Assembly (NCBI GenBank): GCA_963706595.1
Contig: OY970166.1
Span: 1,152,001-1,216,000 of the forward strand
DNA: 64,000 nucleotides
Source: an uncultured cyanobacterium
GTDB taxonomy: Bacteria > Cyanobacteriota > Cyanobacteriia > Cyanobacteriales > Nostocaceae
Direction of reading: 5' to 3'
Position numbers and translations under genes: made by a program. The number at the start of each line of letters is the position of its first letter. The first letter of the stretch is position 1. The notes beneath the pieces are model-generated. The model was not told the DNA's origin and made no database searches. It saw only the letters and a program-made list of their open reading frames with translations. Below are positions 1 through 64,000 of the stretch, piece by piece.

Positions 1-273
1 CTGAGCCATAACCACCGCCCCTTGATGGTGAACAATCATCCCATCAATGAACCGTAAATCATAGCTAGCATCGGCTGGCCCCAAATCCATTGCATGATCC
101 ATACCACCGTGCTGCATTTGCTGCTGGGCGCTTGTTTCGGTTACAGTCGTATTGGGGTTGTTAGCATTTTCGGAACTCGTTGTGGAACAAGCCGTCAAAA
201 CTCCGCCCGATAAAGATGTCAACACTACAAAGCTCAACGCCAGAAACTTATTTTTCCCAGATAAAATTTGCAT
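1..273 (-). CDS. DUF305 / CopM-like lipoprotein, 5' part (continues past the window edge)
   Basis: Not in the ORF track. Manual translation from ATG at 273 gives MQILSGKNKFLALSFVVLTSLSGGVLTAC (lipobox-like)...MQHGGMDHAMDLGPADASYDLRFIDGMIVHHQGAVVMAQ, the DUF305 signature. Confidence 0.85.
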   Translation of the reverse strand, partial: MQILSGKNKFLALSFVVLTSLSGGVLTACSTTSSENANNPNTTVTETSAQQQMQHGGMDHAMDLGPADASYDLRFIDGMIVHHQGAVVMAQ

Positions 274-305
274 AACTCTCATCCATAAGACATAACTCCG
301 ATTAT

Positions 306-338
306 ATGATCAACTCTCCAGTTAACTAGAGAGTCAAG
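306..338 (-). promoter_or_regulatory. MerR-family (PbrR/CadR/CueR-like) promoter-operator
   Basis: Minus strand reads TTGACT-CTCTAGTTAACTGGAGAGT-TGATCAT. A -35 box overlaps a near-perfect 22-bp dyad (313-334) lying in a long spacer, upstream of the DUF305 gene. Confidence 0.65.
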
Positions 339-382
339 CTGTGCAGGAATTTTTACCCCACTATTGAGCATGGCAGACAAAG

Positions 383-399
383 ATGAAACCAGGATGAAA
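383..399 (-). promoter_or_regulatory. Putative CopR/OmpR-type direct repeat TTTCAT-N5-TTTCAT
   Basis: Plus strand reads ATGAAA-ccagg-ATGAAA (11-bp period), between the divergent DUF305 and protease genes. Confidence 0.5.
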
Positions 400-484
400 T
401 GCTGCTATTCCCTGACTACAATAGAAAGTAAAGTATCCCCTCCAGGTGATTGGGCATTTATTCCCCAGTCCCAGAGCATGGCTT

Positions 485-1609
485 ATGAAACGATTTTTCC
501 AGCAATCGGCTTTTTGCTTAGTTATACTTCTGAATGGATGTAGTATACCTACCAGAGATGTCAGAAATATTCAACAACCACTAGACATAAACCTGCTAGC
601 GAAATCAACCGCCAATTCTGATATAAATTATATAACGCGTGTTGTTCAACAGGTCGGTCCCGCAGTGGTGCGAATTGACTCCACGCGCACTGTAGCAATA
701 TCTCCTGACCCTGTACTAGAAAGATTTTTTCCGGGACAGTTGCCCACGAGAGAAGAAGAGCAACAAGGACTTGGCTCAGGGTTTATTACTACTGCTGATG
801 GTTTAATTTTTACTAATGCTCATGTGGTGGCAGATGCAGATAAGGTAACAGTTCTATTGAAAGATGGTCGCAGTTTTCAAGGCGAAGTGGTGGGTGCTGA
901 CTCTGTTACCGATGTTGCTGTTGTCAAAATTGCAGCTACGGAATTACCAATAGTAACGTTGGGTAACTCAGATAAATTAATGCCGGGAGAACCTGCGATC
1001 GCGATCGGTAATCCTTTAGGATTAGATAATACCGTCACCCAAGGAATTATCAGCGCCACACAGCGTTCTGTAGCGGCGTTGGGTGTACCAACCGAGCGAG
1101 TAGACTTTATCCAAACCGATGCAGCCATTAACCCTGGTAACTCTGGCGGTCCTTTACTCAATGCTCAAGGAGAGGTAATTGGGATGAACACCGCCATCAT
1201 CCAGGGAGCGCAAGGATTAGGTTTTGCCATTCCCATCAATACTGCTCAACGAATTGCAGCACAATTAATCGAAAAAGGACGAGTAGACCACCCCTACATC
1301 GGTATCCAAATGGCTCAGTTAAGTCCTGAATTGCGTCAGAAAATTAATCAAAGTGATGTTGGGATTACCATTACTCAGGATAGAGGTATCATTATTCTAG
1401 GAGTCGCCCGCAACTCACCTGCTTTCCGGGCTGGAATCCGTCCCGGTGATATTATTGAAACTATTAATAATGTAGCCATTCAAGATGTCAAGCAAGTGCA
1501 GCAACAAGTAGAAGCCACCAATATTGGTGAACCGATGCAAATTACTATCAATCGTGATGGTAGCAGACAACAAATCACAGTGCAACCAGAAGCTTTACCC
1601 ACAAAATAG
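485..1609 (+). CDS. HtrA/HhoA-family trypsin-like serine protease with PDZ domain
   Basis: Motifs TNAHVV, TDVAVVK, TDAAINPGNSGGPL and a C-terminal PDZ. ATG 485 preferred over GTG 446. Confidence 0.95.
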   Translation: MKRFFQQSAFCLVILLNGCSIPTRDVRNIQQPLDINLLAKSTANSDINYITRVVQQVGPAVVRIDSTRTVAISPDPVLERFFPGQLPTREEEQQGLGSGFITTADGLIFTNAHVVADADKVTVLLKDGRSFQGEVVGADSVTDVAVVKIAATELPIVTLGNSDKLMPGEPAIAIGNPLGLDNTVTQGIISATQRSVAALGVPTERVDFIQTDAAINPGNSGGPLLNAQGEVIGMNTAIIQGAQGLGFAIPINTAQRIAAQLIEKGRVDHPYIGIQMAQLSPELRQKINQSDVGITITQDRGIIILGVARNSPAFRAGIRPGDIIETINNVAIQDVKQVQQQVEATNIGEPMQITINRDGSRQQITVQPEALPTK

Positions 1610-1764
1610 CAAGAATCAAAAGATATATTCACTCTCTCTATCCTTTGCTAGAGGCAGAAGAAACTACTTTTTATTACACTGCTAATGACATTTATCAACC
1701 AATACAGTTCAGTTAAACTTAGATGAGGTAAAAACAAACCAAACAAAATAATTAAACAGCTTGA

Positions 1765-1796
1765 TTTATCGGCGTTTATCGGCGTTTATCGGCGTT
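1765..1796. repeat. 10-bp tandem repeat (TTTATCGGCG)x3
   Basis: Read directly from the sequence. Confidence 0.85.
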
Positions 1797-1883
1797 CAAG
1801 TAATCTTATCTGAACTATATGGATTTATCACTCATTATACCATTTCTTGATGAAGAAGCGAGCTAAGAAGATAAATTCGTACC

Positions 1884-2273
1884 TTATTTAAAGAGGCTAT
1901 TTGGAGAAAACTTTCCATTTTTAGGTGAATATTCGGGGCAATCCTGCGCTTCTTCGGTGAGAACAATAGAAGGTTGTACTGCACATTTGAGATAATGATT
2001 ATTTGCATAAAAGCGACAATTTTTACACGGAACTTTATGTAAACCTTTGACAGGAAAAACCATCTTATTGTCTAAAAAAGTCCGAATTTTTTGCAATATC
2101 AGGAAAAAAAGTACCCAACTGAATAGCAAGGCTATGGGAGATAAAGTTAAAGCTATCTCAGGGATATCTAAGCCATCTGCTTGCATTTGCTCTTGTTTAA
2201 CTTCACTACGAGTAACCTGAGAAAAATTTTTAGTTTCAGCTATTGTTTTTAACAGAATTGGCTCAACAGACAT
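1884..2273 (-). CDS. Hypothetical membrane protein with Cys-rich C-terminus
   Basis: One TM segment, then PCKNCRFY...LKCAVQP...CPEY. Confidence 0.75.
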   Translation of the reverse strand: MSVEPILLKTIAETKNFSQVTRSEVKQEQMQADGLDIPEIALTLSPIALLFSWVLFFLILQKIRTFLDNKMVFPVKGLHKVPCKNCRFYANNHYLKCAVQPSIVLTEEAQDCPEYSPKNGKFSPNSLFK

Positions 2274-2410
2274 CTTCTTTAACCTCAACTATATACAATA
2301 CGTTGATTTTTGATCCCCAGTTAATTGGTGCTTTGAGAATAGCCATAAAATTTCATCGGCTTTGGTCGGCGGTTAATTATTGATTTATGGGAATTTGCCC
2401 AGATTTTAAT

Positions 2411-2492
2411 TAGCAACCGCCAAAGAGGTTAAGACATAAACGGATAATCAAACTTAGACACCAAAAGGGTTTTAACCCACTCCCCACTCCCC
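2411..2492. repeat. Dispersed repeat; inverted copy at about 40240-40333
   Basis: TAGCAACCGCCAAAGAGGTTAAGACATAAA...TTTAACCCACTCCCCACTCCCC matches the reverse complement of the sequence downstream of gor. Confidence 0.75.
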
Positions 2493-2869
2493 AGCTAGAA
2501 TTAGCAAATAAGGATAAACTTTAAGAATGATCACTTTCCCAATTAAACCCAAGTTTTGGCAGGCTGAACAGTTAGTATTGTTTCTTTCCTTGATTAACTA
2601 AATTTTAGATATCGGTGATGTTTTAATTATATATTTAGCAAAATAAAATTTATCCTATATCTGTCGATAGTTTTGTTGATAAAAGTTGATAGTATACCTA
2701 AAGAAATATCTTAATAAATTGTCTTAAAAGCCGACCATTTTATGTTAAAATCGAGCAGAATAAAAGCTTTATTTCGCTGAGATAGCCAATTCAAATTATT
2801 ATCTATGTATTTTATCCAGACAAAAGGAGAATATATTTTTTATAAATTCAGTATACTGAGGAATCATTA

Positions 2870-3220
2870 ATGTTGAACCTTCTTCTGACTTGGTTAGTTA
2901 CCACAATCAGTTTTTTAATTATTTCTAGAATACCTATAGGTATTGAAATTGATAGTTTTGGCAAAGCAGCGATTTCGGCGGCTGTTTTCGGAGTATTAAA
3001 TGCAATTTTGCTACCAATTCTGAGTTTAGTGACATTACCGGCGATTATTCTGAGCTTTGGATTATTTTTCTTTGTGTTGAATGCGATAATTTTTGCGTTG
3101 GCGGCTGCTTTAGTTCCGGGTTTTACTCTCAGATGGGGCTTTTGGAGTGCATTTATTGGCTCGATTACTTTAGCAGTTGTTAATTCTATTCTTTTGGCTA
3201 TTGTCAGAACATGGGTTTAA
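2870..3220 (+). CDS. Phage holin family / YvlD-like 4-TM membrane protein
   Basis: Four hydrophobic segments; GVLNAILLPIL...TLP...GLFFFVLNA pattern. Confidence 0.85.
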   Translation: MLNLLLTWLVTTISFLIISRIPIGIEIDSFGKAAISAAVFGVLNAILLPILSLVTLPAIILSFGLFFFVLNAIIFALAAALVPGFTLRWGFWSAFIGSITLAVVNSILLAIVRTWV

Positions 3221-3289
3221 AATAATGGTTAAATCACAGTAAAAGTTAACTTTTTAGTCGTCCAAATATTCATCGTGGTGTGAAGAGTT

Positions 3290-4084
3290 ATGTCCAAATT
3301 TATCAAAGAAAAAATTGCATTTGTACTCACATTAGGACTGGTGGCTATTATCCTAATTTCTTGTCAAGCAGTACCCCTGGCTGAATCACAATCTCCTCCA
3401 GCAACTCCCACTACTGTAACTTTTCCCCCTGTAGCTTCTCCTGATGGAGAACTGAGTGCTAGTCCAGCAAAATTACCACTATTACCCTATGATTATTCGG
3501 CATTAGGAAAAGCTATTGATGCAGAAACTATGAAACTACATCATGATGGACACCATGCTAGTTATGTGAATAATCTTAATGATGCTCTCAAACAAGAGCC
3601 AGATTTGCAAAAAAGCAGTGTGGAAGATTTGCTGCGAGACTTAAATAAGGTTCCGGAAAATATTCGGACAAAAGTCCGCAATAACGGTGGTGGACATCTT
3701 AACCACACGATTTTTTGGCAAATTATGAGTCCTGAAGGTGGTGGGGAACCAACAGACGAAATTGCTGCGGAAATTAACCAAACTTTTGGCAGTTTTGATG
3801 AGTTTAAAAAACAGTTTAACGCAGCTGGAGGCGATCGCTTCGGTAGTGGTTGGGTTTGGCTAGTGCGTAACCCCGCCGGAGAACTGCAAATCCTGACTAC
3901 AGCTAATCAAGATAACCCGATTATGGATGGTGCATATCCAATTATGGGTAACGATGTCTGGGAACACGCATATTACTTGAGATATCGCAACCGTCGGGCG
4001 GAGTATTTAACTAATTGGTGGAATGTGGTGAATTGGCCGGAAATTAACAAGCGATCGCTTGTTTCATTGCAGTCAGGTAGATAA
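3290..4084 (+). CDS. sodA: Mn superoxide dismutase with N-terminal membrane anchor/signal
   Basis: Motifs [15 protein letters not shown] (Mn-type), [16 protein letters not shown]. Confidence 0.93.
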
Positions 4085-4189
4085 AATTGGTGAGGCAACA
4101 TTTTGATTTTGTTTAAACGCAGAGGGGCGCGGAGGTAGCGCAGAGGTACGCGGAGTTTTTGCGGAGGTTTTTAAGCAAGGTTCGTAGTA

Positions 4190-4780
4190 GTGAGTATTTT
4201 ACAACGGATATCTATATTTGTTCTGGCAATACTGGCTTTAATTTCACTGGTTTTGATTGCCTCTCCCGCAGTTATTATACCTCCAGTTAACCCAGTGGAG
4301 CCAGTGACTATTTATGTGGTTGATTTAGGTTTACATTCGCGGTTGGTTTTGCCTGATGGTGATGATGGTTTCATTCAGTATGCTTATGGTGATTGGCGTT
4401 ATTTTGCGTTAAATCATGACGATTTGGGTAGTGGCTTTGCAGCGTTGCTGTTTCCGACTCAGGGAACTTTGGGTAGACGAAAATATGAGAATATTGCCCA
4501 GTTGCAGCAGGCTATAGATGGTAATATTAATATCCTGAATTTTGCGGTAGCAAGGGCTAAGGCTATAGGACTACGAAATTTGTTGGATAAACGCTTTAAT
4601 CGAAATATTGCAACGCAGATTTTTAATCCAGTGAATCAAATGAATTTTGTTCAAGATGATTTGGATTATACTTTGTATCACAATAGTAATCATGAGTTGG
4701 TTCTGTGGTTACAAAGTTTAGATTGTCGGGTTGAGGGTTTTGTGTTGTTGGCTGATTTTCAAGTGCAATATTGGCGTTAA
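4190..4780 (+). CDS. Hypothetical protein (DUF2459-like)
   Basis: N-terminal TM, LHSRLVLP, YAYGDWRYF. Family from recall only. Confidence 0.65.
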   Translation: MSILQRISIFVLAILALISLVLIASPAVIIPPVNPVEPVTIYVVDLGLHSRLVLPDGDDGFIQYAYGDWRYFALNHDDLGSGFAALLFPTQGTLGRRKYENIAQLQQAIDGNINILNFAVARAKAIGLRNLLDKRFNRNIATQIFNPVNQMNFVQDDLDYTLYHNSNHELVLWLQSLDCRVEGFVLLADFQVQYWR

Positions 4781-4954
4781 TTAGACTATGTTGGGTGGTT
4801 AGTGGTTAGTGTAATTTGGCTATATTTATAGCGGTTATCAGTTAAGTGAGATACAAGAACCCCACCCCCAACCCCCTCCCCCGAAGTTCACCCGGAGGGA
4901 AACCCTCCTTGTGACTTCTCTCCGCCGCGAGGAGGGGGCTATGATGTACTTCAT

Positions 4955-6013
4955 TCAAATGTAAGTATTAAGCGATCGCGCAGTTTGCACTAAGAAGTTA
5001 TCCGGATCTACAAGACATGGACTGGAAGCTAAAACTGCTGCTAAAGGAACTGCAACAACTTGTCCATTTTGCCAAGCTACCATCTGTGCAGATTGACCAT
5101 CTGCTAACAAATCTACCGCAGCTTTACCAAAGGCTGTGGCGATTAAACGGTCTAAAGCTGAGGGTATACCACCGCGTTGAATGTGTCCTAAAACGGAAAC
5201 CCGAATGTCAATTTGATGTTGAGTGCAATAACGAATCTCATCGGCGATATATTGACCCATACCACAGGATGGCCGTTCACAGGATGAATAGGTGGATGAA
5301 TCTACGGCGATTTGAGCGCCTTCTGCGACAACGACAATTGCAAATCTGCGTCCCCAGCGATCGCGCAATTCTGCCAAATGCTCACACACACCTCTAATTG
5401 AATAGGGAATTTCGGGAATTAAAATCACATCTGCACCCCCAGCTATACCGGATTGTAGTGCTAAATGACCGGCTTTGCGTCCCATGACTTCCACAATCAT
5501 TACCCGGTCATGACTAGCAGCTGTAAATGTCAAACGATTCAGCGCATCAACAATGGTATTTACAGCAGTATCAAACCCCACAACTCTTTCTGTCTGACCG
5601 ACATCATTATCAATCGTTTTGGGAATCGCCACAAACTGCCAATTTCCTAAACTTTGCAGTTGGGTAAGAATTGCTAAACTCCCATCGCCACCAATCCCAA
5701 TCAAAGCATCTAATTCTAAAGCATGATAACCTGCAATAATTTCCTCCGCATGAGCCAGAGTATCCCCTTTATTAATACTACCAAGAATCGTGCCTCCCAT
5801 ATTCAGTAAAGGGTCAATACCACGTAAATCTAGACCATGTATGTTTAGAGGAGTTGCCTTTCTTTCTAAAAGTCCTCTCGTCGCATAGGGAATACCCAAT
5901 ACCTGCCAGTTATAGGTGAGAGTAGCATGACTCACAACTGCCCGAATTACAGCATTAAGTCCTGGACAATCGCCACCACTGGTAAGAATACCCAGTCGTT
6001 TTTGCATAGTCAT
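4955..6013 (-). CDS. pfkA: 6-phosphofructokinase
   Basis: Motifs TSGGDCPGLN, GGDGS, PKTIDND, EVMGR, LGHIQRGG. Confidence 0.95.
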   Translation of the reverse strand: MTMQKRLGILTSGGDCPGLNAVIRAVVSHATLTYNWQVLGIPYATRGLLERKATPLNIHGLDLRGIDPLLNMGGTILGSINKGDTLAHAEEIIAGYHALELDALIGIGGDGSLAILTQLQSLGNWQFVAIPKTIDNDVGQTERVVGFDTAVNTIVDALNRLTFTAASHDRVMIVEVMGRKAGHLALQSGIAGGADVILIPEIPYSIRGVCEHLAELRDRWGRRFAIVVVAEGAQIAVDSSTYSSCERPSCGMGQYIADEIRYCTQHQIDIRVSVLGHIQRGGIPSALDRLIATAFGKAAVDLLADGQSAQMVAWQNGQVVAVPLAAVLASSPCLVDPDNFLVQTARSLNTYI

Positions 6014-6112
6014 GACACCTCAATCTAAAACTTTGTTCTGTCAATTGCAAACGAAAAAATCTACCTAAATGGTGAAGACAACTAAAATATAACAAGACTT
6101 ACGCAAAATTAT

Positions 6113-6212
6113 GAAAAAACGAACCGCCAAGACGCAAAGAACGCCAAGGTAAGAGGGTTTAATAGGTTTTTTGCATCAATTTTCTATGTTTTGACTAAAT
6201 TGGGATGTTCCC
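6113..6212 (-). repeat. Partial copy of the MITE-like element at 9300-9483, lacking the internal ~27-nt insert
   Basis: AAAAACGAACCGCCAAGACGCAAAGAACGCCAAGGTAAGAG...AAATTGGGATGTTCCC aligns with 11760-11885. Confidence 0.75.
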
Positions 6213-6359
6213 GTATCTATGGCTGTTTTTTCTTGATATTAGTTAACTAAAACCCATGAAGAAATTAAGTTTAACTTTCGTCACAAGTTTCTCAAATTGT
6301 TCTTCTATCATCTTAATGGATTGTTAGACTTGGAGCATCGCAACTAAGAGGCGAGAGCG

Positions 6360-6899
6360 ATGGATTTAGCATCTGCTGTTAAAAATAACAACCTAGCAAA
6401 AGCTCCCTCAGCAACAGATACTCAAGGGGATAAGCGTTTAAAAATGCTGTCAGCAACTATCAAACGCTACCAGTATCAACAGGATGCACTGATTGAGATA
6501 TTGCATAAAGCGCAGGAACTTTTTGGCTATTTAGAAAAGGATATATTAGTTTATATCGCGCACCAATTAAAATTACCACCTAGTACAGTTTATGGCGTTG
6601 CGACGTTCTACCATTTTTTTTCACTTGCACCTATTGGTGTGCATAGTTGCATGGTGTGTACAGGTACAGCTTGTTATGTCAAAGGCTCTGAAGAAATCCT
6701 GAACAGTCTGGAAAAGTCTATACATATCCGCCCTGGTGAAACTTCAGCAGATGGTCAAATTTCACTGCTCACAGCCAGGTGTCTCGGTCCTTGTGGAATT
6801 GCGCCTGTTGTAGTATTTGATCATACCGTTTTAGGCGACCAAACTCCGGAATCAGTTGGCGAGTGCATCAAAGGATGGCTGCAAAATGGATCTAGCTGA
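6360..6899 (+). CDS. hoxE: Bidirectional hydrogenase subunit HoxE
   Basis: NuoE-like: [30 protein letters not shown]; first gene of the hox cluster. Confidence 0.95.
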
Positions 6900-8469
6900 A
6901 TTAAAGGAAATTGCCCGCAAAGAATCTGATTCACACAAACCTGTGCAAATTCGCTGTTGTATTGCAGCTGCTTGTCTAGCTACTAATTCACAAGCAGTTA
7001 AACAGCGTCTAGAAGAGGCTGTGACAGCAGAAAATTTGGCGGAAGAAGTGGAAGTTTATGGCGTTGGCTGTATGCGTTTGTGCTGTCAAGGACCATTAGT
7101 ACAAGTAGAAAAAAACACTGAACCAGAAAGTACAAGTACGCTCTACGAAAAAGTTACACCTGATGATGCACCTTCAATTATTACTGCTCTGAATGGGGGA
7201 GAAACAACAGTTTCACAGAGTGATTTAACTCATCCATTTTTTACTTCTCAGATGTCCATTGTGTTAGAAAACAGTGGCAAAGTTGAGCCAGAACGCATTC
7301 AATCTTATATTGCGGCTCAAGGTTATCAAGTGCTTTACCATGTCTTGCGAGAAATGACTCCTACCGAGGTGGTAGATACGATTACCAGCAGTGGTTTACG
7401 AGGACGTGGTGGTGCTGGTTATCCGACAGGTTTGAAATGGGCGACTGTGGCGAAAGCTGAGGGAGAACGGAAGTTTGTGATTTGTAACGCCGATGAAGGA
7501 GATCCGGGGGCGTTTATGGATCGTAGTGTTCTCGAAAGTGACCCGCATCGGGTTTTAGAAGGAATGGCGATCGCAGCTTATGCTGTAGGTGCAAATCACG
7601 GCTACATCTACATTAGAGCCGAATATCCCATAGCGATCCATCGTCTGCAAACTGCAATTAGTCAAGCCCAAAGCTTTGGTATTTTAGGAAGTCAAATTTT
7701 TGACTCTCGCTTTGATTTTAAAATTGATATTCGCATCGGTGCGGGGGCTTATGTCTGTGGTGAAGAAACGGCTTTAATGGCTTCAATTGAGGGTAAACGC
7801 GGTACACCTCATCCCCGTCCGCCTTACCCGGCTGAGTCCGGTTTATGGGGCTATCCGACGTTAATTAATAATGTCGAAACCTACGCCAATGTTGCACCGA
7901 TTATTCGTAAAGGTGCGGAATGGTTCGCCAGTATTGGGACTGAAAAAAGCAAGGGTACAAAAGTTTTCGCTTTAGCAGGTAAAATCACTAACACTGGTTT
8001 GATTGAAGTGCCAATGGGAACTTCTTTACAGCAAATTGTGGAAGTCATGGGCGGTGGTGTACCTGAGAATGGTGTGGTGAAAGCTGTGCAAACTGGTGGA
8101 CCTTCTGGGGGATGTATTCCCGCATCGGCTTTTGATAGTCCGGTGGATTATGAATCTCTCACCCAACTTGGTTCGATTATGGGTTCGGGCGGGATGATTG
8201 TCATGGATGAGAGTACGAATATGGTGGATGTCGCCCGCTATTTTATGGAATTTTGCATGGATGAGTCTTGTGGTAAGTGTATTCCTTGTCGGGTGGGGAC
8301 GGTGCAGTTATATAACTTGTTGACGAGGATTAGTGAGGGTGAGGCTTGTCTTGCTGATTTGGAGTTGCTGGAGGAGTTATGCGACATGGTGAAGCATACG
8401 AGTTTGTGTGGTTTGGGTCAGTCTGCGCCTAATCCGGTTTTTAGGTACTTTGCGGTATTTTCGGGATGA
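6886..8469 (+). CDS. hoxF: Diaphorase subunit HoxF; apparent +1 frameshift near the 3' end, corrected end would be 8515
   Basis: Motifs [39 protein letters not shown]. Removing one G at 8444/8445 restores [14 protein letters not shown]. Confidence 0.93.
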
Positions 8470-8542
8470 GTATTTGGAGTTGTGTCACGCAAAGGCGCAA
8501 AGGCGCAAAGGTTGAAAGAAGAGTTATAAAGGTGAGTGAGAT

Positions 8543-9259
8543 ATGGTTGTTAAGACTTTAACTATTAATGAGCGGTTGGTTAGTGGTCGGGAGGAGGAAA
8601 CTGTTCTGCAAGCGGCGCAGGATGCGGGGATTTATATTCCGACTTTATGTCATTTGCAAGGGGTGACGGATGTGGGGGCTTGTCGGTTGTGTTTGGTGGA
8701 AGTTGCTGGTAGTAATAAGCTTCAGCCTGCTTGTGTGACTAAGGTGACTGAGGGGATGGAGGTTAGGACAGATAGCGATCGCCTACACAAATATCGGCGT
8801 ACAATTATTGAGATGCTGTTTGCTGAAGGTAATCACATTTGCTCGGTATGTGTCGCTAATGGTAATTGTGAATTGCAAGATTTAGCAATTGAGATGGGTA
8901 TGGATCATGTGCGTTTAGATTACCATTTCCCTGATCGTAAGGTCGATGTCTCTCATGATCGTTTTGGTGTTGACCATAACCGTTGTATTCTTTGCACTCG
9001 TTGCATCCGTGTTTGTGATGAAATCGAAGGAGCGCACACTTGGGATATGGCGGGTAGGGGGACAAATTCCCACGTTATCACCGATTTAAATCAGCCTTGG
9101 GGAACTTCAGATACTTGTACTTCTTGCGGTAAATGCGTTGATGCTTGTCCTACAGGTGCATTGTTTGACAAAGGTTCCAGCGTCGCAGAAATGAAACGCG
9201 ATCGCACCAAACTAGATTTTCTCGTCACCGCCAGAGATAAACACCAATGGAACCTTTAA
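8543..9259 (+). CDS. hoxU: Diaphorase Fe-S subunit HoxU
   Basis: Motifs [42 protein letters not shown]. Confidence 0.95.
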
Positions 9260-9299
9260 ACAATAACTGTTAACTCCCCCACTCCCCAACTACGAACTA

Positions 9300-9483
9300 G
9301 GGAGCATACCAATTTGGTAAAAATATGGAGACTGATGCAAAAACCCTCTGAAATCCTCTTCCCTTGGCGTTCTTTGCGTCTAAAGCCCTGGGGGCATACG
9401 CTGCGCGAAGGCGGTTCGTTTTCCATTCTTCTCTAAGGCAAAATCCCATAAATAAATTGAACTTGCACATTTGGGATGCTCCC
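9300..9483 (+). mobile_element. 184-bp MITE-like element inserted in an STRR tract between hoxU and hoxY
   Basis: Terminal inverted repeats GGGAGCATACCAATT / CATTTGGGATGCTCCC. Partial copies at 6113-6212, 11760-11885 and near 18082. Confidence 0.7.
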
Positions 9484-9486
9484 ATG

Positions 9487-9533
9487 AACTACGAACTACG
9501 AATTACGAACTACGAATTACGAATTACGAATTA
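9487..9533. repeat. Heptamer STRR (AA[C/T]TACG)n
   Basis: About 6-7 units, read directly. Confidence 0.9.
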
Positions 9534-9535
9534 TT

Positions 9536-10081
9536 ATGTCTCGTTTAAAATTAGCAACAGTTTGGTTAGGCGGCTGTTCCGGCTGTCATATGTCCTTTCT
9601 CGACTTAGACGAATGGCTAATAGATTTAGCTGCACAAGCAGACTTAGTTTATAGTCCCTTCGCTGATACCAAAGAATATCCCCAAGGAGTAGATGTAGTG
9701 TTAGTTGAAGGTGCAGTAGCCAACGAAGATCATTTGCAAATGATTCAGATAGTTAGAGAGCGATCGCACATTCTAGTTTCCTTTGGTGATTGTGCAGTTA
9801 CTGGCAATGTTACCGCCTTACGTAACCCTTTAGGCAGTGCCGAACCAGTCCTCCAGCGTTGTTACATAGAAACAGCAGATATTCACCGACAAATTCCCCA
9901 TGAACCTGGAATTGTCCCCACCTTACTAGACCGAGTAGTTCCAGTACATAAAATAGTCCCAGTTGATATTTATATGCCAGGATGTCCACCCTCAGCAACT
10001 AGAATAAAAGCCACATTAGAACCACTATTAAGAGGAGAAAACCCAAAACTAGAAGGACGAGACATGATTAAATTTGGCTAA
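9536..10081 (+). CDS. hoxY: NiFe hydrogenase small subunit HoxY
   Basis: Motifs WLGGCSGCHMS, FGDCA, PGCPP. Confidence 0.95.
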   Translation: MSRLKLATVWLGGCSGCHMSFLDLDEWLIDLAAQADLVYSPFADTKEYPQGVDVVLVEGAVANEDHLQMIQIVRERSHILVSFGDCAVTGNVTALRNPLGSAEPVLQRCYIETADIHRQIPHEPGIVPTLLDRVVPVHKIVPVDIYMPGCPPSATRIKATLEPLLRGENPKLEGRDMIKFG

Positions 10082-10229
10082 CTTAAACACTCCAGAAAAA
10101 TGTATCTTCAAGCACAAAAATAATGTTCCCCCTCCTGCTCCCTCTCCTTACTAAGGAGAGGGCTGGGGTGAGGTTCCATCATACTCTACTGCGTGAATAA
10201 TTCCTATCATTAAAAACCCCAAAAATATT

Positions 10230-11705
10230 ATGCCTAAAAAAATCATTATAGACCCAGTTACCCGCATAGAAGGACACGCCAAAATCAGCATTTATTTAGA
10301 TGATACAGGACAAGTCAGGGATGCCCAATTTCATGTTACAGAATTTCGTGGTTTTGAGAAATTTTGTGAAGGTCGTCCCCTGTGGGAAATGCCAGGAATT
10401 ACAGCCAGAATTTGCGGAATTTGCCCAGTCAGCCATTTATTAGCCTCTGCCAAAGCAGGCGATCGCATCCTATCTGTTACAATTCCTCAAGCAGCCGAAA
10501 AACTGCGGCGGTTAATGAATTTAGCCCAAATTATTCAATCCCATTCCTTGAGTTTCTTCCACCTCAGCGCCCCAGATTTATTATTAGGAATGGATAGCGA
10601 CCCCGCAAAACGCAATATATTTGGCTTAATTGCAGCCGAACCAGAACTAGCCCGTGGCGGAATCCGCTTGCGTCAATTTGGACAAGAGATTATTGAACAA
10701 TTGGGAGGACAAAAAATACACCCATCATGGGCGGTTCCTGGTGGTGTGCGCGAAGCCTTATCCCCAGAAGGACGCACCCATATTCAGAACCGCATCCCGG
10801 AAGCACGCACCACAATCTTAAATGCACTGAGTAGATTTAAAGAATTACTCAATAATTATCAACAAGAAGCCCAAACCTTCGGGAATTTTCCGAGTTTATT
10901 TATGGGGTTAGTAACTCCTGAAGGTTTATGGGAAAACTACGACGGACATATTCGTTTTGTAGATAGTGCGGGTAATATTATCACTGACCAACTTGACCCT
11001 ACTAATTATCAAGAATTCATTGGTGAAGCAGTTGAATCCCATTCTTATTTAAAATTTCCTTACTATCGCCCTTTGGGTTATCCTGACCAGAGCGACCATT
11101 GTAATTTAAATAGTGGAATTTATCGAGTTGGTCCCCTAGCCCGGCTGAATATTTGTAGTCACATTGGTACACCTTTAGCTGATGTAGAATTACGGGAATA
11201 TAGAGACAGAGGTAAAGGCACAGTTAATTCATCATTTTTCTATCATTACGCCCGGTTAATTGAAATTTTAGCATCAATTGAGCATATAGAGATTTTATTA
11301 GATGACCCAGATTTACTACTTGGGCAGAGAGTAGCCGAAGCCTCAAATAGATTGCGGGCTGAAGCAGGGATTAATCAGTTATCAGGAGTGGGAGTAAGTG
11401 AAGCCCCCAGAGGAACATTATTTCATCATTATCAAGTAGATGAAAATGGTTTAATGCAGAAAGTAAACTTAATAATTGCCACAGGTCAAAATAATCTAGG
11501 AATGAATCGCACAGTGGCGCAAATTGCCCGACATTTTATTAATGGTGCAGAAATTGCTGAAGGAATGTTAAACCGAGTAGAAGCCGGAATTCGGGCTTTT
11601 GACCCATGTTTAAGTTGTTCAACTCATGCAGCCGGACAAATGCCTTTACATATTCAATTAATTGATACAGAGGGGAGTATAGTTAACGAAGTTTGGCGAG
11701 AATAA
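10230..11705 (+). CDS. hoxH: NiFe hydrogenase large subunit HoxH
   Basis: Motifs [26 protein letters not shown] plus a cleavable C-terminal extension. Confidence 0.97.
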
Positions 11706-11745
11706 TTTGTAATTCGTAATTCGTAATTCGTAATTCGTAGTTCGT
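11703..11745. repeat. Heptamer STRR (TAATTCG)n, inverted relative to 9487-9533
   Basis: Read directly from the sequence. Confidence 0.9.
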
Positions 11746-11759
11746 GGAATGGAATGGAA

Positions 11760-11885
11760 TGGAAAAACGAACCGCCTTCGCGCAGCGTATGCCCCCAGGG
11801 CTTTAGACGCAAAGAACGCCAAGGTAAGAGGTTTAATAGGTTTTTTACGTCAGTCTTCTATGTTTTTACCAAATTGAAATGCTCC
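11760..11885 (-). repeat. Inverted partial copy of the 9300-9483 element
   Basis: Reverse complement of about 9301-9425, including the ~27-nt insert. Confidence 0.8.
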
Positions 11886-11950
11886 TTTCTTAAACCCTCG
11901 TTCTCTCTGCGCCTCTGCGCCTCTGCGTGACATAAATCAACCCAAATAAT

Positions 11951-12412
11951 ATGAACGCTCATGCGATGCCTGCGGCGAGCAAAGCTATCGCTATAGGATA
12001 TGGTAATGAATTGCGTAGTGATGATGGTATTGGTCAAAAAGTAGCTAAAACCTTGCAGTTATCACAGGTGAAATCTCTTGCGGTTCACCAACTCACCCCG
12101 GAACTGGCTGAGGTTTTAGCCCATGCTGATTTAGCAATATTTATTGATGCTTGTTTAATATCCGAAAGTTCTCAAGTACAAATACAATCCCTTTCACCTG
12201 CATCTTGTAACATCATCGCCGGACATACAGCCGATCCGCGATCGCTCTTAGCCCTAACTCAAGCCCTGTATAATTATAGTCCGCCGGCTTGGTGGATTAA
12301 AGTCCCAGGAGTTAATTTTGAATTAGGGTATAGTTTATCACCAATAGCGGAAATTGGAGTAGCGATCGCTTTACAAAAAATTACCCAAATTATAGACGCA
12401 AATTCCAGTTAG
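11951..12412 (+). CDS. hoxW: Hydrogenase maturation protease HoxW
   Basis: Motifs IGYGNELRSDDGIG, HQLTPEL, IFIDA; directly after hoxH. Confidence 0.9.
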   Translation: MNAHAMPAASKAIAIGYGNELRSDDGIGQKVAKTLQLSQVKSLAVHQLTPELAEVLAHADLAIFIDACLISESSQVQIQSLSPASCNIIAGHTADPRSLLALTQALYNYSPPAWWIKVPGVNFELGYSLSPIAEIGVAIALQKITQIIDANSS

Positions 12413-12454
12413 CTAATTTAAAATATTCTTTACCACCACAGGTAGTAGCAACTC

Positions 12455-15208
12455 ATGGAAAAGCCCATACATGATATTTTGCGAACTCAGAAGCAAAATC
12501 CTCTGGATGCTATCTTTGCGCCTAAAAGTGTGGCGGTAATTGGTGCTAGTGAAAAAGCTAATAGTGTGGGGCGTACATTACTATGGAACTTAATTAGTAA
12601 CCCTTTCGGTGGAACCGTTTTCCCTGTCAATCCTCAACGACACAGCATACTGGGAATTAAAGCTTACCCGAATATTTTTGATGTCCCCGAAGCAGTGGAT
12701 TTAGCAGTTATTGCTACCCCAGCCTCAACAGTTCCAACTATTATTGCTGAGTGCGTTGATGCAGGTGTCAAAGGTGCAATTATTCTCAGTGCTGGTTTTA
12801 AAGAAACTGGTGCTGAGGGTGTCATCTTAGAACAGCAAATACTAGAACAAGCCCATCGGGGTAAAATGCGGATTATTGGCCCTAACTGCTTGGGTGCAAT
12901 GAGTCCGCGCACAGGTTTAAATGCGACTTTTGCCAGTGCAATGGCACGTCCTGGAAATGTGGGCTTTATTAGTCAAAGTGGAGCGCTCTGCACCGCTATT
13001 CTTGATTGGAGTTTCCGAGAAAACGTTGGCTTTAGCGCCTTTGTTTCCCTTGGCTCCATGCTTGATGTTGGTTGGGGAGATTTAATTGACTATCTTGGTG
13101 ATGATCGGCACACCAAAAGTATTGTTATTTACATGGAATCAATTGGAAATGCCAGATCATTTCTCTCAGCAGCGCGAGAAGTTGCTTTAACTAAGCCAAT
13201 TATTGTGATTAAAGCCGGACGTACCGCAGCCGCAGCTAAAGCCGCAGCTTCCCATACTGGCGCATTAACCGGAAGTGATGAAGTTCTGGACGCAGCTTTT
13301 CGGCGTTGTGGAGTGTTGCGGGTTAACAGTATTTCTGACTTGTTCGATATGGCGGAAGTATTAGCAAAACAACCCCGTCCCCAAGGTTCACGCCTGACAA
13401 TTTTGACTAACGCCGGTGGTCCCGGAGTGCTGGCTACTGATGCTCTAATTGCTTCTGGTGGAGAAGTTGCACCAATTTCTCAGGAAACTATCGCCTCTCT
13501 TAACCAACTATTACCCACACATTGGAGTCATGGTAATCCCATTGACATTCTCGGCGATGCTGACCCCCAGAGATATACTCAAGCCTTAGAAATTGCGGCT
13601 CAAGATCCCAATAGTGATGGCTTATTGGTGATTCTCACACCCCAAGCCATGACTGACCCCACCCAAACAGCCGAACAATTAAAACCCTACGCGCAGATAC
13701 CCAATAAACCTATCCTGGCGAGTTGGATGGGAGGCGCAGATATCGCCGCAGGGGAGATGATTCTGAATCGCAACCATATTCCCACATATCCTTATCCTGA
13801 TACTGCGGCACGAATATTTAGTTATATGTGGCAGTCTAGTTATAATTTGCGTGGTATCTACGAAACTCCTGTAATGTCTGCGCTTGATTCTGCGTTAGGG
13901 ATACCAGACCGTAACTGTGTGGAGAAAATTATCCAAGCAGCGCGACAGGCACAGCGAAACATTCTTACAGAGTTTGAATCCAAGCAGATTTTAGCAGCTT
14001 ATGGTTTGCCGGTGGTAACTACTGGTGTTGCGAAAAGTGAAGATGAAGCAGTTCAATGTGCTGACAATATTGGTTATCCAGTTGTTTTAAAGCTTTTTTC
14101 CCACACAATTACCCATAAAACCGATGTTGGCGGTGTGCAGTTAAATCTGCGAGATGCTGAAGCCGTCAGACGAGCTTACAATGCTATTGCCGAATCAGTG
14201 AGTGAGAAAGTCGGTGTTCAGCATTTTTTAGGTGTCACTGTGCAGCCGATGGTCAAAATCGCTGGTTATGAATTGATTATTGGTAGTAGTATTGATGCCC
14301 AATTTGGCCCGGTGTTGCTTTTTGGTACAGGAGGACAACTTGTAGAGATTTTTTGCGATCGCACGATGCCTGCGGCGAGCGTAGCTATCGCACTTCCACC
14401 ACTAAATACCACTTTAGCACGACGCATGATCGAGCAAACACAAATTTACAAAGCCCTCAAAGGAGTCAGGGGACGTAAAAGTGTTGATATGGCAGCCCTG
14501 GAAAAATTAATGGTGGTATTTAGTCAATTAGTGGTAGAACAACGCGCAATTAAGGAAATTGATATTAACCCGTTGCTAGCTTCATCTGAGCAATTAATTA
14601 TCCTCGATGCCCGAATTATCCTGCACGAAGCAGATGTTAAAGAAGAGCAACTACCAAAGTTAGCAATTCGCCCCTATCCCATACAATATGTCAGCCAGTG
14701 GACGATGAGCAATGGCACTGCTGTGACTATTCGTCCGATTCGTCCAGAAGATGAGCCGTTGATGGTAAAATTTCATCAGACACTCTCAGAACAAAGCGTT
14801 TATTTTCGTTATTTTCACTTAATTAAGCTGCAATCGAGAGTAGCCCATGAACGATTAACACGGATTTGTTTTATTGATTATGACCGGGAAATCGCCTTAG
14901 TTGTAGAATATCAAAATCCCGAAACACAGACACGGGAAATTTTGGCAGTTGGTCGGTTAAGTAAAATACATGGTACGAATGCAGCAGAATTTGCTATTGT
15001 GGTATGCGATCGCTTTCAATCTCAAGGCATAGGAACCGAGTTACTGCGACGGTTACTAAAAGTTAGTCAAGATGAGCAACTCACCAGAATCACTGCTGAT
15101 ATCTTGAGTGATAATTATGCAATGCAAAAAATCTGTGAAAACCTGGGTTTTCAAATTGAGCGTACAGATTATCCTACTGTAGTACAAGCCCAAATCGAGA
15201 TCAATTAG
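12455..15208 (+). CDS. Acetate-CoA ligase (ADP-forming)-family protein fused to a GNAT acetyltransferase (Pat/YfiQ-like)
   Basis: CoA-binding VAVIGAS, IIGPNC, SHTG, ATP-grasp HKTDVGGV, and a C-terminal GNAT ([15 protein letters not shown]). Confidence 0.92.
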
Positions 15209-15249
15209 ATATAAGATATAGCGTTTCCTAATCATATAAAGTATATAAT

Positions 15250-15291
15250 AGCCCCCTCCTCGCTTGCGGGGAGGGGGTTGGGGGTGGGGTT
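15250..15291. repeat. Dispersed hairpin repeat family
   Basis: CCCCTCCTCGCTTGCGGGGAGGGGGTTGGGGGTGGGGTT. Related copies near 4858, 10139, 33608, 37198, 43763, 49370 and 61453. Confidence 0.75.
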
Positions 15292-15317
15292 CAAAACTAA
15301 TTATCCTGAAGCAAACA

Positions 15318-16361
15318 ATGATACCTAAAAAACTTGACAGCAATAGCTCAAATACTTTAAATCGTCTAGTAGAGCCAAGTTCTGAATTATACGCTATTTT
15401 TTCTCAGACAGAAGTTGTCGAGTTAATCCAGGCATTAGAACTGAGAAGAGAAATTCCTGTAAAATTCGCTTACAAAGGCGGAGGTGCGAAAATATGGAAT
15501 GATTTTTATGAAAAATATGTTATCCCTAAATGGTATGAACCATCCAACGTAGAAGTTGAGTTATTAAAGCAAAACTTTGAATATATTAATAGTTATCAAA
15601 ATTGTGATCAAATTAATATTGTCGATGTCGGTGCAGGTAATTCGTACCCAGTTAAAAAATTTGTTTCTCAACTGCATAAATTAGGAAGAATTAATAAATA
15701 TATCGCTTTGGATATTAGTAGTGAACTGCTGAGTTTATCAAAAGTAAACTTTACTAAATGGTTTCCATCAATTGAGTTTAAAAATCATACAGTTGATATA
15801 GAAGCTAATGCTATTCCCGCTAATATTCTGCAAAACTCAACTTCTGGTCAAATGAAAGATATAGCCAATGTATTTTTACATTTAGGTGTAACAATTGGCA
15901 ATCATCAAGATAGAGTGAGAGTCTTTCAAAACTTTAAAAACAGCATGAATCCAAATGATTTGCTTGTGTTCACCAACGAAATAGGTTCTCACTCCCAATG
16001 GGATGGAAAAGTTCGAGGTGGTTGTAAATATCATGTAGAAGGAATATATGCATGGATTACCAACAAGATGGGGATTAATTCTGAAGATTGCGAACTTGTG
16101 AGAAAGTATGATGTCAAAACAGATAGTATCACTGCCAATATAAAATTGTTGCAAAATTACACGTTCAGTTTTAGCCAATGGGGAATAAATGAGAATTTGG
16201 AAATTTTAAAAGATGAAGAAATTACCATTTGGAAACATCACAAGTATGAAATGCCTGAACTTACACAAGAGTTAGCAAAAGCTGGGTTAAAAATTGTTCA
16301 CTCTAGTTGCGATAAATATAAATCACATATTATGGTTTTTTGTCAAGTTGCTGATAGGTAG
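15318..16361 (+). CDS. Histidine N-alpha-methyltransferase (EgtD)-like SAM-dependent methyltransferase
   Basis: REIPVKFAY, VDVGAGN, YIALDIS, HLGVTIGN resemble the EgtD family. Confidence 0.75.
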   Translation: MIPKKLDSNSSNTLNRLVEPSSELYAIFSQTEVVELIQALELRREIPVKFAYKGGGAKIWNDFYEKYVIPKWYEPSNVEVELLKQNFEYINSYQNCDQINIVDVGAGNSYPVKKFVSQLHKLGRINKYIALDISSELLSLSKVNFTKWFPSIEFKNHTVDIEANAIPANILQNSTSGQMKDIANVFLHLGVTIGNHQDRVRVFQNFKNSMNPNDLLVFTNEIGSHSQWDGKVRGGCKYHVEGIYAWITNKMGINSEDCELVRKYDVKTDSITANIKLLQNYTFSFSQWGINENLEILKDEEITIWKHHKYEMPELTQELAKAGLKIVHSSCDKYKSHIMVFCQVADR

Positions 16362-16660
16362 ATTTTCAGCACTTTAAAAAATCTAACTCTAGTACCTTCA
16401 TTTTCTGAATTGATTATATTAAAATGTGTACTGGATTTACTGACCAAGTGCTGCATATAATTATCAAGCGCCTTGTCTTTATGTGCAGTGCTGATGGCAT
16501 TTATTTCAGAAAACTAGGATAATACCAATTCTGTGTAAGGATACGCTGAAATATTAGGAGGAACTAACCACAAAGGACACAAAGGACACAAAGTAAGAAG
16601 GAAAGAAGGAAAGAAATTTAGCCCAACTTTATAAAAAAATGGATAAACTTCCCGAATTCA

Positions 16661-18078
16661 ATGATGACAATGAGATCCATTAAAAAAAAACTGCTGTCCC
16701 TCGCAATCTTTTACGAGAACGCTTAATTGCTATTCTGGCTTTAATTAATTTGGGGCTGGTGTTTTTTGATATCAGTTATCTGTATGCACGAGATTTTTAT
16801 CTACAAGCTATCCCCAGCTTAACCCAATTATACGACCCGATTAAAGGTATTAAACCCCATCCATCGACAAGGAATTATCTTCAGCAGGTGGAAAATCTAG
16901 AAGCTCAAGTTGTAGCCTCTGGATTAAAATCGCCGGAAGTAGAAAATCAACTAGCACAATTAAGCCGCCTCAGTACACAAATCATCGAAGATAATCCCTT
17001 TGCGGTAGCGGATAAAAGCAGTTCCTTGGAAAAGATTCAAGAGGAAATGCGCCAAAGGACGGGTATGAACTCGGCGCGTGATGCTTTGACTGAGTTTTGG
17101 AATCCAGATTACCTCGAAAAAGCTGGTTGGCGTGAAGAAATAGGGTTTTGGAATAGTGAGATTCTCCCTTTAATTCAAGCCAATTATTATCGAGATATTA
17201 ATAAATACGGTAAATTTATCGACTATTTTTGGTTAATTGATTTACCTTTTGTGCTGATATTTGCGTTGAATTTTTTATCGCGGACATTTCAAACCAGTCG
17301 CCGGAATCCGCAGTTAAATTGGTTAGAAGCAATGCTGCGACGCTGGTATGATATTTTCTTGCTGCTACCTTTTGCGCGATGGTTGCGAGTGTTTCCGGTA
17401 ACTGTTCGGCTTTACCAAGCTGAATTATTAAATCTTGACCCATTCAAAGCCCAAATTAACCGTGATTTTGCTGTAGGATTTGCCCAGGAAATTACAGAGA
17501 TGGTAGGAATTCAGGTGATAGAGCAAATGCAAAATTCCATTCAAAAAGGAGATGTTGCTCGTTGGTTATTTCAACCAGAATCCCGTCGTCCTTATGTGCA
17601 GATAAATAACCAAAGTGAGCTACAAGTGATTACCGCCCGCTTGGTAAAAGTGAGTATTTATGATGTCTTACCCCAAATTAAACCTGATATCACAGCTTTA
17701 ATCCAGCACACAATTCAAAGTACTTTATATGAAACTCCAGTTATCGGCCAATTACAGCAGTTTCCTGGACTAAATAAATTACCTCATCAGTTAGTCGAAC
17801 AATTAGCCGCTAACTTAACCAAATCGGCTTACGCAACTTTGGTGAAAGCACTAGAAGACCCTGTGGGTGGAGAGGTAACAACCCGGTTGCTCAAAAACTT
17901 TCGAGAGGCTTTAGAAAATGAGTTACAAAAAAGACATAATTTACAGGAGTTAGAACAATTGTTTGTTGATATGTTAGAAGAAATCAAGATTAATTATGTG
18001 AAAAATATTGCTGAAGGAGGGATAGAAAAAACTGTAGAGGAAGTAGAAAATATTCAAAGGCAATTTAGGCGTTACTAG
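16661..18078 (+). CDS. Conserved hypothetical membrane protein; A9 run at 16682-16690 puts the ATG out of frame
   Basis: The ORF from 16750 stays open back to 16684. One extra A joins ATG 16661 to give MMTMRSIKKKTAVPRNLLRERLIAILALINLGLVFFD. Confidence 0.75.
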
Positions 18079-18175
18079 AGTGAGCATCCCCATTTGGTAG
18101 AAATATAGGATGCTGAAATCTAAACTCTCTGGAATTCCCTCGTAGCGTTTTAGCGCTAAAGCGCAACTACAAACA

Positions 18176-18397
18176 TAGGACTCCTATTTGATTTTGTGAA
18201 CATCAATACAACTCAAAATGGCTTTTTCCCACTCCCCAGAAGAAGCAGGGGAGCAGGGAGCAGGGAGTAAGGGGGAGTAAGAAATTATTTTAAACTTTCG
18301 GTTACTTAACAACCATTCTTCTTCTCCCCTGCCCCCTGCCCCTTTTCCTCTTCTCCCCACCTACGCAAGTAAGTTAAAAAATCAAAGCGGATTACTA
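18176..18397. mobile_element. MITE-like element; second copy at 38549-38797
   Basis: Imperfect TIRs TAGGACTCCTATTTGATTTT / AAAATCAAAGCGGATTACTA; interior shared with the second copy. Confidence 0.75.
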
Positions 18398-18505
18398 TAG
18401 ATGAGAGGGTTTGTGAACAAAAATAAAGGTGAAAATAAGCGGAGTTATTTTTATTAAAATTAAGATGGGTTATTGTTGATTCTTGAAACCTGGGGGAAGA
18501 AAATC

Positions 18506-18934
18506 ATGAATGTGGGATTTTTTCAGAGAATTCCTGTAATGCCCCTGGTACTACTCTGGATAGCTTATGCTTTATTGGGGTGGTATCTTGCTGCTCATCA
18601 CATTGTTTGGTTGGCGGGAGCGTTTGTGGTCGCTGTGACTTTAGCTATTGTCAGAAAAACTATTGTTTGGTTAGAGCAGTTAGTGGCATTTGGCTCTAGA
18701 ATCTTGGTTGTGGTTTTATTTTTAAGTCTGTCTGTGGCTTTGGTCGAAACTTGGTCGCTTTTCTTCAGCCTGTTTCTTATACCGATAGCAACTACGTTTT
18801 TAGCTGATTTAGAAATGCGTTTTGCTGGTTTCAACAGAACTGATTCATTTTGGGTTTTAACTATTTTAGCCCTCTGCGGTTTGGTTTCGGGTGAATTGAT
18901 AGATATTTTACTTTTTCCTAGCAGCAGGTTTTAA
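18506..18934 (+). CDS. Hypothetical integral membrane protein
   Basis: Several hydrophobic segments. Confidence 0.75.
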   Translation: MNVGFFQRIPVMPLVLLWIAYALLGWYLAAHHIVWLAGAFVVAVTLAIVRKTIVWLEQLVAFGSRILVVVLFLSLSVALVETWSLFFSLFLIPIATTFLADLEMRFAGFNRTDSFWVLTILALCGLVSGELIDILLFPSSRF

Positions 18935-19259
18935 TCTTAATATTCATATACTACGATAAAATAGTTCTTCCTTATCAAGTTTATGATAACACAATTTCCC
19001 GCGCGTGTCAACTCCCAATACTCTCTTTATGCGTTGAACTAGAACAAAAAAATAGAGCAAAAATTAGTTTGGATGCTGAAACTTGGGGTATTGAAATTAC
19101 TTATGCAGTCAGTGCGTCAAGGAGTAAAATATGAAGTTGCTCTGGATAAGTGGCGAAAAACTGGTATTACTATTCTTTATAGAGTGGGAAGATGTCACAC
19201 TTGGTCACAGTAAAAGCAAATGAGCTTTAAAGAACACTGCGTTTATCATTAGTTCCGAT

Positions 19260-20624
19260 ATGCAAAGCAGATCCCGACAAGAGTTACAAGACCTAGTGCG
19301 CGAGCAGTTGCAAGTGCTACTTGAACAAAAAAACTTTCAGGGTGCTAAAGCTTTGTTAGTTCCAGTTCAGGTTGCAGATATTGCGGAATCCATTGGAGGT
19401 TTACCAGAGGCTACCCAGGCGATCGCATTTCGGTTACTTTCTAAAGAAGAAGCCATAGAAGTCTTTGAATACCTCGATCCCAGTGTACAGCAAACGTTAC
19501 TAGAAGATTTTAAGCGTCAGGATGTACAGGAAATTGTCGATAATATGTCGCCTGATGATCGGGCGCGGCTGTTTGACGAACTCCCGGCGAAAGTTGTCCG
19601 GCGACTATTAGAACAACTGAGTCCGACGGAACGGGATGCAACGGCTTTGCTTTTAGGTTATGCGCCTAATACTGCTGGGCGGATTATGACTCCTGAGTAT
19701 CTGTCACTGAGGGAAAATATTACGATTACTCAGGCGCTAACGCAGATTCGTTCTCTGGCTAACTTGAGAGAAACTATTTACTATATATATGTGACTGATG
19801 ATGCTCGTCGCTTGACTGGGATTCTCTCGCTGCGAGGTCTAATTTTGGCGCAACCAGAGCAAACTATTGGCAGTATCATGACCCGTGATGTGGTATTTGT
19901 GAATACTGGGACTGACCAAGAAGAAGTAGCTCGAACAATTCAGCATTATGACTTTGTAGCCATTCCTGTGGTAGATGCCGAACAGCGTCTGGTGGGGATC
20001 GTGACGGTGGATGATGTGCTGGATATTTTAGAACAAGAAACCACAGAAGATATCTATACATTGGGTGGTGTCGAATCTGGTGGTGATAATTATTTTCAAA
20101 CTAATTTATTTACTGTTGCCCGTAGACGGGTAGTATGGTTATTTGTGCTGTTGATAACTAATAGTGCGACGGCGGCGGTAATTACGAACCAAGAAGATAT
20201 TTTAGAAAAATTCGTGGCGTTAACTGCCTTTATCCCCTTATTGATTGGTACAGGGGGAAACGTGGGAGCGCAGTCTTCCACTGTGGTGATTCGGGGCTTG
20301 AATACAGAAGATGTTCACCCCGACGAAGCTTTCAATATCATCAAACGGGAAGCGATCGCTGGACTATTGCTCGGAGGTATGTTAGGTGCTGTAGTTATAG
20401 TATGGGCATATTTCTTGCAAGGGAATTTAGCAGTTGCTCTGGCTGTAGGTATTAGTCTATTATCTATCTGCGTTTTAGCCTCAGTTTCTGGTTCCGCACT
20501 GCCATTTTTATTCCGTGCTATGAAGCTAGATCCGGCTTTGATGTCTGCACCCTTTATTACCACTGCGGTGGATGTGTTGGGAGTTTTAATTTACCTCAAC
20601 TTAGCGCGATGGATTTTAGGCTAA
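19260..20624 (+). CDS. mgtE: Magnesium transporter MgtE
   Basis: MgtE N domain, CBS pair (AGRIMT, VGIVTVDD), GGNVGAQ, DPALMSAPFITTAVD. Confidence 0.96.
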   Translation: MQSRSRQELQDLVREQLQVLLEQKNFQGAKALLVPVQVADIAESIGGLPEATQAIAFRLLSKEEAIEVFEYLDPSVQQTLLEDFKRQDVQEIVDNMSPDDRARLFDELPAKVVRRLLEQLSPTERDATALLLGYAPNTAGRIMTPEYLSLRENITITQALTQIRSLANLRETIYYIYVTDDARRLTGILSLRGLILAQPEQTIGSIMTRDVVFVNTGTDQEEVARTIQHYDFVAIPVVDAEQRLVGIVTVDDVLDILEQETTEDIYTLGGVESGGDNYFQTNLFTVARRRVVWLFVLLITNSATAAVITNQEDILEKFVALTAFIPLLIGTGGNVGAQSSTVVIRGLNTEDVHPDEAFNIIKREAIAGLLLGGMLGAVVIVWAYFLQGNLAVALAVGISLLSICVLASVSGSALPFLFRAMKLDPALMSAPFITTAVDVLGVLIYLNLARWILG

Positions 20625-20717
20625 CAGCATAAGTTGCAACCAAAGCATCTCACCAGTTTAAAGTCTTGGGTATACTGATGATAGTTCTTCGCTCGGTATG
20701 CTCAACACGAATGAGGT

Positions 20718-22081
20718 ATGAATGTGAGTAGTCAGGAAAACTACAATTTAGTTGAGTCGGGAGCGACGAATGAAGCCGCAGATCCCAAGTCATTGTTGAC
20801 ATTATCCGACGCAGTAGCGCTGATTGTCGGTATTGTGATCGGGGCGGGAATTTTTCAAACCCCCGCATTAGTAGCAGTTCAAGCAGGTAGCGATGTTGCT
20901 GTACTGCTGTTGTGGTTCGCTGGTGGCTTAATATCTCTGGTGGGTGCGTTGTGTTATGCAGAGTTAGCCACGGCTTATCCCAATGTGGGCGGTGTTTACT
21001 ATTATCTCAAGCGTTCGTTTGGGCGAGGAGTGGCCTTTTTATTTGCTTGGGCGCGCATGACTGTGATCCAAACAGGTTCGATTGTGCTGCTGGCTTTTGT
21101 ATTTGGTGACTATGCGAGTCAAATATGGCGCTTAGGTACGTTTTCGTCTTCTATTTATGCAGCCGGGGCGATCGCACTCTTAACTGCTTTAAATATCATC
21201 GGTTTAAGACTAGGTAAGTGGACACAAAACTGGCTGTCTCTGGCGAAGGTTCTGGGTTTGTTATTGGTAGTAATTTTGGGACTAACTACTCTCCCTAATT
21301 CTACAGTGACAACAGAACCTGCATCGTCAGGAAATTGGGGCTTGGCGATGGTGTTTGTACTTCTGTCTTATGGTGGCTGGAATGAAGCGGCGTATATTTC
21401 AGCAGAAATGCAGAATAAACAACGCAACATTCTGCGATCGCTGCTGTGGAGTATTGGTATCATTACTGGTATTTACCTGTTAATCAATCTAGCCTACCTG
21501 CAAGGCTTGGGCTTATCAAACATGGCTGAATCCAAAGCAGTCGCCGCCGATTTAATGCGTGCTATTGCGGGTGAACCAGGAGCCTTATTTATCAGCTTGT
21601 TGATAGCAGTTTCCACCTTGGGAGCTATTAACGCCACAATTTTCACCGGTGCGCGACTAATTACGCTTTAGCTCAGGATTTTTCCCTATTTAGTTTTATG
21701 GGGCGTTGGCAAAAAAGCCACAGCACTCCCGTTGAAGCTTTTTTATTGCAAGTGGCGATCGCCTTAGCCTTGGTTGTATTAGGCACGATTACGCGCGGAG
21801 GCTTTGAAACGATGGTGGATTATACCGCCCCCGTTTTTTGGTTATTCTTTCTGCTTTCGGGTATATCGCTGTTTGTACTGCGAATCCGGGAACCGGAAAT
21901 ATCACGCCCCTTTCGTGTCCCATTCTACCCCTTGACACCGTTAGCTTTTTGTGCATCTTGTGGTTATTTGCTTTACTCTAGCTTGGCTTATACGGGTGTG
22001 GGAGCAGTTATCGGTGTTTTAGTGGTAGCAGCCGGAATCCCTCTGTTATTCTGGAATCGCCGTCGTCAAAGGAGGGAGTAG
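20718..22081 (+). CDS. APC-family amino acid permease split by a 1-nt deletion near 21655
   Basis: GIVIGAGIF, ALCYAEL, SYGGWN. The corrected junction GARTNYALAQDFSLFSFMGRW joins ORFs 20718-21671 and 21698-22081. Confidence 0.85.
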
Positions 22082-22182
22082 GGAGTGGGGAGTGGGGAGT
22101 GGGGAGTAGGGAGTAGGGAGTGGGGAGTGGGGAGTAGGGAGTAGGGAGTGGGGAGTGGGGAGTGGGGAATGGGGAGTGGGGA
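22074..22182. repeat. STRR heptamer (RGGGAGT)n, about 15 units
   Basis: Read directly from the sequence. Confidence 0.95.
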
Positions 22183-22238
22183 GGAATGAGTTAAGACTGA
22201 TCACTGATTATCACACGCTATAGGAAAGGAAAAAATTG

Positions 22239-22886
22239 ATGCGTTACAAAAAAGTCCTGTTTTTAGTGGCTACAGGAGTAAGTCTGACAAGCTGGGGATT
22301 TGTCGGATGCACACCGCAAGAAGCCCCGAAGGTGGAAGCAGAAGCGCCAGAAACGTCAACTTTAGCAGGACAGACTGAGACAGCTACAACTAAACCCCAA
22401 GAACGTCCGGGTGATGTGCCTTATGTGCCTACACCACAGGCAGTAGTAGATGCTATGTTAGAAGTAGCAAAAGTAGGTAAAGATGATGTACTTTATGACC
22501 TTGGTAGTGGTGATGGTCGCATTGTGACTACAGCCGCCCAAAAGTATGGTGTCAAAAAAGGTGTTGGTGTAGAAATCAACCCCGAACTGGTACAGGAAGC
22601 TACTGCAAATGCACAGAAAGCCGGAGTCAGCGATCGCGTAAAATTTGTACAGCAAGATTTGTTTAAATCTGATTTTAGTGAAGCTACGGTAGTTACACTT
22701 TATTTATTACCTGATATTAACCTCAAACTCCGTCCCCAGCTATTACAGCAACTCAAACCGGGAACGCGCATTGTCTCCCATGCTTTTGATATGGGCGAAT
22801 GGAAACCAGAACAGACATTGAATGTAGATGGACGGACAATTTACTACTGGGTTGTTCCTGAAGAAATTCCACCTAATTTGAAGTAA
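22239..22886 (+). CDS. SAM-dependent methyltransferase with lipoprotein-like signal
   Basis: Motifs DVPYVPTP, YDLGSGDGRI, VVTLYLL, RIVSHAF. Confidence 0.9.
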   Translation: MRYKKVLFLVATGVSLTSWGFVGCTPQEAPKVEAEAPETSTLAGQTETATTKPQERPGDVPYVPTPQAVVDAMLEVAKVGKDDVLYDLGSGDGRIVTTAAQKYGVKKGVGVEINPELVQEATANAQKAGVSDRVKFVQQDLFKSDFSEATVVTLYLLPDINLKLRPQLLQQLKPGTRIVSHAFDMGEWKPEQTLNVDGRTIYYWVVPEEIPPNLK

Positions 22887-23030
22887 AAGTAGTCCCCAGC
22901 GCAGAAGTCAAAAAGTTAGGTATTGGGGACAATAGGTAAAAATCATGGTGGGTGACGGCGCAAAATCAAAGATGTTCATTTTTATCCTGTGATTTGGTGC
23001 GCTTCACCTACCCTACACAATTTGCAGATT

Positions 23031-23840
23031 ATGAAAGGATTACAAGGAAAAAATGCGTTAGTGACAGGCGCAACTTCAGGAATTGGTCAGGCGATCGCCA
23101 TCAAACTTGCCCAATTAGGGTGTAATATAGGGATAAACTACCGCAGAACTCCAGAATCAGCAGCCGATACCGAAGCAATGGCAGTAGAGAAAGCCTGTAA
23201 AGATATCGAAAATTGCGGAATGCGTTCGCTGTTAGTAAAAGGTGATGTTTCCCAAGAAACAGATATTGTGAAAATGGTCAACAGTGTAGTTGACAACTTT
23301 GGTAGTTTAGATATTCTCATCAATAATGCCGGAATTCAAACAGAATGCCCATCCCACGAACTGACTACCGCAGACTTCGATCAAGTCCTTGCAGTTAACC
23401 TCCGGGGTGCTTTCCTCTGCGCCCGTGAAACCATCAAACATCTTTTATCCCAGAACCGTTCGGGAGTCATCATCAATATTTCCAGTGTTCACGAAATAAT
23501 TCCCAGACCTACATATCTGAGTTATTCCATCAGCAAAGGAGGAATGAAAAATCTCACTAAAACCCTAGCATTAGAATACGCTAATCGAGGTATTCGTGTC
23601 AATGCTGTCGCACCGGGAGCGACAGTGACACCAATCAATCAAGCTTGGATAGATGACCCAGAAAAAAAGGCAACTGTGGAAAGTCATATCCCCATGTGTC
23701 GTGCGGGAACTACTGAAGAAATGGCAGCCGCAGTAGCTTTTTTAGCTTCAGATGATGCCGGCTACATTACCGGTCAAACCCTATTTGTAGACGGGGGACT
23801 GAGTTTGTACGCTGATTTCCGCGAAAACTGGTCAGCTTGA
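23031..23840 (+). CDS. Short-chain dehydrogenase (glucose 1-dehydrogenase-like)
   Basis: Motifs TGATSGIG, INNAG, SSVH, YSISK. Confidence 0.92.
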   Translation: MKGLQGKNALVTGATSGIGQAIAIKLAQLGCNIGINYRRTPESAADTEAMAVEKACKDIENCGMRSLLVKGDVSQETDIVKMVNSVVDNFGSLDILINNAGIQTECPSHELTTADFDQVLAVNLRGAFLCARETIKHLLSQNRSGVIINISSVHEIIPRPTYLSYSISKGGMKNLTKTLALEYANRGIRVNAVAPGATVTPINQAWIDDPEKKATVESHIPMCRAGTTEEMAAAVAFLASDDAGYITGQTLFVDGGLSLYADFRENWSA

Positions 23841-23876
23841 GTAGGTGTTTGGGAGAATAGCGGTTCTCCCAATACG

Positions 23877-24944
23877 CTACGTAATTTGTAAAAGCTTTTC
23901 TAGACCTTCCTGAGATGTCTTCGATTCATTGACAATAAACTTTTCTGGTCTTTGATATTCACGATAAATATGCTCAATTCGTTCTAAGGATAATGGCTCC
24001 ATAAAGGCTGCTATTCTTTCTTTAGGGAGAATTTCTGTTTTCTCAATGTAGTTACTAACTTTTGAAGGATAATCACCAATACCAATATTAGGAACTCCTA
24101 GTATGTCAGCCATGATCACAGAGTGGAGACGATTTCCGAAGTGAAAATCCATTTTGCTGAGGATTTCAAAAAAACCTTCGGAGTGGTCCCAAGAATGAAT
24201 CTGACAGTGATCTTCAGGTAAATATTTTTGGAGTAATTCATGAAATCGGTTGTCATTTCTCTCATCTCCCTGGTGTGCTGGTAGTAGGTGAATGACCGAG
24301 TTAAACTTTTCAATTAATGGTATTAATTGTTGTGCATAAAATTCTGCTCTGCCTTCACCCCACCAAAACTTACCAGAAAAAGATATATGATTCAGATTAT
24401 CGGAAGATGGCTTTGCCTTTAAATATTTTTCGTATAAATCTAAGTCCAAAAAGGCTAAATCACCACCTAAATGAAGAGATTTACTATATTTAATTTTTTC
24501 AGTGACTAATATATAAGAATTATTGTCTCTGACGTATAAAAAATCTGCATTCTCAAATATTTGAGCTATGTTTTTTTCTGTTCCTGGTTTGATGCTTTCT
24601 AAACCTACACCTAAAAAACAAAAACGTTTACCCGTTAATTTGGCAAAAGTTTGCATCATCACTAAATTCTTCGGCTTGCTGCTGAAATTTAAAGTACCTC
24701 CGCCCCAAACAATATAATCACTTTTTAACATCAGCCACAGTTTGTGGATTTTCGTTAATTTATTATTGCTAAAAAATTCTATTTTTTCCCCTGAGTTACG
24801 ATAGTAGCTATCTTGGCAAAGTACAAAAACTTTTTCTATTCCTGGCTGGGATTCCCAATACTTTGTTAATTGCTGTACAAATATATCATCGCCTACATTG
24901 TTGTAACCATAATAGCCCATCAGTAGAATTTTCATATTAATCAC
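23877..24944 (-). CDS. Polysaccharide pyruvyl transferase family protein
   Basis: Motifs GYYGYNNVGDD, WGGG, YVRD, RLHS. Confidence 0.88.
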   Translation of the reverse strand: MINMKILLMGYYGYNNVGDDIFVQQLTKYWESQPGIEKVFVLCQDSYYRNSGEKIEFFSNNKLTKIHKLWLMLKSDYIVWGGGTLNFSSKPKNLVMMQTFAKLTGKRFCFLGVGLESIKPGTEKNIAQIFENADFLYVRDNNSYILVTEKIKYSKSLHLGGDLAFLDLDLYEKYLKAKPSSDNLNHISFSGKFWWGEGRAEFYAQQLIPLIEKFNSVIHLLPAHQGDERNDNRFHELLQKYLPEDHCQIHSWDHSEGFFEILSKMDFHFGNRLHSVIMADILGVPNIGIGDYPSKVSNYIEKTEILPKERIAAFMEPLSLERIEHIYREYQRPEKFIVNESKTSQEGLEKLLQIT

Positions 24945-25164
24945 AGTATTTATACTATTAGTATTGTCTTTTACATTTTATTTTGGCAAACCTGAACAGT
25001 ATATGTCAATTGTATATAATCCAACCACCCTGGTGCGGCGTTGAAAGCAAGTAAACTCCAATCATAGTAGCCTCTTTGCTTCGCAACGCGCGTCTAAGAG
25101 ATGCAAAAAACTCTAAATGGCGATGGGCGAAGCCGCGCCGTAGGGAATCCGCACGCACCTGAGA

Positions 25165-26427
25165 TTAATTCTTACCATGAGGACGCTGAATAATTGTTTC
25201 TACTACTCGCCGTTTAGCTTTGGGATCAATTCCTACCAAGCGCACGTACTCACCCTCATATTCAGCGAGATAACCTTCTAAAGCTGATATTGCATCCCAC
25301 TCAGCATTGATCTGAGTTGTACCGCAGCTTTGCCAAGAACCCATGCGGAAGCGCCGTTCATCTACGTGTTCAAAGTTAATTCTGTGACCTTGAGCTAAAA
25401 TTTGCCGAATTTGTTCTTGTGTCTCTAGGCTTAAATGGGTATTTGATACTTCTTGTTTCTGGAAACCATTACTGTTTTTGGGTTGCTGGGAACCATTGCT
25501 AGGTGTTACAGATGCTGCTGGTGCTGGTTGATAATTTTTACTACCTCGATTCAGTCGATTGTATTCATCAACCAATTGGGAATTTTCCACTCGTTGTTGT
25601 TCACCCACGATCAAGTTACCAGCCGAAATTAGGTGAGACAAGCTGAAATCAGGCTTTTTAAACTCTGGTGGCTTCTCAGCACTGTTTACTACACGCAATG
25701 ATACACGCTCGAAACCGACTTGATGGATAAATTCACGGACTTGTTGATCATAAATGCGCGATCGCAACGCACTATAAAAGTCAATAGATTGATGAGGAAA
25801 AGTATCAACTAGCTGTGCAACTTCTCGTTGTGAAAGTCCATCTTCTTCAAAAATTCCGCCAACAATTCCCACCTTATCGTCTCTATCGGGTTCCCAGTAG
25901 AATTTCTCCATCCGTCCATCCCGAATTAACGGCGCGTAGAGAGTGGAAAAATCATTCCCTGTGACAATAATCGGGACACGATGTAAGGGTGTAGAATCGT
26001 AGCTTCCAGGTAACTGCACATCTGTAGGATTATCAGCAATATTCATCAGTGTGGCATTTACCAACTGAGTATTTACAGTATACTGAGTACCCTCATCAAA
26101 GCGTCCCGCACCTGCATCTAAATCATTAATCATCAGCACGCACATTTTACCACGCACCTTGATTAATTCTGCGGTTTCCCGATAGCGCAAACGAATCAAC
26201 CGCGCCGGATCTCCCGCATCGGGACTTTCCAATTCTCCACCGGATATGTTAGTCACTTCGATACCCATTTTCTCGAAGACTAACTGACACTGAAACGTCT
26301 TTCCCTCGCCCTTGCGTCCATGAATCCCTAAAATCACGGGAACTCTGACACCAGGAAGATTCAAGAAATTTTTAGTGATGTGAACGCCAAGTTTGTCTAG
26401 AAAGCGGGGAGCAATGTAATAACTCAT
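25165..26427 (-). CDS. rca: RuBisCO activase with C-terminal RbcS-like domain
   Basis: GRKGEGKT, GELESPDAG, DLDAGAGR, plus an SSU-like tail EYVRLVGID. Confidence 0.95.
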   Translation of the reverse strand: MSYYIAPRFLDKLGVHITKNFLNLPGVRVPVILGIHGRKGEGKTFQCQLVFEKMGIEVTNISGGELESPDAGDPARLIRLRYRETAELIKVRGKMCVLMINDLDAGAGRFDEGTQYTVNTQLVNATLMNIADNPTDVQLPGSYDSTPLHRVPIIVTGNDFSTLYAPLIRDGRMEKFYWEPDRDDKVGIVGGIFEEDGLSQREVAQLVDTFPHQSIDFYSALRSRIYDQQVREFIHQVGFERVSLRVVNSAEKPPEFKKPDFSLSHLISAGNLIVGEQQRVENSQLVDEYNRLNRGSKNYQPAPAASVTPSNGSQQPKNSNGFQKQEVSNTHLSLETQEQIRQILAQGHRINFEHVDERRFRMGSWQSCGTTQINAEWDAISALEGYLAEYEGEYVRLVGIDPKAKRRVVETIIQRPHGKN

Positions 26428-26518
26428 AAAATTATTATTGATTAGGACTTATTAAAATCATGCTAAGTTTTTTTGGTGCATCTTGTTCATTTATCTTCTG
26501 GGATAAATTAAGTGCTAC

Positions 26519-26899
26519 CTACCACAAACGCTGAATTGGATACGCATCAAAAATCTGATCTGCACTCAGTAATGGTATATTTTCCACTATAGACTGTGCA
26601 ATTAACAATCTATCAAACGGATCACGATGATCTAACGGTAGTGATGAGATCACAGCAACATGGTCTATTCTGATTGGTAATAATTCAATTCCATTCATAA
26701 TTATTTGCTGTTCGATAAACTCGTTAAAGGTAGGCTCAAATTTGAGTTTACCGATACTATGCTTAATTGCCATTTCCCAAACACTGGCAATACTGAGGAG
26801 ATTATCATTATTTTCAATCTGCGATCGCATACTAGCGCTAATTCTGGGATCACCCGACACAAACCAAATCAAAATATGAGTGTCCAGTATTTGTCTCAT
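26519..26899 (-). CDS. VapC/PIN toxin
   Basis: LDTHILIW, SVWEMAIK, HRDPFDRLL; overlaps the antitoxin gene by 4 nt. Confidence 0.92.
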   Translation of the reverse strand: MRQILDTHILIWFVSGDPRISASMRSQIENNDNLLSIASVWEMAIKHSIGKLKFEPTFNEFIEQQIIMNGIELLPIRIDHVAVISSLPLDHRDPFDRLLIAQSIVENIPLLSADQIFDAYPIQRLW

Positions 26900-27123
26900 T
26901 CCATATATTCCTTAAAATCTTCTAATGGTTCATCAAAGTCATCAGATATTGTAATCATTCCCTTAGCACTACCAAATTTAGGACGGCGTTTTACAGGAAC
27001 TACAGGAGTTAACTTGATAACTGGTAAATTTTCCTTCATGATGATGATCTCTTCACCAGAAAGCGCTGCTTCAATCAATTCTGGTAAATTTTGAGATGCT
27101 TCAGACAAAGTAATTTGAGTCAT
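26896..27123 (-). CDS. Phd/YefM-type antitoxin
   Basis: EASQNLPELIE...GEEIII and FGSAKG...SDDFDEPLEDF. Confidence 0.88.
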   Translation of the reverse strand: MTQITLSEASQNLPELIEAALSGEEIIIMKENLPVIKLTPVVPVKRRPKFGSAKGMITISDDFDEPLEDFKEYME

Positions 27124-27181
27124 GATTTTTCCCTCAATATAGCCCTAATTAGATAATTATACGAATTGAATGATGGATGTA

Positions 27182-27883
27182 TTAAGAATTTTCTGATAAT
27201 CGGGTCATAAATTCTTGATATTCTGGGGAGTTTAACCCTTGATGTAACACTGCTAAAACCTGTGTCATTTCCCCTGTTAACAATGCAGCTACATCCAACC
27301 ATAAACCAGGATAAACACGACTTTTAATAATACCGTTAGCATCAGTAACTAATGATATATATTCACCATTTTCTAGAAAAAACCAATCAAGTTTATGATC
27401 GTAAATCTGCCAAACTAAATATTCTTTAACACCATTACGGCGATATACCCGTTTTTTATCATATAAATCATTAGCAGCACTACTAGCAGCAACTTCCGCC
27501 ACTAATTCCGGTGCGCCTTCAATGTAATCATCATCACTAATATGTGCTTGTCCACCCAGTTGCTCGTCAACTATCAGCACAACATCAGGTTGTGGTTCAT
27601 TATCTAAATCCAGACGGACTGTAACATTATCACCTAACTCTACCCCAGGAGTAGCAACTTTATAAGTTCCCAACCAAATAATCAAGTCTCCATGAGGTTT
27701 CCCATGACTTCTAAAACGCAAAGGTGAGGCCACGTATACAATTCCTTCTATGAGTTCAGCTTTCTTAATATTTGGCATTGCTGTGTATCGCCGTTCAAAT
27801 TCTTGACGTGTCAGGCGATCGCCACTTTCTAAAGGTAAAATTGGGATATTCTTACTCAAGCTTGGCTCTACCGATGCTTTCAT
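27182..27883 (-). CDS. Uma2-family endonuclease
   Basis: Motifs AELIEG, PQPD, GAPELVAEV, GVKEY. Confidence 0.92.
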   Translation of the reverse strand: MKASVEPSLSKNIPILPLESGDRLTRQEFERRYTAMPNIKKAELIEGIVYVASPLRFRSHGKPHGDLIIWLGTYKVATPGVELGDNVTVRLDLDNEPQPDVVLIVDEQLGGQAHISDDDYIEGAPELVAEVAASSAANDLYDKKRVYRRNGVKEYLVWQIYDHKLDWFFLENGEYISLVTDANGIIKSRVYPGLWLDVAALLTGEMTQVLAVLHQGLNSPEYQEFMTRLSENS

Positions 27884-27929
27884 AACAAATTCCTCAAAAT
27901 CGGATATTTACATCTAGTATAGGCAATTC

Positions 27930-28553
27930 TTATTTAAACCAATTTAACCAAGCATCCCAATTATCTACAATTTCGGCAAATTCTGCGTAACCTGCGCTTC
28001 TAGGATGAGCGCCATCATAATTTTTTGCCTCATTTATCCAAATATTTGATTTTTCTAATCTGGGAAATACATTTAAATAAGGCACATTTAATTCATCACA
28101 AACCAAAGCAAATCCTTGAGATAAATTAAGAATTCTTTCATTTCTCCCATCTTGTTCGCTATCAAAACATGGTGGTGGACTCACCATCAACACAGGATAT
28201 AACTGTTTAGCCTCACTTAAAATATTATGAATATTTTCCAGTGATTCTGTAATTGAAACACGAGTTTTGCCATTTTCTATAGTTGTATCATTAACACCAA
28301 AAGAAAACACAACTCTGCCTTCATATTCCTTTGGTAAGCGATAAGAAACTTCCTTTCGCCAACGATTTCTGAGTTCGGTACTTGTTTCTCGCCGCACCCC
28401 TAAATTATAGTAGGTAATATCATGACCTTTTTTATTCGCATTCACACATATTCGACCTGTCCAACCCAGACACTCAGGATCGCCCGCACCATTAACAAAC
28501 GATTCACCCAAAAAACAAATTCTAATTTGCTTGGGATGCTCAAAGCTCATCAA
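27930..28553 (-). CDS. GDSL/SGNH hydrolase
   Basis: Motifs FLGESF, NLGV, FGVND, DGAHP. Confidence 0.88.
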   Translation of the reverse strand: MMSFEHPKQIRICFLGESFVNGAGDPECLGWTGRICVNANKKGHDITYYNLGVRRETSTELRNRWRKEVSYRLPKEYEGRVVFSFGVNDTTIENGKTRVSITESLENIHNILSEAKQLYPVLMVSPPPCFDSEQDGRNERILNLSQGFALVCDELNVPYLNVFPRLEKSNIWINEAKNYDGAHPRSAGYAEFAEIVDNWDAWLNWFK

Positions 28554-28610
28554 AACTCTTCCTCTATTAAGTTGGTGCTAATCTTTTCAGCTACGTTAAT
28601 AAATTTCAAT

Positions 28611-28762
28611 GTAGGGTGTGTTGTCGCGTAGCGCAACGCACCGTCAAAACTTCGGCTGCGCTCATATTCATAGGTAAGAGCAGTTATGTCCGTCAAGGCT
28701 TTACGTTTTCGCTATGCTTTAACAGTTCAAGGTGCGTTAGCCTCCGGCATAACACACCCTAC
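28611..28762. repeat. Inverted pair of GTAG-type REP hairpins (REPIN-like)
   Basis: GTAGGGTGTGTTG...CAACGCACC at 28611 and GGTGCGTTA...TAACACACCCTAC ending at 28762. Confidence 0.7.
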
Positions 28763-28972
28763 TGGGGTGACAAGGCTAAAATGTTGCAATAGATTTTTGA
28801 CAAAATTGAGATAAATCAATGTTTTCTGCTTTTATCTAATGCACTATTTTAAGCTTGTCAGTCCACTACTAGCGTGGCAAGGCTAAAATGTTGCAATAGA
28901 TTTTTGAGAAAATTCAGATAAATCAATGTTTTCGGCTTTTTCCTAATGCACTATTTTAAGCTTGCCACGCTA
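28763..28972 (-). mobile_element. Two tandem 103-bp MITEs of the IS630 element (28763-28865, 28870-28972)
   Basis: Reverse complements of the MITEs at 55671, 58281 and 58388, each bounded by CTAC. An isolated right-end fragment follows at 28991-29017. Confidence 0.9.
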
Positions 28973-29031
28973 CTACTAGACTACAATTTTTTGCAACATT
29001 TTAAGCTTGTCACGCCACTACTTTAATTAAT

Positions 29032-29060
29032 AAAAAAAAGAGGCAGAAAACTCTACCTCT
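29032..29060 (-). terminator. Intrinsic terminator after rbcS
   Basis: Minus strand AGAGGTAG-loop-CTGCCTCT followed by a T-tract. Confidence 0.7.
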
Positions 29061-29117
29061 CTTCTAACGGGGAAAAACTAATTCAATTTCCCCAAAATTA
29101 ATTCAAAAATCCAACTC

Positions 29118-29453
29118 TTAGTATCTGCTGGTGCTGGGCTTGTGAACAATAAAGCTAAGAACTTGACACTGCTTGATGTTGTCAAAACCCACAACGCGGA
29201 TAAAGCAGTTGCTGTATTGAGAACGGCAAGATTGAACTTCGCTCAATACTTCTTGAGTGGACTTAGCGCCGAACAAAGGCAACTTCCACATTGTCCAGTA
29301 AAATTCTTTTGGTTCAGCAATTTCGTTAAACTCAATAGCTGGAATGTAACCTTGAGTCAAGATGTACTGAACCTGCTTGGCAATTTGAGCATCAGAAAGA
29401 GGTGGAAGGTAAGAAAGGGTTTCGTAACGACGCTCTTTTGGTAAAGTTTGCAT
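29118..29453 (-). CDS. rbcS: RuBisCO small subunit
   Basis: Motifs [18 protein letters not shown]. Confidence 0.98.
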
Positions 29454-29489
29454 AGCTTTTGATAATGGGTTGCGATTGATATTAGATTG

Positions 29490-29531
29490 CAGTTATCAGT
29501 TAACAGTTATCAGTTATCAGTTATCAGTTAA
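29490..29531. repeat. Heptamer STRR (CAGTTAT)n
   Basis: Read directly; lies between rbcX and rbcS. Confidence 0.85.
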
Positions 29532-29544
29532 CAATGACTACTGT

Positions 29545-29943
29545 TTACTGTTCACCGTAAGGATCTGAACTTGTCTGCTGTTCCGGTTGTGGACTGGGGT
29601 TAAATGTATCTATTCGTGTCATGCGTTCTAGATGCTGGCGACGTTGTTCCATATTGGCTTGCTGAAAGCCAGTGCGAACCATTTCGGGAAGAAAGTCGGC
29701 GACTTCCTCCGCTATGTGTTCTCTGACAGTCATAATCCGTAATGCCAAATCTGGCTTTTCGAGAAACAGTTGCTGAATATACGCTTCTCCGTCCTGGATT
29801 TTGCCAGCAGAAAAGTTATGTAGCCAAAGTTCCAACGGTGGATTCGTTTCGCCTAACTGTGCCAATACTGTTTTCAGCGCCTGATAAGTCAGGTAGCTTT
29901 GCAAAGTCTTGGCTGTATCCTTGGCAATTTGCTTAAGATTCAT
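29545..29943 (-). CDS. rbcX: RuBisCO chaperone RbcX
   Basis: MNLKQIAKDTAKTLQSYLTYQA; position between rbcL and rbcS. Confidence 0.97.
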   Translation of the reverse strand: MNLKQIAKDTAKTLQSYLTYQALKTVLAQLGETNPPLELWLHNFSAGKIQDGEAYIQQLFLEKPDLALRIMTVREHIAEEVADFLPEMVRTGFQQANMEQRRQHLERMTRIDTFNPSPQPEQQTSSDPYGEQ

Positions 29944-30044
29944 GTTTGTCCCCAGCCCATAAAAAGTAAAAAGCTAAAGTAAAAAGTAAAAAGAAAGAAT
30001 ATTATTTTCTTTTACTCTTTAACTTTTTACTAGTTACTTGAGGA

Positions 30045-31475
30045 TCAGACAGTATCCATGGCCTCGAACTCGAACTTGATTTCTTTCCACAGTTCGCAAG
30101 CCACAGCTAGTTCAGGACTCCACTTAGCAGCTTCACGGATAACGTCGTTACCTTCACGAGCCAAGTTGCGGCCTTCGTTACGAGCTTGGATACAAGCTTC
30201 CAAAGCTACACGGTTAGCGGTTGCACCAGGTGCGTTACCCCAGGGGTGTCCAAGAGTACCACCACCAAATTGTAGTACGGAGTCATCACCGAAGATTTCT
30301 ACAAGTGCGGGCATGTGCCATACGTGGATACCACCGGAAGCAACTGCCATTACGCCAGGTAAAGAAGCCCAGTCTTGGGTAAAGTAAATACCGCGAGACT
30401 TATCTTGCTCAATATAGTTTTCACGCAACAGGTCAACAAAGCCCATTGTGATCCCACGTTCGCCTTCTAACTTACCAACTACAGTACCTGTGTGGATGTG
30501 GTCTCCACCAGACAAGCGTAGGGCTTTAGCCAATACACGGAAGTGGATACCGTGGTTCTTTTGACGGTCGATAACTGCGTGCATAGCACGGTGAATGTGC
30601 AGCAAGATACCGTTAGCGCGACACCAATGTGACAATGTGGTGTTAGCGGTGAAACCTGCTGTCAGGTAGTCGTGCATGATGATAGGCTGTTTGAGTTCTT
30701 TAGCAAACTCAGCCCGTTCCAACATTTGTTCACAGGTGGGGGCGGTGACATTCAGGTAGTGACCTTTGATTTCACCGGTTTCAGCTTGGGCTTTGGTGAT
30801 AGCTTCAGAAACGAACAAGAAGCGATCGCGCCATCTTTGGAATGGTGCTGAGTTGATGTTTTCGTCGTCTTTGGTGAAGTCCAAACCACCGCGCAAGCAT
30901 TCGTATACAGCACGTCCGTAGTTCTTAGCGGACAAACCTAATTTGGGCTTAATGGTACAACCCAGCAAAGGACGACCGTATTTGTTTAATTTGTCACGCT
31001 CAACTTGGATACCGTGGGGAGGACCTTGGAAGGTCTTGATGTAAGCTACAGGAAAGCGGATGTCTTCCAAACGCAATGCGCGCAAGGCTTTAAAACCAAA
31101 TACGTTTCCTACGATAGAGGTCAATACGTTGGTTACAGAACCTTCCTCGAACAAATCTAGAGGATAGGCAACGTAGCAGATGTACTGGTTATCTTCGCCG
31201 GGAACTGGTTCGATATCGTAGCAACGACCTTTGTAGCGGTCGAGGTCGGTGAGCAAGTCTGTCCATACAGTTGTCCAAGTACCGGTGGAGGACTCAGCCG
31301 CCACAGCAGCACCAGCTTCTTCGGGAGGAACTCCAGGTTGGGGAGTCATCCGGAATGCTGCAAGAAGGTCTGTATCTTTAGGTGTGTAGTCTGGGGTGTA
31401 ATAAGTTAGTCTGTAATCTTTAACACCGGCTTGATACCCTGATTTGCTCTGGGTCTTGGTTTGAGCGTAAGACAT
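30045..31475 (-). CDS. rbcL: RuBisCO large subunit (form IB)
   Basis: Motifs [17 protein letters not shown]. Confidence 0.99.
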
Positions 31476-31979
31476 AAATTCCCTTCCAAGAAGTCACTCT
31501 TTAATTACTTCATCAAATCACGTTCTGTGCAACTTTCTCTCACTCCCGCTTTTTACCCTCACTAATTGGGGGAAAAATTAGGAAAATTTTTGTGTTAGAG
31601 GTTGGCTTTAGTGGGTAGATTTTCTAGCAACGAACATTTAGTAACATTTATTAACAAATGTTCTCCCCAAATTGGGGTGCGTGAACTTCGCACTTGGAGC
31701 TTTTTCCTCATCCCGTGAATAAAAATTCTTTTTTATCTCTTTCTCTTGCCCCGCTAAATTTGTGTATTTCCTGCAAAAACTCCATGTTTTGCGGGAAGTA
31801 TTAAATTATTCCCCTACATATCGGGGTTTTTAAGGAATTGGGCTGGTTGATACCCATTCCCTGCGACACACTCCTAATATGTCCCCTAATAATGGGAAAC
31901 AGACCAAGAGAGAATTTGCTTGACATAAACTCAGCAGAGTGATAAGTGAAAGAAAAAGAAATTGCACACCACGTAATTT

Positions 31980-32041
31980 GTAGCTTGTCTCACAATATAT
32001 CAAGAATTTGATAAGTTATTCTTTGAAAGTTTTTAACTTAT
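31980..32041 (-). promoter_or_regulatory. rbcL promoter with NtcA-type site and upstream dyad
   Basis: GTA-N8-CAC at 31980-31993 abuts a TGn-TATATT -10 box (31999-31994). Inverted repeat ATAAGTTA...TAACTTAT at 32011-32041 is a possible LysR-type site. Confidence 0.6.
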
Positions 32042-32288
32042 ATATTTAATTTTGTTATTACGTAAAGTTTAAAACTTTTTGTTAAGTTTAATTTACAAAA
32101 GTAAATATTAGCTGTATGGAACTGGGGAGCAGGGGGGAAAAATTGTAACTTCCCAATGACCAATGACTCATGACTCATTTGCAAAAATTTGTTACTGAAG
32201 TTTAAAAAATGCCGACCGGGGGAACACTGAAGTTAACTGCTAGCTAGTTTAGGTAGTGGCTGTGGGTACTGTCTTCAAAGGAAATGTC

Positions 32289-33416
32289 ATGGTGAAATCA
32301 CTTCACAAAACTTATAAATTATTGCTGACTTCTATATTTCTGGGGTTGATAGCTTTGCCCAGCATTGGTCTTGTAACGATGACAAATGCGGCCAGGGCAG
32401 ACAAAATTGGTACTAATGCGCCGCCACAAAAAACCCCTGATGTTGATTCATCTGAGTTAACTCCTGCTTATCCGGCTACTCCACCACCGCCGAGAAGAGA
32501 CGCTTTACCTGATGAACGGGTGATCCAAGAGCGATCGCTCGAAACAGATTATCGTGTCAATAACCTGCTAGGAGATTTTACAGGTAATCTCTGGGTAGGT
32601 TCATGGCGGGGATTATCGCGCATTGACCCGAACACAGGCAGAATTTTAGCGCGTGTGAGTTTACCGAATGTAGCCATTGGGGCATTAGCACAAGATAAAG
32701 TGGGTCGGTTATGGGTAGGAACTTATGAAGGACTGAAACGAGTCGATCCCCGCACGAGCGAAATTACTGCCCAGAATTTATTTTTGCCTTCCAAAAGAGT
32801 TTTGTCGTTGTTGGTTGACAAGCGGGGTTATTTGTGGGCGGGAACCGATAATGGTTTGGCATTAGTTAGCCCTGACCAAGGCTTAATTATGACAACATTA
32901 AAAAATTTACCCGGTGTCAGCGCCAACGCCATGACTTTAGATGCTGAAGGTCAACTGTGGGTTGGGACTTTGGATGGACTGGTGCGGGTAAATACGGCCA
33001 GCGCTTTAATTATGAAGCGGATTAACCAGTTACCTGGGTCAAACGTGCAAACCTTAGCGATTAGTCCATCCGGTTTAATTTGGGCGGGAATGCCGAATAA
33101 TTTGCTCGTGATTAATCCTAAGACTGGTGTAGTTTTGCGGTCTGTAACTCGACTGCGGGGGCGAAATGTGACAGCAGTGCGCTTTGCCCAAGATGGGAGT
33201 GTGTGGGTAGGAACTCACGATGGTTTGTTACGATTAAATCCACATACAGGGGCTGTATTAGACGAAGTGGCGGGACTTCCTTCTAGTCGAGTTCTTGCCC
33301 TTGCGCCCGATATCGGGAATAAATTATGGATTGGTACGAGTGAAGGTCTAGGTTGGTTAATGCCTACGAGGGGGAAGGCAAAACCTCATCTGGCTTTTAG
33401 TCGGGCGGTGGAGTAG
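32289..33416 (+). CDS. Secreted beta-propeller protein (two-component regulator propeller repeats)
   Basis: Repeated G.LWVGT..GL blades after a signal peptide. Confidence 0.85.
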   Translation: MVKSLHKTYKLLLTSIFLGLIALPSIGLVTMTNAARADKIGTNAPPQKTPDVDSSELTPAYPATPPPPRRDALPDERVIQERSLETDYRVNNLLGDFTGNLWVGSWRGLSRIDPNTGRILARVSLPNVAIGALAQDKVGRLWVGTYEGLKRVDPRTSEITAQNLFLPSKRVLSLLVDKRGYLWAGTDNGLALVSPDQGLIMTTLKNLPGVSANAMTLDAEGQLWVGTLDGLVRVNTASALIMKRINQLPGSNVQTLAISPSGLIWAGMPNNLLVINPKTGVVLRSVTRLRGRNVTAVRFAQDGSVWVGTHDGLLRLNPHTGAVLDEVAGLPSSRVLALAPDIGNKLWIGTSEGLGWLMPTRGKAKPHLAFSRAVE

Positions 33417-33468
33417 GGAGTGGGGAGTGGGGAGTGGGGAGTGGGGAGTGGGGAGTGGGGAGTAGGGA
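33410..33468. repeat. STRR (GGGGAGT)n
   Basis: Read directly from the sequence. Confidence 0.9.
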
Positions 33469-33744
33469 ATGGAGAAGTTTCCAGGTAGCGGTGATATCGT
33501 GTAATCGCCGTAAACCCCGCCAAATAGTTTTAACTCCCGGCTCATCATCTCCCTGGCGAGCCAAAAAGCCGCCGAGAGTGGCAAGAAAGATCCGGGTAAT
33601 GGATAGCCTTACTAAGGAGAGGGGTTGGGGGTGGGGTTCTTGTATCTCATTTAACTGATAACCGCTATAGACAAATATCTCATGCCATTTGTTTGCCGGG
33701 AATAACCCCGACTTTCTGGGACTACAACACCCCCGGAAATGTCT

Positions 33745-34644
33745 CTACACATTGTTGGTAAATTCTGCCACTCGCCGCCAAACCTTCTCTAACAAATCAG
33801 GATCATCTGCATCAAACCATTCAATTTGCGGATATGCCTTAAACCAAGTGCGCTGACGCTTGGCAAATTGTCGCGTATGCAAAACAGTTAATTCTTTGGC
33901 TGATTCCAAAGAAATTTCGCCAGCTAAATATTGCCGGATTTCTTGATATCCCAAAGTATTTAATAAAGGTAAATCAGCACCGTATTTTTGACCAAGATAT
34001 TCTACCTCAGCCACTAAACCATCGGCGATCATTTGTTCAGTCCGCTTGTGAATGCGTAGCCTTAACTTTTCGACTTCGCAATCTAAACCTATTTGCAAAA
34101 TTGGATAATCTGGAGGGTTCTCTCCTTGCTGCTGGGAAATTGGGCAACCAGTAATGTAAAATACTTCTAATGCTCGTAAAGTCCGCACAGTATCATGAGC
34201 ATGAATCTTCTGGGCGGCGATCGCATCAACTTGTTGCAATATTCCATATAGAGTCGTTTGTCCTAAAGATTGCAGTTGCGATCGCAATTCCTGATTTGGT
34301 GCAACCCTGGGAATTTTCATCCCTTGCACAATAGAGCGTATGTATAAACCTGTACCACCAACTAAAAACAATGGCGCAACCCCAAGATCCGTAATTAAGC
34401 TTTGTGCTTGTTCCTGATAGTCTGCTAGCGTCATCATATCTGTGGGATGGCAGATATCTATTAAATAATGTGGGACTAATTTTTGTTCCGCCAATGTTGG
34501 TTTAGCCGTACCAATATCAAACTCTCGATACACCTGACGAGAATCAGCACTAAGAATTACAGAACTTAGCTGCGTAGCTAAATTCAATCCCAAGCCTGAT
34601 TTACCAGTCGCCGTCGCCCCACAAATTACAATCAATTTAGTCAT
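33745..34644 (-). CDS. miaA: tRNA dimethylallyltransferase
   Basis: Motifs GATATGKS, DSRQVY, IGTAKP, VGGTGLY, AKRQRTW. Confidence 0.97.
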   Translation of the reverse strand: MTKLIVICGATATGKSGLGLNLATQLSSVILSADSRQVYREFDIGTAKPTLAEQKLVPHYLIDICHPTDMMTLADYQEQAQSLITDLGVAPLFLVGGTGLYIRSIVQGMKIPRVAPNQELRSQLQSLGQTTLYGILQQVDAIAAQKIHAHDTVRTLRALEVFYITGCPISQQQGENPPDYPILQIGLDCEVEKLRLRIHKRTEQMIADGLVAEVEYLGQKYGADLPLLNTLGYQEIRQYLAGEISLESAKELTVLHTRQFAKRQRTWFKAYPQIEWFDADDPDLLEKVWRRVAEFTNNV

Positions 34645-34712
34645 TGGTCATTGGTCATTTGTCATTGGTCATTGGTCATTGGTCATTTGTCATTTGTCAT
34701 TGGTCATTAGTC
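34640..34712. repeat. STRR (GTCATT[G/T])n
   Basis: About 10 heptamers, read directly. Confidence 0.92.
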
Positions 34713-34991
34713 AACAGTTCCCATACTCCTGACTCTCCAGTAAAGCTTTTGTGATATAATCTTAAGGTTTTTATCAGATTTTTGCTGTCTTCGGTTCTGG
34801 TTCAGAAGCAATCTCAGAAATTTGAAATTTTCAGGCGAACAACTCAAAAATCTTATAGGGTTACATCCCCTATATAAACTTCTCATAAAATTGCTCTACA
34901 GTCGCCAGTAAGCCTTTTGTGTTAGAATCTTGGTGTGTTTTAACTTTTTTGTTTTTGGGCGACTTTAAACCCACGCATCAGGAGAATTTTC

Positions 34992-36929
34992 ATGACGAGC
35001 AGTTACAGTGCCGATCAGATTCAAGTTCTGGAAGGTCTGGAAGCCGTCCGCAAACGGCCAGGGATGTACATCGGTACTACCGGGCCGCGAGGACTCCACC
35101 ATTTAGTATATGAGGTAGTAGATAACTCAATTGATGAAGCTTTGGCGGGTCACTGTACCCACATAGAAGTGGATATCAATGCTGATGGTTCCGTGACTGT
35201 CACAGATGATGGTCGGGGTATTCCTATCGATACTCACTCACGAACTGGTAAATCCGCTTTAGAAACCGTGTTAACTGTACTCCACGCCGGAGGTAAGTTT
35301 GGTGGTGGTGGCTACAAGGTTTCTGGGGGATTGCACGGAGTCGGTCTTTCTGTAGTTAACGCCCTGTCAGATGTGCTGGAAGTCACAGTTTGGCGAGATA
35401 ACAAAGTTCATGTCCAGCGCTATGAACGAGGTGTACCAGTGACTGAACTGGTAGCCAAGCCGGATAAAGAGGGAAAAACGGGAACTTCTATTAAGTTCAA
35501 TCCTGATAGCCAAATTTTTATCAATAGCGTTGAGTTTGATTACATCACCATCGCCGGTCGCCTGCGGGAGTTGGCTTATCTGAATGCAGGTGTCAAAATT
35601 ATCTTTGGCGACCACCGTTTAGAACTACTAAAAAGCGATACCCCCAGGATCGAAACTTACGAATACAAGGGTGGTATTAAAGAGTATATCGCTTACATGA
35701 ACCGCGATAAGCAACCACTGCACGAAGAAATTATTTATGTGCATGGGGAACGCAATAACGTCCAAGTGGAAGTTTCTTTACAATGGTGTACTGACGCTTA
35801 CACAGACAACGTGCTGGGTTTTGCTAATAATATTCGCACCATTGATGGTGGTACTCACCTCGAAGGTTTGAAGGCGGTTCTGACTCGGACTTTAAATGCG
35901 ATCGCCCGTAAGCGCAATAAAATTAAAGAAAATGAATCTAACCTCAGTGGCGAACACGTCCGGGAAGGTTTAACAGCAGTAATTTCCGTTAAAGTCCCAG
36001 ACCCAGAATTTGAAGGACAAACCAAAACGAAACTCGGTAATACTGAAGTTCGCGGTATTGTTGATTCCTTAGTGGGAGAAGTTCTCAGTGAATACTTAGA
36101 ATTTCATCCGGGAATCGCCGACTCGATTTTAGATAAAGCCATTCAAGCATTTAAAGCCGCAGAAGCCGCCCGTCATGCGCGGGAATTAGTCCGACGCAAA
36201 TCTGTATTGGAATCTTCGCCATTACCCGGTAAATTAGCAGATTGCAGTTCTCGTGACCCCAGCGAGTCAGAAATCTTTATCGTGGAAGGTGACTCTGCGG
36301 GTGGAAGTGCGAAACAAGGACGCGATCGCCGCACCCAAGCTATTCTCCCCCTGCGTGGTAAAATTCTCAACATCGAGAAAACAGACGACGCGAAAATCTA
36401 CAAAAATAATGAAGTCCAATCTTTAATTACAGCCCTCGGTTTAGGCGTGAAAGGAGACGAATTCGACTCCACCCAACTGCGCTATCACCGCATCGTGATT
36501 ATGACAGATGCTGACGTAGATGGCGCGCATATTCGCACACTGTTGTTAACTTTCTTCTATAGATATCAGCGCGCGCTGATTGAACAGGGTTTCATATATA
36601 TTGCTTGTCCTCCACTATTTAAAGTAGAACGAGGAAAGAATCATGAATACTGCTATAGCGAACGTGAACTACAACAGTATTTGGGAACACTTCCCAGCAA
36701 CGCCAACTACAACATCCAACGCTTCAAAGGTTTAGGTGAAATGATGCCTCAACAACTCTGGGATACTACAATGAACCCAGAATCTCGGAAAATGAAGCAA
36801 GTAGAAATTGAAGATGCTGCCGAAGCTGATCGTATTTTTACCATTTTAATGGGCGATCGCGTTGCACCCAGACGGGAATTTATCGAAACCTATGGTTCCA
36901 AACTCAATTTCACAGATTTAGACATCTAA
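34992..36929 (+). CDS. gyrB: DNA gyrase subunit B (no intein evident)
   Basis: Motifs [39 protein letters not shown]. Confidence 0.98.
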
Positions 36930-37003
36930 ATATCAAGTAAATAAGTAGCCCTATTATACCAATATCAGCTGCATAGACAGAACCCCCTCCCCTTCTCCCA
37001 AAG

Positions 37004-37277
37004 GGCTACGGTGTACACACATCCCGAACCAAAGAGAGTTTCCAGCCCTAAAAACCAGATTTAAGCGGAAATCTGGCGTTGCTCAAACAAAGTATAAATT
37101 TAAATGTAGAGACGTAACATATCACGTCTCTACAGAGGTTTTGACATCATCACAAATCGTGTTCATACTTCAAATCAGCAACGCCGGAAATCTTGTTCCC
37201 CTCCTCGCTTGCGGGGAGGGGCTAGGGGTGGGGTTTCATAACACAAAAGAAAATTTCCCGACTTGTACACCGCAGCC
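37004..37277. mobile_element. Nested MITE-like elements
   Basis: Outer TIR GGCTACGGTGTACA / TGTACACCGCAGCC. Inner element 37075-37185 has GGCGTTGC / GCAACGCC ends and a central GTAGAGACG...CGTCTCTAC hairpin. A hairpin repeat also lies inside, near 37198. Confidence 0.7.
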
Positions 37278-37283
37278 AATTCA

Positions 37284-38162
37284 TTAATAATGAATACACT
37301 GTTTTTGAGATTCGGCGAGATTTTGCGATAACACAAGCAAATCCTGCTGCGGCAGAGAATTTGCCATATAATATCTTTTTTTCTGCCGTCTAGAACTATA
37401 GTCAAAAAATATAGCCAATCTATCCGAATTTATCGGTAACTTTCCACGATGGAAAATGCTACCAGTCGCAGCAAAAATCACAGTGCCGACTGAACCAGTA
37501 CATGATTTATAATTCTCTGGAGAGACAAACTCTCTCATCCTTGGCTCTTGAATGTAACCAGACGTATATTTTAAAGCTTTGACTATTTCTAAAGTTAAAT
37601 TTGGGGAAATATATTGAAAAGGTCCGGTATATTCATTCGTATCATTTAAATAAATGATAATTTTCAAGATTTTTCGATCTTCTCTATCTATATGCCATAT
37701 CCTGGAACCTTGCTCAATTTTATTAGCAATATCTTTGCGAAAATATACACCGTTGTAGGCGACTGGTAAACCCAGATAATTCTCCACAATATTGAGTAAC
37801 CGTTGTTCAAGACCCCAGAAAAATAATTCTGGATACTCCATTATTTGCTGGGAAGTAGCGTGAATCACAAACTCATGTTTCTGTGCAGAAATATTTGCAG
37901 GTATTTTTGGGATAAGTTTTTCTGCTGCTGCGAGTATATCAGGCGTAGATGGAATTCCCAATTTTTCTAATGAAGTAATTACTACTCCTTCCTCTTTTAT
38001 CTGTTCTACTAACTCCAAGTCAGCTTTGTCTAGAATAGGTAGATGTCTAATGTGGTTTTTAACTGCGGCTTGATAAGCGAGATCCTCTTGATATTGTATA
38101 AATGGTATGGTATCAATTTTTCTCAAAATTTTATTCCGAGTTTTTTTCAGCAAACTATACAT
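37284..38162 (-). CDS. Putative 2-oxoglutarate/Fe(II) oxygenase-like protein
   Basis: WHID...IFHRG, consistent with an HxD...H facial triad. Confidence 0.65.
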   Translation of the reverse strand: MYSLLKKTRNKILRKIDTIPFIQYQEDLAYQAAVKNHIRHLPILDKADLELVEQIKEEGVVITSLEKLGIPSTPDILAAAEKLIPKIPANISAQKHEFVIHATSQQIMEYPELFFWGLEQRLLNIVENYLGLPVAYNGVYFRKDIANKIEQGSRIWHIDREDRKILKIIIYLNDTNEYTGPFQYISPNLTLEIVKALKYTSGYIQEPRMREFVSPENYKSCTGSVGTVIFAATGSIFHRGKLPINSDRLAIFFDYSSRRQKKRYYMANSLPQQDLLVLSQNLAESQKQCIHY

Positions 38163-38222
38163 CTTTCTGCTCCTCAACTTGATTTAATTTCCCCAAAAAA
38201 ACTCTAACTAAAGTAATTTTTT

Positions 38223-38310
38223 GGCGTTGCTGATTTGAAGTCAAAACCCCTGTAGAGACGCGATATGTCATGTCTCTACATTTAAATTCATACTTGGTTT
38301 GGGCAACGCC
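38223..38310. mobile_element. Shorter inverted copy of the 37075-37185 element
   Basis: Same GGCGTTGC ends and GTAGAGAC hairpin. Confidence 0.7.
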
Positions 38311-38548
38311 GATGTTTTGATACTGGATTTTATATTTGTGGTTATTGGCACAGGTAAATGTTAACCTATCCTAATTCAAAATACCTGTCGCTGGTAAGAT
38401 TAACTATCCTACTTTAGTCATAAATTCATCAAATCTTTTTAATTGGTGAATATGAATACCAATTTATACACCATGAAATTTCCGCATTTTTGATCCACCC
38501 AAAGGTAGTAGATAAAACTTGAGCTAAATAACTATAAAAGATGATATA

Positions 38549-38797
38549 TAGGACTCCTATTTAATTTCTGTTGGCGTAGCCTGCGCTTTGCGCTTACAAC
38601 TCAAAAAGTTGTTTCCCACTCCCCAGAAGAAGCAGGGGCGCACCGGAGCAGGGAGCAAGGGGGAGTGAGAAATTACTTTAAACTTCCGGTTACTTAACAA
38701 CCGTTCCTCTTCTCCCCTGCCCCCTGCCCCCTGCACCCATTCCTCTTCTCCCCACTCCCCACCTACGCAAGCTATCAAAAATCAAAGCAGATTACTA
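38549..38797. mobile_element. MITE-like element, copy of 18176-18397
   Basis: Same TIRs and interior, with small indels. Confidence 0.75.
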
Positions 38798-38837
38798 TAG
38801 CTCTGCTTTTCAAACAGTTACAAAGGAACAGATTTTT

Positions 38838-40184
38838 ATGACATTTGATTACAACTTGTTTGTCATTGGTACTGGACCTGGGGGATTAGCAGCAGCAAAA
38901 AAAGCCGCTAGCTATGGTGTGCGTGTCGCTATGGCTGAACAAGAAACCATTGGCGGTACTTGTGTAAATCGGGGTTGTGTTCCTAAAAAACTGATTGTCT
39001 ACGCAGCTGACTTTGCTAAAGAAAACCAAATGGCACACAGCTACGGGTGGAGTAAGTGTAACAGGTACTTTGATTGGACACTATTCATGAAGTCCGTACA
39101 CCGACATATCGAACACATTAACTACTCCTATTGTCAACAGTTGCGAACAGCAGAAATTGAAATTATTAAAGAACGTGCTACTTTTGTTGATGCCCATACT
39201 CTAGATTTAAATGGGCATCAAGTTACAGCCGATAAAATTTTAATTGCTGTGGGAGGAAGACCCAATAAGCCCAATATTCCAGGGATAGAATACGCCATTA
39301 CATCTCGTGAGCTATTTCATTTACCCTATTTACCCAAACGGTTGGCAATTATTGGCGGTGGTTATATTGGCGCTGAATTTTCCAGCATGATGCACGCTTT
39401 AGGGTGCGAAGTCACAGTGATTGAAACAGATGAGATGATCTTGTCAGGGTTTGATGACGATATTCGCTCTGGCGTACAACAGGGTTTAAGCAAACGCGGA
39501 ATTAAAATTCTGACTAACAGCACTGCTGAAGAAATCACTCACTTAGATGACGGTTGGTTGTTAAAAACTACTGGCGACTATGCTCAAACCATTGCCACAG
39601 ATACTATCCTTGTGGCTACAGGTTGGAGTCCCAATACCAAAAACCTGGGTTTAGAAAAGGCTCAAGTCGAAGTTGGTAAACAAGGTGAAATTAAAGTAGA
39701 TAAATACTTCTGTACTACCCAAGCAAATATTTTTGCTGTGGGTGACTGCATCAACCGCATCCAATTAACTCCAGTAGCTAAAGCAGAAGGTATAGCTTTT
39801 GCCAATACAGTTTTCGGTAATCATCCGCAAACAGTGAATTACGATTATGTGCCTTCTGCTGTTTTTTCTCGCCCAGAGGGGTCTGGTGTGGGGATGACGG
39901 AAGCTCAAGCACGGGAAAAATTTGGGGAATCTGTAAAATGCTACTCTACCCAGTTCCAACCCCTGCTGCATCAATTACTCGAAGCAGAAGAGCCAGTTAT
40001 GATCAAGTTAGTTGTACACGAAAATTCTCAACAAGTTTTGGGCGCTCATATGTTGGGTGAAAATGCCGCCGAAATTATTCAAACTCTAGGGGTGGCAATT
40101 CGTCAAGGAATTACTAAGCAAGATTTGCATGAAACAATAGGTATTCATCCCACTACAGCAGAAGATTTTTTATCCTGGGATTAA
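38838..40184 (+). CDS. gor: Glutathione reductase
   Basis: Motifs GGTCVNRGCVPKK, GGGYIG, IGIHPT. Confidence 0.9.
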   Translation: MTFDYNLFVIGTGPGGLAAAKKAASYGVRVAMAEQETIGGTCVNRGCVPKKLIVYAADFAKENQMAHSYGWSKCNRYFDWTLFMKSVHRHIEHINYSYCQQLRTAEIEIIKERATFVDAHTLDLNGHQVTADKILIAVGGRPNKPNIPGIEYAITSRELFHLPYLPKRLAIIGGGYIGAEFSSMMHALGCEVTVIETDEMILSGFDDDIRSGVQQGLSKRGIKILTNSTAEEITHLDDGWLLKTTGDYAQTIATDTILVATGWSPNTKNLGLEKAQVEVGKQGEIKVDKYFCTTQANIFAVGDCINRIQLTPVAKAEGIAFANTVFGNHPQTVNYDYVPSAVFSRPEGSGVGMTEAQAREKFGESVKCYSTQFQPLLHQLLEAEEPVMIKLVVHENSQQVLGAHMLGENAAEIIQTLGVAIRQGITKQDLHETIGIHPTTAEDFLSWD

Positions 40185-41468
40185 TATAGTTGTATTTGAA
40201 ATTTATCCCGCACCTGTGCCAAATATAGCTAGGCAGTAGGGAGTGGGGAGTGGGGAGTGGGGAGTGGGTTAAAACCCTATTGGTATCTAAGTTTGATTAT
40301 TTGTTTATGTCTTAACCTCCTTGGCGGTTGCTATAATTACTACGATTTAAATCACAATAATTTTACATTGCTTCACATAATTAAATTTATTCCCACCAAC
40401 TTACTGACTTAGCATCTCAAAAACTACATCTAGGGGCATAATTCCGACACACGAGCCTTTTCAATGGTCTCAGGGTATGCAGAGCATTTAAAAGCAAAAC
40501 ACTACAGTGGTTATAACTAGGCATAGTGTTACAGTTATGTTTTATAGTATTGTTCGGGATATGAACTATCCCCCTAACTCCGATGCTCCCTGCGCCCCTG
40601 CTTCTTTTTCAATGTGCCGTTTGCTGAGACTGGCTTCATGCTGTCTGAGTTACTTGTATCGGTTTATTGGAGGTTATATTGGCAGCAGAGACATATTTTT
40701 TAGTTAAAGTAGATGTAGTTTCTTTTGCCATATCGTGTTAATAGTTGATTTGCGTACGTACTACTTTATTTATTTATTCAGGACTGGGTTGACGACAAAG
40801 ACGTTGAAATAAGATTTAAATGAGAAACTTATACTTTTGTAATGAATTTTTTATATTTCCCCAAATTTGGGTTAATAAATTTTGCTTTAGTCAAATATTA
40901 ACCCAGTTTCTGCCCAACCTATTCTCTGATTGAGACCAAAACTGTGATTGTGCCACAGATGGAAGTTGGAAATGCGCCGCTTCAGCTCTTCGTTGGGGTA
41001 AGATTTGATTTTCTCAACCCAACGGGTAAGCCTCGTAGAATTGATCTATGGGGAGTTTATTGTGGTGCGACTAGCAGATATTGTGCAAGTCTGATACATA
41101 CCATAAACCTTATACTTTTGTTGACTTAAAAATTTATAGATGGTGATTATGCCATATCCTAAACCAAGACCTATGCTTTACCTCTTTAGAAGTAAACTTA
41201 AAGGTTATATAACCAAGAATGCTGTTAATCAGTCAATTTTATTGATAAATTTTACTCAGGAGGTGTCTCTTAAACTGTTAAAGTTCAAAAAGTTCCAGTC
41301 TCACTACCTTAAGTCCAATAATTCGGTCAGTTTTATGCGGTGCAAGAGGTAAGATAAAAGCTATACATAAAACTCTGTTATGGGGATTTTAGCAAATTTA
41401 TCATTTGAGAATTGCTATAATCTATTGTCCAATCTAATTACTTTTCTATTTATTAGGTGTATTTTTCT

Positions 41469-41990
41469 ATGGGTTCCCCAATGAATCGTCTGTCTATTTT
41501 TGTAGACGGAAACAATATGTTCTATGCTCAACAAAAAAATGGCTGGTTTTTTGACCCAAGACGAGTCTTAGACTATTTCAAACACGAGCAGTCAGATACA
41601 ACATTAATCAATGCTTTCTGGTACACTGGCTTAAAAGACCCGCAAGATCAGCGAGGCTTCAGAGATGCGCTAATTAGCTTAGGATATACAGTCAGAACTA
41701 AAATTCTTAAAGAATATTATGATGACTCCTCCGGGCGCTATTCCCAAAAAGCTAATTTAGATATTGAAATTGTCGTAGATATGTTTAATACAGTAGATCA
41801 ATATGACCGAGTAGTTTTATTCAGTGGTGATGGTGATTTTGAAAGAGCCATCGAATTATTACGCTCAAAAAATACGCATATTACTGTAGTGTCAACGGAA
41901 GGGATGATAGCCAGAGAGCTACGTAATGCTACTGACAGGTATATTGATTTAAACGATATCAGAGACAGTATAGAAAAAGTCGAAGGTTAG
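41469..41990 (+). CDS. NYN domain (LabA/DUF88) protein
   Basis: Motifs IFVDGNN, QKANLD, FSGDGDF. Confidence 0.9.
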   Translation: MGSPMNRLSIFVDGNNMFYAQQKNGWFFDPRRVLDYFKHEQSDTTLINAFWYTGLKDPQDQRGFRDALISLGYTVRTKILKEYYDDSSGRYSQKANLDIEIVVDMFNTVDQYDRVVLFSGDGDFERAIELLRSKNTHITVVSTEGMIARELRNATDRYIDLNDIRDSIEKVEG

Positions 41991-42082
41991 TAATCTTAGC
42001 AAATATTTACAAATCTTAAAAGTAAAAAAACTAAGGTTCAAGATATTTTAAGCAAACAGTAAAAACTAAACAACGAGGAAGA

Positions 42083-43678
42083 ATGACCAGCAAAGCCGAG
42101 AAAATTATCATTTTTGATACGACTCTCAGAGATGGGGAACAATGTCCTGGCGCAACTCTAAATATAGATGAAAAGCTGGCGATCGCCAAACAATTATCCC
42201 GCTTAGGGGTAGATGTCATTGAGGCGGGTTTTGCCTTTGCGAGTCCGGGAGATTTTCAAGCTGTGCAGAAAATTGCCCAACTGGTGGGGACAGAAGATGG
42301 CCCAGTAATTTGTAGTTTAGCTAGAGCCATTAAAGCGGATATTGAAGCCGCAGCCGAGGCGTTAAAACCAGCAGTTCACGGACGGATTCACACATTTATT
42401 TCGACATCTGATATTCATTTAGAGTATCAGTTGCGGAAATCACGGGCTGAAGTTGTAGCGATCGCCGAAGAAATGGTAGCTTATGCGAAGTCATTCATGG
42501 CAGATGTGGAATTTTCGCCAATGGATGCGGCGCGTTCTGACCCGCAATTTCTTTATGAAGTATTAGAGCGCGCGATCGCAGCTGGCGCAACAACAGTTAA
42601 CATTCCTGACACTGTAGGTTACATGACCCCCAGTGAATTTGGGGCAATGATTAAAGGCATTAAAGATCATGTCCCGAATATTGATCAAGCAATTATTTCC
42701 GTACATGGACATAACGATTTAGGTTTAGCAGTTGCCAACTTCCTAGAAGCTGTCAAAAATGGTGCAACCCAATTAGAATGTACCATCAACGGCATTGGTG
42801 AACGCGCCGGCAATGCCTCCTTAGAAGAATTGGTCATGGCCTTGCACGTCCGGCGACAATACTTCAATCCCTTCTTAGGAAGACCAGAAGATTCTGAAGA
42901 ACCACTAACTAACATTGACACGCGTCAAATTTATAAAACCTCCCGTTTAGTTTCTAATTTGACGGGAATGTTAGTGCAACCAAACAAAGCTATCGTAGGC
43001 GCAAACGCTTTTGCTCATGAGTCTGGTATTCACCAAGATGGGGTGTTGAAAAACAAGCTCACCTACGAAATCATGGATGCTCAATTGATTGGTTTAACAG
43101 ACAATCAAATCGTATTGGGCAAACATTCCGGCAGAAATGCTTTCCGTAGCCGGTTGACAGAATTGGGCTTTGAACTATCAGAAACCGAACTGAATAAAGC
43201 ATTCGTCAGGTTCAAAGATGTAGCCGACAAAAAGAAAGAAATTTCTGATCGGGATTTGGAAGCTATTGTTAATGATGAAATTCAACAAACTCCTGATTTG
43301 TTCCGCGTCGAGTTGGTGCAAATTTCCTGCGGTAATAATGCTTGTCCCACAGCTACAGTCACCCTCCGCACCCCAGCCGGTGAAGAATTGACTGATGCGG
43401 CTATTGGTACGGGACCAGTAGACGCTGTTTACAAAGCAATTAATCGTGTCGTGAACGTACCTAATGAGTTAATTGAGTTTTCTGTACAGTCAGTGACAGA
43501 AGGAATTGATGCTTTAGGGGAAGTTACTATTCGACTACGACATGATTCTAGAGTGTTTTCTGGTCATGCGGCTAACACAGATATTATCGTTGCTTCCGCG
43601 CAAGCTTATGTGAATGCGTTGAATCGTCTTTATGCATCTTTGCAACCTCAAGAAAAGCAAGAAGAAGTAACTGCATAG
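42083..43678 (+). CDS. leuA: 2-isopropylmalate synthase
   Basis: Motifs [25 protein letters not shown]. Confidence 0.97.
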
Positions 43679-43703
43679 AACATCTAGTCAGATATCTGGT
43701 TTC

Positions 43704-43731
43704 AGGGTGGGTTTTTCCCGCCCTATTTTTT
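43704..43731 (+). terminator. Intrinsic terminator after leuA
   Basis: AGGGTGGG-loop-CCCGCCCT followed by ATTTTTT. Confidence 0.75.
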
Positions 43732-43992
43732 GGTCTAAGAAATGCGGATTTAATAAAATATAGAACCTCACCCCCAGCCCCTCTCCTTGGTAAGGAGAGG
43801 GGAGATTTTAAAGCAAATCAAACCCAGAATTCGTCTGTTATTTAATTCATATTCCTAACTTCAGAACGGCTAATCTGTTTAATCACATATTTTGCATTAA
43901 GTATAAATATTTGTTGCTGTTTTATCTGTTGAGATTTACCTACGAATAAAAAATTTTATGCTGAAAATTGATACTTGTATCAAGCCAAATTT

Positions 43993-44655
43993 ATGAGTAG
44001 CGAGCAAATGACAGAATTACCACTTTGGGTGCAAGATAGAGAAGCCGTACTAGCTCATGACGAAGGTGTAGAATGGCGGGAAGGACAACGCCCTGATTAT
44101 TCTTACACAAATGAATTTCTGCACAAAGAAAGTCAATTTAACCATCCCGAAGGTTCTTTAGAAGCGATCGCTCAAAATTTAGTCCGTACCTTTGAAATGG
44201 AAGCTTCTCATAAAATCAATCCGCAACAATGGCTGTCAATTGTCGCTGACCAATTTAGAATGAGTAGCAACGGCGGCGAAAAATATACTGCTGAAGAGGT
44301 AGTGAAAGAAGGTACTTATAACTTATTTATCAGTGAGACTGAGCATTATAGTTCTAAAAATGAAACTTTTGAAAGTTCATTTGAATTGTTTCACAATGCT
44401 TTTCCCAACGGCTTTTTGTGGGAATTAACAGAAGTTCTAGCTGGTCCACCGAATGTTACCTTTAAGTGGCGGCATTGGGGAACATTTACTGGTAGTTACA
44501 AAGATTATAAACCCACTGGGGAAACAATAGAAATTACTGGCATGAGTATTGCTCGTGTGACTGAAGATTTAAAGATTTTGTCTTTAGAACATTATTTTGA
44601 TAACAATACCTTCCTAGACAAATTAACTGCTGGTGGTTGTCCTTTCCATTCCTAA
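43993..44655 (+). CDS. SnoaL-like / pathogen-related family protein
   Basis: NLVRTFEMEASHK, AFPNGFLWE, FKWRHWG. Confidence 0.8.
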   Translation: MSSEQMTELPLWVQDREAVLAHDEGVEWREGQRPDYSYTNEFLHKESQFNHPEGSLEAIAQNLVRTFEMEASHKINPQQWLSIVADQFRMSSNGGEKYTAEEVVKEGTYNLFISETEHYSSKNETFESSFELFHNAFPNGFLWELTEVLAGPPNVTFKWRHWGTFTGSYKDYKPTGETIEITGMSIARVTEDLKILSLEHYFDNNTFLDKLTAGGCPFHS

Positions 44656-44824
44656 AATCACCAAAGTAAACTACGACATGACTCTAGTAGCGCAAGGCAG
44701 AAGCCAAAAATCAAAAAGTTTATTCTATAGGCTTTTCATGGATTTTAAATGGTTGTCATATTTCCGCCGACCTGTACTAGAGTCTTTTCTGAATCATGCG
44801 GCAAATACAGATATCAGGCTTTTT

Positions 44825-45229
44825 TTACCAAATAGTTTTGATAGTTGTTAAAGCTTGAATTCGCAAATCACGAGTAACTAAAGGAATACCCAAAGAGAAA
44901 GCTGTAGCGGCAATAATTCTATCAGGCATATCAGGAACAGTTACCCTGTCAATTTGTCGAATTGCTCCTGAAACATTCCTATCTAGAGGTACAAGTATAA
45001 TACCTATATTGGGGTCATCCAAAGCGTTTAAAATTCGTGTTAATACTTCTTCTGCAAAACGTCCTTTCTCAACTAAATAAGCAATTTCTATGATTGTGAT
45101 AGCTGATACGTAAATAGGATTACCTGTATTAACTGCTTGTTCTAACGCTGTTAATGCGGTTGATGACAACCTCTGCAAGTCAAAAACGTACCAAATTAAA
45201 GTGTGTGTATCTGCTACTACTGATGTCAT
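44825..45229 (-). CDS. VapC/PIN toxin
   Basis: Motifs VADTHTLIW, TIIEIAYL, PDMPDRIIAATA. Confidence 0.9.
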   Translation of the reverse strand: MTSVVADTHTLIWYVFDLQRLSSTALTALEQAVNTGNPIYVSAITIIEIAYLVEKGRFAEEVLTRILNALDDPNIGIILVPLDRNVSGAIRQIDRVTVPDMPDRIIAATAFSLGIPLVTRDLRIQALTTIKTIW

Positions 45230-45453
45230 GAAACAATATCCCTGGGGAAATTACCCCACATTTCTTGACGTGCTTGAGCAAGCTCCTCTTCAGTAATATC
45301 TACTTTTAAATCAGCACATAATCCTCTAATAGTCCGTAAAGGTTTCTTAATAGTAGCTTTTTGAGCCAAAAATTCGGCAAAATCTAATAGTTGCTGCTGT
45401 TTATCCACAGGTAAATGGCGTAATCTTTCTAAGACTGCTTCCTCAAGATTCAT
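45226..45453 (-). CDS. DUF2281-like antitoxin
   Basis: LP..KQQQLLDFAEFL; 4-nt overlap with the PIN gene. Confidence 0.85.
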   Translation of the reverse strand: MNLEEAVLERLRHLPVDKQQQLLDFAEFLAQKATIKKPLRTIRGLCADLKVDITEEELAQARQEMWGNFPRDIVS

Positions 45454-45566
45454 CTAACGTTCTCCTGATTTAACTTCCCAAAAGGGCTTTAATCTCTGTA
45501 CTAATTTCAGCTACTCGTCTATCTTTCTCTAAGATATCAGCTTATAAAAAAACTTGCCCTACTAGC

Positions 45567-47033
45567 TTAACTAGCAAAGATTTGAGCGAATCTACGAATC
45601 CCCTCAGCTAGCTGTTGTTCTGTCAATTCACCATAGCCAAAAATAAATTCACCTGTATGATCAGGTTTAAGATACTGGGATTTAGCAGACATGATTCCCA
45701 AACCCATTTGGGCTGCACGATATATGATTTCTGCGTCACTAAGATGGCTGTCTATTTTCACCATTAAATGAATTCCCGCCTTTTCTCCTAAAATAGTGAC
45801 TTTCTCCCCCAGGTGAACATTTAACGCTTTAACCAGAATTTGACAACGCTGTTCATAAAGCGATCGCATCTTTCTAATATGACGTTCTAAATGTCCTTCA
45901 GTAATCAAGTCTGCAAGTGCTTGCTGTTCTAGGATTGGTAAATGGCGATCGCTTAACCACTTAGCACGGGCGAATATAGCCACTAAATTCTTTGGTAATA
46001 CTAAATAACCAATCCGCAATCCCGGAAACAGCACTTTTGAGAAAGTCCCAATGTACAGGACTGAATCACTACGATCCAAACCTTGTAAAGCTGGAATTGG
46101 TCTGTCACCATAGCGATATTCACTATCATAGTCATCTTCAATAATTAATCCCCCAGTTTGTTGCGCCCAAGCTAATAGTTCTAAACGCCGAGGTAAAGAT
46201 AAAATTGCTCCGGTGGGGAATTGGTGGGAAGGTGTGACATAGACAAGCGCAATGGGTTTGCTGGTATAGTTGACCAGTTCTTTGACAATTAAGCCGGAAT
46301 CATCCACAGGAATCGGTAAAAGTTCAGCGCCTTGAGTCTGAAAAATCAAACGTGCGCTCATATAACCTGGATCTTCCAGTGCAATCATATCTCCAGGCTC
46401 AATTAATAGCCGCATAATTAAATCCAGTCCTTGCTGAGTCCCATTGACAATCAGCACTTGATCTGTGTCACATTTAACAGCACGGGAACGGGATAAATAA
46501 GAAGCGATCGCCTCCCGCAAAGGTTTGTAACCCAAGGGTTCTGTAGAATAATCCAACCAACTCAAATTACTGTAAAAGTAACGCGATAGTAATCTGCGCC
46601 ACAGCTTGAGGGGAAATTGGTCTATAGCTGGTTGTCCGTAGCGAAAGTTAATCTCGGTATCAGGTGCGGCGATTCTCGGCAGATTTTCAGTGTCAGCTAA
46701 AATCATCCCGTACCGATTTAATTTAACTGGTAAACGCGTAATTGTTTGGCTCGATTCTATCGGTGTGGAATGCAGCAAATCATCGGGAAGTTGAGCGCAA
46801 ACAAAGGTTCCAGAACCCGAAATTGTGGTTAAATAACCTTCACTCAAAAGTTGTTCATAGCTTTGAGTCACAGTAGTACGAGATATATTCAAAGATTTGG
46901 CTAGCGATCGCGTCGAAGGAATACGGACTCCTGGCGACAATCGCCCGTTGAGTATGGCTTGACGCAGTTCTTGATATAGCTGCTGATGCAGAGGTAGAGG
47001 GGAATTACTATTCAAGGCGATCGCTAAATCCAT
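45567..47033 (-). CDS. MocR/PdxR-family GntR regulator with PLP-binding domain
   Basis: wHTH PSTRSLA...SRTTV, TPSHQFPTG, EDDYDSEY, TFSK. Confidence 0.95.
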   Translation of the reverse strand: MDLAIALNSNSPLPLHQQLYQELRQAILNGRLSPGVRIPSTRSLAKSLNISRTTVTQSYEQLLSEGYLTTISGSGTFVCAQLPDDLLHSTPIESSQTITRLPVKLNRYGMILADTENLPRIAAPDTEINFRYGQPAIDQFPLKLWRRLLSRYFYSNLSWLDYSTEPLGYKPLREAIASYLSRSRAVKCDTDQVLIVNGTQQGLDLIMRLLIEPGDMIALEDPGYMSARLIFQTQGAELLPIPVDDSGLIVKELVNYTSKPIALVYVTPSHQFPTGAILSLPRRLELLAWAQQTGGLIIEDDYDSEYRYGDRPIPALQGLDRSDSVLYIGTFSKVLFPGLRIGYLVLPKNLVAIFARAKWLSDRHLPILEQQALADLITEGHLERHIRKMRSLYEQRCQILVKALNVHLGEKVTILGEKAGIHLMVKIDSHLSDAEIIYRAAQMGLGIMSAKSQYLKPDHTGEFIFGYGELTEQQLAEGIRRFAQIFAS

Positions 47034-47045
47034 AATCCAACAATG

Positions 47046-47095
47046 AAAGTGGACTGCTATTAAATCACAAAAGTGGCTCTTGTCTCAGACCACTT
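47046..47095. promoter_or_regulatory. Putative MocR operator
   Basis: Direct repeats AAAGTGG at 47046 and 47070 plus inverted CCACTT at 47090, in the divergent intergenic gap. Confidence 0.6.
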
Positions 47096-47140
47096 GGGAA
47101 ATTACGCTAACGGTAGTTGAAATCAACGCCCCTAATGATC

Positions 47141-47806
47141 ATGAATGAAATTAATCACGAACAGTTAAGCCCTACACAACGCAGTCAAATCAAGCGCGTA
47201 CCTCAAAGGGGAAATTATGAGCGTCAGGCGATTTATGACATTTTAGATGAAGGGTTAATTTGTCATCTGGGATTTACTGTAGATAATCAGCCTTATGTGA
47301 TTCCTACTGCTTATGGTCGGGTAGAAGACCAATTATATATTCATGGTTCACCAGCTAGTCGAATGTTGCGATCGCTGCAAACTGGTATTGAAGTTTGCTT
47401 GACTGTGACTCTACTAGATGGTCTAGTCCTAGCGCGTTCGGCGTTCCATCATTCCATGAATTACCGTTCAGTAGTAGTATTTGGTACAGCAACTATCGTC
47501 AAAGACCCTAATGCTAAATTAGCCGCCCTCAGAGCATTTACTGACCATGTGATGCCCAAACGATGGGAGAATGTGCGCCCACCCCACCGCCAGGAAATGC
47601 AGGGAACTCTGGTGCTTTCCTTACCTCTAACCGAAGCATCTGCCAAAGTGCGGACAGGACCACCCCTAGATGATGAAGCCGATTATGCTTTACCTGTATG
47701 GGCTGGAGTTTTGCCATTAAAATTAGTGGCTGGGGAAGCGATCGCTGATTCTCGTGTACCGTCAACCATTAATATACCTGTAGAGGTAGAAAACTATACT
47801 CGTTGA
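47141..47806 (+). CDS. Pyridoxamine 5'-phosphate oxidase-like flavin-binding protein
   Basis: Motifs PYVIPT, YIHGS, ARSAFHHSMNYRS. Confidence 0.9.
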   Translation: MNEINHEQLSPTQRSQIKRVPQRGNYERQAIYDILDEGLICHLGFTVDNQPYVIPTAYGRVEDQLYIHGSPASRMLRSLQTGIEVCLTVTLLDGLVLARSAFHHSMNYRSVVVFGTATIVKDPNAKLAALRAFTDHVMPKRWENVRPPHRQEMQGTLVLSLPLTEASAKVRTGPPLDDEADYALPVWAGVLPLKLVAGEAIADSRVPSTINIPVEVENYTR

Positions 47807-47841
47807 CAGAAAAAGGGATAATCTCTCAAAACTTTAAACTC

Positions 47842-49293
47842 ATGAATCCACCTGTAGCAACGTCTTGGCAAGCCGTCCGTAATGCCTTTCAACAAATTTG
47901 GGGTTACGATGATTTCCGTCCACCACAAGGCGAAATAGTCAGCAGTTTATTAGCCAAAAAAGACGCATTGATTATTATGCCTACAGGTGGCGGAAAATCA
48001 ATTTGTTTTCAACTTCCCGCACTTCTACAAACAGGATTAACTTTAGTAGTTTCGCCCTTGGTAGCACTGATGGAAAACCAAGTCCAAGAACTACTTCAGA
48101 AAAAACAAAAAGCAGCACTTTTGCATAGTGAATTGCCGACCTATCAACGCCGTGCTACACTCCAAGCCTTAGAAAGACAACAACTCAGATTACTGTATTT
48201 ATCCCCAGAGACTTTATTGAGTCCGCCAGTCTGGGAAAAATTATGTCATCCCAACTTACAAATTAATGGTTTGATATTAGATGAAGCCCATTGTTTAGTC
48301 CAGTGGGGAGATACATTTCGCCCAGCTTATCGCAGATTAGGCGCAGTCAGACCTGCATTACTCAAAACAAAACCACCAGGAACAAAAATTAGTATTGCTG
48401 CTTTTACTGCTACTGCTGACCCCGCAGCCCAAAAAACTATTCAAACAGTTTTACAATTACAGCAACCAGAAATTTTTCGCTTGAATCCTTACCGCCCGAA
48501 TTTGCATCTCACTGTTCGCATAGCTTGGACACCACGCAGTCGGAAACAGCAATTATTAAAGTTTATTCAAAATCGCCCCAAACAATCGGGATTAATTTAT
48601 GTTCGGACTAGAAAAGATAGCGAAAATTTAGCTGCATGGTTAGCAGAAATGGGTTACACTACAGCTAGTTATCATGCTGGATTGGGTGCAGCAGAACGCC
48701 GTGATGTAGAAGCTCAATGGCTAAGTGGTAAAATTCCCTTTGTTATTTGTACCTGTGCCTTTGGGATGGGGATAAATAAATCAGATGTACGTTGGGTAAT
48801 CCACTTTCAAGCCCCATACCTGATATCTGAATATGTGCAAGAAATTGGTCGCGCTGGAAGAGATGGAAAACCAGCCGAAGCATTAACTTTAATTAGTGAA
48901 CCTACCGGATTGTTAGATCCAGAGGATAAGCAAAGACAGCAGTTCTTTGATGAACAAATGCGATCGCAACAACAAACAGCGCAGCAATTGGTCAAAAAAC
49001 TACCCAAACAGGGAGAAGTGAATGCAGTAACCCGTGAATTTCGTAATGCTGCGATCGCCTTGGCTTTACTTCACAGCAGTGGTCAATTAAAATGGGTTGA
49101 CCCTTTTCATTACACTATTGATTCAGGGGTAAAAAATCAGCCAATGACACAATCACAAGCTGCTAAACAAATGCAGCAATATTTGCATACTAAAAAATGT
49201 CGTTGGCAATTTTTACTAAATGCTTTTGGTTTTGACAAAGAAGCTGCTAACTGGCGTTGTGGACATTGTGATAATTGTCGAAATAGCCATTAG
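47842..49293 (+). CDS. recQ: RecQ-family helicase (short form)
   Basis: Motifs PTGGGKS, DEAHC, QEIGRAGRDG, CGHCDNC. Confidence 0.93.
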   Translation: MNPPVATSWQAVRNAFQQIWGYDDFRPPQGEIVSSLLAKKDALIIMPTGGGKSICFQLPALLQTGLTLVVSPLVALMENQVQELLQKKQKAALLHSELPTYQRRATLQALERQQLRLLYLSPETLLSPPVWEKLCHPNLQINGLILDEAHCLVQWGDTFRPAYRRLGAVRPALLKTKPPGTKISIAAFTATADPAAQKTIQTVLQLQQPEIFRLNPYRPNLHLTVRIAWTPRSRKQQLLKFIQNRPKQSGLIYVRTRKDSENLAAWLAEMGYTTASYHAGLGAAERRDVEAQWLSGKIPFVICTCAFGMGINKSDVRWVIHFQAPYLISEYVQEIGRAGRDGKPAEALTLISEPTGLLDPEDKQRQQFFDEQMRSQQQTAQQLVKKLPKQGEVNAVTREFRNAAIALALLHSSGQLKWVDPFHYTIDSGVKNQPMTQSQAAKQMQQYLHTKKCRWQFLLNAFGFDKEAANWRCGHCDNCRNSH

Positions 49294-49483
49294 TTATGAT
49301 CAAAAATTCGCTGGTATCACTGAATTGTTTAGCTTGCGTGGCGACTTAGCCATAAACCTGATGAAACTTCACCCCAACCCTCTCCTTAGTAAGGAGAGGG
49401 AGCAGGAATGTTGTTTTTTCGTTTTGCTTAACGAGGGAGATTTAGATAGATTTATAAATCTGAAGTATCCCTTTTAACAGTTA

Positions 49484-50476
49484 TTAAAACTGCCGCAAAA
49501 ATCGTAAATCGCTAGAGTACAAACGGCGGATATCATCAATTTGATGTAAAACCATCGCAAAACGTTCTACACCAAAACCAGCAGCAAATCCAGTGTAAAT
49601 TTCTGGGTCATAACCTACAGATTTCATTACATTTGGATCAACCATTCCGCAACCCATCACTTCTAACCAGCGCCCATTCCACTGCAAATCTACTTCCGCA
49701 GAAGGTTCTGTAAAGGGGAAGTAACTAGCACGGAAACGAATGGGTAAATCACCAAATATGGCTTGTAAAAACAGCTTGACAGTACCTTTGAGGTCTGTAA
49801 AAGTTAAACCTTCATCGATGGCTAAAAGTTCGATTTGATGGAAAACCGCCGAGTGCGTAGCATCGACATTATCTCGCCGATAAACTCGCCCTGGGGCTAC
49901 AACCCGGATGGGTGGTTCCTCTTTTTCCATGTAGCGAATTTGTACTGATGAGGTATGAGTCCGCAGAAGATTTCCATCTGGGAGGTAGAAGGTATCCTGC
50001 ATATCACGGGCGGGGTGGTCAGGTGGAGTATTTAAGGCTTCAAAATTATAATAATCTGTTTCCATCTCCGGCCCTTCAGCTACGGTGTAGCCCATGCCCA
50101 CAAAAATATCCAGCGCCCGGTCAATAATCCCATTGAGTGGATGAATCCGACCTTGGGGGCTGTAAATTCCCGGCATAGTCACATCGAGGGTTTCCGCTTC
50201 TAGCTGTGCCTGAATTTTAGCGGATTCTAAAGCGGTGCGTTGCTGGTCTAGACTATTTTGTAGGGACTCTTTGACTGTATTGGCGATCGCTCCAATTTTG
50301 GGTCTTTCCTCCGCACTCATTTGCCCCATACTTCGCAATAACGCCCCCAGTTGCCCTTTTTTACCCAAATAGCTAATTCTGAGTTCTTCTAGACGTTCTA
50401 GGGTGTCTGCGGCGGCGATCGCTTGTTCTCCTTCCTGCCGCAGTGCTAAAAGTTGAGCCTCTAAATTGGTAGTCAT
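49484..50476 (-). CDS. pheS: Phenylalanine-tRNA ligase alpha subunit
   Basis: Motifs [27 protein letters not shown]. Confidence 0.98.
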
Positions 50477-50740
50477 TAGTTCTTAGTCATGAGTCATGAG
50501 TCATTGCTTATTAGTCTACGACTTTGGACTGCTAACCAATCACTTTAATCAGAGTCCAAGGTCAAAACCCAACCTCTGTTTACCAGTTTACAGACGATTA
50601 GCTGTGTGGGAGTGTCTTTTTGCCTCATACTGGAGGGAGATATCTAAATATTGACAAACGACTCCTAAAAAATCACCACTAACCATAAACCCATAATTCC
50701 TTCATAGTACAAACCCCCAGATAAATCTGGGGGTAGAACC

Positions 50741-50787
50741 AAAATCTAAAATCTAAAATCTAAAATCTAAAATCTAAAATCCAAAAT
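50741..50787. repeat. Heptamer STRR (AAAATCT)n
   Basis: Read directly from the sequence. Confidence 0.9.
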
Positions 50788-50797
50788 TGTTTGATCC

Positions 50798-51598
50798 ATG
50801 AAATTACTCATTAGTAATGATGACGGAGTTTCTGCCTTGGGGATTCGCACCCTAGCGGACTCCTTGGCAGAAGCAGGCCATGATGTCAGTGTAGTTTGCC
50901 CGGATCGGGAACGTTCAGCCACTGGACATGGACTCACTATGCAGCAACCCATTCGTGCCGAAGTCATCGAATCAGTGTTTCATCCGACTGTCAATGCTTG
51001 GGCTTGTGATGGTACTCCCTCAGACTGCGTAAAATTGGCACTGTGGGCTTTGCTAGATTCTCCCCCTGATTTAGTTCTCTCTGGCATTAATCAAGGCGCA
51101 AATTTGGGAACGGAAATTCTTTATTCCGGTACGGTTGCGGCGGCTATGGAAGGCGTAATTGAAGGCATCCCCAGCATCGCCTTCAGTCTAACCAGCCACA
51201 CATCCAAAGACTTTAAACCTGCTGCTAAGTTTGCCCAACTTCTGGTGGAAAAAATAGCGGTAAATCCCCTACCAGAATTAATGTTGCTGAATGTCAACGT
51301 TCCCGCAGTCAACTGGGAAAAAATTGCTGGAGTGACTTTTACCCGTCAAGGAGTGCGGCGTTACGTTGATGTTTTTGATAAGCGAGTTGATCCTCGTGGC
51401 AAAATTTACTACTGGTTAACTGGAGAAATTTTGGAAGAAGTCGAACCACCTCCAGGTTTAAATCTATCTGATAACGTACCTATAGATGTTCATGTTATTC
51501 GCAACAACTACATCAGCGTCACGCCATTACAATATAATCTCACCTATCCGACAGGGCTAGATAGCTTGTCTGAGTGGGAATTCTCACTGCCAAGCTGA
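50798..51598 (+). CDS. surE: 5'/3'-nucleotidase SurE
   Basis: Motifs SNDDG, GTPSDC, SGIN.G.N, YSGT. Confidence 0.96.
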
Positions 51599-51718
51599 AA
51601 CAAGGTATACTGCTTTAGCTAAAAAATATACCTTTACCAAATACTTTAAGACAGCATAAACTGAATAAAACAAGTATCATTTTATTTATCGCCCGCGAAA
51701 TCCAGATAAGCAATACTC

Positions 51719-52615
51719 ATGTCCAGGATAGAGAACCAATTTACCGTACAATTTTGGGGCGTTCGCGGGAGCATCCCTAGTCCAGGTCCACACACTGTTC
51801 GTTATGGCGGTAATACCCCTTGCGTTGAGATGCAAGTGGGTGGTCAACGCTTGATTTTTGACTGTGGTACAGGACTACACGTTTTAGGGCAATCATTATT
51901 GTGTCAAATGCCCACAGAAGGTCATATATTTTTCACCCACTCCCACTGGGATCATATTCAAGGATTTCCCTTTTTTGTCCCAGGGTTTGTCCAAGGTAAT
52001 AAATTTAATATTTATGGCGCGATCGCTCCTGATGGTTCCACAATAGAACAGCGTCTGAATGACCAGATGCTCCATCCCAATTTTCCTGTCCCCTTACAAA
52101 TCATGCAGGCAAATTTGACCTTCCATGATGTGAAAGCAGGGGAAGCATTACATATTAATGACATTACCGTAGAAACAGCACCTCTGAACCATCCAGGGGA
52201 GGCAGTAGGATATCGAGTTAACTGGCGTGGCGGTGCTGCCGTTTACTTAACTGATACTGAACATTTTCCGGACAAGCTGGATGAAAATGTCCTGTGGCTA
52301 TCTCGGAATGCGGATATCTTAATTTATGATTCCACTTATACCGATGAGGAATACCATTCACCAAAATCACCGAAAATTGGCTGGGGACATTCAACTTGGC
52401 AAGAAGCTGTGAAAGTAGCCAAAGCCGCTAATGTCAAAAAATTGGTGATTTATCACCATGATCCTGCCCACAACGATGATTTTTTGGATCGTGTAGGGGA
52501 AGAAGCATCTGAGGAATTTCCCGGTGCAATCATGGCACGAGAAGGAATGGTTCTCCAGGTTCCCACCTCAGTTCCCTTATCAGAATCTTTTCCTGCGAGC
52601 AAGTTCTCTGTGTGA
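51719..52615 (+). CDS. MBL-fold metallohydrolase
   Basis: Motifs WGVRGS, GGNTPC, THSHWDH, TDTE. Confidence 0.92.
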   Translation: MSRIENQFTVQFWGVRGSIPSPGPHTVRYGGNTPCVEMQVGGQRLIFDCGTGLHVLGQSLLCQMPTEGHIFFTHSHWDHIQGFPFFVPGFVQGNKFNIYGAIAPDGSTIEQRLNDQMLHPNFPVPLQIMQANLTFHDVKAGEALHINDITVETAPLNHPGEAVGYRVNWRGGAAVYLTDTEHFPDKLDENVLWLSRNADILIYDSTYTDEEYHSPKSPKIGWGHSTWQEAVKVAKAANVKKLVIYHHDPAHNDDFLDRVGEEASEEFPGAIMAREGMVLQVPTSVPLSESFPASKFSV

Positions 52616-53040
52616 ATGTCGCAATCGAAGCAATTGTAGATTTTAGATTAGATTGGTGATCAAGAGCTATTAGCGCGATCGCGAACCTTGCGAGTCCGCC
52701 GCGACCACTGGAGGATCAGCTATGCGGTTTGTTAGCCAAACACAGACCCTTGTAAACCCCTTCTTTTGGGGCTGACACTTCATTAGAGTCTACTGCTTGC
52801 AGAAGTAGGCTAAAGGAGCAGCGAGGAGGTGTAAAGGAATTAAATTTTCTTTTTCTCCTGAAGCTTTTGTGTGTGGAGTCATCTGGACTCAGCAACTAGC
52901 GCCACTAGCATAAGATACCCTATTTGTCAACTGAGTCTGGGGTATTTTTGGCTGATAGAGACAAAGCTTTGACTCTAGGCGGCTGAACGTAAGGTAGCTT
53001 GTGGCTGATGGCTAAATAAACCTAAAATCCCAGAATCCGG

Positions 53041-54100
53041 ATGCTCAATTTGTCTAAAAATGGACGTTCTATGTGGGTGACTTCCTCAATGGAACAGATG
53101 CTCAAGCCAACTGCTGTGGCCCTTGGCAAATTTGATGGAGTACATCTTGGTCATCACAGAGTTATTCAACCAATTTTGTCCCCAGTCAAGGATGAGCCAA
53201 GACGAGGAGATGAGGAGAACTTATCAAACTACTCACCCACCTCATCCACCCCACCACCAGAACAGACATACTCGACAGTTGTCACCTTTGATCCTCATCC
53301 ATTGGAATTTTTTACAGGTCAACCCAGGCCTTTATTAACACCACTGGATGAAAAAGTCCAACAATTGCGATCGCTAGGAGTAGAACAACTTGTACTGCTA
53401 CCCTTTGACAAACAACTATCGGCATTATCTCCCCAAGAGTTTGTCGAACAGATTTTAGTCAAACAACTCCAATGTCGGCGAATAAGTGTTGGGCAAGATT
53501 TTTGTTTTGGCAAACAGCGTCGTGGTACTGCCAAAGACTTGCAATTACTAGCCGCCAAGCATCATATCCCCGTCACCATCGTTTCCTTACAAACTTATAC
53601 AGACAAAACTCCCACCCAGGAGGCTCCCATTAGCACTTCACTGATCCGTCACTACTTAGAAAGTGGCGACATCAAAAATGCCAACCTCCTGCTGGGAAGA
53701 CCTTACAGCCTCATTGGTACTGTGATCCCAGGGCAACAAATGGGGCGAACCATTGGTTTTCCTACCGCCAACCTGCAATTACCAAAGGAAAAATTTGTCC
53801 CCCGCCAAGGTGTTTATGCTGTCCGCGCTGCTATTTTGAGTCAGACACCAGAGACAACTATTGCATATCAGAACTTGGGTGTAATGAACATTGGGAACCG
53901 CCCCACAGTCAATGGTAGTAACTTATCAGTGGAAGTGCATCTGTTCGATTGGTCTGGTGATTTATATGGTCAGACAATTGGCTGTACATCTAGTGGAATT
54001 TTTGCGCCCCGAACAGAAATTTTCTTCTCTAGAAGACCTAAAAACACAAATTCAACTTGACTGTACTGTTGCTAGAGAACATTTGAGCGCTGAATGCTGA
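53041..54100 (+). CDS. ribF: Bifunctional riboflavin kinase/FAD synthetase with an apparent +1 frameshift near 53976
   Basis: GKFDGVHLGH, ISTSLIR, GFPTAN, EVHLFD. The tail LAVHLVEFLRPEQKFSSLEDLKTQI is in the alternate frame ending at 54100. Confidence 0.92.
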
Positions 54101-54209
54101 CTTTTCATAACTGAATGGGAATACTCTAGATTAGGGAATGGAGAATCTAGGATATGTAATTTTCCATTCCCATTGTTTACCCAATTACCAACCCTTTACT
54201 CTGTGGTGC

Positions 54210-55118
54210 ATGAGAGAAAAAATTGATACCCTCACCCAAAATCTGGCTCGTACCATCGTCGGCAAAAACGAAGCCATCCGCTTAGTCTTAGTCGCCCTGT
54301 TAGGTGGTGGTCATGCACTGCTAGAAGATGTCCCTGGAGTTGGTAAAACGCTCCTCGCTAAATCCCTAGCCCGTTCACTGGATGGCAAATTTCAACGGCT
54401 ACAATGTACCCCCGACTTACTACCAACAGACATCACTGGGACTAATATTTGGAACCCCAAAAGCGGCGAATTTACCTTTCTCCCAGGGCCAGTATTTGCC
54501 AATATCCTCCTAGCTGACGAAATCAACCGCGCCACACCCCGCACCCAGTCGGCTTTACTGGAAGTAATGGAAGAACATCAAGTCACAGTTGATGGTATCT
54601 CTCGTGTAGTTCCTCAACCGTTCTTTGTCATTGCCACCCAGAACCCCATAGAATATCAAGGCACTTTTCCTTTACCAGAAGCCCAGATGGATCGGTTTAT
54701 GTTGTCCTTAAGTTTGGGCTATCCTGGGGCTACAGAAGAATTAGAGATGCTGCAAAACCTGCAACAAGGTCGGAGTTTTACTGATTTGCAGCCTTGTCTA
54801 ACCTTGGCAGAAGTAGCTGAATTGCGTCAAGTCTGTTCCCAGGTAAGAGTAGAAACCTCTCTGCAACAATACATTCTCGAATTAGTCCGCGCCACAAGAC
54901 AAGATGAAGAAATTACCTTGGGTGTAAGTCCCCGTGGTACTGTGGCATTACAAAAGGCTACCCAAGCCCTAGCTTTTCTGTTAGGGCGTGATTATGCTAT
55001 TCCCGATGATGTCAAATTTCTCGTCCCTCACGTCCTCTGTCATCGCCTCATTCCCAGGGGAGGACGCAATCCTAGAACTGTCGTTGAGCGATTATTAAGG
55101 TCAGTTCCGATTCCTTAA
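54210..55118 (+). CDS. MoxR-family AAA+ ATPase
   Basis: Motifs EDVPGVGKT, DEINRA, ATQNP.E.QGT.PLPEAQMDRF. Confidence 0.95.
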   Translation: MREKIDTLTQNLARTIVGKNEAIRLVLVALLGGGHALLEDVPGVGKTLLAKSLARSLDGKFQRLQCTPDLLPTDITGTNIWNPKSGEFTFLPGPVFANILLADEINRATPRTQSALLEVMEEHQVTVDGISRVVPQPFFVIATQNPIEYQGTFPLPEAQMDRFMLSLSLGYPGATEELEMLQNLQQGRSFTDLQPCLTLAEVAELRQVCSQVRVETSLQQYILELVRATRQDEEITLGVSPRGTVALQKATQALAFLLGRDYAIPDDVKFLVPHVLCHRLIPRGGRNPRTVVERLLRSVPIP

Positions 55119-55180
55119 TATCTCTGTCCTGCTAAGATTTGGGCGTGTTAGGATCTTCTGCAAAATAAGGTAGATAAAAC

Positions 55181-55438
55181 ATGAAAGCTATTGAAGTTAC
55201 TGGCAAAATTGACGCTGAGGGCAATTTAGTTCTAGACCAGCCGATTCAGGGAACAACTTATCCTCATCAGGTGCGAGTAATTGTGTTAGTTCCAGAACAG
55301 CTAGAAATAGAAGCAATTGACCCTGACGATACACCCGTTGAAGAAATTAAAGCCAGCTTGAAAAGAGCTTTAAAACAAGCCAAAGCAGGACAAACTCAAC
55401 CATTATCCCAGATGTGGGAGGGAATTGATGCAGAGTGA
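55181..55438 (+). CDS. Putative antitoxin
   Basis: Small ORF ending ...QPLSQMWEGIDAE, overlapping the start of a RelE/ParE remnant. Confidence 0.75.
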   Translation: MKAIEVTGKIDAEGNLVLDQPIQGTTYPHQVRVIVLVPEQLEIEAIDPDDTPVEEIKASLKRALKQAKAGQTQPLSQMWEGIDAE

Positions 55439-55594
55439 TAGCGCGAGAGTTCGCAACAGTAATATCGAAAAAGGTAAAAGTGCTGGATACCGCTTAATTA
55501 TCCAGTTGAATCACCTAAAAGTATTTTGCTACTAACAATTTATTTTAAGTCTGAGCGAGAAGATATTGGTGTAAATCAAATTCATGCTTTGTGA
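55428..55594 (+). pseudogene. RelE/ParE-type toxin remnant (internal deletion plus frameshift)
   Basis: MQSDS joins directly to ARVRNSNIEKGKSAGYRLI, then a shifted frame QVESPKSILLLTIYFKSEREDI. Confidence 0.75.
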
Positions 55595-55670
55595 CTAAAT
55601 TTTCTACTTAAAACCTAAATATGCTTGATTAATATATAGGACTCACATTTAATTTATGAAACACAAGTAG

Positions 55671-55774
55671 TAGCGTGGCAAGCTTAAAATAGTGCATTAG
55701 GAAAAAAGCAGAAAACATAGATTTATCTCGATTTTCTCAAAAATCTATTGCAACATTTTAGCCTTGTCACGCCA
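55671..55774 (+). mobile_element. MITE 1 sharing the IS630 ends
   Basis: Starts TAGCGTGGCAAGCTTAAAATAGTGCATTAG and ends TGCAACATTTTAGCCTTGTCACGCCA. Confidence 0.9.
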
Positions 55775-55778
55775 GTAG

Positions 55779-57025
55779 TGGCATGGCAAGCTTAAAATAG
55801 TGCATTAGAATGGAGGAAAAAAAAGGAGAAATTGATGGGGAGAGGTCGTAGAGATAAAGTCATATTAGATACAGAGAAAAGAAAAAGATTAGAAGCGATC
55901 GCTCGCAACGGACAGGCCCCAGCCAAAAAAATATTGCACGCACAGGTGTTGTTAATGTGCGATGAGGGAGAGGGTGCAAGGAAAAAATGGACAGATGAAG
56001 AAATAAGTATAGGGTTAAGGGTTCATCGCAATACGGTGGCAAGAATCAGGAAGAGGTTCCTCGAACAGGGAGAAGAACCTGCCTTAAATCGTCATCAGAG
56101 GTTAAAACCACCAAATGTCAGCAAGATAGATGGTCAGACTGAAGCCCAAATCATTGCATTATGTTGTTCTGAACCTCCCACGGGGCAAGCACACTGGAGT
56201 CTCAGATTACTGACGCAAGAAATTCAAAACCGAAAAATTATCATAGAAATTTCTAGGGAGACGATTAGAAAGACATTAAAAAAAACAAATTACGCCCCTG
56301 GAAAACAGAAAGATTTTGTATTCCCGAACGGGATATAGCACGTTTTGTCTCTCAAATGGAAGTAGTTTTAGACCTCTACAGCCAAGAACATAGTGATTTG
56401 GAACCTTTAATCTGTATGGATGAAGCTTCTAGACAATTAACAGGGCATCTTTATGAGCCAAAACCAATGGAACCGGGTGAAGATGCAAAAGAAGATTATC
56501 ACTATACTCGCGAAGGAGTCCAAGCTTTGTTCATGTTTTTTGACCCGATCAGAGGTTGGCGACGTGTCAGCAATCGCGCTCATCGGACTCGTGTTGATTG
56601 GGCCGAAGAAGTCCGTCAACTATTAGATGAAGACTATCCCCAAGCCACCAAGGTCAAATTGCTATGTGACAACCTCAACACTCATAGCATTACATCACTT
56701 TACGAAGCTTTTCCCGCACCAGAAGCTCACCGCTTGGCTAGGAGACTGGAGATTTATTACACTCCTCGCAATGGAAGCTGGCTCAACGTTGCCGAAATTG
56801 AATTAAGCGTTTTAAGCCAACAGTGCCTAGACCGACGAATTCCTAGTATTTGTCAACTATCTACAGAATTGACCGCTTGGCAAAACGAACGTAACCGCAC
56901 CGCAGGTAAAGTTATTTGGCGTTTTACTACTGATGATGCTCGTATCAAACTTAAACATCTTTACCCAGTGTTTGAAACTCACAAAATCGTTGATTCTAAT
57001 GCAACATTTTAAGCTTGTCACGCCA
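55779..57025 (+). mobile_element. IS630-family element, copy 1 (1247 bp between GTAG junctions)
   Basis: About 20-bp TIRs, HTH ORF plus DDE ORF. Confidence 0.95.
55832..57012 (+). CDS. IS630 transposase; ORFs 55832-56338 and 56356-57012 joined by a -1 shift at the A8 run 56278-56285
   Basis: HWSLRLL, then KNKLRPW after the shift; catalytic CMDEA / CDNL / WLNVAEIE. Confidence 0.93.
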
Positions 57026-57029
57026 GTAG

Positions 57030-58276
57030 TGGCGTGACAAGCTTAAAATAGTGCATTAGAATGGAGGAAAAAAAAGGAGAAATTGATGGGGAGAGGTCGT
57101 AGAGATAAAGTCATATTAGATACAGAGAAAAGAAAAAGATTAGAAGCGATCGCTCGCAACGGACAGGCCCCAGCCAAAAAAATATTGCACGCACAGGTGT
57201 TGTTAATGTGCGATGAGGGAGAGGGTGCAAGGAAAAAATGGACAGATGAAGAAATAAGTATAGGGTTAAGGGTTCATCGCAATACGGTGGCAAGAATCAG
57301 GAAGAGGTTCCTCGAACAGGGAGAAGAACCTGCCTTAAATCGTCATCAGAGGTTAAAACCACCAAATGTCAGCAAGATAGATGGTCAGACTGAAGCCCAA
57401 ATCATTGCATTATGTTGTTCTGAACCTCCCACGGGGCAAGCACACTGGAGTCTCAGATTACTGACGCAAGAAATTCAAAACCGAAAAATTATCATAGAAA
57501 TTTCTAGGGAGACGATTAGAAAGACATTAAAAAAAACAAATTACGCCCCTGGAAAACAGAAAGATTTTGTATTCCCGAACGGGATATAGCACGTTTTGTC
57601 TCTCAAATGGAAGTAGTTTTAGACCTCTACAGCCAAGAACATAGTGATTTGGAACCTTTAATCTGTATGGATGAAGCTTCTAGACAATTAACAGGGCATC
57701 TTTATGAGCCAAAACCAATGGAACCGGGTGAAGATGCAAAAGAAGATTATCACTATACTCGCGAAGGAGTCCAAGCTTTGTTCATGTTTTTTGACCCAAT
57801 CAGAGGTTGGCGACGTGTCAGCAATCGCGCTCATCGGACTCGTGTTGATTGGGCCGAAGAAGTCCGTCAACTATTAGATGAAGACTATCCCCAAGCCACC
57901 AAGGTCAAATTGCTATGTGACAACCTCAACACTCATAGCATTACATCACTTTACGAAGCTTTTCCCGCACCAGAAGCTCACCGCTTGGCTAGGAGACTGG
58001 AGATTTATTACACTCCTCGCAATGGAAGCTGGCTCAACGTTGCCGAAATTGAATTAAGCATTTTAAGCCAACAGTGCCTAGACCGACGAATTCCTAGTAT
58101 TTGTCAACTATCTAGAGAATTGACCGCTTGGCAAAACGAACGTAACCGCACCGCAGGTAAAGTTATTTGGCGTTTTACTACTGATGATGCTCGTATAAAA
58201 CTTAAACATCTTTACCCAGTGTTTGAAACTCACAAAATCGTTAATTCTAATGCAACATTTTAAGCTTGCCACGCCA
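57030..58276 (+). mobile_element. IS630-family element, copy 2
   Basis: 1251-bp period with copy 1; a few SNPs. Confidence 0.95.
57083..58263 (+). CDS. IS630 transposase (ORFs 57083-57589 and 57607-58263)
   Basis: As copy 1, with V>I, T>R and D>N differences near the C-terminus. Confidence 0.93.
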
Positions 58277-58280
58277 GTAG

Positions 58281-58490
58281 TAGCGTGGCAAGCTTAAAAT
58301 GGGGCATTAGGAAAAAGCAGACAACATTGATTTATCTCGATTTTCTCAAAAATCTATTGCAACATTTTAGCCTTGTCACGCCAGTAGTAGCGTGGCAAGC
58401 TTAAAATAGTGCATTAGGAAAAAGCAGAAAACATTGATTTATCTCAATTTTCTCAAAAATCTATTGCAACATTTTAGCCTTGCCACGCCA
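58281..58490 (+). mobile_element. MITEs 2 and 3 (58281-58383, 58388-58490)
   Basis: 103-bp units separated by GTAG. Confidence 0.9.
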
Positions 58491-58494
58491 GTAG

Positions 58495-59741
58495 TGGCAT
58501 GGCAAGCTTAAAATAGTGCATTAGAATGGAGGAAAAAAAAGGAGAAATTGATGGGGAGAGGTCGTAGAGATAAAGTCATATTAGATACAGAGAAAAGAAA
58601 AAGATTAGAAGCGATCGCTCGCAACGGACAGGCCCCAGCCAAAAAAATATTGCACGCACAGGTGTTGTTAATGTGCGATGAGGGAGAGGGTGCAAGGAAA
58701 AAATGGACAGATGAAGAAATAAGTATAGGGTTAAGGGTTCATCGCAATACGGTGGCAAGAATCAGGAAGAGGTTCCTCGAACAGGGAGAAGAACCTGCCT
58801 TAAATCGTCATCAGAGGTTAAAACCACCAAATGTCAGCAAGATAGATGGTCAGACTGAAGCCCAAATCATTGCATTATGTTGTTCTGAACCTCCCACGGG
58901 GCAAGCACACTGGAGTCTCAGATTACTGACGCAAGAAATTCAAAACCGAAAAATTATCATAGAAATTTCTAGGGAGACGATTAGAAAGACATTAAAAAAA
59001 ACAAATTACGCCCCTGGAAAACAGAAAGATTTTGTATTCCCGAACGGGATATAGCACGTTTTGTCTCTCAAATGGAAGTAGTTTTAGACCTCTACAGCCA
59101 AGAACATAGTGATTTGGAACCTTTAATCTGTATGGATGAAGCTTCTAGACAATTAACAGGGCATCTTTATGAGCCAAAACCAATGGAACCGGGTGAAGAT
59201 GCAAAAGAAGATTATCACTATACTCGCGAAGGAGTCCAAGCTTTGTTCATGTTTTTTGACCCAATCAGAGGTTGGCGACGTGTCAGCAATCGCGCTCATC
59301 GGACTCGTGTTGATTGGGCCGAAGAAGTCCGTCAACTATTAGATGAAGACTATCCCCAAGCCACCAAGGTCAAATTGCTATGTGACAACCTCAACACTCA
59401 TAGCATTACATCACTTTACGAAGCTTTTCCCGCACCAGAAGCTCACCGCTTGGCTAGGAGACTGGAGATTTATTACACTCCTCGCAATGGAAGCTGGCTC
59501 AACGTTGCCGAAATTGAATTAAGCGTTTTAAGCCAACAGTGCCTAGACCGACGAATTCCTAGTATTTGTCAACTATCTACAGAATTGACCGCTTGGCAAA
59601 ACGAACGTAACCGCACCGCAGGTAAAGTTATTTGGCGTTTTACTACTGATGATGCTCGTATCAAACTTAAACATCTTTACCCAGTGTTTGAAACTCACAA
59701 AATCGTTGATTCTAATGCAACATTTTAAGCTTGTCACGCCA
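58495..59741 (+). mobile_element. IS630-family element, copy 3
   Basis: Same length and ends; followed by CTAC. Confidence 0.95.
58548..59728 (+). CDS. IS630 transposase (ORFs 58548-59054 and 59072-59728)
   Basis: Protein identical to copy 1. Confidence 0.93.
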
Positions 59742-59806
59742 CTACGTGTTTGTTCAATAATGAAAAAATCGATTGTAACGGCTAAAGGAAAGCTAGATAA
59801 ATAAAC

Positions 59807-59837
59807 TTTTGACTTTTGACTTTTGACTTTTGACTTC
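59807..59837. repeat. Heptamer STRR (TTTTGAC)n
   Basis: Read directly from the sequence. Confidence 0.85.
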
Positions 59838-59848
59838 CCCGAAGGGGT

Positions 59849-60145
59849 TGGCATCCGGCGTTTTTGCTACTGGGTAGGACTTTGGAAGAATGTGCTGCTA
59901 AATATCGTCAGTTTTGTAAGAAATATCGACCGAAGCCAAAGTCTGAAAAAAGGAATCATTGGGGTAGTCGTTTTTTACCTTCTTTGAAGAATAAGGGTAA
60001 GAAGAAGTCACCGGGACAGATGAGTTTACCTTGGGATAAGCAACGAGTCACTGAAGATACTGAGGTGCATGAGGTAGCAGAAAAATTTATTCAGGCTAAC
60101 TGTTATAACCCCGCAGGTCCAGGTATCGGAATTCTGAAATGTTGA
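59849..60145 (+). pseudogene. 5'-truncated gene, probably the C-terminus of a Y1/REP-associated tyrosine transposase
   Basis: Frame WHPAFLLLGRTLEECAAKYRQFCKKYRPKPK begins abruptly after a repeat, with no convincing start. Family from recall only; no HUH motif remains. Confidence 0.5.
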
Positions 60146-60211
60146 TTCTACCGTGCTTTTGGGGCTTGTAATAAATCTTTATAAATGTCTAAAAGCCTTA
60201 GATGTTACAGT

Positions 60212-61252
60212 TTACAAGTCTCGATGCGAGAGAAGAGACACCCCCCACCCACAACCCAACACCCCACCCACAACCCAAACCGGGAGGTGTCCCTTATGGG
60301 AGGAAGTGTCAAAAGTTACATCAGTGTAGTCAATCCAGCTACTCTTCACTCTCCATCCTACGCGATCGCCTAATTTTTCCCAGGCTTCTTGGTAATACTT
60401 GCCGTCAGCTTTACCGCCAACGCTCAAGTAAATTTCCTTCTGGACGCTGAAGCCAAAGTGTCCATTACTGTATTTTACCCACAAGCGGTCAATTGTGCGT
60501 AAATCAGTGCAAGGAAAATTTAAGAATTCGTCTGTACTGAAATATTTGCCTTCTTTCTTACCTACTGCTTTAATCATCACCAGATAGGTTTCTTGGTCGG
60601 CTTCTTTCCAGTTTTTTGCTGCTAGTAAGTCGCGCAGTCTGGTGTAATCTATGCCTTTTTCAGAGTCCAGGTTATCTGTAGCAGTTGGTGGCTGAATAAC
60701 AGGATGCGAGTTAAGAATCTCTCTAGCCTGAACTGCTGAGGTGTCTGGCTGAACGCCGAGATGTGAGTTTAGAAGGTCTAAAGCATTTTTATTAGGTTGA
60801 GACGGCGTTGTGAGAGACGAATGCTGAATTATTGCTTGTGATGCTGGCTTTATTCCAGTAATACCCCAAATCAACTGTCCCATCGGTTCAGGATACTCTA
60901 AACGGAAATCAACCCACGTGAAATTCCGGAGAAATAGAGGCAATTTTGGCTCTGTTAGAGCATCCGGCAAAAGTACCGGAATAACTGGACATTTCCTATT
61001 CACAAATTCTCGTAGGAACGCATTGATTTCTTGATTTTGCCAAGGGCCAATTCCTGATCCCCCTACAAAAACGGCTGCTGCTGCAATCTGTTCTATCTGT
61101 TCCTCTAAAGAATCTTGCGAAGAAAGACCAGGGCGTAAATCCAAAATATCCAACCAGGGTACAATTCCGCGTTGCTTTAGTTGTTCAGCAACTTGGATAA
61201 CCGCAGGTCTATCTTTACTATTGTGACAAAGAAAAACATCAAACTTTTCCAC
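60212..61252 (-). CDS. TIR domain-GUN4 domain protein
   Basis: N-terminal TIR (FDVFLCHNSKDR, PWLD, GPWQNQEI). C-terminal GUN4 (DYTRLRDLL, WKEADQET, FPCTDLRTIDRLW, FGFSVQK, GHLP). GAGGAG precedes the GTG start. Confidence 0.92.
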   Translation of the reverse strand: MEKFDVFLCHNSKDRPAVIQVAEQLKQRGIVPWLDILDLRPGLSSQDSLEEQIEQIAAAAVFVGGSGIGPWQNQEINAFLREFVNRKCPVIPVLLPDALTEPKLPLFLRNFTWVDFRLEYPEPMGQLIWGITGIKPASQAIIQHSSLTTPSQPNKNALDLLNSHLGVQPDTSAVQAREILNSHPVIQPPTATDNLDSEKGIDYTRLRDLLAAKNWKEADQETYLVMIKAVGKKEGKYFSTDEFLNFPCTDLRTIDRLWVKYSNGHFGFSVQKEIYLSVGGKADGKYYQEAWEKLGDRVGWRVKSSWIDYTDVTFDTSSHKGHLPVWVVGGVLGCGWGVSLLSHRDL

Positions 61253-61577
61253 TGGTTACTCCTCAACGCCAGTAATTTTGCCAACGCCATTCCAAAAAAT
61301 GGAACCAATGCCAAAAGGCAGACTGACAGATACAGGTTTTAAGACAATGCGATCCCAAAACATATTATTTATAGTCAGTAAATTTAATTAATTTAGTGTT
61401 TATTATAGTATTTAATGGAAATTATTAGGCGTACTGTTTTAATAAAGTAAAGAACCTCACCCCCAACCCCTCTCCTTATCAAGGAGAGGGGAGAATTTGA
61501 CGCTGGTTTTGTCAACCAAAAATATTGCGCTGCTTCGTTTTTTCAGTTGTCTTGAGAACTGTTCACTGTTCACTGAT

Positions 61578-61871
61578 TTAATTTTTCAGCGCTTCTAACC
61601 AGGATTGTAAATCAGTCAAACTCGTAAAATCTAAAAATGCTTCGCTCAAATCTTCCAGAATAGGCAAAGATAAACCATAAATCGAAGAGCGCATTTCCTC
61701 AGACAGTTCTCCAAATCGCTTAGTCAACTGTCGGGTAATTAAGTTAGCAGCCTCTTCTTGTCGTCCTTCGTCTTTAATTTCTCGGTAAACTCTTGTTTCT
61801 TTGAGTGTTATTCCCAGCATAGTCTCAACCTCCATTCTATTTAAGTGTTCAAATTTATACACCATAATCGT
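61578..61871 (-). CDS. 3' exon of an Rpn/DUF4351-type gene interrupted by the group II intron
   Basis: TIMVYKF...EVETMLG...ETRVYREIKDEG...RQLTKRFG...LEDLSEAFLDF..L.DL.SWL starts exactly at the intron 3' boundary. Confidence 0.85.
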   Translation of the reverse strand, partial: TIMVYKFEHLNRMEVETMLGITLKETRVYREIKDEGRQEEAANLITRQLTKRFGELSEEMRSSIYGLSLPILEDLSEAFLDFTSLTDLQSWLEALKN

Positions 61872-64000
61872 GTCGGGTAGGGCGGGGGCATTGCTACCCC
61901 TTTCCCCCCTAAGAACCGGACAAGCAAGTTTCCAAGCATCCGGCTCAAGCAAAGTCACTCCTGTTGGTAATGTACCTTTTGATGGCAATATTGATGTAAC
62001 CAAACTAGGTTTTTAGTTTCGCTTTTTCCACCATGACACCGAGGAATTATATGGTGTAGGTGTAGCGGTTCACCATTAAACAGTGACTCTCCACAGATAG
62101 GACATTTATAGTCTTGTTTTTTGGCTACATTTTGTTGGATGCGGCTGAGTTTTTCGGCAGTTGATTTATCCCTGATTCGTTGTCTTTTTTCCCAGTATTC
62201 CCTTAATTTTGGGTCGTCTGGGGAAGATTTATGTTGAACCAAAGGGTGTCTTTTAATGTTAAACCACCTAAACTTCAGCATATAAGCCCCAGAAGGTTTA
62301 TCTCCAAATACCCATTTGTCGTTAGGTCTATGGAAGTTTAACCTGCCCCAATATTTTTGTTTTTTCCATGCCTTTGATTTTTGAGGATGGGTGCGATTGA
62401 CAAATCTAACTTGTCTACGGAATAAATGGTCATCTAGTTTAGAGAAAGCTTTTGATGACACTACAGTTTTTAGATAATTAGCTTTGCCTCTAATTATGGG
62501 GTTGATGGCGGCAATTAATAATCCAACGTGTTTTCCCTTGTGTTCTAGGAAGACATTTTTGATATCATTTCGGGTTTGTTGCAAGAATTGCTTGCTGGGC
62601 TTGATGAGTAATTTGTATCCGGTTTTTGTATTGCTGACAGGGTAATGTCGGATATTGAAACCCAGAAAATCAAAGCCTTGTGTAAGATGAACTATTTTGG
62701 TTTTTTCCGGTGAGAGTTCTAAACCTCTAGTTGTTAACCAGTTGTTGATTTCATCTTGGGCTTTTTGTGCATCTGTAAGGGTTTGACAAAGAATCACAAA
62801 GTCGTCGGCGTATCTTACCAGTGTTCTGTTACTTTTGATTATTCCTCGGTTATCGTATTTGATTCCCAAGGCATCTTCCATGCCATGTAAGGCAATGTTA
62901 GCTAGTAAAGGGCTGATAATACCGCCTTGCGGTGTTCCAATTTCTTGGTCGTGGAAGACATTATTGTCTATGTATCCCGCCTTTAACCACTGCCAGATTA
63001 ATTTTCTACCTGGGAAATTGCCGATGGTAGTCATTAATTGGTTGTGGTTGATATTGTCAAAACACCCTTTGATATCCGCATCTACTGCCCATTTTTTTGT
63101 GCCATTTGGTCGGGTTGATAGATATATTTTCCCGATAGCATCATGGGGGCTTCTGCCAGAACGGAAACCGTAACTTATTCCTTCAAATTGTGCTTCCCAA
63201 CATGGTTCTAAGGCATTTTTGACGATTGCCTGTAAGCATCTATCCCGAATTGTGGGTATTCCTAGTGGGCGTTTTTTGCCATTGCTTTTGGGTATGTAGA
63301 TTCTTCTGACGGGTAATACTTGCCAGTCTTGGTTTTTGGCGAGGTCGTCCACCAATTTCCCCCTTTGTTGTGGGGTTTTGACTAGTATTTTGTCCACTCC
63401 TGCGGTTTTGTTGCCTTTGTTTTGTTGTGTGGCTTTCCTGATGGATTGCTGCACGTTTGAGTAACTTTTTAGCATCAGCCTTTGGAGATTACGGACTTTT
63501 CGCCAGTTACCTTCACGAGTTGCTTTAAATATGCGTCGTCTGAGATTCCTAACTCTCCGATTGACTTGATACCAGTTGATACTGTGCCAGTCGGAAGTCC
63601 TGTTGGTTACGTTTGCAGTATTTTGCATCTAACTTTTCCCAAATCAGTTCGGTTTCTTAACTTGGTCAATTCTGCTGACTTCACCTGCCAAAGTCTGCAC
63701 CCTTTCGGGTTGGGTATTGCCCTATTCGTCCAGTTATGAACCAATTAGTTTTGTTTCCTGTTCCCTTGCGGGTGACGACATTCGCTTGTTTGGCATCCTC
63801 TCCCCTCTGCGGTTTTCGGCTTTCCTTGCGGTTGGCTTACTCAAGTTTTCGACCTGGGCTTGAGACCTCATAGGGGTTATCCCGTTCCACACTTTTGAGA
63901 TGCGATATCTTTAGGTTTGTGCTATACTCCGGGAGATTTTTTGGTAGCCTAGGTAATTGATCACGGGAATTACCTCTTTGACTATCTCATCATCGGCGAT
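61872..64000 (-). mobile_element. Group II intron; 5' end lies outside the window
   Basis: Domain V GAGCCGGATGCTTGGAAACTTGCTTGTCCGGTTC at 61946-61913; domain VI ends ...CCTACCCGAC at 61872; intact IEP upstream. Confidence 0.93.
61955..63628 (-). CDS. ltrA: Group II intron reverse transcriptase/maturase with HNH endonuclease
   Basis: TAGVD, RPLGIPT, SYGFR, GTPQGG.ISPLLAN, RYADD, FDFLGF, then CPIC...HLHH...NLVWLHQYCH. Confidence 0.96.
   Translation of the reverse strand: MQNTANVTNRTSDWHSINWYQVNRRVRNLRRRIFKATREGNWRKVRNLQRLMLKSYSNVQQSIRKATQQNKGNKTAGVDKILVKTPQQRGKLVDDLAKNQDWQVLPVRRIYIPKSNGKKRPLGIPTIRDRCLQAIVKNALEPCWEAQFEGISYGFRSGRSPHDAIGKIYLSTRPNGTKKWAVDADIKGCFDNINHNQLMTTIGNFPGRKLIWQWLKAGYIDNNVFHDQEIGTPQGGIISPLLANIALHGMEDALGIKYDNRGIIKSNRTLVRYADDFVILCQTLTDAQKAQDEINNWLTTRGLELSPEKTKIVHLTQGFDFLGFNIRHYPVSNTKTGYKLLIKPSKQFLQQTRNDIKNVFLEHKGKHVGLLIAAINPIIRGKANYLKTVVSSKAFSKLDDHLFRRQVRFVNRTHPQKSKAWKKQKYWGRLNFHRPNDKWVFGDKPSGAYMLKFRWFNIKRHPLVQHKSSPDDPKLREYWEKRQRIRDKSTAEKLSRIQQNVAKKQDYKCPICGESLFNGEPLHLHHIIPRCHGGKSETKNLVWLHQYCHQKVHYQQE

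Follow-up and report, generated by a model that had tools for sequence, protein, structure and literature searches.

A hypervariable insert and a three-frame tail, facing a RAYT-like nuclease, at the end of cyanobacterial effector-GUN4 genes

Bacteria have few known means of diversifying a chosen sequence. At simple-sequence-repeat contingency loci, a change in length shifts the reading frame. The DGRs of cyanobacteria and the clade-5 antigen-sensor DGRs, as presented in passages of PMC7517822 and PMC10907252, make the C-terminal tip hypervariable in kinase, caspase, TIR and STAND proteins from multicellular bacteria, the targets being dispersed paralogues. For REPtrons, passages of PMC3333891 report that the TnpA_REP of E. 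coli requires C|T, propose that C|T cleavage and strand transfer generate sequence variability, and suggest extension of a 3'-OH with trimming as the origin of BIME variability. In marine picocyanobacteria the procA genes, which encode prochlorosin precursors, face tnpA_REP, and the authors of the preprint on these pairs (Laurenceau et al., bioRxiv 10.1101/2020.03.09.984088) found the evidence strong neither for nor against causality. GUN4 fusions to kinase, caspase and TIR domains are also in print and are read as tetrapyrrole sensors in passages of PMC7159879 and PMC8195603, while a passage of PMC10156173 describes LxNxLR as needed for bilin binding and mentions paralogues without it. No account of the GUN4 module described below was found in the literature searched, in which subscription journals are sparsely covered.

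This module, which consists of an effector-GUN4 gene, a variable insert and a three-frame tail, is common in cyanobacteria; it is DGR-like in outcome and has its architecture, enzyme and motif in common with the procA-tnpA_REP pairs. Like the sensor DGRs it varies a C-terminal tip, but it has no RT, avd or template in cis, its fold is GUN4 and not CLec, and its changes are free in length and not A-specific. Unlike contingency loci, it replaces sequence and does not merely expand it, and its tail prevents on/off switching. Its RAYT has the Y1 HUH fold in common with the REPtrons and E. coli TnpA_REP (passages of PMC3333891 and PMC6006769; structure 4ER8), whereas flanking REP arrays are absent, a single conserved element lies on the 3' side only, and the variable product is protein-coding. 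The likeness to procA-tnpA_REP, the nearest case in print, extends to a RAYT placed tail-to-tail, a spacing and intergenic DNA that are conserved, numerous fragments of the RAYT C-terminus, a constant 5' part and an indel-rich 3' part, to which our comparison adds a RAYT homologous over its full length and the same motif, the latter not being in the text of the preprint. It differs in that the target is an effector-GUN4 protein and no Nif11 peptide, the coding tail is constant and three-framed, and the G/T skew is strong. Finally, the module has the GUN4 core through GHLP in common with canonical GUN4 and its paralogues (passages of PMC10156173 and PMC7159879) but carries a variable insert in place of LxNxLR, and those passages are silent on variability and on RAYT.

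The features of the locus are collected in Table 1; the window, here and below, is the whole 64,000-nt stretch of DNA analysed.

Table 1. Features of the TIR-GUN4 locus in window coordinates
Feature	Position	Strand	Basis
TIR-GUN4 gene, 346 aa	60212..61252	-	ORF; Pfam TIR_2 and GUN4
5' anchor (GHLP codons)	60282..60292	-	position frequencies over 141 inserts
Variable insert (42 nt of G and T) containing a 19-nt tandem duplication	60239..60280	-	
Conserved three-frame tail: C/T-rich start, stops 7 nt apart	60198..60238	-	
Possible 5-bp hairpin inside the tail	60231-60219	-	
RAYT-linked motif, 3' end altered in the window copy	60116..60128	-	
C-terminal remnant of RAYT-like Y1 HUH nuclease, tail-to-tail with TIR-GUN4	59849..60145	+	
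Remnant (35 codons, internally deleted) of small partner gene	61256..61363	-	

The window gene joins a TIR_2 domain (aa 6-127) to a GUN4 domain (aa 197-326) in Pfam, which supports the coupling of a variable loop to a TIR-type effector proposed in the earlier note. Its W71-x3-E75 is what we take to be a match to the TIR catalytic motif, and by this single feature the protein may be a candidate TIR anti-phage effector. As had been described, the minus strand from 60280 to 60239 is 42 nt of only G and T; counting its neighbours the run is 44 nt, the third longest of the six runs of at least 28 nt in the 5.57-Mb genome, in which the two longer ones are simple repeats. The 19-nt duplication is present too (the exact repeat is 17 nt, against 8.9 in shuffles), the removal of one 19-mer leaves 23 nt, the length class that yields LFSRIETCKL, the TAA codons end at 60212, 60205 and 60198, and the three tail translations are those given before. 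Just upstream lies what is left of a small partner gene, which matched no Pfam family and is full-length before TIR-GUN4 in L002, L037, L044, L055, L080 and others; short forms of it also occur at further loci, and the window's genome has a second site of this kind. The window copy is probably a frozen product whose diversification is over, because the RAYT remnant, which shares 77% identity with an intact copy over residues 157-256 of the latter, has lost the HUH and the catalytic Tyr, the genome holds RAYT remnants only and none intact, the motif is altered, and the partner gene is internally deleted, signs that the earlier note passes over.

For the comparison with homologues, four sets of loci were assembled: relatives, a RAYT-anchored set, tail-anchored metagenome contigs and tail-anchored genomes. 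The GUN4 core aligns with structures 1Z3X and 1Y6I as far as GHLP, and the position frequencies over 141 inserts place the start of the variable region at the third base of the GHLP Pro codon. Ten loci of the window's genome have a GUN4 domain, and in the true orthologue among them LxNxLR follows directly after GHLP; since this motif is the one needed for bilin binding, the insert replaces the ligand loop. The window gene was therefore rejected as a canonical GUN4 orthologue, its LxNxLR being displaced by the insert. The single-sequence predicted fold of the GUN4 domain reached a pLDDT of 40.8, so that the loop position of the insert rests on sequence. Across genomes, effector-GUN4 genes carry in the place of the bilin-binding loop a hypervariable, G/T-skewed insert, and the 50 genes scanned for N-terminal partners divide as follows: caspase 11, kinase 10, AAA_35 9, NACHT 6, TIR 5, CHAT 3, EAD1 1 and no recognised domain 5. 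At L010, L024 and L029 GUN4 domains stand in tandem, and every one of them has an insert to itself, followed by a tail that is either full or truncated.

Counting only sites with a parsable GHLP anchor, we obtained 198 unique inserts, or 193 after dropping five with a duplicated tail. They range from 15 to 161 nt, so that the loop varies in length as well as in sequence, as the earlier note had supposed, and constant flanks, a tract of variable length and the use of all three frames are borne out as well (53, 72 and 68 of the 193 inserts by frame; p=0.21). Their composition is 16.9% A, 10.8% C, 40.3% G and 32.0% T (G+T 72%), and only seven of the 193 are free of A. The skew is equal at the three codon positions (135 inserts) and is thus not set by amino-acid choice. 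A stop in the used frame is present in 11 inserts, against 102 and 109 for the other two frames. Direct repeats are in excess in 17 of 141 inserts; in addition, the 5' anchor is copied within 11 of the 198 inserts, against 0.2 expected from shuffles, and the tail within five.

The tail deserves caution when a single gene is considered: an end open in all frames and closed by three stops occurs at 127 of the 2558 long ORF ends in the window's genome (5%), a frequency by chance that makes the layout weak evidence in one gene, and the case rests on the homologues. There the three-frame, three-stop layout is kept at 110 of 115 homologous loci, the third codon positions of the tail are conserved at 92-98% in each frame class, and the stops of the unused frames are retained (84/86, 64/72 and 71/72). 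Counts from a pattern scan of 120 homologues, in which at least four rows were wrongly assigned, are set aside here. The statement of the earlier note that all three tails occur among GUN4 fusions was confirmed in these homologues, and a tail usable in any frame is supported even within the window's genome, where all three frames are in use: SLLSHRDL in the window, FSRVETCKL in one paralogue and the ..RLVxCNI type in others. Five GUN4 loci of this genome share the tail DNA at strong scores; another copy, the sixth, is degenerate. The tail, conserved as DNA, closes the protein with a short helix-like peptide, whatever frame the insert leaves. Of 201 genomes from the phylum, 36 contain its pattern, against one match for the reversed control, and a GUN4 gene lies upstream of the tail site at 69/74 sites in one count and, in another, at 72/76 sites with room. 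Viral contigs gave no tail match and no RAYT relative. The hairpin within the tail has no covariation support, no GTAG was seen at its foot by inspection, and no consensus fold was obtained for the 3' element.

The nuclease facing these genes, overlooked in the earlier note together with its motif, belongs in its intact form to the RAYT / TnpA_REP family by its Y1 fold, HUH and catalytic Tyr. Intact relatives of the window remnant match Pfam Y1_Tnp, score 72.5 bits against NCBIfam REP_Tyr_transpos (below its cut-off of 80) and have 4ER8, E. coli TnpA_REP, as best fold match (model pLDDT 63), with no match of the sequence to the PDB. An alignment of 23 RAYTs shows no variation at H60, H62 and Y122, and these proteins end in a GQMxLPW tail that resembles the clamp-binding consensus quoted in a passage of PMC6006769; judged solely against the published table, the motifs NHVH, WE and YIHANP, together with the length, agree best with subclass 2.1. 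In the RAYT-anchored set, the best 80 of 354 matches, of which 75 loci have room, a GUN4 gene lies opposite the RAYT in 70/75 and the tail in 71/75, and all 50 scanned partners of the clade, chosen from 71 GUN4 ORFs, are GUN4 fusions. The motif, with the consensus [CG][AG]ATACCTGGCAC, lies at +103 to +105 from the hairpin start at 92 of 182 sites with room and outside the RAYT ORF at 18 of 75 loci. What these loci show is a RAYT subfamily that faces effector-GUN4 genes, linked with a conserved DNA motif some 110 nt downstream of the insert. No third partner or polymerase in cis was found at the 80 RAYT loci scanned, and no conserved 5' end or flank of the RAYT at 78 loci. An IS200/IS605 insertion sequence was rejected because only one side is conserved, the RAYT nearly always faces GUN4, and the IS200 model scores 25 bits against a cut-off of 55; a REPtron was likewise rejected, given the absence of a conserved 5' flank (78 loci) and the six significant copies of the 3' element in the window's genome, all of them at GUN4 genes or remnants.

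The facing RAYT-like HUH nuclease probably does the rewriting of the tract. In close pairs of loci, mostly from one clade, flanks identical over 230/231 and 252/253 nt (99.6%) enclose wholly unrelated inserts, with an intact RAYT at one partner, while three pairs with no RAYT seen alongside keep theirs (83/83, 60/60 and 51/58) though the flanks have diverged to 82-96% identity. Premature stops occur at 8 of 46 loci with an intact RAYT versus 2 of 111 without (p=0.0009), which is what fresh unselected variants would give, but is confounded by the differing search sets, most intact loci having been drawn from the RAYT-anchored search; at intact loci of the tail-anchored sets the counts are 0/6 and 1/3, on few loci. 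G+T is 0.78 at intact-RAYT loci and 0.72 at the others (p=0.16, not significant). One pair has the first 44 nt of the insert in common and diverges toward the tail, and over 32 close pairs no clear trend in the polarity of divergence was found. The distribution of the 227 junctions fits cleavage at C|T but is ragged: 114 have the full start of the tail and 47 start at an internal C|T step, and among the latter the base two places upstream matches in only 23.

We lean towards a model in which RAYT directs the nicking, rewriting and resealing of a sensor loop, the end being trimmed and then re-extended, in a poorly templated way, by a host enzyme. RAYT would recognise the 3' element in single-stranded DNA, at a replication fork or during convergent transcription, nick where the C/T tract begins and remain attached on the side of the tail; trimming of the free 3' end would be followed by its re-extension by a host polymerase in a slippage-prone and poorly templated manner, after which RAYT would reseal the rewritten strand. 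Selection would keep the variants with an open frame, and loss of RAYT would freeze a variant, whose tip could still be spread by recombination. The choice of strand and the nicking step itself are both inferred.

A different reading, which we judge unlikely, takes RAYT and motif for a one-ended mobile passenger that settles behind genes or spreads them, the tolerant loop drifting by slippage, G-run instability and recombination and the tail being a selected response to frameshifts. It agrees with the scarcity of the nuclease, since beside 74 tail sites RAYT is intact at four, broken at two, a remnant at 14 and absent at 52, with two contig edges, and with the direct repeats in some inserts and the existence of tandem GUN4-tail copies. 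Recombination does move tips: L137 and L232 are identical over a tract of about 226 nt that includes the insert, with flanks elsewhere 90% identical, which suggests a recent tip transfer, and one of the three insert-keeping pairs sits in this tract. However, a drifting loop should not be kept by the RAYT-less pairs while their flanks diverge, nor give unrelated inserts within nearly identical flanks, and slippage writes no new non-repetitive sequence; a passenger is also hard to reconcile with a RAYT that lacks a conserved 5' end and has almost no neighbour other than GUN4.

It is rather improbable that the insert is written in trans by an RT, whether that of a DGR or another error-prone or template-free one, with RAYT only integrating the product or uninvolved. 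RTs of two kinds, DGR and group II intron, do occur in the window's genome, the inserts are A-poor, and template-independent RT-like polymerases are described in passages of PMC9508834 (a search of this paper for an A/C-rich product of Abi polymerases found no mention). Against this, a DGR-type RT is present in only 4 of 10 intact-RAYT genomes by search with one query protein, one genome without it being a single contig, and an RT-like ORF lies near just one of the 80 RAYT loci, DGR RT and avd in cis being absent from the other 79. Moreover, no template for the inserts was found in the window's genome by blastn and nhmmer, plasmids being perhaps outside the searched sequence. The search for a template and a DGR RT that had been advised thus came out in part: a DGR exists elsewhere (G000:C1:4623926-4626947, L219; RT and small avd-like ORF), with a different target, the FGE/CLec of an adjoining SEFIR/TIR-FGE gene, whereas no template bearing the flanks of the insert was seen. 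Beside the L219 DGR itself, blastn gave no template repeat, and several remote look-alike regions. The adenine mutagenesis suggested in the earlier note is not supported, given the composition of the inserts, in which C is scarcer than A and few are A-free, their free lengths and the lack of a template, and the caution expressed there that a DGR may not be responsible was well placed. Since the inserts span a wide range of lengths and all frames and are unrelated within near-identical flanks, they do not have the adenine-specific, near-constant-length substitution of a DGR, and with no cognate RT or avd and no template, DGR membership was rejected.

An origin of the inserts as fragments of host or phage DNA, captured in the manner of spacers, is very improbable: some have an ordinary composition and the window insert matches 22/23 nt elsewhere in the genome, but this match, in an NRPS gene, is of low complexity and judged to be chance, four complex inserts had a source in their own genomes in 0/4 cases (best other match 22 nt, E=0.006), and the composition of the pool, at 40% G and 11% C, does not look like that of genomic DNA. 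An artefact of sequencing or assembly, which the G/T tract and its duplication might have raised, is scarcely credible, because the same anatomy recurs in 193 distinct inserts from many independent assemblies, several inserts being identical between records of different collections, and because stops are purged from the used frame. In the sequencing runs compared, at most 8% of words matched, and the matches were contigs of relatives.

If the rewriting by RAYT holds, the insert is likely a variable binding surface that would trigger TIR, caspase, kinase or STAND effectors, by analogy with the DGR-varied CLec sensors on the same effector types (passages of PMC10907252 and PMC7517822), and the fused GUN4 domains would be variable sensors and not pigment sensors. 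The module makes a small and testable system, in which a single nuclease (about 250 aa) and a variable loop are joined by an element of some 125 nt, and its three-frame tail is a natural answer to frameshifts in libraries of variable length. More tentatively, and with some doubt on our part, it might be a second programmed protein-diversifying machine beside DGRs, in which a domesticated HUH nuclease guided by a short motif would nick a gene at a set position and install largely untemplated G/T-rich DNA of any length, comparable to the junctional diversity of antibodies, with the three-frame tail keeping the product intact.

In a cyanobacterial family with small genomes, 30 of 301 genomes also have homologues that the profile of the GUN4-facing RAYTs detects; these are 45-48% identical over the full length and face Nif11/prochlorosin-type precursors. 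At all 16 assessable loci of this family, picked by RAYT alone, the motif is non-coding and lies 159-271 nt beyond the aligned end; conversely, among 66 motif sites a RAYT end lies within 400 nt in 35 and a Nif11-type leader upstream in 32. One nuclease subfamily with its motif therefore stands behind the hypervariable 3' ends of two unrelated gene families, and since the motif is common to the procA-facing nucleases, the origin of prochlorosin diversity becomes directly testable. If the model is true, the same subfamily would have moved onto unrelated targets, GUN4 sensors and lanthipeptide precursors, and would explain the diversity of prochlorosins. However, the variable regions of the Nif11-type precursors show no G/T skew (28 loci), so that the skew is not general to the RAYT subfamily, which counts against a single mechanism. 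In a tree with outgroups, the branches of the latter are too long and the sisterhood of GUN4- and procA-facing RAYTs is not formally supported; further RAYT subgroups exist, some labelled non-cyanobacterial.

At L328, a RAYT of the small-genome family and the motif face a gene end with no Nif11 precursor, presumably a PGPLP-type C-terminal stretch, which may represent a third type of target. The loci L317, L319, L320, L324 and L333 carry a precursor-like family with a different constant 5' anchor and a variable end before the motif. In the window's genome, a decayed module (G000:C1:5133480-5134780) consists of a truncated TIR-GUN4 gene with a degenerate tail, its GHLP codons being followed by some 400 nt rich in G, A and T, and includes the longest RAYT remnant of this genome. 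Within the window, a group II intron RT-maturase-HNH gene (61955-63628), of which the genome has an identical second copy, lies about 700 nt upstream of TIR-GUN4, and three near-identical IS630-type elements (HTH_32 and DDE_3) stand in tandem at 55832-59728, just past the RAYT remnant. Where this remnant breaks off, at 59800-59850, there are a small palindrome and heptamer repeats, and the junctions at L003, L004 and L008 resemble this site.
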